A DNA stretch of 49,916 nucleotides, filler included, from Sphacelaria rigidula (GCA_964200075.2; 2 parts of 2 records of this genome joined end to end with filler, not necessarily neighbours in it); one strand, 5' to 3'. Shown: positions 1-49,916, counted from the first letter of the whole stretch. Notes: generated by a model from the letters alone, not told the origin. Program-made: numbers and translations.

Positions 1-182
1 CCTCCATTTCTCCCCCTTTGCCCTCGTCCTCACCAACAACCATTCCGCGAAGATGTGTGAAAAAAAAAAAATCCTGAAACATCGTGTTAGGGGGGGGGGG
101 GTGTACCCCCAAGTACCCCCAAGAAACTTATTGTTACATTGCGTGCCCCCCGCCGCCGACGACCCGTTTTGCCACTTACAAA

Positions 183-617
183 ATGGAGCTGCAGCATGTG
201 CTCAAGAAAATTCTGGCGCTGTCACATGGACCTCCGTCGGTGATCGTGAACTGCTTCCAGACGGGGTACAGCGACAGCCTTGGCACGACCCCGGCGCGTG
301 TTGGGTGCAGAGTTGTGAAAGCCTCTCGGTCCAGCATTGAAGGGCTCACCGGCCACAACGTCAACTTTTCTGCATGCACCGACTGCGGCGCTGTTTCGGG
401 GTGCTTCGGAGTTCTGGGTGACGTCACGACGCCGTTTCAGTTTGAGCCAGACGACCCCCGTTCGATTCTGCTACAAAGTCTAATCACGGAGACGGAGAAC
501 GGCGCACAATGGGGACAACAGGGTTGCGCTGACGCACGTGTGATTGGCATGATCAACGTGCACAGGTGCATGAAGATGTCTGAAACTCATACGAGGTGCT
601 TTTGTTGCGGACTGTAA
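183..617 (+). CDS. Hypothetical protein (144 aa, Cys-containing)
   Basis: ATG in AAATG context like other viral genes here; followed by an AT-rich spacer convergent with the next gene; no motif recognised. Confidence 0.4.
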   Translation: MELQHVLKKILALSHGPPSVIVNCFQTGYSDSLGTTPARVGCRVVKASRSSIEGLTGHNVNFSACTDCGAVSGCFGVLGDVTTPFQFEPDDPRSILLQSLITETENGAQWGQQGCADARVIGMINVHRCMKMSETHTRCFCCGL

Positions 618-674
618 GTAGGCATTTTTTTAAAACGCCAAATTTGGTTTGTTGGATCTTTAATTCTATTTTTT

Positions 675-1412
675 CTACTTGATGGGTCCTACGAAGACGG
701 GCGATAGCTTCTTCTTCTTCTTAGACTTGTCCTTCGATTTCGCGGTCGGCCTAGGGTCATTCGGGAACAATTTCGCGGTCACATTTTCGAAGTCTTCTTC
801 GTCGATGTCAACCCCTATGTCTGGCACGTGCATGTTCCGCTGTCGGAATGCCGGCGCGCCGGCATCGAAGGCAGACTTGGCCGAGGTCTTCTTCTTGACT
901 CTGGTTCTCTTGACTGACTCAAAGTGTTTCTTGTGACACGTCACGAGGTACTTCCTGAGGGCAGTCCACACGGAGCTCATCGTTTCCCTGCGCAGAGTGA
1001 AATCATTGTTCGTCAGCGTCTTGATCTTTGCGGGAGACGGGACCGCAGATACCATCCTCTCGTGCAGAGCTTTCAAGTGTGCGTCGATGCAAGTGTTTTG
1101 CTTGGACGTCTCCGTAGCCTTTTTTTTGGCATTAGCTCTCTGCTTGCGCAACTCCTTTTCCAACAAGGCAGCGCGCTTTCGCTCGTCGTCGATCTTCTTC
1201 TTGGCTTCTCTCACCTGCTTTTTCATTTCAGCCTTCTCTTTGTCCAGGTTCTTCTTCATCGCAAGCTTCTCCTTCTTCAGCCTTTGCACCTCCGCGCGCT
1301 TTTTCTTGAGCGCATCCGAAACGACTGGCTTCATTTTCCCCGAGGCTCGTCTTGCCTTCAAGATCTGAGCCCTTTGTCGACGACGGGCAGTCGCTGATGT
1401 CGGATCGGCCAT
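675..1412 (-). CDS. Lys/Arg-rich basic coiled-coil hypothetical protein (245 aa)
   Basis: ORF from ATG 1412 (MADPTSA); K/E-rich helical segment, C-terminal KKKKK; AT-rich flanks. Confidence 0.7.
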   Translation of the reverse strand: MADPTSATARRRQRAQILKARRASGKMKPVVSDALKKKRAEVQRLKKEKLAMKKNLDKEKAEMKKQVREAKKKIDDERKRAALLEKELRKQRANAKKKATETSKQNTCIDAHLKALHERMVSAVPSPAKIKTLTNNDFTLRRETMSSVWTALRKYLVTCHKKHFESVKRTRVKKKTSAKSAFDAGAPAFRQRNMHVPDIGVDIDEEDFENVTAKLFPNDPRPTAKSKDKSKKKKKLSPVFVGPIK

Positions 1413-1510
1413 CCTAATAAGTCGGACTTTGAGGTTGTGTAATAATATAATTGTGCATTTTGCGTTCAAAAAGCTCACAAAGGAATGTCACCAGCAGAAC
1501 ATATTCAGTC

Positions 1511-1837
1511 ATGTGCCTGACCTACTTCATGAATTGGTTCCGGAAGAGGTCTGAGAGCCAAGAGGAGAAAGAGAGCGAAGGACCAACGATTATCGAGAGT
1601 GGGCAAGTGTCTGTGTGGAGCCTGAGCGATAATTTCTGCCCGTCGTGGTCCCTCCCCAAGGGCACAAGCAACGGTTTCATCAACGCACGTAAGGTAGTCA
1701 AATTCGACGAGTATCTTGCCCTCGACTCAGAATTCTCGGTTCAGGAATCCCCAGAACACGACGATAGTTTTTCATCCAGTTTGTCTAAGCTACTGGACGG
1801 TTCAAATCACTCACGAGAACAAGACCAACAATCATGA
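1511..1837 (+). CDS. Hypothetical protein (108 aa)
   Basis: ATG at 1511; its stop overlaps the helicase start (ATGA). Confidence 0.55.
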   Translation: MCLTYFMNWFRKRSESQEEKESEGPTIIESGQVSVWSLSDNFCPSWSLPKGTSNGFINARKVVKFDEYLALDSEFSVQESPEHDDSFSSSLSKLLDGSNHSREQDQQS

Positions 1838-3303
1838 TTCCCGCAAGCATCGTGTCGAGGAGAGTGCGCATTCCCAAATGTTGCATAGCTTCATCCAAGG
1901 TGGAGACGGACTTGGTCATCTCGGACAAAAGAAGTCTGGACTTTGGTGCCAGGACGAGCATGAAGACTTATGAGGAACTCCCGAATCATTTTCTCGTGCC
2001 CAAGGCGTACGGCCTGCAATACATTCGGGACAACGACCTGCCGTTTCGTTCGGTCATCCCCGAGGGAGACAGGATTGACGTGTCGTTCAAGGGTCAGCTA
2101 AGAACCGCGCAGGTGCCCGTGGTAGAAGATGCCATGGAATCTCTGGTCAGGGACGAAGGTGCGGTGCTCAACCTCTTTTGCGGCTTCGGAAAGACGACGT
2201 GCGCAAACATGGTGTCTACCCGGCTCGCGCTAAAAACACTAGTCCTCGTGCACACTTCTGCGCTCGCGGAACAATGGAAGGAAAGAATCGAGCAGTTCGT
2301 GGAAGGGTCGTCCGTGGGCATGATCAGGCAAAACACGTTCGACATCGACAACAGGACCCACGTGATCGGGCTGATGCAGTCCATCTCCAAAAGAACGTAC
2401 GAGAAGGGCGCGTTTGACTCGTTCGGCCTCATGATTATCGACGAGTGTCACCACGTCTGTGCCGAACAGCTGAGCAAGTGCATTGAGGTCTCGGGGACAA
2501 AGTACCGCCTAGGCTTGTCGGCAACTCCCTTCAGGGAGGACGGGTTTCATCCTTTTCTGTGGTCTTGCATTGGAAACATAGCGGCGACAATCGAGAGATC
2601 GTCGGACACCCAAGAGCTGTTGGTCGAGGCCGTCCTTGTAGTGAACGGGCCGAGCAAAGTTCATACCACGAAGAGGAGTTTCGGGAGAAGCGTGGTGAAC
2701 ATGTCGAGGATGGTATCTGACCTCTGCGACGAAAACACGGATGAAGCCAGGGAGAGGACCGCGCTTCTGACGACATGCATCTCGGAGAAAGCCGCGGAGG
2801 GAAGGCACGTGATTGTTCTGAGTGATCGAAGGCAGCACCTGAGAACGATCGGTGCCTCGTTGACAGATCTAGGCATCAAGTACGTGTTCATGGTAGGGGG
2901 CGAAGCAGGGATGAAAAGCAATAGTGTTCCGACCTGTGACAGGGTTCTTCACCCCGTTATCTTGGTCACGTACGCCTTCACCTCTGAAGGAGTCGACATC
3001 CCTTCCCTCGACACGGCAATCTTCGCCACCCCGAGGTCGGATGTGGTTCAGACGACGGGGAGAATCCTGCGGAAGTACCCGGACAAGAAGGTTCCTCTAG
3101 TAGTGGATTACGTGGATTCCCCGTTCGTGTTTAGGAACCAGTTTCGAAAGAGAGAGGCATACTACGCGTCCCTCGGAGGGATTGTCAAGAGGCTAGGTCC
3201 GTGGGAGGATCGAAAACAGCCGAAGAAAAAGGTCACGAAAGAGACGTCGAAAACAACATCAAAAAAAGAACCTCAGTTTGATTTTGGTGCGTTGGGAAAT
3301 TGA
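1834..3303 (+). CDS. Superfamily 2 DExH helicase, vaccinia A18-like (NCLDV)
   Basis: Motifs LFCGFGKT (I), VLVHTSALAEQW (Ia), IIDECHH (II), GLSATP (III), SEGVDIP (V), QTTGRILR (VI). Confidence 0.93.
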   Translation: MIPASIVSRRVRIPKCCIASSKVETDLVISDKRSLDFGARTSMKTYEELPNHFLVPKAYGLQYIRDNDLPFRSVIPEGDRIDVSFKGQLRTAQVPVVEDAMESLVRDEGAVLNLFCGFGKTTCANMVSTRLALKTLVLVHTSALAEQWKERIEQFVEGSSVGMIRQNTFDIDNRTHVIGLMQSISKRTYEKGAFDSFGLMIIDECHHVCAEQLSKCIEVSGTKYRLGLSATPFREDGFHPFLWSCIGNIAATIERSSDTQELLVEAVLVVNGPSKVHTTKRSFGRSVVNMSRMVSDLCDENTDEARERTALLTTCISEKAAEGRHVIVLSDRRQHLRTIGASLTDLGIKYVFMVGGEAGMKSNSVPTCDRVLHPVILVTYAFTSEGVDIPSLDTAIFATPRSDVVQTTGRILRKYPDKKVPLVVDYVDSPFVFRNQFRKREAYYASLGGIVKRLGPWEDRKQPKKKVTKETSKTTSKKEPQFDFGALGN

Positions 3304-3337
3304 TTCAATTGTTTTTTTTTAGGAGGTTTAGATTTTG

Positions 3338-4600
3338 TTAGATTTGACCCAAATTTGAGGTTAAGAGATGTCGGAGATCTCTCATTGTTTTCGCGTGCGC
3401 ATCTTTGGAAAGGTTCGCGTGCCGCACACATACCCTGTCCTCCTTCACGACAACGGCTACCATGACGACGCCGTTGCTCGACATTCGCGACGCCTTTACT
3501 TCCTTACTTTCAACGAGACGTGTATTCCAACCGTTCACGCTCATGCGTTGTTGAACGGACTTTAGGACTTCTTTTTCAGCGGTAATGTCGACCCTGACGT
3601 TGAAGTCGAGAGACTTCGATTTCTCTTCCTCAGACGCGTCCTCCGAGAAGGAGTCCGAACTTGATTCGTGGCACAGCCGGACAGACTCGGGTTGGTTCTC
3701 GATCCAAGGATGGAGAAGGAGGCGTCTTGCCGAGAATCGTTTTTCTGGTTCTAAGATGAGCATTTTAGAGATGAAATCCGCGGCATCGTCTCTGACGTGC
3801 TTCGGTGTGGTATACTTGGACTTCGTCGCGTCGGTATCTCGGAAGGGCATGAACCCCACCAAGAGCACGTAAATCATCACGCCTAACGACCAGATATCCG
3901 CTTTGTCGCCCAGGTATTTTTCCCGCTGCAAAATCTCAGGGGCCATGTAGGCCAAAGTCCCGCACATCGTGCTCATCACCTTCATCCTCTTGGAGTTGCC
4001 CTCCATTGTCCTAGGATTAGGGTCTCCACCATCGTTATCATCGTTATCTTGCGTGTAGCAAAACTCGTCCAAGGACAAGGGAGAGATAGATTCGTCGTCC
4101 TCGTCGAGAGACCTATGCACATTGACGAGCTCTTCGACCTCCATGATGGAGGCAAAACCGAAGTCAGCCAAGAGGACGTTGTCGTAGGCGTCGAGCAAGA
4201 TGTTTTCAGGCTTGATATCCCTGTGACACACGTTCCTCAAGTGACAGTAGTTGAGCGCGCTGCAAAGCTGGTAGACGTACCGGCGGCACTCGGTGTCGGA
4301 AAGCTTGCCTCCCCTGGTGATCTTGGCGTACAGCTCTCCCCCGGAAACATAGTCCATGACGATGTACAAGTTTTCTGTCGACATGAGTACCTCCACGATC
4401 TGAACGATGTTCGGATGGTCGAGAACCTTCATGATAGAGATCTCCTTCTTCACCTGGGATCCCATCTGCGACCGCAAGATGCTTTGCTTGGAGATGCTCT
4501 TGATTGCGTACAAAACGTCGGAGTTCTTCTTCTTGGCCAGTTTCACCGTGCCGAAGGCTCCAGTACCAAGAACCCTCGTCGCTTCGTACTCCCCTATCAT
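3338..4600 (-). CDS. Ser/Thr protein kinase, CAMK group (SNF1/CIPK-like), with possible KA1/CIPK-C-like tail
   Basis: GTGAFGTV, YAIK, HRDIKPEN, DFG, CGTLAYMAPE, DIWSLG all intact; no introns. Confidence 0.92.
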   Translation of the reverse strand: MIGEYEATRVLGTGAFGTVKLAKKKNSDVLYAIKSISKQSILRSQMGSQVKKEISIMKVLDHPNIVQIVEVLMSTENLYIVMDYVSGGELYAKITRGGKLSDTECRRYVYQLCSALNYCHLRNVCHRDIKPENILLDAYDNVLLADFGFASIMEVEELVNVHRSLDEDDESISPLSLDEFCYTQDNDDNDGGDPNPRTMEGNSKRMKVMSTMCGTLAYMAPEILQREKYLGDKADIWSLGVMIYVLLVGFMPFRDTDATKSKYTTPKHVRDDAADFISKMLILEPEKRFSARRLLLHPWIENQPESVRLCHESSSDSFSEDASEEEKSKSLDFNVRVDITAEKEVLKSVQQRMSVNGWNTRLVESKEVKASRMSSNGVVMVAVVVKEDRVCVRHANLSKDAHAKTMRDLRHLLTSNLGQI

Positions 4601-4717
4601 AAATTCAAAATTAAAAAGTGTACCTTACCGGTAGTCATATTTTTTTTTCTGTGTGACCCCCACGTTAGAGTGTTTCAATTTATCTTCATACTTAGTATTA
4701 TCAAGTATTGTTAAACG

Positions 4718-5419
4718 ATGACTTCTCAAAACATTACTCGGCTGTGTGTGCTCGGGGAACGAGTCAGCGGGACATGCTTCATCCAGAGCCTCATCACGGA
4801 AAACACCAAGCTCACGCCGGTGTCACCCTACGGGCATAAGCACTTCTACCAGGACATCAACAAGCTTCGTCGCGACAACAACGACGACACTCTCTTCGTG
4901 TTCATCAGCAGAGATCTCATCGACTGGCTAAACTCCTTCAAGAACAACACGTTCCACGCCGAAGCCTCCATCCGAAACTGCAAGGACATGTCTTCCTTTC
5001 TGCGCATGGAGTGGAAATGCATCTTCGACAAGACCTCGGGAACGCCCGAGTCGAGCTCGCAGTACGGGGCAGAGATGATATGCGAGAGGGATCCGATCAA
5101 CGGGAAACGCTTCCCGAACGTCGTGCAGATGAGAAACTCAAAGTTGTGGCACTTCCTCGACGTACACAAACACGTTCGCAACTACGTGCACGTCCGCTAC
5201 GAGGACGTCCGGGAACACCCGGAGAGTTTCCTGGCATCCATCAGTGAGTGTTTCGGAGTCTCCAGATCCAAGATCTTTTACCCGGTCGACACCGTACGAG
5301 GGAAGGGGAGAGTTCCTTACGTCAAGAAGACTTACCCGGAGATGTCCGAAGAAGACAGGACGTTTGTCATCGAAAACGTCGACGAAGACCTGGAGTCGCT
5401 TCTAGGGTACTTGGAGTAA
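4718..5419 (+). CDS. Sulfotransferase-like protein
   Basis: 5'-PSB-like VLGERVSGTCF, 3'-PB-like RDLIDWLNS and VRYEDV motifs. Confidence 0.65.
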   Translation: MTSQNITRLCVLGERVSGTCFIQSLITENTKLTPVSPYGHKHFYQDINKLRRDNNDDTLFVFISRDLIDWLNSFKNNTFHAEASIRNCKDMSSFLRMEWKCIFDKTSGTPESSSQYGAEMICERDPINGKRFPNVVQMRNSKLWHFLDVHKHVRNYVHVRYEDVREHPESFLASISECFGVSRSKIFYPVDTVRGKGRVPYVKKTYPEMSEEDRTFVIENVDEDLESLLGYLE

Positions 5420-5486
5420 AAGTGAAAAAAACAAAAAAAATATGTCGCGTTGTTTGTAAAGAGAAGTCTCATTGCCCAGTTTTCAA

Positions 5487-6824
5487 ATGTCCGTCGAGGC
5501 CTACATCCAACACATCACCAATCACAGCTACCAGGTCTGCAGGAAGCTGTTCTCCGGAGACTTCACCCAGATTGTCAAGCAAAACTATGACGGCACAGAC
5601 GTCTCCCTGCAGCACTCCTTCTACAGCATCGACGACGACGGCGTCGTGCAACAGCTCGGGGGCCTGAGCTTCTCCGAGAACCCAGGGGGATCGGTCAGCC
5701 TGAACCTCAACGTTACCGACTCCGCCTCGGGAGAAACCACTTCCGTTATGGCACTCTCGCCCGAGGGCATGAGCGTTTCGGGAGGAATTGACGTTGTCGG
5801 TGGTTCCACAAATTTCGACACGTCCACCATCAACGTAGCCGACTTCGACATAACCCTCGGGTCCGGAGCCACAGAGTCGTCCCAACTCGACGGAGGAGGC
5901 ATAGTCCTTGGCACCCCGGAATCCGGCACGAGAACGCTACTCTTCTCAGGGGCCATTAACTCGTGGTCGGCTAACGCGGGGTTCAACGTCGAGACCGGGG
6001 AGAGCTTCACCATTAACACCGATTCCGTCGTCCTCGACGAAGCCGGGCTGAAGATCTCGGACATCTTGCTCTCGCAGAGCGGCCTCAACATCGGCGACGA
6101 AGTCGAGCTCAACTCCGCGTCGCTCACCATCGGAGAAACCAACCCGGTGGTTCTCAACGCCTCCGGGTTGACCGTTGGGGACAGCCTCTCCCTGAGCACC
6201 GCCGCGGGTCTTCAGGCAGGGGACATATCCCTCGACAGCAACAACGGACTAGTCATCGGAACGGGAAGCACGGCCTTGATCCTGGACGGATCCGGCCTTT
6301 TCGTGGGAGACTCCATCGAGCTTAGCGTCGCCACCGGCCTGACTCTCGGAACCATCAACCTAAGCACGACGGGCCTCACCGTAGGGACCGACTTGGAGCT
6401 CAGTCAAGCCAACGGTTTGGTGCTGAGCGACGTCATCTTGAAGAACGAGGGGTTGACGTTCGAGTCTGCCACGGGAGACGTCGTCGTCAATGAAGAGGGG
6501 TTGTACGTCGGAGACACGTTCTCCATGACCAAAACTGGAGGGCTGGGATTGGGCCCAGGTCTCCAGATCAGCGACACCTCCATCATCTTCGGGACCAGCC
6601 CCGACGAAACCGTCTTGGACGATCAGTCGCTGAAACTTGGGGAAGACGTTCTCCTCAACCACGACGGGCTCTACTTCTCCAACGCCGACGCCGCCATCTA
6701 CATGTGACCCTCCAACAACTGGAAAATCTCCTTCGACTCGGCATCGGAGAACATCAAATTCGAGTACTTCGACACAAACCTCTCGTCGTACGTGGTGAAG
6801 ATGGAGCTCAAGTCCAGCGAATGA
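5487..6824 (+). pseudogene. Gly/Leu/Ser beta-repeat (fibre-like) virion-type protein interrupted by an in-frame TGA at 6705-6707
   Basis: Repeated (L/I)xxxGLxxG units; the frame continues past the TGA for 38 codons (PSNNWKISFDSASENIKFEYFD...KMELKSSE) with unchanged codon bias. Confidence 0.7.
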
Positions 6825-6858
6825 CTTTGGATTATTTCATTTTAGTTTATTTCTTCTT

Positions 6859-7404
6859 TTACTTTATTTTCACGAAACATCCCGAGTGCCTCACGCTGAA
6901 GTTGCCGTTCTCGGCGACCTTACACCCGGCATCTCCCAAAAGACTTATGAGACCCCTCACAAAAGGCATCCTTCCAAAAGACATCTTCGGACACACCACG
7001 CCCAGACCCGAGCAATTTTTGACCATGTCGTAAAAATGAGACTTGCACGTGACGTGCTCCGTGTTGAACTCAGACTTCTTCTTCACCCTCACTCGAAACT
7101 GCTTCAGATGCCTATAGAACTTCCCGTCCCTCGACTCCACCTCGAAAGATCCCGGGACACACGTGACGTCTTCCATTTCCAAAACACCTAACAACAAGAG
7201 ATTGGTAGACGTGTCCTTCCTCAAGGCAAACACCGCGACACCGTCGCTGGGAACACCAGACATGAAGTCTCTGATGCTCCGGTTTATCCTTGAGCTCGTC
7301 GAGGACATCATGTCGACAAAAATGGTGTCCTCCAGGACAACCACGTCCACGACATATTTCAAACGTGTGTTTAGGATGTAGCTCGCCTTGGAAACCAAAT
7401 CCAT
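6859..7404 (-). CDS. Hypothetical viral protein (181 aa)
   Basis: ATG-initiated ORF filling the space between AT-rich spacers; no motif recognised. Confidence 0.65.
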   Translation of the reverse strand: MDLVSKASYILNTRLKYVVDVVVLEDTIFVDMMSSTSSRINRSIRDFMSGVPSDGVAVFALRKDTSTNLLLLGVLEMEDVTCVPGSFEVESRDGKFYRHLKQFRVRVKKKSEFNTEHVTCKSHFYDMVKNCSGLGVVCPKMSFGRMPFVRGLISLLGDAGCKVAENGNFSVRHSGCFVKIK

Positions 7405-7635
7405 AACGTCTTACCCTAAGGTCCAAGGTCCACGTCTGTCAGCCTTACCGACTCGTAAATGCAGGCAAATTCGCTCTCCGATCCCAACCCTAGTCCCAGA
7501 GTCTTGTTTTTTGTTGATTTTTGGCGTCCTCTGCTAAGAATGCTGGGAATCCTGAGAACACCTTTCCAGCAACACCAAGCACACATGCAAGCAAATAAGA
7601 CCTAGCTAACCAAGTCTCACATAAAAAAAGTGTAA

Positions 7636-10600
7636 CTATTTTTCCCCCAGTTTCTCCTCCAACTTCTTGAGGTCTTCCTCCCACAGAGACTCCACCGTCG
7701 ACCGTTTCAGAGTTTTTAAGTCCTGGGCTCTGCGGGAAGCCGTATCCTTCAGCAGCTTGACCCTCTCCTTCGTGACGTCGAACATCTTCACCGATGTGAT
7801 GTAGTCGAAACTTTTGTCTTCTCCGCCCAGGTGGGTCGGGAGCTTCTTGAACCCGGAGAGTTCCAGGGCTTTCACAGCCTCGTCGTAAGAGACGCCTTCC
7901 AGCAGAATCTGCCCGTTCGTTTTGGCCTCGAAGAATCGAACCTTCGCGGAAAGGACTTCTACCTCGAACTCGAGCACCGAGATGAGGTGCTTCCTGCGGT
8001 CCACGTAAGTTTGGTACCTCTCGACGAAGTGTTCCTCCTCCATGTCCACAACGTTCCCGTACTTCTTGATCTTGCCGCTCGAGTCGAACGCGTGCATGTT
8101 GGTGGTCCTCAACAAGGACGTCAACTTCAACAGGTTCTCAAGGTTGTCAGGGCTCTCATCAGACTTAACAGTCACCGTGAAATCTACCACAGAATCGGTG
8201 CAACGCTCCTCGTAGCCGACGATGAACTTTTTCTCCACGCGAGAGTCCAGGAACTGCTTGTAGGAAGAAACGGACGTCCCGATGGGAATCTCCGTGATGT
8301 TCACCGCCAGAGGCTTAGGGCCCCGAACCTCGTAAACTCCGCGGCACAAGAATCCGCTCTCCGAGGATCCTTCCACAGAGCCGGCGAACCCGCGGAAGTA
8401 AGGCTTCAGAGGCGCTCTAGGCTCGTTCTTCAGCCTCTTCCTCACATTAGAGATGAGTTCCTTGGGGTCGTGGGGGTGGACGTGCGTCGAGTACCCCGTT
8501 GCAATGCTTCGGCAACCGTTCACCAACAACGTCGAGATGACGGGGCAATAGAACAAAGGCTCCGTGGTGACTCCCTCGTCGGTGTTCCACCGAAGAACCG
8601 GGCCATCCTCCTTCCTGAAGAGTAATGAAGTCAAAGGATTCATCTGCACGGAGGTATACCTCGGAGACGCCGCGTCCGACCCGTTCGACAGTCGGCTCCC
8701 AAGCTGACCCTTGGGGAGGAGAAAGTTGATGTTGTTCGAACCGACGAAGTCCTGTGCCATGTTCTGAATCGTCCCGGACATGGAAGTCTCGCCGTGGTGG
8801 TACTGCATCTTGTCCGACACGAACCCGGTCAGCTGCGCGACCTTGGCCTCCACCTTCTCGATCCCCTTCATGAAGGAGCCACACAGAGCCTTCCTCTGGC
8901 TCAACTTGAGGCCGTCCACCACGCTCGGCATGGAACGGAGCAAATCCCCTTGGCTGAAGTGGATCAGCTCTCGGTTTACAAAGTCGCTGATGCCAACCTC
9001 GCGTAGCGCGCTGCCGATGATCAGCTCCGGGTTGTAAGAGGTCAACCACCTCTTGCGATCCCCCGATCTGGTCTTGTCGAAAGCAAGGCTCATGTTCTCC
9101 CGAGAATTCTCGTCGCACGCGTACTTTACGAGGGAGTCGTACACGTTGCTGAAGTACTCCCGAGCCTCGGCAGGAGTGGAAGACCCGAGACCCTTCAGGT
9201 ACTTGATCTTGTACCCGGAGAGTTCAGATTGACTGATATTCTCCTTCCACGCGCAGTAGTCGAAGTCGTTGTAGAAAGTGAGGACTTCACCCTGGGAGCT
9301 AGACCTGGACTTCGTCGCCCGAACGATCGGGGTCGAAATGGACTTGACGTATCCCAACCGGAGGAGGTCCGGCCAAAAAGTGTCGAACAGGTTCAAGAGA
9401 AGGCCACGAATGTGAGAACCGTCAAGGTCGGCGTCCGTCAGCAAGATGATGCCGCCGTACCTGAGCTCCTTCAAGGAATCCTCGTCGTACTTGATGCCGT
9501 TCTGCAGCCCCAGGATCTTCTTGATGTTGGTGATCTCCGCGTTGTTCGAGACCTGGTGAGAAGGAGCGTCTCTCACGTTCAGCAGCTTCCCGCGAAGGGG
9601 GAAACAACCGAACTTCTCGCGCCCGATGACCGACGTCGCGCTCAGCGCCATAGTGAGCGCGCTGTCTCCCTCCGTCACGATCAGCAGACACTCTGAGCTC
9701 TTCCGAGTTCCCGCCCACTGCGCGTCGTGTAGCTTCGGGACTCCCCGGACGACCTTGGACTTCTTCCCGTCGTTGTCGTTAAGCATCGACGCCTCCTTGT
9801 TCTTCAGGACTTCCCCCACGAAGTCCACGATGCCCGTCTTCAACATACGACTCAGCACGGACTCCGGAACACTGAAAGTTGATCCGAAATCCTTCGACGG
9901 CAGGGTCAGCATGTCCTTTGTCTGCCCAGAGAACGTAGGGTTCACGACGTGAGCGCTGACGACAACCGTCAGGAGGTCCTTCACCACCGACGACTTCAAA
10001 CGAGGAGACTTCCATTTCTTCCGCATGTGAGCCAGGAGGCTCTTTACGAAGCCGTCCACGACGTAGTTCACGTGGGTTCCGCCCTGAGGAGTCGACGTGG
10101 AGTTAACGAAAGACAGCTGCCTGAAGTGGCCCACGTCGGGGGTGAAGGCTACCGCGAACTTCCACCGCGGTGCAGTACATGTTGCTATGCAGGACTTCTC
10201 CACGCCGTACAGCGCGAGATACTTCTCCAAGGTGTTTGTCTTGAGGCTCGCTCCGTTAAAGACGACCTTCACGGGGTCCAAAGAGCAAAGAAGGACCTCG
10301 TGGCACCTCCTCCTAATGACCGAGACGACGTCCTCCGGAACGTCCCCCTCAATGCCGAAGCGCGATCCTTCCACGGAGAACGTCACGCGGGTGTAGGGGT
10401 CTCCCGAAAAGTTGGAGATTCTGGGCTTCTCCACCACCTTCATGTTCTCCCGGAAGACTTGGGTGTATTTCTTCTTCTTGACGAAGTCCACCGTCTCCAC
10501 CGTGAACGTGTCCGAGAAGATGCTGGCAATCTTGATGCCAATGCCGTTCCTGCCCACGTTTAGGCGCTCCTCCTTGTCGTCGTAGTTGGAAGAAGTGCGA

Positions 10601-11007
10601 AGATGCCCGAAGATGAGCTCTGGGGCGTAGACGCCGAACTCGTCAAGGAAGTCGCACACGACACCGTCGCCGTTGTTGTGGACCGAGACTTCGCGGCCTT
10701 TGACATCCACGCGAATCTTGGTGGTCTTGTGGTGAATCTTGCTGTGGTCTTCGTGTGCGGCAGACACTCTGTCCGCGGCGTTCATGATGGCTTCCTCCAC
10801 CACCTGGAGAAAAGCAGGGGCCACTCTAACGTCTCGCCTCGACAGCCCCATCTTGTCGTCGATGACGTACATGTCCAAGACGTCCGGGGACGTCGAACCG
10901 ACGTACATGTCGCTCCTTTGAAGGATGTGTTCCCTCCCGCTTAACCTTTGGAATTTGTGTCTATGATCTCTACTCTCTGTGTTCTCCGAGCTTGATCTCT
11001 TCGCCAT
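7636..11007 (-). CDS. TOP2: DNA topoisomerase II (type IIA, single-chain, NCLDV type)
   Basis: EHIL..DMYVGS, TSSNYDD, GRNGIG, TEGDSA, PLRGKLLN, DADLDGSHI, YLKGLG, YHHGE and catalytic SPRY; 1123 aa, lacking the long eukaryotic C-terminal tail. Confidence 0.97.
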   Translation of the reverse strand: MAKRSSSENTESRDHRHKFQRLSGREHILQRSDMYVGSTSPDVLDMYVIDDKMGLSRRDVRVAPAFLQVVEEAIMNAADRVSAAHEDHSKIHHKTTKIRVDVKGREVSVHNNGDGVVCDFLDEFGVYAPELIFGHLRTSSNYDDKEERLNVGRNGIGIKIASIFSDTFTVETVDFVKKKKYTQVFRENMKVVEKPRISNFSGDPYTRVTFSVEGSRFGIEGDVPEDVVSVIRRRCHEVLLCSLDPVKVVFNGASLKTNTLEKYLALYGVEKSCIATCTAPRWKFAVAFTPDVGHFRQLSFVNSTSTPQGGTHVNYVVDGFVKSLLAHMRKKWKSPRLKSSVVKDLLTVVVSAHVVNPTFSGQTKDMLTLPSKDFGSTFSVPESVLSRMLKTGIVDFVGEVLKNKEASMLNDNDGKKSKVVRGVPKLHDAQWAGTRKSSECLLIVTEGDSALTMALSATSVIGREKFGCFPLRGKLLNVRDAPSHQVSNNAEITNIKKILGLQNGIKYDEDSLKELRYGGIILLTDADLDGSHIRGLLLNLFDTFWPDLLRLGYVKSISTPIVRATKSRSSSQGEVLTFYNDFDYCAWKENISQSELSGYKIKYLKGLGSSTPAEAREYFSNVYDSLVKYACDENSRENMSLAFDKTRSGDRKRWLTSYNPELIIGSALREVGISDFVNRELIHFSQGDLLRSMPSVVDGLKLSQRKALCGSFMKGIEKVEAKVAQLTGFVSDKMQYHHGETSMSGTIQNMAQDFVGSNNINFLLPKGQLGSRLSNGSDAASPRYTSVQMNPLTSLLFRKEDGPVLRWNTDEGVTTEPLFYCPVISTLLVNGCRSIATGYSTHVHPHDPKELISNVRKRLKNEPRAPLKPYFRGFAGSVEGSSESGFLCRGVYEVRGPKPLAVNITEIPIGTSVSSYKQFLDSRVEKKFIVGYEERCTDSVVDFTVTVKSDESPDNLENLLKLTSLLRTTNMHAFDSSGKIKKYGNVVDMEEEHFVERYQTYVDRRKHLISVLEFEVEVLSAKVRFFEAKTNGQILLEGVSYDEAVKALELSGFKKLPTHLGGEDKSFDYITSVKMFDVTKERVKLLKDTASRRAQDLKTLKRSTVESLWEEDLKKLEEKLGEK

Positions 11008-11125
11008 TTTTGGATTATAGGTTATATTAAAAGTTGATTGTGATAAGGTTGTAAAAATATATTATACTTTTTATACTTCAAAAGAGAACGTCCAGAATTG
11101 CTCCAATTCTAAGCTGACGACCTTT

Positions 11126-11767
11126 TCAGAAGAAGCTGAAACTCGCGCCGCCCTGGGGGTTCTGAGCACCACGCGACAACCCATCCGTGATTCGTCTCAC
11201 GAAACTCTTGTTGTCCTCGATTGCAGCCTGCTTTCTTCGCTTTTCTGCGTGTGCTTCTAGCGCTCTACGCTCGATCGTCGCTAGCTGTTTGCGCCTCTCA
11301 TTCTGCCTGTGGTTGTTGAAGTCATCAGCGTTGAATTGTTGGTAGTATGTGTTGATTGGGCCGCCGTTGTTTCGGTATGCTTCCACAAATCGAACGGCGT
11401 CATCGTACTTCTTCGCCAACGCCAATACTTGCCCATCTGGCGTCTTGGAAGAAACACACCTGCCAGTCTTGGGGTCCAGGATCAAACCCGGGCCACACTT
11501 CTTGAGTCGGCAAATACCGTATTTTCCCCTCGTCGAGAAGGGAACGGGTCGACCTAGGCTGTCGACACAAGGCAGTGCAGTCGTGCATCCACCATCCGGC
11601 TTCGGGTAGGTGTTCAGCGGGCACTTTTGGCGATACCTCGTCACAGCGGTCGAGGTACGCCTCCTTCGGGCGACCGTGCCGCGAGACTTGGCGCGCTTCT
11701 TCCTGGCGATGGTAGCCTTCCGCTTGGCGTTGGCTCTCTTCTGTGCGGCGGGGCTCAGCTTCGGCAT
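11126..11767 (-). CDS. Basic (Arg/Lys-rich N-terminus) Cys-containing hypothetical protein, possible DNA-binding core protein
   Basis: AAAAAATG start; very basic N-terminus followed by a Cys-spaced segment. Confidence 0.7.
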   Translation of the reverse strand: MPKLSPAAQKRANAKRKATIARKKRAKSRGTVARRRRTSTAVTRYRQKCPLNTYPKPDGGCTTALPCVDSLGRPVPFSTRGKYGICRLKKCGPGLILDPKTGRCVSSKTPDGQVLALAKKYDDAVRFVEAYRNNGGPINTYYQQFNADDFNNHRQNERRKQLATIERRALEAHAEKRRKQAAIEDNKSFVRRITDGLSRGAQNPQGGASFSFF

Positions 11768-11865
11768 TTTTTGCCTTTGAGGATTTTATATAGAACCAAA
11801 CAAAGATTTTAAATCCGAAATTCGCGAGGACGTCAGACGAGGATTTTCCTTTTTTCTGAAGTGTG

Positions 11866-12408
11866 CTACGTCGGTTTTTCGAGCGACCGGCTGTATAAAA
11901 ATGCCAGCGCAGACAGGATGAGCATCATCTTCAGATAGAAGCATGGCATGTGGATAGGCACAAAAGGAGGGATCGTAATCCTGCACCCAAGACTTGGGTG
12001 GAGGGCCTCAGTGCAACCTTTCGCGTTGGGGTCTTTGGAACACTTCGCTCGAGATCTCTCGTAAGATTGTGTCACAGACTCAAAGTCAGCGTCTTGGTAA
12101 ACGCGGTCTAGCTTCTTGTTGACTTTGTTGTGGATTTCCCAGAGCCATCTCGTTAGATCCTCACGGCTACTCGCTCGTACAGGGTTCTCAATCATGAACT
12201 TCTTGTACGACTCCCTGCACAATGCACATGGAAGAGTATTCCCAACCAACGTGAAAAAGTTCTTGTAGTTGGCCTCGGTACTCCCGACGGTGTAGCCACA
12301 AGACTCGTCGAACTCGCGCGGATTCTCAGGATACCCATGAGCAACCGTGTGCAAGAACTTCCACCCAGGTGGACCCCATACGCTCACCATCATCCCATTA
12401 CTCGCCAT
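11866..12408 (-). CDS. Erv1/Alr family sulfhydryl oxidase (NCLDV core gene)
   Basis: WGPPGWKFLH, CALC redox motif, WLWEIHNKVN; C-terminal hydrophobic segment. Confidence 0.93.
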   Translation of the reverse strand: MASNGMMVSVWGPPGWKFLHTVAHGYPENPREFDESCGYTVGSTEANYKNFFTLVGNTLPCALCRESYKKFMIENPVRASSREDLTRWLWEIHNKVNKKLDRVYQDADFESVTQSYERSRAKCSKDPNAKGCTEALHPSLGCRITIPPFVPIHMPCFYLKMMLILSALAFLYSRSLEKPT

Positions 12409-12473
12409 CGTTCTTCCAATATATATCACCTTTAGCATACATTTTAAAACCATTTAGTCCATCAATTTTTCAT

Positions 12474-13352
12474 CTACGCTAGCTGGATGGTACCACCCCC
12501 TTCGACTACGTATAGCTGGATGGTATACTTTGTGCCTCGAGCAAGACCGGTAAAGTCATGAGCCAGAAACCTAGTGGTGGCATCTACGTAAATATTCGTC
12601 GTCGGATCAACGAGCCTGGTCATATAGGTCGCATCAGGATATATCTCGGCCCACTTCACAGAGACGTACGTGGACCCCGAACCCGATACCACCACACTAG
12701 TCTTCTTCGTAACGGCCCGGACGTTGGCGACATCAACCCAATTCGATGACAAGTACTGGACGACGAATACGTAGCTCGTCCCCGGTTTCAATGAAGACAG
12801 GGTAACCTTTGTAGCTGTAGATTCAGATGATACGATACTCCCACTTCGAAGAACTCGGTACTTGTTGTTCCCTACGCTTGTTTTGGACCAGTCTAGTTCA
12901 ATGTACGAGGCGTATGAAGAGGTAGAAACACTCATAGTAGGAACACTAAACCGCCTAGTGACTTCGAACACGGATGTCCTGTCGAAATTGACCTGTATAT
13001 TCCTAGTCGCCGAGAACTGTAAACTTGTCACGGTGGTGTTAGGTATCCGCATCTTGTTCCTCGCAAAGGCGGAAAATAGCTTCAACGACCCACCTTTGAC
13101 TGCACCACTAAGAGTAGAAACGGTCTTGGATCCGTTCTTTGCAACGATCCTGAAGAAAGCATAAGCTCTCCTATTCCTGTCTGTGTTCCTTATAATGAGC
13201 GAACCACGTGATCTCCTCGTTCTAGAGAAATCAATCGCCGTAACATTTTGGAGAGGTGGGTTAAATTTGATGGTGTACGGGGCACCACTCCCGAATGTAG
13301 TCCTGACAAATCTCCCGGATGCGTATCTGTGAGAGGTTGTTTTGAAAGACAT
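12474..13352 (-). CDS. Fibronectin type III repeat-containing protein
   Basis: Two FN3-like units (ELDW...Y..LSSLKPGTSYVF; VKW...Y..FTGLARGTKYTI). Confidence 0.75.
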   Translation of the reverse strand: MSFKTTSHRYASGRFVRTTFGSGAPYTIKFNPPLQNVTAIDFSRTRRSRGSLIIRNTDRNRRAYAFFRIVAKNGSKTVSTLSGAVKGGSLKLFSAFARNKMRIPNTTVTSLQFSATRNIQVNFDRTSVFEVTRRFSVPTMSVSTSSYASYIELDWSKTSVGNNKYRVLRSGSIVSSESTATKVTLSSLKPGTSYVFVVQYLSSNWVDVANVRAVTKKTSVVVSGSGSTYVSVKWAEIYPDATYMTRLVDPTTNIYVDATTRFLAHDFTGLARGTKYTIQLYVVEGGGTIQLA

Positions 13353-13749
13353 ATAGGCTACCAATCATTCGGTGGTGATGTATGTCTGTGTTACAACGAA
13401 CGCATATATTTTTTTCCTGGTATTTGGCTTTGGACTACTTCCAGCACCGTCAACGGAAACTTCCCCGAAACACTCACGCCCAGACTCCTTCAAGGTTCAC
13501 ATACACCGACATGGGCACGTACGAGTCTTCCCCGCTCAAGTAGTGCACGTACAAGTTATCTAAACCTCAGGAACTCCGGTAATAAGTCCGACGACAAAGC
13601 CTCATCAGCATCAAACGTTGAAACAACACCTTTCATTCTTCATGCAAGCTTTGATCTCCAAACGATCATTACGCTCGGACAATTTGTACTGAACAAAAGG
13701 CTCCATTCAGAGTTTGGCTTTCACAACACTATAGAGTAAAATTTCACCA

Positions 13750-15246
13750 TCAACCCCTTGCGTTGCTTGTCTTCGCCCTCTTGCGCGGACTTTGCACGCT
13801 ATCCTGGCTTGCATCCTGGCTTGCACGGAACGTTTCCTCGGCTTTCCGAGCCTCTTCCAACTCGCGCCTGCTCTGCTCGGCTTCGGAAAACTCGTCTTGA
13901 TCAGACTCCTTCTGACCTGCACCGGCGCTGTCGTCGGAGGAGTATTCCACACAGACGTCCATACTACCAGCACCCTGTCGCTCTTCTTCCTCTTCCTCTT
14001 CCTCTTCCTCTTCTTCCTCTTCCTCTTCTTCTTCTCCTCTGCCTTCATCTTTCTCCTCTTCCTCCTCTTCCTCTTCCTCTTCCTCTTCTTCCTCTTCCTC
14101 TTCTTCCTCTTCTTCTTCTCCGCTGCCTTCATCTGTCTCCTCTTCCTCCTCTTCCTCTTCTTCTTCATCGTCACCATCGCCGTCGTCATCCCCCCGCTCG
14201 TCGTCTGAGATCTCTTCGTTCACACCTTTATTGTCATTGACGTTGGATGAGGACTCTTCTGCTTCGTCATTGTTTCCACCGCCGTCCTCACCACTCTCTT
14301 CGTCGTCGTCGTCCTTCCCGTGCTTGTCCTCGGCCTTGTCGTCAACGCTCTCTTCGTCGTCATCGTCCTTCCCCTGACCGCTTCCGTCGTCATCTCCCCC
14401 CTCGCCGCGCTCCTCCTCTTCTTCCTCGGCGCTGCCGCTGCCTTCGTCTTCCTCCTCTTCTTCCTCGCCGCTACCGCTCTCCCCCTCTTCTTCCTCGCCG
14501 CTACCGCTGCCTTCATCTTCCTCTTCCTCTTCTTCTTCTTCTTCCTCCTCCTCCTCTTCTTCTTCTTCCTCTTCTTCTTCCTCCTCCTCTTCCTCGGGCG
14601 CTTCCCACTCCTTGCCAGTCTGCGGGTCCTCGATGCCGATCCGAGGATCGTCGAACTTCTTGCTCCTGCCCTGTTTGTTGGTCTTCCAGGTCTTGGCGGG
14701 TGGCGGAAGTTTGCTGGACTCCGTCCACATGATACTCGTACCGACACCGTCCCGGAAGTCGTTGCTGAGCGGTACAAGCTTGTCCTTCATCACCAAAACT
14801 CGGTACTTGCGGTCGAATGTGACGGTCAATCCGTTGGGCCCGACACCTGACTTCGCCAACGCACGGTAGCTACCGCAGTCCTTCACCATGGTATGCTCCC
14901 GCCCCGACTCGTCCGTCCACTTGACAGGAGGATTCCTCGAGTCGTTGTCCATGATCCGGTCCCGCTGCTCGCTTAAGAACTTGAGCAAACGTCGTCGCTG
15001 ATCTAGAAACTCCTTCGAAGCCGACATCACTTGCTCCAACCTTGCACTAGGTGACATACTTTGAGACTTCTTCGGCTTCGCTTCCGTCAGCGACTTCAAG
15101 TTGCTCACTTCGGATTCCAAAGCTGTAACCTGGGACTCCAACGTTGACACCTGGCACTCCAACGATGTCACCTGGGACTCCCACGTTATCACCTGGGATT
15201 CCATTTTTGCCATCCGACCCAGAAGGTCTTCCACCTTTTCCTCCAT
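13750..15246 (-). CDS. Acidic poly-Glu protein with N-terminal heptad coiled coil (498 aa)
   Basis: AAAAAAATG start; (ESQVTxL)n heptads; long E/D tracts; C-terminal SPRKRAK NLS-like motif. Confidence 0.75.
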   Translation of the reverse strand: MEEKVEDLLGRMAKMESQVITWESQVTSLECQVSTLESQVTALESEVSNLKSLTEAKPKKSQSMSPSARLEQVMSASKEFLDQRRRLLKFLSEQRDRIMDNDSRNPPVKWTDESGREHTMVKDCGSYRALAKSGVGPNGLTVTFDRKYRVLVMKDKLVPLSNDFRDGVGTSIMWTESSKLPPPAKTWKTNKQGRSKKFDDPRIGIEDPQTGKEWEAPEEEEEEEEEEEEEEEEEEEEEEEEEEDEGSGSGEEEEGESGSGEEEEEEDEGSGSAEEEEEERGEGGDDDGSGQGKDDDDEESVDDKAEDKHGKDDDDEESGEDGGGNNDEAEESSSNVNDNKGVNEEISDDERGDDDGDGDDEEEEEEEEEETDEGSGEEEEEEEEEEEEEEEEEEEEEEKDEGRGEEEEEEEEEEEEEEEEEERQGAGSMDVCVEYSSDDSAGAGQKESDQDEFSEAEQSRRELEEARKAEETFRASQDASQDSVQSPRKRAKTSNARG

Positions 15247-15676
15247 TTTTTTCTTCGACTTGGGCCTCGGCGACGAACAGGGTGATGCCAAGTGGTTGTG
15301 AGGAGGTCGGGGTGAGCGTGCACACGACCTGGAGCCCCAAAAATATTTTTTGCAAAATTTGTTCCAAAATATTTTCTTGTCCATGGGGCCTCAAAAGAAT
15401 ATTTTTTCATACACCTACATTTCGTTGCAATCGAAAACGAAGTTTTTCGACAAAACATTGACAAAGTTTGCATACTCTTGGAACAGCGGTTCATCTCGTC
15501 GATGGATTACATATTGCACAATGTACATCGGGAGAATCATATTGCACAAAGGGGGCACCGTGGCGGAAGAAATATTTTTGACATGAAAAGTTTTTCAAAA
15601 GAATCAAAATTGTTTTTTCGGTGTGCCCCCTATCCTCACTTACACATTCGCGTTCGCGTTTTCATCCATCCGATAA

Positions 15677-16785
15677 ATGGCCCAGAGCGCGCAGGAGTTC
15701 AAAATTTCCGAACCGGATGTCGAATTCTTTTTCGTACGCATGATCGCGTTCAACGGGAAGTTTCGAGGAATCCGGGGAGCTTTGCTACAACTCGCAAGTA
15801 AGCATTGTGGCTACCGTTCACCTGCAATTCCTGCAGTTCGGTATGGTGATACGGAGGAGACTTCTTCCCACATTTACATCGAGGTGTACTTTAGGGCAGA
15901 CAATGTCAGGAGAGACTTCATGAACGGAGTGAGAAAGACGCATCACATCCCACGAGTCCTCAGGAAGTGTTTCCCCGACTACAAGCCAACATTCGAAGTC
16001 GAGACAAGATCGTGTACGCTACGGGATTCCCAATTATCCCCCATCACGGACTTTGAGTTGGAGGAAATTCACCAGAATTCCCCTCCTGGAAGCACCGACT
16101 ACGACTGTGAAGTTCAAAGCCTCGGGTCGTACTTCGGAGACGAAAGCTGGGCATCGTCCGTTGAGGAGCCACCGCACAAAAAATCAGCATCGGCTTCTTC
16201 GTCTACGACTGTTGGGCGGAGTTCTGGGAAGCTGAGCGTGTCCACGAGGAGTTCCGATCGCCACAAGGATTGCGCAAGGATGACCCCCTCTTCATTTGGC
16301 AAACACCCGAACGAAACGACATCATTGGGCAACCGTTGAAGTGCCACCTGGTCGACAAGAAGTTGGAAGTCGCAGTGGTCGGGAAGAAAAACGACCCTAA
16401 CAACTACTTGGCTGGATCATGGCCTTTTCACCAATTGTTGGATGGGTTAAACTTGAAGACTCCTCATCTCGTACCGGGAATTCTTGTGTTGTTTGACAGA
16501 GAGGCAGCGAGTACGGTTGAGGACAGTGAAGGCGCAACACGCCACAAGGTGTTCCTTAGAATAAAGTTTTTGGACGATACCAATGACGCTTACATGAAGG
16601 ACGAACTTCGTAACCGTTTGAAAAAGGGGAGCGGATGTGGTATCCTCGAAGATGGGTCGGCCAGACCGTACGTGCACGTTCTCGACGTGGAAGACTTCAG
16701 GACATGGTTGGAATGGAAGGGGGTCAAGACAAACAGGGCGTGGAGGTTGTACAAGAGCGGTCGGTACGCGACGCCGCCGGGATGA
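15677..16785 (+). pseudogene. Crinkler-like HNH-type nuclease/effector, copy 1 (frameshift near 16200-16290)
   Basis: Two overlapping ORFs (15677-16339, 16270-16785). The second has KCHL..NNYLAGSWPFHQLLDG..RHKV..RLKKGS..YVHVLD..LEWK, a pattern I recall from oomycete CRN C-terminal domains. Confidence 0.6.
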
Positions 16786-16913
16786 TTTTAGATATTGTAT
16801 GAAATACTTTGGGGGCACCGTGGTAAAGGATTTTTTTGTGGTGGTCGTCGATACTTTCTGCAGACGCCCTCTCCCTGTTTTTGGTGTCCTACTTTTTTAA
16901 TCACTTCACACAC

Positions 16914-17743
16914 ATGTCTTTTGGCCTTGCGTGCACGTACGTTGTGGCCTCGGTTTTCATTGCCCTTTTTAATCAGCGAGTATTCGCAATGTTCTGGAGA
17001 CACGGTCAAGCGGAGGAGAAAGGAGTTCTACGGGCGGAACAGGGCTACATTGTACATGCTGTCCTTGGAAACTGCCGACTCGTCCAAGGAGTTCGGAGGC
17101 AAGTGTACGATTTCGCGAGCAGGAACTGTGGTCGGTACACTAATTCAGAGGACCGAGAGGAATCAATTGCGTACAGGGGCGCAAATACCTCATCTCGGAC
17201 AAGATCTGGCTCAGCCACTACCAAGCCGGGAAGGGAGGTCCTGAAGAATCACCGCCAAGAAGCTTCTCGACAACATCTGTTGTTTCCACAGGGGATACCA
17301 TGGCCATCCACCAGTCAGTTGAAGATCCATTGGTGGTGAAACAGAGTTGTCACATGTACGGGAAAAGGCAACCTAACCGGGACGATTTGCCGAACCACGT
17401 GACTAATGTCAACAATCGGGTATGCCTCAGCCCCACCCTTCACGTCTTGTACGATGGGTACGAGAATGGAATGGCTCCGGTGTTCCGAATGAAGCCCGTA
17501 GAAGTGCACAGGGAGCCTGTGCAGGTCATAGGTGGCGGTGTAACGGAAGTGAGGTACAAGGTTGACCTTCTGATCGAGTTTATGTCTATAGAGGCCACAT
17601 CGATGTACAATGGACGCTTGAAGGAGAACAACATCCGTAGATCCCCGACGGAGTTTTTGACGTTTGTTCACGTTCTGGATCCCGACGAGTTTTCCAGGTT
17701 CATGATGTGGAAGTACGACGACACGACCAAGAAGTGGCCGTAA
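16914..17743 (+). pseudogene. Crinkler-like HNH-type nuclease/effector, copy 2 (out-of-frame junction near 17144-17200)
   Basis: Paralogous motifs QSVE..SCHM..NNRVCLSPTLHVLYDG..RYKV..RLKE..FVHVLDPDEF..WK; its N-terminal frame (GVRRQVYDFASRNCG) aligns with copy 1 (GIRGALLQLASKHCG). Confidence 0.6.
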
Positions 17744-17744
17744 C

Positions 17745-18645
17745 GTGGTTTGCTGTCGTACATGTCAACGCTTAGGTATTTCGGATGGTGTGCTTCGCTG
17801 ACATGGTGCTTGAAAACAAAGTTTGTTTTTGATGACATGTCGCACATGTCGACGGTTTGGTATTCCCAATGGTTTGCTTGGGCAGCATGGTGGTAATGTT
17901 AATCATGTGAACGATTTGGTGTTCCGGATGGTTTCCTTTGACAACATGACCGTAATGTTGTGGATGTCATTGTCTTGGTTTTCCGAATGGTTTGCTTGGG
18001 CAACATGACCGCATATGTTGATAATGTCAATGATTTGGTATTCTCAATGGTTAGCTTGGGCAGCATGAGCATAATGTCGCACATGTCAACGCTTTAGTAT
18101 TCCCAATGCCTTCGTTTGTCAGCATGACCGTAATGTCGTACATGTCAATGTATTGGTATTCCCAATGCGTTCGTTTGGCAGCATGACTACAATGTCGTAC
18201 ATGTCAATGATTTGGTATTCTCAGTGGTTAGCTTGGGCAGCATGATCATACTGTCGCACATGTCAACGTTTTAGTATTCCCAATGCCTTCGTTTGTCAGC
18301 ATGGCCGTAATGTGGTTTGCTGTCGTACATGTCAACGTTTTGGTATTCCCAATGGTTTGCTTGGGCAGCATGACCGCATATGTTGATAATGTCAATGATT
18401 TGGTATTCCCAATGCGTTCGTTTGGCAGCATGATCATAATGTCGCACATGTCAACGTTTTAGTATTCCCAATGCGTTCGTTTGGCAGCATGACCACAATG
18501 TCGTACATGTCAATGATTTGGTATTCTCAATGCGTTCGTCTGGCAGCATGACCACAATGTCGTACATGTCAACGTATTGGTATTCGCAATGCGTTCGTTT
18601 GGCAGCATAACCAAAATGTCGTACATGTCAACGACTTGGTATTTT
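17745..18645. repeat. 59-bp tandem repeat array, about 15 copies, with an internal hairpin
   Basis: CATGTCAA recurs at 18082, 18141, 18200, 18259 and at 18447, 18506, 18565, 18624 (59-bp period). Confidence 0.93.
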
Positions 18646-19084
18646 CGTTGGGTGTTTTGGGAATACCCCGGCAGATAATAAAAAAGGAGCGAAGAAAAAA
18701 ATTGAAAAATGAAAAAAAAATGTCCGTGCCGGGAATCGAATCCACTCCATACGTGAATAGACTTTAGAAGGCGAAAATTGGAGGATATTTCGACTTGAGC
18801 AGTCATCGTGTGTGTTGCACGCACTTTGAACGGGGCTTAAATGCTTACCCACGCTGGTCGACGGGCGCCTCCTGGAGGTGTGTCGTTAGTGCAACAACGT
18901 TGGATGTGGTTGGATTGTTGGAACTCTTGCACTAACGTCGTCGATCGGTGAAGCACACTGGTCATTTGTTTGTCATTTTTTTTTCGACTTATCTAAATTT
19001 TCGGAAAAGCTTTATTTAGTATCAACTCGTTTGCGTCATGAGGAAGAGTGGCCTTCATGTCCTACATGCCCTGTAAGTCATCAT

Positions 19085-19430
19085 TAGTTGCATGTCAAAG
19101 ACTTATCATTCCGATCGGTCGACTTGGGCAACATGACAAAGAAATGGCAGTGATGTGGTGCATGCTTTGCATGTTAACTATTTGGAATTCCGATCAGTTG
19201 ACTTGGGCAACATGACAAAGAAGTGGCAGTAATGTCGTGCATGTCTTGCATGTCACAGGTTTGATCTTCCCGTCGTCTTGCATGTTATTGAATTGGGAGT
19301 CCTATCGCTTGACTTGGACAACATGACAAATTGGCAGTATGTCTCGCATGACCGTAATGTCGTACATGTCCACGTTTTGGTATTCCGGATTGTTTTCTTT
19401 AATGACATGGTGTTACAAACAAGTTCTTCG
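19085..19430. repeat. Diverged second block of the same repeat family (about 79-bp units plus one canonical unit)
   Basis: GACTTGG(G/A)CAACATGACAAA three times; CATGACCGTAATGTCGTACATGTC..TTGGTATTCC at about 19347-19386. Confidence 0.75.
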
Positions 19431-19434
19431 TCCC

Positions 19435-21301
19435 TCATTGGACCACATACTTGGCCGGCCTGGTGAAATCCGGGGCTAGACCCTGCTGGATCCACGCAAT
19501 CCTCTCCTTCACCACGTTGGCGACGTCCCGACAGACTTCCTTGCCCGCACCGGTAACCTCCCAGTACTCGTAGTATTCTTCCTGGACTACTTTACAGACC
19601 GAGTTGTGGGTATCGTGTCCCCCCTGGACACGAATGACGTAGGTCCTTCCTTCACATCCGGCTTCCTTGGCAATTCTCTCCAGACGTGGAGTGTCGTCCT
19701 CGTGATTTGAGTCTTCGTCGTACTCGATGTGGATTCCGAAGCCAAGGTCTTGCACTTGCCACTTGTAGAAGATGTCCGGGCGCTTGTTTCCTAACGATTT
19801 GGCTTCACCAACGACAGACTTGTCGAAGAAGGTCTGCGAACAGTCCTCGAGTAGTTTGTAGTAGTACTTCTCGCACTCCACCCTGAAGGCGCCTTCAGAT
19901 GTGAGTGTCACGACTTCCTTGAGTCCAAAGTGCTCGAGAAGGCTCTTGACCTCTTCGTTCTTGCAGGCCATGAGCGCATCTTCGATGAGAATCCTCCGAG
20001 CGAAGGAGCAAATCCTTTTCTCGAAAAAATCCGATCCTTTGTCCTTGTGGTCTGGGTGGAAGAAATTGGCTATAACTCCTTCTCCGTACATGCAGCACGC
20101 CATGGCACACTTAGTCTCGACCACACGTAAGACGTATCCTTCCTCCCTGTGTCGAAGGCAACGTGTGGCAACTTCTCCAGGAAGCCCGTAGCTTGCACTG
20201 AGCTCGCAACCGTCAGCGTGGTCGCACAACTTTCGGAAATACATACCGTCCTCCTTGTGCTCCTTGCATCTCGTCTTCTTGTCCCCGCGAGTTCCAAATG
20301 TAGGCCTCAAAGAGCACCCGTCAAACTCACACGTCCTGGTTTCGTCGGAAACCTTGGTCGGGGAGTGAGTTTTGCAGTACCTACCATTGTCGTAGGACGC
20401 GGTGACTTGGCATCCGTCCGCCGAACAAAAGTTCGTATTTTTGGTCCAGTGAACGAACTCCTTCGGAAGACCTTGGCCCACAAGGGACTCTGCATGTGGC
20501 GTGCAAAAGTTTTCCGAGCAGCCTTCAATGGTGACATGCCCTCTCGTCTTGCACCCTTTGTACACACAGAGTCCCTTTTTGCTGAGGTTGACGTGGTTCG
20601 CCTTCTTGTGCTCACTGCAGCTCGTGAAGTCTTCTCCAACAACCCCGTAGCCAATGCTGACCTTCTGGCAGTCATTGTGGAAGCAGCAAGGTATTCCGTC
20701 CATGTTCAACGGTGTTGTTTCCGTAATGAAGTTCTTTATCTGTTCGGAAACCTGGTGCAAGAACTTTTTCGCGACGTTTCCTGATTCATACTTCTCCTTC
20801 TGAGCCATCATCGCGGACTCGTTTGTCACCAACCTAACATCAGGTTGGATAACTTCGGGAAGTCGACACTCGTTGTCCTTCCTGTCACAGTGATTCCGCA
20901 GGTTCTGCTTGGATGAAAAAGGTATCCCACACACACAGACATGGTCCGATTTTTCATGCTCCCTCTTTTTGTGGTACGCCAGCTTGGGTTTTGTGTCGAA
21001 GATCAACCCACAATCAACACGGATACTCTCTGCCGAGGTCGTGCTTCGCGTCTCTGTGGTTCTCCATCTTGTCTTTGTCTTGGAACTCCTCTCCACACTC
21101 GGGACATGGAATTCTTTTCGACTTCCTCTTCTTTCCCCGGTGCCTCTCCTTCACGTGAATGTCGCGACTAGATTTCGAAGAGAAGAGTGATCCACATTCC
21201 GTACAGGAATACTTGATTGCCAGGATACATTTGTCGGTATGGGTCTTCAGCGAGGATTTGGCTTTGTAGCCCTTTGAACACTTCGGACAAATATAGGACA
21301 T
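19435..21301 (-). pseudogene. C2H2 zinc finger + EsV-1-7 Cys-repeat + C-terminal PD-(D/E)XK/Vsr-like endonuclease, frameshifted at about 21016
   Basis: Five C2H2-type fingers, with the fourth (YPC/DCG..H..H) broken by a frameshift; Cx3-4C...C..H repeats (e.g. CEFDGCSLRPTFG..RCKEHK); KRPDIF..IEYDE..H nuclease motif. Confidence 0.8.
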
Positions 21302-21446
21302 TGTCCAAAGAGTGTTATGAAAGATAGTGAACAAAATATTCGACCAAATCTAAACGATTTTTTATCGACGGCTTGTGAATTACTTTTCGTAGATACTCAA
21401 AAAATTAATGTTGGGAGACAGTACTTACTTATTACCTGCTTTAATC

Positions 21447-23360
21447 ATGCCCGCTGGCGGAGGCGTAGATTTGAATTGCGCCTAAGAGGATAGTGCGGTG
21501 TCGCAAGGCTCCATTTGCCACTTCGAGGTTTAACTCGGAGGTACTATTCTAGTCCGGGCGTCCTCGTTCTTCACAGTGAAGTGGGGGCATCTAGTTCCGG
21601 GTCCCTCCTGGAATGCGGTTGATAATTTCAAAATTATGAACCAGGGCAAGGTTTGTGAAAACGGTCAAAGCTAACACTGCGTTGGGTAGACCGTCGGTGA
21701 ATCCGTGTCGAAAGACGCGTGAAATATTTTTTTCCCAGAAAATATGTATTCATCGCTATCGACTGGGGCACGAATCGGTTCCTAAAGACTTCTGTAGTCA
21801 ATGGAGCTCAATGTACAGTCAAGTCCTTGGTGAATCCGGGTAACTCCGGGCAAAGCCAGGGCCCCATGTGATCGGATGAATTGAAAATTGAAGTCCGGGA
21901 AGCATGGGGGAGGGAGAACAATAGCCTTGTATTTTAGTAGGTTCTCCCTTTGAAGGTTTTGTAACCCATCTTCATCACATTTGTGGAATACAAAACTTTC
22001 ACTTGAATTCAGATAGCGGCGTCGGGCGTCAAAATGTCCACTTCAATGGCAACCCTGACATGACTTTGTTCAAGACGATGCACAAGCGTTACACGAACTT
22101 CGCGGAGGACATCGAGGAGAACGACTTCTCTGCGGGCACGGTTGGCTTCGGTCAGAAGGTGTCTGCGAACGTTTCGCGTTACGGCGACCTCGTGTCGGAC
22201 ATCATGCGAGCCTTCCCCCTATCGAGGCTTCCACCACTGTGCTGGACGCCTCGGGCAATACCGTGGCGGACGCGGACAAGGCTGCGTACTGAGTGAACGC
22301 CATCGGATACGCTATTATTTCGGAGGTCCAGATCGAGATCGGCGGTACGGAGGTGGACACGCTGTACCCGGAGTGGATGTTCTTCTGGGAGGAGATGACC
22401 CAGCGCCCGGGCGCTCGCCTCGGTGAGCAGATCGGGAAGTTCGCCTACTCGGCGGACGTGGAGGAGGACATGATCGAGTTCGCCTCGATGGCCCGCACCC
22501 TGTACGTGCCTCTTCCGTTCTGGTTCAACAAGTACTTCATGGAGCACGGTCTGTCGATCCCCCTGATCGCCCTGACCTACCACGAGATCAAGGTCAAGGT
22601 GACCTTCCGCCCCCTGGCCGAGTGCTGCTGCGTTGTCTACAGGGACACCGACGCCATGCACGGCGACTTCTGGGCGCTCGCCGAGAACAAGATCCCCCTC
22701 AACACCACCTCGGGATCCCCCCTCGTCGCCTCCGACATGGACGCCAAGCTCCTCATCTCCTACGTCTACCTCGACGTCGAGGAGCGCCAGGCCTTCGCTG
22801 CCGTCGAGCACGAGTACCTCATCACCGGAACTCAGCGCCAGATGCACGCCATCACCTCCGCTGGATCCGCATCCGACCAGATCAAGTTGTACTTCAACCA
22901 CCCCTCTAACTGCCTCACGTGGTTCGTGCGCCCCACCGACTGGATGACCAACCGCCGCCGCTACTCCGTCGGACACCAGGACTCCTTCGACTTCTCCCTC
23001 AAGAAGGAATCGGACGTCTCCGTCTGGGGTGACGTGACTGATTCTGTCCGTTGTGCCTCTCTGAGTCTGAATGGTCATGCAAGGTGGCCTGACAACCTCC
23101 CGGGCATGTTCTTCCGCCAGGCCCAGCCCATCATGAAGTGGCCCAACGTGTCCAACGGGTACATGTACGTCTTCTCCTTCTCCTCGCAGGGAGGCGTCTG
23201 GCAGCCGACCTCCACCCTCAACATGTCGCGCATCGACCACGTCCAGCTCGAGCTCAAGTACGGCGCGAACATCCCCACCTCCGACGTCTTCGTCTTCGCT
23301 GAGTCCTATAACCTGCTCATCGTCAAGGATGGGATGGCCGGAGTACGTTACAGCAACTAA
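21447..23360 (+). pseudogene. MCP: NCLDV major capsid protein; exon 1 21447-21466, exon 2 22006-23360; two frameshifts and one nonsense codon
   Basis: Reconstructed MPAGGGVIQIAAVGRQN..GNP..FK..KRYTNFA, GDL, IGG, LYVPLPFWF, FNHP, LNMSRID, YNLL..GMAG..YSN. Lesions at about 22020, about 22207 and TGA 22290-22292 (W of YWVN). Confidence 0.93.
21467..22005 (+). ncRNA. Group I self-splicing intron (IE-like), 539 nt, no internal ORF
   Basis: P1 GGCGU/GCGCC with U.G at the splice site; P10 21469-21477 with 22006-22014; P3 21650-21657/21769-21776; P4 21661-21666/21689-21694; P6 21695-21702/21748-21755; P7 UCGACUG/CAGUCA; P8; P9.0; terminal G at 22005. Confidence 0.9.
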
Positions 23361-23552
23361 GGCTGGTGTCCGACACTGGTTGGGGTTTCTTCCTGAGCAC
23401 CAACTATTTTTTTATTTTCAGGAGGGTAAAAGCGTGAAAACACCAAAAAACACGATTATACCTTTTGTAGTGGTAATCTCTAATTTTCAATCATAAAAAC
23501 AATAAAATCATTAAAACCAATCTTGAAACTCTTTCAAATGAAGCGGGTATAC

Positions 23553-23795
23553 TTACCCCATGTGATACTGACCTTCCATTATCTTTTGGAATACCTTACC
23601 CGCAACTTCGGCAATATCAAATCCAGGTTCATCTGGTCGGTACCGAATGAACGAACAACTCAGCTCGTTCTGGATCCAGAGCTCGCGTTGAACATCCGCC
23701 GGTGCTCTACTTTGCCTATGGGATTCCTTTTCATCGCACTCAATCGCGACCTTGCAAGACGAAATGTACATGTCGATCCGGTATTTACCGCTGGA
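23553..23795 (-). pseudogene. 5'-truncated Vsr/DUF559-like PD-(D/E)XK endonuclease
   Basis: GKYRIDMY..KVAIECDE..H..RE..I..L.C.FIRY.PD..F motif; no ATG upstream; abuts the IS607-like left end. Confidence 0.7.
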
Positions 23796-23952
23796 GGCGT
23801 TTTCACCAAACCATAAAAAACCGTTTATTTTCACCAAAAAAGGAACATTCGCGTGCGCTCCAAAGCTCACAATTATAATCTCAACTCTTGATTACACGAG
23901 TATTCACCATCTCGAACCCGTCCACCGAAGAATTTGCCGGTATTCCTATCGG

Positions 23953-24818
23953 ATGTATCAATCCGCGGCAACTATCCAGAAACGATTCGAAATATCAAGA
24001 TCTACTCTTTGCAGCTGGGCGAATCATGGCCTCGTCCGAGTCAAACGATTCGATGGAGGAAAACGAATCTACCACATCAGAGACATCGAAACAAAGCTCG
24101 GAGGAGGAGTCAACGAAACAGCGGAAAAAAAAAAAAAGTCATCTAAGCAAGGGTCTCCAGTACAAAACAAAAAGAAGACCTCGAAAGGCAAGTGCAAAGC
24201 CTCAAAGACAAATACCCCGACCACGTCATCTACAAAGACATCGGCTCAGGGCTCAACTTCCGGAGAAAGCGCTTTGAAGCCGTTTTGGACGGAATCTTCA
24301 GAGAGGTTATCGGAGAGGTTGTCGTCACCTACAAGGATCGGCTCTGTCGGTACGGATTTGAACTCTTCGAGTTGTTCTGCAAACACCACGGGACGAAGAT
24401 CGTGGTTTCGAGTTCTAGAGAAACTACCGACAACCGCGCAGAACTTGCCGAAGATCTCCTTGCCGTGTGTAACTTCTTCGTCGCCCGAAACAACGGAAGA
24501 AGAAGTCGTCGGAGGAAGAAAGCTGGAGCTATTCCCATCGCAGAAGTGGAAAAAGACTCTCAAAAAGTGGATGGGAACAGCGAGGTGGACGTACAACAAG
24601 TGTCTGGACAAGTTCAAGAAGAAGAAATGTCCCATGTCCAAGAAAGCCTTCACAAGCAGAGTCCTTGGAGCTCACAACCACGGGCAGATGAAAAAGAGGA
24701 CCGGGAAAACGAAGCGGAAACGGGGACCAAGAAGAGGAAGCTGGAAGAAGACCAGTACCCAAAACGACAGAAGTTCCAAGACTTCGTGGGTTCTGGAAAC
24801 ACCGCAAGAAGTTCGTGA
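23953..24818 (+). pseudogene. tnpA: IS607-type TnpA (MerR-like HTH + serine recombinase), frameshift in an A13 run and TAA in YARVSS
   Basis: HTH MYQSAATIQKRFEISRSTL..GGKRIY; then in the -1 frame VI*ARVSSTKQKEDLERQ, DIGSGLN, YKDRLCRYGFEL, ELAEDL. Recognisable homology ends near 24510; the frame stays open to 24818. Confidence 0.88.
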
Positions 24819-24927
24819 TGCTGCCATGGTGGATTTGTGCAAGGCCTACAAGGACAACAAAGACAAGCAAGAGAAGAACCCTCGACACTACTTCGACTTG
24901 AAATTTAGGTCAAAAAACGACGTACAG
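24145..24927 (+). CDS. tnpB: Fanzor2/TnpB-like RNA-guided nuclease, N-terminal part (RuvC not in the sequenced region)
   Basis: KPFW..SWF overlap region, RKLELFPS..LKKWMGTARWTYN (OrfB-HTH-like), WVLETP..RDAAM.DL.KAY..FDLKFRSK. Confidence 0.8.
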
Positions 24928-25027
24928 NNNNNNNNNNNNNNNNNNNNNNNNNNNNNNNNNNNNNNNNNNNNTTAATTAATTAANNNNNNNNNNNNNNNNN
25001 NNNNNNNNNNNNNNNNNNNNNNNNNNN
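24928..25027. other. Artificial scaffold linker (N44-TTAATTAATTAA-N44)
   Basis: Exactly 100 bp, with a six-frame stop palindrome in the middle. Confidence 0.95.
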
Positions 25028-27045
25028 GTCGGCTGGGAGGTTCTCTCCCATGATGGAGCTGTTGACGACCTTGATGCGATCTTGCAGCACTACAGTACTC
25101 GTATGAGTACCACACACGCGGCCATTCGGCTCCTGTTCGGAAATCCTATCGTGATTTTCATCCCCTGGAGGGTAAATGACCCTCTGGAGGGTAATCCTCT
25201 GGAGGGCATCTGATGCTCCAGTGAGTACTCCTCGAGTTTCCCGAATCAGTACAATATATACATGACCATATCGCTGCTGCTGTGAAATGCATACCCCAGG
25301 AATCTTGTGGTACTTTATCACCCGGCGCGNNNNNNNNNNATGCAAACCCCGCACAACACTTATTTCCAGCTACCCCCGGAACCCTGCAGGAAAGAGCACG
25401 GGTTGGGCACAGGCGCGGCGGCGGAACCACGCGGGGTATATAGAGTGCGAGGAATGACCGGCTTACTGCCTACACACTCGAGTGATCATGGACAATGCAG
25501 CCATAGACGAAGCTGCGCCCGCTGTTCAAGTCATTCGCACGTCGCACTATGAACAGAAAACATATATAGTCCTGCGCTGTTCGTACTGCACTTTGTCCGC
25601 TTCCCAACCACGTTCTACTGACGGCAATTGTGCGCATGTTGTAGGCTTTTACTTATTATGCTAGCATAACTTCTGGCATAATTCCACCTTCGTAGAATAA
25701 TAGCATAGCGTTTCAGCAAGTAGCATAATCGAGCATAATTTTTTTACCGTGAGGTGGGATTACGGGTCTAAATGCTGGCCTGCTGTGATATTTTGGGCGA
25801 AAAACTCTGATATCATCGACTGCGGGTCTGAGATACGTGTATGCTCTGGAACTAGTCATTTAAACTGCCAGTCTGATCGATCGCAGGTCAGAAAACGGTT
25901 TTTTTTATGAAAGCGCACGACACAAAACATGAACACCTACGATGTACTTACAGTCTGTAGTCTGTAGTTCATGGCGTACAGCGCACAGCACGCAGCAGAT
26001 CTCAGCTTCCAATTTTTTTTGTGTGTTTTGGCTTTGTACTTTCTCTGGCTCCTTCATTCTTCTTGTCTACTCTATCCTAGTATTTTTCCCAATTTCTACC
26101 CCCATGTGTGTTTCCTTTTTTTCACCTTGTTTCCTAGGTCACACCCATCTCACGACCTCGGCTGGATTCGAAGCGGCATCGGCTCATGCGAGACAATATC
26201 AACCTAACAATCATTCATCAATTGAATACTAAGTTTTCGTTTGTCGTTGTCCTTGGACGAGAAATGCAAAACTAATTTTTCTCAATCTTTGCTAAAAGCA
26301 CCCCGAACACCGGCTTGACCGTTCACTGCGTCTTGGGCATAGTATCGTATTGGTACAAGTTCGGGCGCAAAAAAAGTGCCATCCCAAGCTAACGGTACGG
26401 TTCTCGGACAAAATTGTCATTAAAAGGTGCAATAAGGGATTTCGACGCTCGTCAAAACAGGGAATTCTCTTCGGACAGGCGACATGGAAACACACATATA
26501 ACATATTCTTCTTTTTATCGCCCAAACACACTCGCACCGTACATCAGGGTTCTATCCAAGTGTAGTTGAAAGCTACAGGCCAGCAGTGTTATACAGAGCA
26601 CAACGCAGTACCTCATGATACAGCACAGCACAGCACAGTATGAAACGTGCTTTACGGACAACACGTCATCTTAGCGATCCAGTAGATACAGCAGCGGAAC
26701 CTCCACATCGAAAAACATGTTCCTGTTTGGTGCACAGTACATGGTGAAATATCTCTCCCGTAGGCTGCACAGCTACGCCGTACATGTTCGGGGCGAAATT
26801 GGTGATACAGGTGTTTTCTTCAGAGCGTGTTTCAGTTTCGTTATTCTTGGGTACATCTATCATGAGACAGCGGCTGGACCCCTGGGGGGGCAGTTAAAGT
26901 GCGACAATCAATCAATCAATCAATCAAGGTGTTGGAAAAACAAAGCAACACGGTGGACAAGGCATCATAACACTTTGGGACGACCTGCTGGCTGTGCCCA
27001 AGCTCAGTGTGATTGAAGAACGGGGTTGCCAGTCGCAGTGCGCAC

Positions 27046-27192
27046 CTTGTTGGTGTGCATGTACGCAATCGCGTCCAGCATCTGCTTCATGTAGGTCCTG
27101 ATGTGAGTCGGCGTGAGGGATATCTGAGGGCTGTTGGCCAAAGCCCACAGGTCGTACTCCAGGTATTCAAACACCATATACACGTCTCCTGT
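27046..27192 (-). CDS. CDK9/CDK12/CDKC-like kinase, coding exon 5 (TGDVYMVFEYLEYDL...MHTNK)
   Basis: AG/GT bounded, 147 nt, phase 0; kinase subdomains V-VIa; later exons not found before the gap. Confidence 0.88.
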
Positions 27193-27497
27193 CTGCAAAC
27201 AAGCAAGGCACGACAGGAAACACTGAGAAGAACCAATCCAGTGCAAGCAGCGGCACTTTGCATCGCTTAACAAAGTGGGCTGACAGATCCTTTCTTCCCC
27301 ACTTCCACGACAACACAAGCGAAATGGATGGTGGTCACGGTACGCAGGATGACGACCTCTGTGCACGACGATGCCGTTAGTTCGTCCCTCATCCGCCATG
27401 GAACACGAACACGGGTGGCTTTTAGTAAACTCTTGACTTTTTCAACACCATTACCCGACAATTTTCCCTCGGGTGTTCACAATATTTCCCTTACTGA

Positions 27498-27944
27498 GAC
27501 CATTCCCTATGGGTTTGGACAAGCATCATGTAGAAAACTATCCTTTTGGGCTCTTCTCCGTTTTACTGCCGAAAAGAGTGCTGGGCGGATGTTGACACCT
27601 TGGAATGACTTGCTCCACTCGTTGAGATCGTTCCAGGGCAACTTTGCGTTTGCCTCTGGCCGCATTTTCATCATTGGCCAAACTTGCGTTTTCGATAACA
27701 AACGGTAAAGAGAGGAAATTATCGGCTGTTTTTTCATCAATGGGTAGTTTGTTATCGAAAATGCAAGTTTGGCCAATGATGAAACTGCGGCCAGCGGCAA
27801 ACGCGAAGCTGCCCTGGAACGATCTCAACGAGTATAGCAAGTCATTCCAAGCTGCCAACGTCCGCCTAGCCCTCTTTTTCAAGCGTAAAACGACGGAGAA
27901 GGGCATTCAACAGGATTTTTCCCCAAAACCCGTCAGAATTGGCC
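27498..27944. mobile_element. Non-autonomous foldback/MITE element with about 200-bp imperfect inverted arms and a putative TGA target duplication
   Basis: Arms about 27498-27703 and about 27747-27944 are reverse complements; TGA at 27495-27497 and 27945-27947 (PIF/Harbinger-like, inference). Confidence 0.8.
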
Positions 27945-28002
27945 TGAGACAAACGAGATGAGGAACGCTTACACCGTACACCTGCTCCTAAGCATGCCGC
28001 AC

Positions 28003-28122
28003 CTTGCCGTCTGCGACCTTGCCATGCGAATCCGTCACCACTTCCAGAAGCTCCACGATATTTTCGTGCTGGAGGGAGCGCAGTATACGAATTTCCCGTA
28101 TTGATGTGATGGGGAACCCGCC
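28003..28122 (-). CDS. CDK9/CDK12/CDKC-like kinase, coding exon 4 (GGFPITSIREIRIL...)
   Basis: PITSIRE cyclin-binding helix, HENIVEL; AG/GT bounded, 120 nt. Confidence 0.9.
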
Positions 28123-28653
28123 CTGTACACCATGTTGCACGTGGTAAATTGGACAAGGGGTGACGACGAAACAGTTCGTCGGCTGTTGGTTGTTTCGGGG
28201 CAGGTATAGGCAAGGCCTGGGACTCAGGACGCCGAGACTCCTATAGGTTAGCTTGCTTCTTGCTATGTGTTGATCCACAAGAAACCGCTGTCAGCGGTAT
28301 CCACCAAGATCAAGACGCCGTGAGCATGTCGATGCTTGTGGGTGAAGAATCAACACAAGTTGACAATGCATGGAATTTATAAAAGACGGTGAGGATGGAG
28401 CCAATAAACTCAAGGTGGGAAGCTGTCACCGTTGTGTGAGATACAGAATAGCTTCTACTACCCAGGAGAACGCTAAATAATCAACACGGGAATGAGCAGA
28501 CGCAGTTTGCTGCCTCAAGCCCTTGTGCGAGAGACTACAGTTGGTCGTTTGACCACTTGGGTTTGCCGTCATTTTTCAAGTGAAAATGATGCGGAATCAA
28601 TAGATTGCACTCTCTGGTAATCGAACAAGGTATGTTTTGAATATTGCACTCAC

Positions 28654-28740
28654 GTCGCAATTGTTGCCTTCCTTGTCTGTAGCCTTGATCATCTTCAACG
28701 CCACAACAACATCAGTATCCGGATCCCTCGCTTTCCAAAC
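28654..28740 (-). CDS. CDK9/CDK12/CDKC-like kinase, coding exon 3 (VWKARD..VALKMIK)
   Basis: cag|GTT...GAC|gtgagt, 87 nt, contains the catalytic VALK lysine. Confidence 0.88.
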
Positions 28741-31700
28741 CTGAGCCACGGGTGAACATCGATCAAATCAAGCTCGAAAAACGCATACACGTTGCGTTGC
28801 AGACATCATGCCCACATGTGCAACACTACCAACAGCATGCTCTGCTCCTGAGGTGCTGTCGACCTGTACATTGCGCTCCATCATATGCCCCTTTGCAACA
28901 TCGCTGTCTCAGCACCCCTCAGGATAGCTGCAACGTGATCGCGACGGCCAACAGTACCTGCCTTGTCCTGAGGAGAAAAATCCGCGTGGATGACGAGCCT
29001 AGCCACTGGAAACTACAAAATATACGCTTGTGGAGCAGCGAGGACTCCAGTAGATTCCACGCGGAGCAGCGTGGTAGACAATATCGTACATTGTTCAGGG
29101 TTCAAGAGACACGGTGCGAAGTTATTCTGCTCTTTTCCTTCCTTCGTTTCCCGTGAGCGCCCTCTACCCTACAGTTATTACGGTTTCCCCGACTCCGTTC
29201 TGGATGAAGCTGCCTCCTGCGAAATTTATAAAATGCCTGGTGAATATCACTTTTGATATAATGATCCTCGCTAGAGACGACACGTCGCGCGCTCTAACTT
29301 GTACCGATGTGTTCCTGCACCCTAGCACTGGGAACGACCGGAGTGTCTTCTTGTGCGCGTCGTGCAAAATTCGAGGAAAACCCATGTTCATGCTCCACAG
29401 CTCAAGGAGCTCTCGGCTCGAAATTGCCCCGCGGGAACACAAACGGGAGCGAGCACAGTTGCCGCTCCCCGATGGTCTAATTTGTACTGTGCGCCTTCAA
29501 ACCGATAAAGGTGGAGTTCGAAATTCGACGTGATTAGTACCGAGGTTTAACCAAAGCAGGCGAAGTACGGGAGTGCTGGTCATGATCCAATTCACAACAC
29601 CAAAATATCAGACATGCACCAGGGGAGACATGACTTGATCCCTCACGTCTACGGATTGGTCCCGAGGAAGGATAAGATTGAAGAATATTCAACGTGAATC
29701 ACCAAGCACCTCTGCAAAACTTGAAGCATTTGCGGACTAGTTACGCATCAAAAATGGGTGCCTCAAAGTCTGCGCATTAGGGGCTGGAGGGGTACTCATG
29801 ATTTTGCATGCCGTTGTCGTAAGGCTTTTTACCTCGCATACCTACAAAGCTGGGACGGAGCACGCCGGGATTTCGCCGGACCAGACTTGCAATCACCAAG
29901 CGCAAAGCGTCGTGATGTGTTCGGCGAGTCACATGAAGGGTGAGCTACACCCTGCGAAGATTGTTCGGCCCGAAGCGTACTGGTTCTTGCATATGAATGA
30001 CAGCCTCGAACAAGTTGCTTCACATATCTCGGTTGTTTCGCCACTTGCAGATACAGTTGCGCATCGGGGGGGAGGGGGAGAGGGCTTGGAGGCGGGAAAA
30101 CAGAACGGGAACGAGTTGCTGAAAAAATTAACGCCAAAAACACTACATCACAGCACTTGAGATACAAGAGTATAGGCAGTGGAGAGTGAGTGCATCTTCT
30201 TTGCCCTGCGTGGTTCATTGCACCCGTGCCACCACTGTACTGTCTGCCGTATTCGTTTGCCTTTCCCTGTTTTCGAACAAATCGAGTTTCCATGTTTAAA
30301 TACTGTGGAAAAGCTCAAGACGAAAAGCGGTGTGCTTATATGATAGGTTGAGCGAACTTGAAGTCGTGGTGTTTCCATGCTGCTGGCGGCGCCCGCGGCG
30401 TCTTCGAGGCTTGTCCTTGTGCTGTGGCCGCTGGCCGTATAACCACGTACAATACCCAACTACGCCTGCAATCTGCGGTCGGCTCATCCCTATTCCAGTA
30501 TTGTGCCTGTCCCAATAAACTCAAGCTTCAGGTGTATATTGTGTGCGGTTTTGTGTGCGGCGTTTCAAAATACAGGGGATCTGAAGTGCCAGGGAGTCAC
30601 GGTCCTGCTCATGGACACGTCGCGCGTGCACGCTTTTGTGAGTTGGCCATACATCAACCGGTAAGAGTACTTATGGCCCATTGTGTCACTGCACGGTGTT
30701 ATATGATTGTGCTGTGCTGTCATGGACGGTGGTCAGAGCAACTTGTACTGAAAGTGTCACCTGTACGGCTCGACAGCACCCCCAGCATGCACTTTAATGA
30801 AGATATGTTTTTCAAAACAGCCCAATTTATATACCCTGCACTAACCACAGCAGTACCAGAAACAAAAAAATCGCCATGTGCAGAGTATATATTCTCCTAC
30901 ATTTTCCTACATTCTGGCTTCAGTACGCACAATTGGCGCGAATCGTATCCATCTCATCCCTTTATTCGTGCGCAATGCGAGCAACGTATAAACAAGTTCC
31001 CCATCATAGTTGCAATAATCATAAGACAGCAAAACATATCCACGATAACCACGTCTCCAGAAAAGCCAGTCGGAAAACCAAGTGATCGGCTGGCTGTTCG
31101 ACCTGAACCGAAAGCAAAACCACTTCCGATTATCGAAAGATCCAGGAAGCGCCGTGCTAGTGTGAAAAAGGAAAATAGTACTTTTCCTCGAAAACGTGGC
31201 TTGAACAGGGAAAAGTGATCACTTGGATCTTGCCGATTTTCGTCCATAGTCACATCATGAAGACGTCGATGAGAAGCAAATGTGTGCACACCATTCTATC
31301 GTGTCTATTGATAGGATCACCTTTAGCAGGGATCCCCAGCACGAAGTGCGCGCATCGGGACATCGCCACCAATGCGAGGTGATGTCAGCAGGTCTTCTCA
31401 CTCCGAGTCGATAACGAGGCTAGCCATGACGGCAGGAGTGACTGGAGGAGCATCCGTGTCTACAGCGATCGGTACCATCACGGCAGGTGGCTTCATTGGG
31501 CGCACTTCGTCCGATATGATGCAAGCACCATCAATCGGGGTAGGCGATTGTATGTGTTTCTCGCCCCCAAATGTACCCTTCGCCTCCGTATCATTGCTAC
31601 CTCCTTCGTCGATGCACCGAATCCGTGCCAAGCCAGGCGTATTGTGTACGGGTTTGCGACTTGAAAGCAGCCGTATGCGCAGCAAATCCAGAGTTTTTCA

Positions 31701-32503
31701 GGCGCCCGGTGCCCTTCAAGCATTTGTTTTCTTTATTTGGCACACTCGCAATTCCTTCCTTCATCGGGACGAGTCCGTGGTGAAGAGGGATAAACCCGCA
31801 TCTCCCCCAATACACGCCTTACATTTGATATCCTGGATCGGATCTGCACCCACGAACCGCGTCGACGCTCGCGAAATGAACTCTTTTGCTACTCACATCC
31901 TCATGTTTTCAAGGAAATCAGCTTCTTCCCGGCAGCAGCCCGGCAGCAAAACCAAATGTTTGTGCCGGGAATCGAACCCGCATGTTTCCGACTTCCGACC
32001 CAATGTCTCCAGTGGCACCAATAGACCGCGGGGGCACGAAAATGCCTGATAGACTGGTACGACGAAGGTTTGAGACCATTTGGATCGATGGTGGGTTCCC
32101 TGCATCTGCGACGGTGAATATTTTTCACGATGAAACTATTTTTTGTCCTTCCAACAAGAGCACATCGCAATCGAAATTACATTTGATCTCGATATCGACC
32201 ACGAACAGCTTTGAGTGTTGCTCACCCTGTAACCGTCCGGACCGAAGTTGAATGTCAATTGGACGCGCTATGTTTTGGGTTCGGAATTCTCGCGTTTCGT
32301 GGAAGGGGACCGCCTCTACAGAGATACGGGTTTGGATCTCCATCTTTGTAGGCAATATTAACAAGCATAGTAGGAAATGGAGTGGTGGGGGCAGCCATTC
32401 TTTGACCCTCCGTGAATGTTCATCATATATGTGAATATGTAAGCAGTCAAATTGATATTTACTTTCATATATGAAAACATTATTCACAAGAAAACGATTT
32501 TGG

Positions 32504-32765
32504 TCACGCCGTTTTCAGGAGTTAGACCCTGAAATTTTGCACAGGTGTTTTATGGGTAATTACGCAACTTTGGATGGACGAGGTTTTCCGTTTTTTCGTG
32601 TTGACCGTTTTACGGGCGTCCGAATGGATCGAAGTTTCCCCGAAAAAATGGGACCCCCGAAAAACAGTGAAACATGAAATAAAAAACTCGGCCTTGGGAA
32701 GTTGCATAATAACCCATAGAACAGTTGTGCACAATTCCAGGGTTCAACTCCTTGAAACGGCGTGA
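32504..32765. repeat. 67-bp imperfect inverted repeat pair (32504-32570 / 32699-32765), probable non-autonomous TE
   Basis: TCACGCCGTTT..GCAACTT versus its reverse complement. Confidence 0.7.
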
Positions 32766-32899
32766 AGTTTTGCCGATGAGTGTTTTTTTGGGTCTTTTCC
32801 GTGAACCAGTCTGTTTGCCGACACTCCTCAGGTCCGCCGATGAGGTAATGCAATGTCCGACCCGACAGCCTCGTGCTAGAGGGCGGCTCAAGAACGCCA

Positions 32900-34950
32900 C
32901 CTTTTGAACTGAGTTCGTGGAGGCCTGGAATAATCGGGAGAGGACAGGGTTAGCGATGCGCGTTGGGCCGAGGGAGTCCCGCATGACGCACCCGACGAAG
33001 AGCGTGCAGGTCGAAAGAGTTGACCCAAGCCAGGTTGGACAGATTCTTTGACGTGTACGCGAAGGAGCTGGAGGAGTACATGAGAATGGAGGAGTCGAAA
33101 GGCTGCTGGTAAGAGCATCTGAAGGGACGGAGGACAGCGGGTTTCAGTGAGAAACTAGAGAGCGGACGACGTATGTACATTGAAGACGAAAAGGGGAGAT
33201 TATGCTGGAATAGGGATCCAATCCGTGGTAGGCAAACGGTAGGTATCTACTTCGCTAGATACAACATCACCAACCATCCATCAAGTCGTCTGACAACGAG
33301 ACTGTCACAAGGAGAGTATCGCACTACTATCGAGACTATACCGCTTGGAAACGTGTCAGTCCTGGATGAAACGGAAGAGGCACCGAGAACTATGGCTGAC
33401 GGCTAAACGATGGAACCAGATGGGCTACCCGCTGGACTCAAGTTTGGATTGGTGGGGAGCCTTCGGATATCATGTAGCACTCCCACAGCATCCTCGTTGC
33501 TGTTTGGACGTTTGGAGAGTTGCCGCAGGAGTGTAATGATGTCACTATGAAAGCATTTTACAACAAGGGTAGGACCGAATGTGATGACAACAGGAGCATT
33601 TTCCTAGTAGCACATGCTGCTAACTGCTTCCTCAAAATCATTTCCAACAGACTCGGTATTTTCTGCGAGGAGTTAGGGACTCCAGGGAAGAACAGTGCGG
33701 ACTGAGGCGCGGCCAATCGACAACCAGCATGATGCCCGTGGCACGCCGACTGTAGGAGATAGGACGGGCCAGCAATATCCCACTAAACCTGGGCTTCCTC
33801 GGCCTACAAGAGGTATGCGACTCCGAAGACTGAACGCTCTTGTGGGAAGTACTCGCACGTTTCCTCCGACGAGGTCATCCGTATGTCCCACAATGACATG
33901 CAAGCTCGGATGCAGCTGGATTATGCCGAACGATAAGAGCGGTTCGGCGTATGCCAGGAACTCAGTCGAGGATGCGTTTGGTTCTCGCTACTGTTTGATA
34001 CCTTCTGCGCAGCATGTTGATGTACTTTTACATCGTTTCGCACGAGACCTGACTATCGTCGAAGACTTTGTATACCTAGAAGATGCGCCACGAAATGAGG
34101 ATGACAACCGGAAAGACGCCGCCTGAGAGGGACTGCTGTACGCGGATGACGCATTCCCCAGAGGGACTTGCTAGGATAACAGCTGTGATGGTCCTGGTCT
34201 ATCAGGAGTTCGCACTAACAGCGTCGGACATCAAAACAGATGTAATGTGCATTTGGTCAGTGGTCAGTAGTCAGTATCTAGCTCCCCCGAGAACGCACTG
34301 TGGATCAAGGCCGCAAACCAACGGTACAAGAAGAAGATCGACTTCACCTGCCTTCGTAGTGCTACCAGCGATGGCGTGAGTATTTCTATGGGAGTCCAGC
34401 ACCGCATCTGTGCTGAAAGGACCCGCTTCCCGGAGGATGACTCCCAACTACATGGTCTGCCCAGCTACATCTGAAAACCCGGTTGCTCGACCCGGAAATT
34501 GTCAAAGCTACACTCCACGAGCGTGCTGACGCCGGGCCCAGAGGACCTCAAGAGCACTTGGCTTTCCGCAGGAATAATTGCGGTGGATACTAGACTCCTT
34601 CATACAGGGCTGTGCTCGAGATGACCAAATGCGACGATATATGGAGACAACTAGACGACTCACCCGCAAGAGTCGACTTTGGCTTGCGGGGGGCTTTGTC
34701 GCACAGAACGAACCACACCTCCCGAAATGCATCATGTTCAGATGGGGGGCCGCACAAGGGCCCAAGGAGCCTGGCTGGCCTTCAAAACACCGAGGGGACT
34801 GTCTGCACGATAACCTGTGTGTCTACGTGCCTACTACGTGCCCCGGGGGCTATCTCACGCACGGGAAAACGAGGGAAGTGGTGGAAGTGGTTCCTACGAC
34901 ATGGAAATCTAAGGTTCGCAATAGCGGGTCATCGCAGCTGAAAATGTGGG
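32900..34950 (+). mobile_element. Degenerate RTE-like non-LTR retrotransposon ORF2 remnant
   Basis: Broken-frame matches to LINE RT regions: YIEDEKGRL, KGRTECDDNRSIFLVAHAANCFLKIISNRL, RLWLAG..LPKCIMF; many stops and frameshifts. Confidence 0.8.
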
Positions 34951-37242
34951 CAAATAGTACCCGAGTGTCAAGAAAGGGACGGAGAGTTCGAGGAGGCATG
35001 GTGATGTCAAGACCTACACCACCCTGACCCATGTCACAAGCAAGAGGCTGCTCTTTTGAGAGCCAACACTTAGGAAGCCGCCATGGCTGGTACGAAAACG
35101 GCAGCAATAGCCCACGAGAAATTAACATCGAGTTTTCGTCGAGAGAGCGGCCGCATGTCCCTGACTTGAATAAGGGCGGGAGGGGAAGGGGTAGCGGAGG
35201 GGAGCACGGACATTGATTCCCCTGCCCTGTCCCATTGATCATCGATATTCTTGGATTGGAACTTCAACACTGCTGCCTTACTGTTCCTTTTCATTTGCTA
35301 CTTTGTTTCCGAGCTCCTTCTCCGTCTTTTCATATCTTCTGTCGTCTTCCATTATTTCCTTCTTCCTTTCTTCGGTCGATTTTTTCTCTTTTCGTTCTTG
35401 CTTGACATTGCTTCTGTTCGTGCTGAGGTCTTGTATCAGAGGCGTGTCGGGGCTTTCCTCCCAGGAAAGGTCAAGACGAGGAAGTCACCTTCATGTCCAA
35501 GTATTGCTATCATCTTTGTGGGGCAGCACTCCTCACGAGGAAATGTGTATCGAATGAAAACTCTTGTCAAGGGCTTCCGACACATACATTTCCCGAAACC
35601 ACGAGTCCAACATTCAACCCTCACAGCGCCCAAGGGTTTCTGCTCAGAGTACGGCCTGACAGTACCGCAGACATTGAGAGTATGACTCTTGTATGGTTGG
35701 TGGCCCCTTCATGAGCCCTGGGCGCTCAGACGGGAATGCAATTTCTCATTTTTGGAGCATAGTGTGCCAGATTTAGCAGTCTACGTCCATGGTTGAGGAC
35801 GCAGGTTGAAGTCTTGGGGCGTCGTCTATCTACTGCCAAGTCTCTCACGGCGACACGCCTATACAGTATAAGCTACGGCTTGTAAAACCCTCGTATGTGT
35901 CATACAGCACAATATCACACGCGGCGGTGGCACGGTCACCGCTCATGGTCTCCACTCACCAAATATTGTATACGGCACCGTACTCTACTCTGTATTGTAC
36001 TCACTACGACACCGACATGTGGGTGGCAACGGCCCGGCGGGCCGTGACCCCCCTGTTTCTAGGTAGACGCTGTGTTTTGAATCAGAACAAACACTCGGAA
36101 CCCTCACAACTAATAAGGCCGAAAAAAGCCGCCTGCACAACTGGGCGCCATGAGGAAAAACATGGAACTTCTGTCTTGACAACATGTGATATAACTTGAG
36201 ATATCTTGAGAAAATTTGATGCTCTGCGATACAAATTTCGTGCAGACAGGGCAGTGGATAGAACGGTCGGTCGGTGGTGGTATATGTACATGAACTAACT
36301 CTCACGAGCGATCGCACGGATAAGTACGTCCAAGGCTAGAGATTATTTCGCTGAACCAACAAGGCCAGCAAGGGTTCATGGAGTTGACATCGATAACGAG
36401 ATAATAATGGTGCACTCGCTATCACCGGTTGCTCTTACTTAGGGTGGGATTCAGCTGTATGTACAAGAGTAGTAGACGCTCGTCACGTGCATGTAAAATC
36501 GGTGAACGTACTGAGGCTGGTACGACTGCTGCTAGATCCTTGCCTCGGCTACCAAGGGCATGCTTGTTCACAGCAACATGAACAGGACTTTTCCTGCATC
36601 CACAAGATTGTTATTTCGCCACCATGGTACGATAATCATGCTGCTGTACACAAGGACAGATGAAGAGGTCATGTGGTCATTTTACCTGCATCTAAGAGGA
36701 AGAGCATACTGAAACTAAGATGACTCTGTTACACACAGACAGACGGAACCAAAAGATGAAGCAATACGTCCCCGGACGTTGAATCCTTCTTTGTTACTAC
36801 AAACTGCGGATTCTCCAACTTTTGCTGTTTATTTTTTCATTTGTTCAATCTTTCCCGTTCCTCCCGTGTCCTTTGGCGAGTGTTTCGGTCAATTGACCTT
36901 GGGTACGTCATCTCGTGGCCACAGCTGTATTCCTAGTGATTCAGTGAGTCCATGTTCATGTTACCATGTTCATGTTACCATGTTCATGTTGACACTTTTG
37001 AAACCATAGATGGTAAAAATGATGATTTAGAATTGAAGTTTTCTTGGGCAAGATATGATTGTTTTTCTGCAACTGTAATTTTGCAGCCCGCCAAAACGGT
37101 GCACCACTCCAAGTTCAAGTACACGAATGTGACAGATTCGTGCACCGAACTCGGAGTGACGTTTTCCCGGTGACGAAAGTTCGCATATGAGAGGTTGTAC
37201 CGTTTTTGGCGAGTTCAAAAAGGGTTCAAGAATGAAACTTTC

Positions 37243-37716
37243 AAGGGCAGGTAGGGCAGGTAGGGCAGGGTATGTATTTTTGAATACTCGGGTAAAATAC
37301 CCGAGTATTTAATTTACGCAAATTTTAGGTAGATTGGGTACGGCCTCAATACTCCACCCGAATTTAGGGCAGCTTGGGTACGGCCTCAAACACTCTACCC
37401 AAACTTTGGGTGATTGAGAACGAGCTCAAATACTCTACCCAATATTCGATAAGCACTCTTAGCAATACCTGGTATTCACTTGGGTATGACCTAAGTACTC
37501 CACCCATATTTCGGGTAGAATGCGTACGACTTTTATGCTCTACCCAAGATTGGGCAAGTACTCTCAGTAATACTCACGTATGGAGTATCACTTGCGTATG
37601 ACCTCAATACTCTACCCAGAATTTGGCTAGATTGGGTACGATCTCAAATACTCTACCCAATTTTTGGGTACCAAGAGTATGACTTTTAAAAAATACCGAG
37701 TATTGGGACCAACCCT
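37243..37716. repeat. Repeat element with internal TACTCTACCC / TTGGGTACG..CTCAA tandem units and TAGGG...CCCTA ends
   Basis: About eight TACTC(T/C)ACCC copies; AATACTCGG / CCGAGTATT at both ends. Confidence 0.6.
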
Positions 37717-39606
37717 AACTCCAATCAACTGTATCGTGCGCTTGAATCACGAGAGGCATCGTCACCTTGGTATTTTGATATTTTCATGAACCCCTTGGGC
37801 GCGTTAAGCAACAGATCGCCCCCATATGAACCGCTGTGCACAGAGGGTTGGACCAATTAATGCAGTAAAAAAGTCGGGGAGGAATGTGTTCCAATGAAGC
37901 AAGGCGTACAGGTACCCTCTTGGTATTCTTGTGTTGTGGCCGTCCGAGGGCACTGACTGCCACATTGCACGCTGTGTGCATGTGCGCTTGAGCATCCGCA
38001 TCTTGTAGCTGCATTGTCGACAATGGCTGTGCCTCTCAGTGTGGTGCCTTGCCACGCTCCGGGCATTCAAGCTCTTCGGTGTTGGCTGTAAAAGGGAAAG
38101 TATTCGTCAGTCATTCGTCAATTCACCAGAACATGTACATGTACAAGATCTGTGCTACATTATACCAGCCGCCAGCCCACACCACACCACAATGCCCGAT
38201 GTGAGTGTACTGCTGTACGAGTCTCGGTTTTCGGCTGCGCTCTACTAAAACGACGCACGAGGCTGTTCCCGATAACACAAGCTAATGCTAGCTGCGGCGC
38301 CGGCACGCAGAGGAAACATCGTGCGGACGTAAATTACACACGCTCGCTTGATTTCCGTGATAGCGCGAAACATCCATCTGTGGTCCACTTCAAACACGAA
38401 CCAACGGTCGATCTAGGATGAGATCTCGACTAGTTCATTGTCGCAAATCAAGTTTTTCGCTACAAATCTACCTGTGGTCACAAGATAGATGTACTCAAGG
38501 ACATTGAAGGGGACCACGCGCTCAAGGAAACACGACGGAGAAGAAAGGTGAAGACATGTACTGCTTTCTGCATGCCTCATACATCACCCCGCACGAAACC
38601 ACCCATTTTCACCGGGATAATCAACGGGGAATTTTTTTTCGATAGTGGCGTCGCGCTCGAAGGGTTCATAATCTAGTTCCCGTTCTTGGAAGCGTCCAGA
38701 CACGAGTAGCAGAACTTTAGACAGAATACGATGGGCTACGGGAATGTTGATAGTCATCACTGCATGCTTTCCAATTGATCGTCAGGAGGGAGGGTACCGG
38801 GGAGGCTGGTCTTGGTCTTGAGAAAGGGGAGGAATTTGAAGTGTAATGACATGAAAATGCACGTTCTCAACATTATTTGCACGCGTGGAGCCAATGCGCA
38901 GTGCGCTCTACGCAATCACTGTCGAAGCTTGGCATGGGGATAACAAAATAATCTCGATCCCCAGCCACCTTATGCGCCACCCTTTTTTGACACTCATCTT
39001 GCCATGTGCATGCAGTGCAGCACAGGTGGACTGACATCAGTAGCACACACAGCATAACGACCAACATGAAACGATCCGCGACATCTTCGCTCTCAACCAC
39101 GGCAGCAGACTGCTGCAAGCTCAACAGCTGAAATCGTTCCAATTCAAGAATTCCCTTGACGCCCGTCTCCAACTGGCGTCAACGACCGCCAACGCTTTAC
39201 AGTGCGTCATACGTCAGCACCCTACAAATCAATCACGAACCATGATGGAAGTAGATGTGCGCGGCGGATCGAATCCTGCCCGTTGGGGGCCCGGTGCTAT
39301 AGGTGTGCAACATGTGCGAGGAAGTGTGGGTTGTAGTAGTCCCTCTGCAGGCTGCCTCAAGTCGATCCAAATGAGTAACAACAAGTGCCTTCTTCCTGTG
39401 AGGGGATTTGTGTTGTGCTCTCGATTCACCACATTCCCTCGCAGGTCAGCGTAGAAGCGTGGCAGCGTTGTGTGCCACGCGCGACGTTTCAAACCCGAAA
39501 AAGTCACTATGCTGGCTTCACACTCCTCTGTGATCCTAGGGTTCACTCTGATTCTCGTGGTGGTACCTCGGGTGCTGTTTTCGTTCATGTACAGTGTGTA
39601 GTAAGC

Positions 39607-39950
39607 CGCCGCGCCCCGGGGGTCCATATTAAAACTGTCCAACTGACACCATTAGGGCTGAATAACGCGGGTTGGATTCTCGCCAGATGCGTCTAGTGTG
39701 TTTTTTTGTACAAATAATCTGATTCACGTCGTTGAAAACGTCAGGACGTGGATAGCGAAAACGATCTGTTCGAGTAGGTCTGTCTAAAGAGAGGCGATGC
39801 GTTGAGGAAGTGCTGATAGTTATGATCCAATTCGCGATGGATACCAAAATGCGAGGCGTGTATCGGGCGAGAGATGCGTTGATTCATTTATATAACTGAC
39901 TCGCCCCGAGGACGGGGGAGGATGATAAGTGAGATGCAAAAAAATGCGGT
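39607..39950 (+). mobile_element. tRNA-derived SINE, diverged copy
   Basis: Head CGCCGCGCCCCGG, degenerate B box GGTTGGATTCT; body matches the reverse complement of 46085-46190. Confidence 0.65.
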
Positions 39951-41017
39951 CACACGAAGATGTGTCGTTTCCGCACTCCTTCGAACATTGGCAGTCACTC
40001 ATAATGAGTTGACAGTCCTAGTACATGCTATCGGGCCTCATGTCCCGCGGCGGTTGGGTACAATGCGCGTACACTGAGACGCGACCTAGTGCAGACAGTT
40101 TTTGCTTGCGGAATAGCAACACAAAGAGGATACAGGTACCTGCATGTCAACTGCTGTAGATTGTTGCCCAGATGATCGGGTTTACGGGTAGCTGTACCGC
40201 AGGTGACGATGTATACTCGTCTGATCCACGCGTGATGACTTTCCTAGAGCCGAAAGCTCATCACCCGCGTGTGATATTTACGGGGGCGGAGGGGAAAAAT
40301 TTCACACACCTTGACACATAACTGCAGGTACTGACGTGGCGTAAAAAAAAGCGGAATGCTCATCACTCAGTATACTACAGGCAGCTCTCATAACCTAGGG
40401 TGCTCGTGTTGCCGTCGCTATGATGAGCTTCTTTCGCTTTTGTCGGCATCATAACGGTGGACGTACCAGCTGAACTTCTTTCACGGACCGAGGCTGTTGA
40501 CTTTTATACAGAAGGGAGCAACGGAGTACTTGCTAAGACCGCTACCTCCTGGTGTTACGATAAAGTGGGGGTCCCATTCGTGGCGACTTGTACGACACCT
40601 GACAAAGTCAATGCAGTAAATCACGATTTGCACGCTCAGGTGTTTTGTTGGCAGAGGAGCACTACACGCATGCAAATACCGATGCGACTACCCTATTCAT
40701 CGCAGCGCACGCTTCGAGACCAACGACACGCCAGAGAGTGGCTGTGCTCATCAGCACAGAGTTCGTCAAGTTTAACGTCATCGCGTTTCGTCGAGGAGGG
40801 CTTCACTGTCGCCCTCAACGTGCGTGAAAACCGCGCTGTGGCGAAGTGCGTGAAGCGTGCGTTTGTTTACGAACACAAACGGTGTGCTATGTATTCTTGT
40901 AAGGCAAAACGGTAGGTACCCTCCTGTATCCCGTGTGTGTGATGCTGTTGTAGTTCTTGCTTGTGATCGTTATGTTGGCCGTAGTTGTGATTGAGGACAC
41001 TAGGGCACTCGGCACGA

Positions 41018-41228
41018 TATTGTCTTTCCCTTGCTCAAAAAAGTAAATCAACCATCCAACCATCCATCCTCAAACAATCCCATCCATTAATTAAATTAAT
41101 TAATTATTATATATATAAATAACTTTATTATTGTCTTTCCCTTGCTCAAAAAAGTAAATCAACCATCCAACCACCCATCCTCAAACAATCCCATCCATTA
41201 ATTTAATTAATTAATTATTATATATATA
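41018..41228. repeat. Near-perfect 111-bp tandem duplication
   Basis: TATTGTCTTTCCCTTGCTC...TTATATATATA starts at 41018 and 41129. Confidence 0.9.
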
Positions 41229-44200
41229 TTGTTATACAACTTGATCGTCGCAATTAATGATACCGCCACCGTGTGTTGCAATATTGTACATCATCCCTAC
41301 AAAAACTCTGTACCCAACAGTGCTGCAGCTACGCGCCGAATTGCCTTGTATTACACACTTGACTACAGGTCAAACAAGTCTTTTGGGTCTCCCCGAAATC
41401 TCAAATAGTGCCTATTTGGGTAGCTTTAACGATCCGAACGGGAGACAGAGAAGCATCCACTCTCGCTACCAAATGAAGGGTGTCTCTCTCTCTAGTTGGC
41501 GACACCGACCCTGGCAAAATTCTACCAGTCCAGCATGGTGGTTCTCGTAATGCTCTCAACTTTTCGAAACATCCAATTATGTTGGCCTTGTTGGTCTTTG
41601 TTGCCCAGTTCTGCGCGAAGCAAGAATACCCCTCTGCGAAAGTATCACATTCGAGGCACATCGGGGCCTGACCACTGTGTAACTAGGCACGATGTGCTTT
41701 GTTTGACGCGAAATCGTTCAGTACTAGGGGAGTTTGATACGTAGTGGCGATTCGTCTAACTCTGGGAAATGTTTGAAGGTACTTATAATTTCAGCACGAA
41801 ATTCACGCAAGGTACCGCACACCGATATGCTTGGCCTCCATCGTTGGACCATCGCATGTCTTGGTATCGACTTTGTACTTGTCGCCATCAGGATAGGACA
41901 TGGGACCAACTGCTATATATAGTCTGTAATACGGTATAACATTGGTCTGTGTCGGTAGAGAATGACACGACACAAGAAGCAAATATTTCGCGGATTTGCG
42001 ATGTTGGGTGTCTTAACCGAAAGGGTCGACCCATTTCGGACAACATAGTGCAGCTCGCCCTTCAAGCGACTCGCCAAACCGCAGCTTCGCGCTTGGTGTT
42101 TGCGAGGCTTGTCCGGCGAAATCCGGCGTGCTCCGTCCCGGCTTTGTAGGGATGCGAGGTCACTGGTCTTACGAGTGCGGCATCAAGATCATGAGCACAT
42201 CCCCCCCTCTAGGGTGCGGCGCGGTCCAGGAAACTCCAAAATTCAGCTGCCTCACTACTTTTCAAATCACCACATCAATTTGACCGTTTTGACTCGCGGT
42301 CAACATGTACCAATTTTTCAACAGTTTAAATTCTTGCTCCAACTTCAGCAACACATTTTCAAGGCGTGAACCGACTTCATTTTCAGAAGTCTGATCACAT
42401 CTGGCAGCTTGAAAACTCTAATTTAGAGTACCCTCTCCCCTCGACCATGTTTGGGCTTACAGAAAAAATGGGTGTGGCGTCGAAGCAGGACACACCACCT
42501 GTCGGTTGTAGCATAAAGTTAGCAAAAGTCATTTCTTGCCACTAAGGTGGTGCCAACGAGCGTTGGTCTAAGCGTCACGTGTACTGCAGCGAAAATTTTC
42601 AATCCGCCGCCTCGGTTCTTTTGTTGGTGAATTACAACTGATTGTTTCACGTTGACGTGAAAGCGGCGTCTTAGCCTTTGGAACATTCAACTGTGCAGTA
42701 AGAAGACTGTAGACCGCTTGGGCCCTGTTCAAGGCATTACAACCTCAAACCAAGGACATAATTCACGGGCTAGATTTACGGTGTGCGCAACTGCGATGGT
42801 GGTGCGGGCGGGTTGGAGTCAGTATTTCTTCATCTTGATTTCCTCTGAGCCTTCGCTTTTCTTTATGCTCATAACTCATCAGCACGAAACAAAGCCTGCG
42901 CCCTCTTCATCTGTCGGACTTTCAGCAAGTGATACAAGCAGACAAAACCGTAAACGTCAATACCTTCAGTTTAAAGAAATTTTCTGAGCGTTTCCCCGGC
43001 GATCTTTTTTGGTTTGGATACTGGTATGAACGCCTCCGTGTTACCGTAAATGATACAGTAACGAGTGTGGTGGATTTCCGGATTGTAGGCTGCACGCCAG
43101 ATCCTCACTTCGTCTCGACAAACTGCAGCATGCAGCGCGTACTACCGACTGTAAGAGTGACTGCAACATATTACACATGTGAATGGCAAAGTATGGTCGA
43201 TGCTTTGGAGCAAAATGACGTGGCGGTGGGACCAGGGAAGGCATACTTTGCCAGCGCTCTGGCGTTTATCACCCACCGCGCGCGGACCAGCTTCAACGTG
43301 TTGCGAGAGACTGCTACTCTCGCACTACATCGCTTCCAATGTACCTGAGGCAATGTATAGAACCTTGACATCACCCGCCTTCTACTGCAAAAGGTTTAGC
43401 GGCTTCATGCAAACTTCATCAACGTAACACAATGGTTGAAGTCTAATGAACTCTCGGGAAACTTGTCTCAGAGTCAAATTCGATTTGACTCGTATAAACG
43501 TCTTCCAGGCAGCTACATTCTGAATACCGCTGTGCTGGCATCAAATACGGAAATCCCCTGCGCGACGTAGTCAAGAAAGGTATGCACGCAAAGCGTTTAT
43601 GGGATTTTACCCATCCCGCGAATTAAACAACGCGAGAAAAGGTACGCAACCGTACAAAAAACGGTACATCGAAGCAAACTTGACTCAGCTTTAGTGCTAG
43701 GCTCGTATCCCACACTAACTGTAGTGTTGTGCTGGCTTTGAAACACAAAGAAAAGACTGGTTGACAGAATTTCACCTCCAAATGAGTACGAGTAAAATAT
43801 ACAGCAAATTTGTAACCGCTTGTTCGTCAGAGGCTCAAAGGATTTGCATTCGCCAGGAAGAGCAATTTGCGGCGAAATCAACGTGTTCACTGTGATGCTG
43901 TTGGTGAACGTTTTGACCGCACCTTCTATGCTCAAACACGTCGTACATCGTGGAGCACATCTCGACCCAAACGGTGCACGGTTCGGACAAATCATCGCAG
44001 GTTCGAATCACCAAATCCACGATTTTTCAGGCCTTACTGCTCGAAAGAAGGAAAAAAGTTGACCGCTGGTCAAGAAAAGGTCTCCACGTAGTTTTTGCGT
44101 CATTCCACGTGCCTGGGTTGCGCGTACCTGGTACCTGGGTTGCAATGCTGAAAACAAAGCTCAATGATTGATTCGTTTGGTACGAATCAACTACACTAAA

Positions 44201-45978
44201 ATCAAGTTATTTATAGACTAATCATTAAGTCGTCGGACACTTGAAACGGTGTTAACTGCGACAACTCAACATGTTTACTGCGATGCTTGAAGTGAACGTT
44301 TCAATCGCACCTTCTCTGCTCAAACACTTCGTACTTCATGGAGGATATCTCTGCCCAAACGGGGTCAACTGCGACAATTCAACTTGCGTTGTATACAGTA
44401 GCTAAGACACATGGCCACGGGTCCTTTTCAAAACTGCTGTGATACACCCTTGCCGTGAATTCAAAATCAGAGGGGAAGTGGAAAGTACGAGGAGCAAATA
44501 TCGCACCACTGACGGAGGTGTTGAGTACAATACTGGCCTCCAACAACGGGGGCTAGCCAGTACTTGCATGTACAACGGCGTAGAGCTGGGTTCCGTGCAG
44601 CGTGAGCTATCTGCGGTCGCGTTTCGGAAGGGCAGAATAAAAAATTACTTTCGGGGTTGTACAACTACCGTATTGGTGATTTCGAAGAGACATCCCTCCT
44701 CAATTATGCGCCGTGTTGATGAAATCGAGTCGAACCTTGCTGAGGATGTACCTCAACAGATTCTCTACACATACGTTTCTTGACGTTGATAATTACACGG
44801 TTGATCGAGTTCGTAACCCTCGCCGTGTCTTGGTGTTTACTTGGTGGTAAATGAGGTGAATTTATTGCCGGCGAAACGCTGGTCCACTGACAGTCTCGCA
44901 TTTGTTTACAGGATAATTTTGTAGGGGTAGATGGGCGCCCGAAGGATATGGCTTTTAGAAAGGAGCGTTGCAAAATGAACATTTTCTCGCCAATATGCGT
45001 GCAGCAGCATTTTGCTGTGGTTCAGGCAGGAAGGTCCATGCTTTCTGTGTTTATGCAGTGTTCTGCTGTGTGTGCTGACATGTGTGCTGACATCTTCGTA
45101 CGTGCATGGCCACACGTACACGAAGGACGCACAAAGATTCCTACTGTTAGCTGTACTCGGGGGGCATCACGCTGTATTGACGGCAGCTCACGCAAGATTA
45201 CCATGACACGCATGTGCGTGGCAATTTTTCTATTCATGCGTACTCCCTCCACCAGAAGCAACCGAATTATTCCAAGGTCGCCCTAAAGCATGTCCCCTTT
45301 GCGTCCACGTCGGAGCCCGGGCGTTCACCGGGTTAAGGTTTGTCTATCCATGCGTAATATTTCCACCAGAAGCAACTGAAGTATTCCGAAGCCGCCGGAG
45401 AGCTTGTTCACTTTGCGTCAAAATTGAGCAACTCGGACAGGCTTTCGAGGGGCTTTTGAACTCTTGAGTCGTTGTGGTGACGAGAAACTTGGACGCAAGG
45501 CGGACAGGCTTTCGGGCGGCTTCGGAATACTCACATTGCCACTACGCATGGGTGGAAATATGTTCCGCCACGCCCACGCTGTATGCGCGGCTCATGCGGG
45601 TGTAGTCAAGTGGTGTTAAGACTTTGTGCCTGATGGCTGCACACAGCCTCCCCCGATAGCCGATTCAGCAGGATGAGCACCAGTTGATGGACACACGAGC
45701 AACGCCCATTTAGTCGCAAGGGCGAGCTCATTACCCTTACCCTGTCGTGAGAAGCAAAGGTATCCGTCACCCCCAACGACACTGAGCCCAACACTGCTCA
45801 TAGTGAATGATCTACAGCGGGCGAAAACGATGAACATGCCTTATCCAACCATGGCGAAATTCTATTGCACACCTAATTGCCCAAACGTTTCTTCATGCGA
45901 AACTTCTGGCACTGGGCAGAGAGATGGGGGCAAGAATTTTGAGTGGAAAGGTTTTTCGACCAACCAGATGAGAAAAAC

Positions 45979-46004
45979 GTGTGTGTGTATGTGTGTGTGT
46001 GTGT

Positions 46005-46060
<56 letters not shown>

Positions 46061-46360
46061 TTTAATTCGCACTTTGAACCTCTCCCCTTCCTCAGGGCGA
46101 GTCCGTGGTCTCAAGGGATCAACGCATCTCTCCCCGGTACACGCCTTGCATTTTGGTCTCGCGGATTGGCTCAGCACTTCCGCACCGCGTCAACTCACGT
46201 CAAACAAACTCAGTCAACTACTTTGTTTACTCGCGTTCTCACGCTTTCCACAGTGGAAATCAAATACTGTGAAGAAAAAACCCAACGCATTGGGAATCGA
46301 ACCCTCGTTCTCTTCGCCCTAATCGCGACAGGTGGACCATTACACCACCGGGGCGCGGCG
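45979..46360 (-). mobile_element. tRNA-derived SINE with (CA)n tail
   Basis: A box TGGTGTAATGG (46337-46347), B box GGTTCGATTCC (46293-46303), (GT)n at 45979-46060; related copies at 39607 and about 49680-49790. Confidence 0.8.
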
Positions 46361-47776
46361 TACTGAAGGAACATGAGTCGAAAAGTAGCTTTGATTGGCC
46401 CAAACATTGCGCCGCTGCGAGATAGACAGCTGTTACCATCAATCAAGGATACAGCAGCTCCGTGCTGGCTCAGTTTGTTTGCGCCAACCTGCACGCACCC
46501 GCTTTGTGTGTCTTCCCCGATCGCAGCACCCGACTATAACTGAAGTACCAGAGAAGACGCAACAGACAGCTGCACACTCGTCACGTGACGACTGTTTCAA
46601 CCTTTGTTTGAACAGCACTTTGATCCCACTCCATTTCGGTGCAGACCGAAACACAGCACGCAGCAGCAACTGTTCAGGCATCCTCCAGCGCACATCGCAC
46701 CGTGATTGTCTTCGAGTGCTTAGATGCACAACAGCACAGCGACGACTACAGCATTGAAATGATGGGTTTGGGAAGCGCTTTGTTCGTTCGACTCGAGACG
46801 AAACAGCCAACACAGCATAAATGTTTCAACAGTGTGTGGGAAGGGAGCACTGGGTGCCGACAATATTGTTCTTCATGGAGACGAACGCAATGACAACAAA
46901 GCTACTCAGTCAGTCCCAGCGGAGATCAAAACGCCTTCACAAAGGCCTAGAGACACCACCGCTCAGCGATAGCTACAGCACACGAGACAGAGCATGTGTG
47001 TGTTTGTGCTGCAGCACAGTGATACAGGACATGTCCCATTCGATACTCCTTTCCCTGATTTCGGGTGGGTTCTCGATTTTTGCCGAGTGGTGATTTTCAA
47101 ACGCTCGGCCATAACCGCGCTACGCGCGAAAATATTTCAATTCGCTGTCAATTACCCCCATCAGTGGGAGGTGAGCTAAACTTCTGCACTTGTGCCAAGT
47201 GCTCGAATCCTCCCAGTGCCCATCTACGCCTACAAAAACCACTTTCTAGGAACTCACGGACTTGTTAGCGGACGAACTCTCAGTACAGGGGTGAGTTCAA
47301 ACGGGTAAACAGCAATACTTCAAACGCCAGAGTGGGATTTTCACTAATTTTTCGAGCGAAAATGGTGAGGATTCTACAGAGGGCCCCCACCCTGGCGGTC
47401 AAATGGCTAAACCTCGCCTACGAGAACCATCACGTTCGGACTGTTCTGCGCTGTGCAGTGCACTGGCTCGGTTCAGCCGTGCCGTGCTGCCCGCACATTC
47501 GGTACCTGGTCTGATGTTTGTGTGTCGGTGCTGTGCTATGCGGAGCTGTCTGGTTGCTTGCGTCTATTCATTCAAATGTTCACGATCACGTGACGCCAAA
47601 TTTCAGTAGGACACAGTACAAACAGCCAGTACAACACTACTGTGGAGGATAGCTGGGCGTAAGTCTGACCGCTGTGCCGCACTGCTACAGGACCTTACAG
47701 CACTTGCTACAGAACACGTATCTACAGACAACACTAACATACAAGCGCTGGACATGGAGCACAACAAAGACCTCAC

Positions 47777-47909
47777 CTTTCCGTATGTTCCTTCGCCAAT
47801 GGGCCCAAGAATATCATATGCGCTGACATCCCTGGCCCAGTGCGTAGGCTTGCGCTTCTTCTTTTTCGGCCTCTCCTCCTCACCCCCCACCCCGTCTTGC
47901 GCGCTCGAG
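47777..47909 (-). CDS. CDK9/CDK12/CDKC-like kinase, coding exon 2 (..RDVSAYDILGPIGEGTYGK)
   Basis: TACTAAC branch point before the AG; Gly-rich loop GEGTYG; donor AAG|gtgagg in phase with exon 3. Confidence 0.85.
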
Positions 47910-48226
47910 CTTTGCGGTTAGTACACATTTGCGACACAATTTGAGGCGATTTGATGTACCGTACTTCGACGAATAATAAGAACACCACCTTGATTTATCG
48001 CATCACCTCGCACAAATACACCTCAACTACACGGCCCTCTTGTACCTCCTGTCGACAACTGGTTCTATCTGCAGATACTGCACTACCTGCAGTATGTGCC
48101 CTGTACGCTGCAACAAGTACAGTGGCTGCTGTCGCGTGGGTACAAACAGCTTGCTGAATTGTACTGTTGTCTGTCGGTACAGTAAACGACTGCATGTGAT
48201 ACCACACCCATGTACAACATACCCAC

Positions 48227-48309
48227 CGAGACAATTCATCATCGACCGCTCCATGAGCTGGGGAAGATAGTTGCTGGGAACGTGGCAAAACATGCGGTCT
48301 CGTCTCCAT
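48227..48309 (-). CDS. CDK9/CDK12/CDKC-like kinase, probable coding exon 1 (METRPHV...)
   Basis: ATG 48309; donor CG|gtgggt in phase 2 matches the exon 2 acceptor phase. Confidence 0.55.
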
Positions 48310-48631
48310 GACACCTGAAGAGCACAGCTTCGAAATGTCTCCGACTCTGTGCTGGTAGATGACAATACGTCTCATTGTTTTAGTATGAGCTTTTCTGACT
48401 ATACCACAGGACTGCTCAGAGCTGTCAGTCGATCTGATACAGGTAGACTCGTGCGGTACAGTCAATTCTGGCTGATCACACTGGAGAGTCGTCCGCGTAG
48501 TGCTATATGTACACCAGAATCGGCGTATAGAGCGGGAAGCCAGACCCTGTGTTGGCAACAGTAGCGACTACTAATATAGTGTGGGAGAAAGGATTCGGTC
48601 AGTGCTCCAATTGAGGAGGAGCATTCGCACA

Positions 48632-48796
48632 ATGGACAGCACTGGACCGAAGTGGGCGCCTGGAAGCGTAGAGGAGAGGAAATTTTACGATGGACTTTTC
48701 CAAATAGCAGATGTTACCAAAACGGCCAAGCTGGCGGGTCAGCCAGCGGTTGCTTTCCTGGGAAGGAGTGGTCTCGTTATGCCGGTCCTGAAGCAG
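48632..48796 (+). CDS. EH-domain (Eps15/Ede1-like) protein, exon 1
   Basis: EERKFYDGLFQIAD..LAG..AVAFLGRSGL...LKQ|gt. Confidence 0.85.
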
Positions 48797-49516
48797 GTAC
48801 AGGAATGAATTCAGCGATTGCCCTTACTGGAACTTGAGAAGTGACGATTTGGTGTGGTGCTATGATGGACTCTGGACAACACACAGATTTTCACGAACTT
48901 TTGTATCTTGGTTCGTCGAGGTACACGATGGAAATTCATGAAGGTCTGTATGATCCTAAATTTGGCGAGAGCGGGAACTGCTCATGGCGGCGTTGCCCTC
49001 GCACGTGAGACCGTGTTGCGAGGATGCCTTAGAAGCCAATATATTGTTTCTCTGCCGCTGTTCTCTCAGGTTGTTTAAAGGGCACCAAATTATATGAGAT
49101 TTGCACATCTTGCTTGCGGAATGTATCCACGTTGGAAGTAAACTTTTGCACGTCATTGTTCCTCACCGAGTGAACGTCCCAGCTGACCGGACTGCTGTCA
49201 TTCGTACAGCATCGTCCGCCGTACGGAAAAGTTGCACTTACCCTACAGTACTTCTTCCGAGTACCTCGCAGCATACGAGTACGGTTCTGGAAATGTTTTC
49301 CCATACCCAGCAGTTGCTTATCGTTCTGCAGATGTGCGAAACCCCACCCTTGGAAATCACTTTGCCACAGGGATTTACCGTCATTGCAGTGACGCATCGA
49401 TTGGTGGCCGCTCGTCCTGAAGAGTACACTACAGCATGGCTATCCTATGCTCGATTTCTGCCGTTGAAAGTGTCATCGTGTACTCTACCCTGCATTCCTC
49501 CGCGATCGAAAAACAG

Positions 49517-49603
49517 ATCTGGGACATATCTTGCGATCCTAAGCTGGGGTATCTCCGCCGCGAAGATTTTTACGTGGCGATGCGCCTTATTGCAACTGCG
49601 CAG
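49517..49603 (+). CDS. EH-domain (Eps15/Ede1-like) protein, exon 2
   Basis: cag|IWDISCDPKLGYLRREDFYVAMRLIATAQ|gtaag completes the EH domain in phase. Confidence 0.87.
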
Positions 49604-49916
49604 GTAAGAGCTGAGGACAGTGTGGCAATGAAACCGTTGGCTGTTGTAGTAAAACCTCGAATGTATATATAAAAGTACCGGTACCGGGGGAGAGATGTGT
49701 GCAAGCCTTGAGACCAGGGATTCCTCTCGAGGACATGGAGGGGTTGGAACTAAGCCAAAATATGTAGGAAAAAAAAAATAGCGAATAGAAGTGAGCACAA
49801 GTATGCTGATCGATCACTGCGATAACGCCCCCCCCCCCCCCCCCTTGCCGGCGGTGGGAAGAGAGGCGGCCAGAACAGCGCCCCACAACACAGAAAACCG
49901 GGTGCGGGGGTTCTTT

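What the first reader, a model, noticed from the sequence alone, without database searches (positions are those of the whole stretch)
21467..22005. Structurally complete group I ribozyme splitting the capsid gene within codon 7
Seen: P1 with the U.G splice pair, a 9-bp P10, P3, P4/P5, P6, P7 with bulged C, P8, J8/7 CAAUGUA, several P9 hairpins, P9.0 and terminal G. Removing it gives GGC GT|A ATT CAG (MPAGGGVIQ), which the ORF track misses. Known: group I introns occur in some giant-virus genes, but nuclear ones are essentially confined to rDNA. Inference: an apparently intact ribozyme in a decayed, probably chromosomal, viral gene.
Basis: partly seen in the sequence, partly recalled or inferred. 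Interest (0 to 1): 0.75.

Follow-up and report, generated by a model that had tools for sequence, protein, structure and literature searches.

The report
Ribozyme intron splitting phaeovirus capsid gene
A self-splicing-type (group I) intron really does interrupt codon 7 of a broken giant-virus capsid gene of the brown-alga-virus kind; it belongs to an intron family that is common in giant-virus capsid and DNA-polymerase genes, so it is a solid but fairly ordinary example of a known kind.

Summary
Bases 21467-22005 (539 nt) interrupt the seventh codon of an NCLDV major capsid protein (MCP) gene.

For a group I intron:
- Two intron-less relatives read straight across the junction.
- A complete 154,641-bp phaeovirus-like record carries a homologous 453-nt intron at the same base.
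- I found a family of 18 distinct related cores in viral contigs. They sit at three MCP sites and one DNA polymerase B site.
- On these cores the P3/P7 pseudoknot, P5, P6 and P8 covary strongly: 24 of 43 pairs have changes on both sides, and 97% of cells pair. P4 never varies on both sides, so it is uninformative.
- The internal guide sequence matches its own 5' exon in 8 of 8 introns, always ending in a U.G pair.
- One public run holds a transcript-sized contig joined exactly at the predicted junction.

Against or untested:
- Rfam's only group I model (RF00028) hits neither this intron nor any relative.
- A generic five-helix descriptor is not significant by itself.
- Splicing of this copy is untested.

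The host gene is dead, with two frame breaks and a stop. Chromosomal location cannot be shown from the window.

Verdict: a genuine group I intron and a new member of a known kind. This scan has noted similar giant-virus capsid introns on other DNA.

The parts
21447..21466 (+). MCP exon 1: start codon, six codons and two bases of codon 7. Its last six bases (21461-21466) form the 5' strand of P1.
   Evidence: tblastn of the intron-less L001 MCP: residues 1-7 at 21447-21467, 100% identity. Sequence.
21467..22005 (+). Group I intron, 539 nt, with no ORF of note. It ends in the terminal G at 22005.
21469..21483 (+). Internal guide region: P10 strand 21469-21477, which pairs with 22006-22014, and P1 strand 21478-21483.
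   Evidence: Nine P10 pairs and six P1 pairs. The fourth P1 pair is C-G here and G-C in the FsV-like record.
21487..21647 (+). Peripheral 5' domain: P2 with two inner hairpins, one closed by a GNRA loop, then a four-pair stem (21552-21555/21644-21647) that encloses three hairpins.
   Evidence: Compensatory changes in P2 (2 pairs), an inner hairpin (1) and two of the three hairpins (1 each) between the window and the FsV-like record.
21650..21821 (+). Catalytic core: P3, J3/4, P4, P5, P6, P6a plus a window-lineage extra hairpin, J6/7, P7 with a bulged C, the P3 3' strand, P8, J8/7 and the P7 3' strand.
   Evidence: 18-sequence alignment A4: 43 pairs, 97.0% of 762 cells paired, 24 pairs changed on both sides. 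Coordinates.
21822..22004 (+). 3' domain: P9.0 (21822-21823/22003-22004), P9, P9.1, and two further hairpins (about 21910-22000) that the FsV-like intron lacks.
   Evidence: P9.0 changes from G.U to C-G, P9 has 1 compensatory pair and P9.1 has 3.
22006..23360 (+). MCP exon 2, broken. Frame changes lie near 22019 and near 22207, and an in-frame stop at 22291-22293. The frame is open from there to the natural stop.
   Evidence: Pfam Capsid_N and Capsid_NCLDV. tblastn finds three frames. Gaps relative to relatives.
19435..21096 (-). Neighbouring ORF with EsV-1-7 cysteine-rich repeats, which marks the segment as phaeovirus-like.
   Evidence: Pfam PF19114, E 1.7e-21.

Best explanation
Bases 21467-22005 are a genuine group I intron that encodes no protein. 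It belongs to a family that has spread among the MCP and DNA polymerase B genes of phaeovirus-like and other giant viruses.

Mechanism, inferred from the anatomy:
- The guide sequence at 21478-21483 pairs with the last six exon bases to give the U.G splice pair.
- An external guanosine bound at the G-C pair next to the bulged C in P7 attacks after 21466.
- P10 (21469-21477 with 22006-22014) and P9.0 then bring the terminal G at 22005 into the same site.
- The exons are joined, which restores codon 7 and the conserved N-terminus.

In this window the intron is a passenger. Its host capsid gene is inactivated by two frame breaks and a stop. The ribozyme shows no lesion and would probably still splice if transcribed.

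Shown: the structure, its conservation and covariation, the exon-matched guides, the intron-less alleles, and a joined form in a related virus. Inferred: catalysis, and the competence of this particular copy.
For: 1. Intron-less relatives L001 (70% aa identity) and L018 (73%) read the same N-terminus without interruption.

2. A complete 154,641-bp viral record (L002; MCP 85% identical) has a homologous 453-nt intron at the identical base, and removing it leaves an intact frame. It is the only copy in that record.

3. Window against that record: 133 modelled pairs, 99.2% of 264 cells paired, and 12 pairs changed on both sides, including P1, P6 and P9.0. Slid controls give 0-1 such pairs and 0 of 500 shuffles reach the observed value.

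4. Family of 18 distinct cores. Of 43 core pairs, 97.0% of 762 cells pair, and 24 pairs (124 cells) change on both sides. Slid controls give 3-13 pairs (9-39 cells), and 0 of 500 shuffles reach it. P3 has 4 covarying pairs and P7 has 3, both 100% paired. The G-C pair after the bulge is kept in 18 of 18.

5. In 8 of 8 introns at four insertion contexts, the guide pairs with its own 5' exon for 6 of 6 pairs starting at a U.G. Two polymerase introns differ by a synonymous exon change matched by a change in the guide.

6. Family members sit in conserved coding sites: the MCP N-terminus, five codons before the MCP stop, and DNA_pol_B.

7. Run X9 holds a 1592-nt contig (depth 13.7). It starts 4 nt before the start codon and joins 21467 directly to exon 2 of a related gene, keeping the three residues VIQ. 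The same run holds intron pieces at depth 2.5-3.8.

8. The fold has z -5.78.
Against: - Rfam RF00028 gives no hit at any threshold tried. This covers the window, the FsV-like locus and whole record, 20 related loci at E<=1 and L109 at E<=10. Subtype models could not be run.
- A generic P3-P4-P6-P7-P8 descriptor is not significant on this sequence alone: 24 of 250 shuffles scored as well.
- P4 never varies on both sides (5 of its 6 pairs are invariant, one varies on one side), so it is uninformative.
- X9 is only guessed to be RNA. Its joined contig could be an intron-less DNA allele, and its own intron ends were not covered.
- No self-splicing assay exists.
- The structures were derived from these same sequences, so the percentage of cells paired is inflated by construction. 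Only the both-side changes and the slid controls count as evidence.
Confidence: 0.8

Rival explanations
1. It is a group I intron by descent, but this copy is a dead fossil. It keeps its shape only because the viral insert is young, and it would not splice.
For: The host gene is already broken in three places. The window lineage carries extra hairpins in P6 and after P9.1 that the FsV-like intron lacks. There is no RNA cover of this exact copy.
Against: The window has the family consensus at every invariant and nearly invariant column of A4, and all 133 modelled pairs are standard pairs in the window. The extra hairpins are themselves well paired and are shared by a 97%-like copy in run X3.
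Confidence: 0.12
2. It is a spliceosomal intron removed by the host nucleus, using the GT at 21465-21466 and the AG at 22011-22012. A 2026 paper describes phaeoviral insert genes, including the MCP, as having spliceosomal introns.
For: A GT and an in-frame AG exist at those places. PMC13236599 (passages read) reports RNA-seq-supported introns in 14 genes of an Ectocarpus viral insert, MCP included, with host-like splice sites.
Against: That splice would delete three conserved residues that intron-less relatives keep. The FsV-like record has no in-frame AG there. The joined contig in X9 keeps those residues. A spliceosomal intron has no need for 24 covarying core pairs or exon-matched guides.
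Confidence: 0.03
3. It is a non-splicing structured insertion, a mobile repeat or regulatory RNA, that simply disrupted the gene.
For: RF00028 is negative throughout. Related records carry several copies clustered around the MCP. The gene here is dead.
Against: Removal restores the frame to the base in complete viral records, at four different coding sites. Each copy carries a guide complementary to its own upstream exon. A joined form exists.
Confidence: 0.04

Closest known systems
Group I introns in giant-virus MCP genes (Faustovirus E12, PMC6247863; Mimivirus L425 intron 1, PMC2688009; passages read)
   Same: The host gene is an NCLDV major capsid gene. The boundaries are not GT-AG (here the intron starts AG and ends TG). 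The introns have small or no ORFs, gene callers miss the true protein ends, and several introns can sit in one capsid gene in relatives.
   Different: The lineage differs (phaeovirus-like, latent viruses of brown algae). The Faustovirus introns were found with Rfam, and this family is not. This copy sits in a dead gene of what may be an inserted viral genome.
Chlorovirus self-splicing group IB introns (PBCV-1 a125l TFIIS-like gene; Yamada 1994 and Nishida 1998 as cited in PMC7019647; passage read)
   Same: A group I intron in a protein-coding gene of an algal large DNA virus, with presence/absence polymorphism between related viruses.
   Different: The gene and host lineage differ, and the subgroup here is not assigned. 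I could not read the two primary papers (not held; Nishida 1998 recalled only).
Rfam Intron_gpI (RF00028)
   Same: The same defining architecture, identified by hand: P1 with U.G, the P3/P7 pseudoknot, the P4-P6 domain, P8, and a terminal G.
   Different: No match for the window or for 21 related loci. There are large insertions between P2 and P3, in P6, and after P9.1.
Introns of reactivating Ectocarpus viral inserts (PMC13236599; passages read)
   Same: An RNA-seq-supported intron in a phaeoviral MCP gene.
   Different: That paper calls the introns spliceosomal. I could not see the intron coordinates. The readable spreadsheets hold none and the PDF supplements are unreadable here. Whether it is this intron is therefore open.

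Membership tests
Group I intron | P1: an internal guide sequence pairs with the end of the 5' exon, with a U.G wobble at the cleavage site | tested here: met
   Six pairs ending in U.G at 21461-21466/21478-21483. Own-exon P1 is 6 of 6 in 8 of 8 family introns, with compensatory exon/guide changes.
Group I intron | Terminal G at the 3' end, positioned by P10 and P9.0 | tested here: met
   G at 22005 and at L002:2705. P10 has 9 and 10 pairs. P9.0 changes on both sides. One relative, copy B of the 335,593-bp record, has no G where frame and P10 predict the 3' end, which is unexplained.
Group I intron | Core of P3-P8 and P4-P6 domains, with P3 and P7 forming a pseudoknot | tested here: met
   43 pairs on 18 sequences: 97.0% of cells paired and 24 pairs changed on both sides. 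P3 and P7 are 100% paired, with 4 and 3 covarying pairs.
Group I intron | Guanosine-binding G-C pair in P7 next to a bulged nucleotide | tested here: met
   The bulged base is at 21760, followed by a G-C pair that is kept in 18 of 18 sequences. Binding itself is not testable here.
Group I intron | Match to a curated covariance model | tested here: not met
   RF00028 gives no hit. The 14 subtype models are not available here. RF00028 is reported to miss introns that subtype models find (PMC6125680).
Group I intron | Precise excision and exon ligation in RNA | tested here: inconclusive
   Run X9 has a 1592-nt contig joined at the predicted junction in a related gene, but its RNA label is a guess. 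There is no in vitro assay.
Spliceosomal intron | GT-AG boundaries whose removal restores the conserved reading frame in all copies | tested here: not met
   The only GT-AG option deletes three conserved residues and is out of frame in the FsV-like record.
Phaeovirus-like viral DNA | Phaeovirus marker genes and closest MCP relatives | tested here: met
   EsV_1_7_cys E 1.7e-21. The MCP is 85% identical to the 154,641-bp record. Helicase, kinase, topoisomerase II and Erv1/Alr genes lie to the left. Insertion in a chromosome is not shown.

The most novel reading that the evidence does not exclude
Phaeoviruses, which as I recall carry no RNA polymerase and are transcribed in the host nucleus, depend on ribozyme splicing to make their capsid. 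In the 335,593-bp and 49-kb records the capsid message would need three such splices, including one across an 11-12-nt micro-exon. If so, at least some introns reported as spliceosomal in reactivating brown-alga viral inserts are in fact group I. Brown-algal chromosomes then carry many protein-gene group I introns of a divergent subclass that Rfam cannot see.
Probability: 0.35. Interest if true: 0.55.

Novelty: new member of a known kind. Interest (0 to 1): 0.4.

Why it matters
The MCP is the standard marker gene for phaeoviruses and for inserted viral elements in brown algae. An unrecognised intron at codon 7, plus two more in relatives, makes gene callers report truncated or wrong protein ends. 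In L002 the ORF track starts at an internal Met.

The family is invisible to Rfam's group I model, so automated annotation will keep missing it.

Group I introns in nuclear DNA are otherwise known almost only from rDNA (general knowledge). Inserted phaeoviral genomes would be a second, viral, reservoir of them. They also offer a natural test of ribozyme splicing in nuclear messenger RNA.

None of this changes what group I introns are understood to be.

Tried and rejected
- **Rfam.** The gathering scan of the window gave 0 matches. The E<=10 scan of 21300-22200 gave 4 chance matches and no group I. The same negative came from 14 loci, the whole FsV-like record, 20 related loci and L109.
- **Own genome.** It is not held.
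- **Metagenome scan.** An 18-nt core word gave 13 loci that share only the word. I treat them as chance.
- **24-nt exact word.** It gave 0 hits in viral contigs.
- **Generic five-helix descriptor.** Its optimum equals my model in both introns, but 24 of 250 shuffles score as high. Topology alone proves nothing.
- **Run X18 (RNA-seq).** It covers only exon 2 from 22039 on. Its loose upstream ends are shown for only 30 letters, so no junction could be read. The lack of intron cover there is not evidence.
- **Run X4.** It holds only identical intron fragments.
- **Supplements of PMC13236599.** The spreadsheets list MCP gene ranges but no introns, and the PDFs are unreadable.
- **Yamada 1994.** It is not held.
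- **Literature.** No paper on group I introns in phaeoviruses turned up in searches. Subscription journals, including the two phaeovirus genome papers, are not covered.
- **Earlier scan notes.** There are none for this genome or sequence.
- **Right half of the window.** 1 of 27 ORFs has a weak kinase fragment, so host versus decayed virus stays undecided.
- **Helix coordinates.** I took the coordinates from the stored structure instead.
- **Subgroup assignment (IA-IE).** Not attempted, because no models are available.

Full report
**What is there.** The window's left half carries giant-virus genes. They include a helicase, a Ser/Thr kinase, topoisomerase II, an Erv1/Alr oxidase, an ORF with EsV-1-7 cysteine repeats, and a major capsid protein (MCP) gene (Capsid_N and Capsid_NCLDV).

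The MCP start codon is at 21447. After 20 bases the reading frame is lost, and it resumes at 22006.

**Independent check of the junction.** Two related viral contigs have no insertion and read the same N-terminal residues straight through. These are L001 (MCP 70% identical) and L018 (73%).

A complete 154,641-bp viral record (L002) has an MCP 85% identical. As I recall, that length is the one published for Feldmannia sp. virus 158. It carries a homologous 453-nt insertion at exactly the same base. Its exons join into an intact frame, and it is the only copy in that record.

**Structure.**
- a six-pair P1 ending in U.G;
- a nine-pair P10;
- P2 with a GNRA-capped inner hairpin;
- an eight-pair P3 that crosses P7;
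- a three-A J3/4;
- P4, P5 and P6, the last with a GNRA-capped extension;
- P7 with a bulged C before a G-C pair;
- P8;
- a seven-base J8/7;
- P9.0, P9 and P9.1, plus two more hairpins;
- a terminal G.

The RNA is far more stable than shuffles (z -5.78).

**A negative control that matters.** I wrote a generic descriptor for P3, P4, P6, P7 and P8 with the usual junction lengths. Its best solution in both introns is exactly my hand model. However, 24 of 250 dinucleotide shuffles scored as high. Finding such helices in one 539-nt sequence is therefore not evidence. The case rests on comparison.

**Comparison with the one orthologue.** The model has 133 pairs in 22 helices.
- 12 pairs change on both sides and stay paired: P1 (1), P2 (2), inner hairpins (3), P6 (1), P9.0 (1), P9 (1) and P9.1 (3).
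- 6 pairs change on one side and stay paired.
- 2 cells at hairpin tips are unpaired.
- Partners slid by 1-3 columns give 0-1 compensatory pairs, and 0 of 500 shuffles reach the observed value.

P3, P4 and P7 were identical in the two sequences, so they were uninformative at that stage.

**A family.** Scanning IMG/VR with a 17-nt word from J3/4-P4 and a 14-nt word from J8/7-P7, followed by blastn, uncovered many relatives.

A 335,593-bp record has three copies in its MCP gene, and so does a 49-kb contig. As I recall, 335,593 bp is the length of Ectocarpus siliculosus virus 1. The copies are arranged as follows:
- two lie in tandem within the first codons, separated by an 11-12-nt micro-exon; the second is the orthologue of the window's intron;
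- one lies five codons before the stop.

More distant members lie at the end of other NCLDV MCP genes (L033, L034, L052, L089) and inside DNA polymerase B next to its YGDTDS motif (L054, L109).

From these I took 18 distinct cores and aligned them (A4). Results for the 43 core pairs:
- 97.0% of 762 cells pair.
- 24 pairs (124 cells) change on both sides.
- Slid controls give 3-13 pairs (9-39 cells).
- The covariation score is 0.470, against at most 0.125 in the slid controls.
- 0 of 500 shuffles reach the observed value.

By helix:

| Helix | Pairs changed on both sides | Note |
|---|---|---|
| P3 | 4 | 100% paired |
| P7 | 3 | 100% paired |
| P8 | 5 | |
| P5 | 4 | |
| P6 | 3 | |
| P6a | 5 | |
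| P4 | 0 | five pairs invariant, one varies on one side |

The G-C pair after the P7 bulge is kept in 18 of 18. The rows are related, and the structure came from one of them. The compensatory counts and slid controls are therefore the meaningful figures, not the percentage paired.

**Guide sequences follow their exons.** I could place both ends of eight introns, spread over four insertion contexts. In 8 of 8, the segment just 5' of P2 pairs with the intron's own upstream exon for 6 of 6 pairs starting from a U.G.

Mismatched intron/exon combinations mostly give 3-5 pairs. The exceptions share the same exon or pair through wobble.

The window and the FsV-like record differ by a synonymous exon change matched in the guide. 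So do the two polymerase introns.

P10 has 9 pairs in the window and 10 in the FsV-like intron, against their own 3' exons. It is shorter elsewhere, at 3-6 pairs.

**RNA evidence.** Run X9 is labelled RNA only by a guess. It holds a 1592-nt contig at depth 13.7 that starts 4 nt before the start codon. It matches 21443-21467, continues with 27 letters of a diverged exon-2 start, and then matches 22033-22400.

It therefore carries no intron and keeps the residues VIQ. The same run has two contigs inside the intron (21632-21915) at depth 2.5-3.8. The transcript-like length and start suggest a spliced message, but an intron-less DNA allele is not excluded.

Run X3 holds a copy about 97% alike that includes the intron.

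PMC13236599 (passages read) reports an RNA-seq-supported intron in the MCP of a reactivating Ectocarpus viral insert and calls the introns spliceosomal. I could not see its coordinates.

**The covariance-model test.** Rfam RF00028 hits neither the window nor any of 21 related loci.

I do not regard it as refuting. Nawrocki et al. (PMC6125680, passages read) state that no single alignment such as RF00028 captures group I diversity. In their search RF00028 gave no significant hit, while the IB4 and IA3 subtype models gave 95. Subtype models are not available here.

**Rivals.**
- A GT-AG reading (21465 to 22012) is in frame in the window. It deletes three conserved residues, is out of frame in the FsV-like record, and disagrees with the joined contig.
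- An inert insertion does not explain the exact restoration of the frame at four coding sites, or the exon-matched guides.
- Whether this particular copy is still active is open. It has the family consensus at all invariant and nearly invariant core columns.

**State of the host gene and locus.** Relative to relatives, the MCP has a one-base gap near 22019 and a seven-base gap near 22207. It also has a stop at 22291-22293 where relatives have a sense codon. The frame is then open to the natural end.

Just downstream lies a broken IS607-type transposon. The remaining 25 kb has almost no recognisable coding sequence. 'Decayed' is confirmed, and 'chromosomal' cannot be decided here.

**Novelty.** Group I introns in giant-virus genes, including MCP genes, are in print for chloroviruses, Mimivirus and Faustovirus. 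This scan's earlier notes list many in NCLDV MCP genes on other DNA, including the site five codons before the stop and micro-exons.

I found no paper that mentions them in phaeoviruses. The subscription journals that hold the two genome papers are not covered.

Hence this is a new member of a known kind, of moderate interest. Its practical consequences are for annotating phaeoviral MCP genes and for covariance models of group I introns.

Noticed in passing
L145:1-1000 and L146:470-1040 (335,593-bp viral record); L149:800-1835 and L148 (49-kb contig): The MCP genes of these two phaeovirus-like records carry three homologous introns. Two lie in tandem in the first codons, separated by an 11-12-nt micro-exon, and one lies five codons before the stop. 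The window and the FsV-like record have only the middle one.
   Followed up: partly
L149:809-1301 (copy A) and L145:478-1000 (copy B of the 335,593-bp record): Copy A has no obvious P1 with its present 5' exon. Its guide-position segment would fit the exon of the site near the MCP stop instead, which hints at transposition between sites. Its ends are ambiguous by one base. Copy B of the large record has no G where frame and P10 place its 3' end. Both points are unexplained.
   Followed up: partly
L054:1-1412 and L109:1-614: Members of the same intron family split DNA polymerase B right after the Asp of the YGDTDS motif. Their guides differ by one base, which matches a synonymous exon change.
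   Followed up: partly
L033:919-1413, L034:985-1413(-), L080:1-519(-), L089:1-474(-): Next to the distant introns at the end of the MCP lie ORFs with a treble-clef zinc finger (DUF4379) and DUF7487. They may be intron-associated homing-type genes.
   Followed up: no
window:23752-24975: Remains of an IS607-type transposon lie directly after the MCP. They comprise a Resolvase domain (24192-24815, E 2.6e-09) and the OrfB/TnpB helix-turn-helix, split over two frames. Short N runs follow at 24928-25339.
   Followed up: partly
L002:2761-4068: In the complete FsV-like record, plain ORF calling starts the MCP at an internal Met, 27 residues short. The intron hides exon 1.
   Followed up: yes
L146:472-620: Earlier scan notes describe a short stand-in tail and stop at the start of some capsid-end introns in other giant viruses. 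The intron five codons before the MCP stop in the phaeovirus-like records has no such tail. Read in frame, it runs about 46 codons before a stop.
   Followed up: partly
window:13750-15384 and 17735-18680: An ORF is dominated by a long pyrimidine-rich 3-nt-periodic repeat, which reads as an acidic low-complexity protein on the minus strand. A separate array has a 59-nt period.
   Followed up: no
window:27572-27878; 29808-29908 with 42084-42183: A 132-nt inverted repeat is 91% complementary, with a 43-nt spacer. A pair of 61- and 41-nt inverted arms lies 12 kb apart in the gene-poor right half. They may be transposon ends.
   Followed up: no
window:22040-22400 in run X18: An algal metatranscriptome holds related MCP exon-2 contigs at depths of about 1000. 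This suggests active infection by related viruses in that sample.
   Followed up: no
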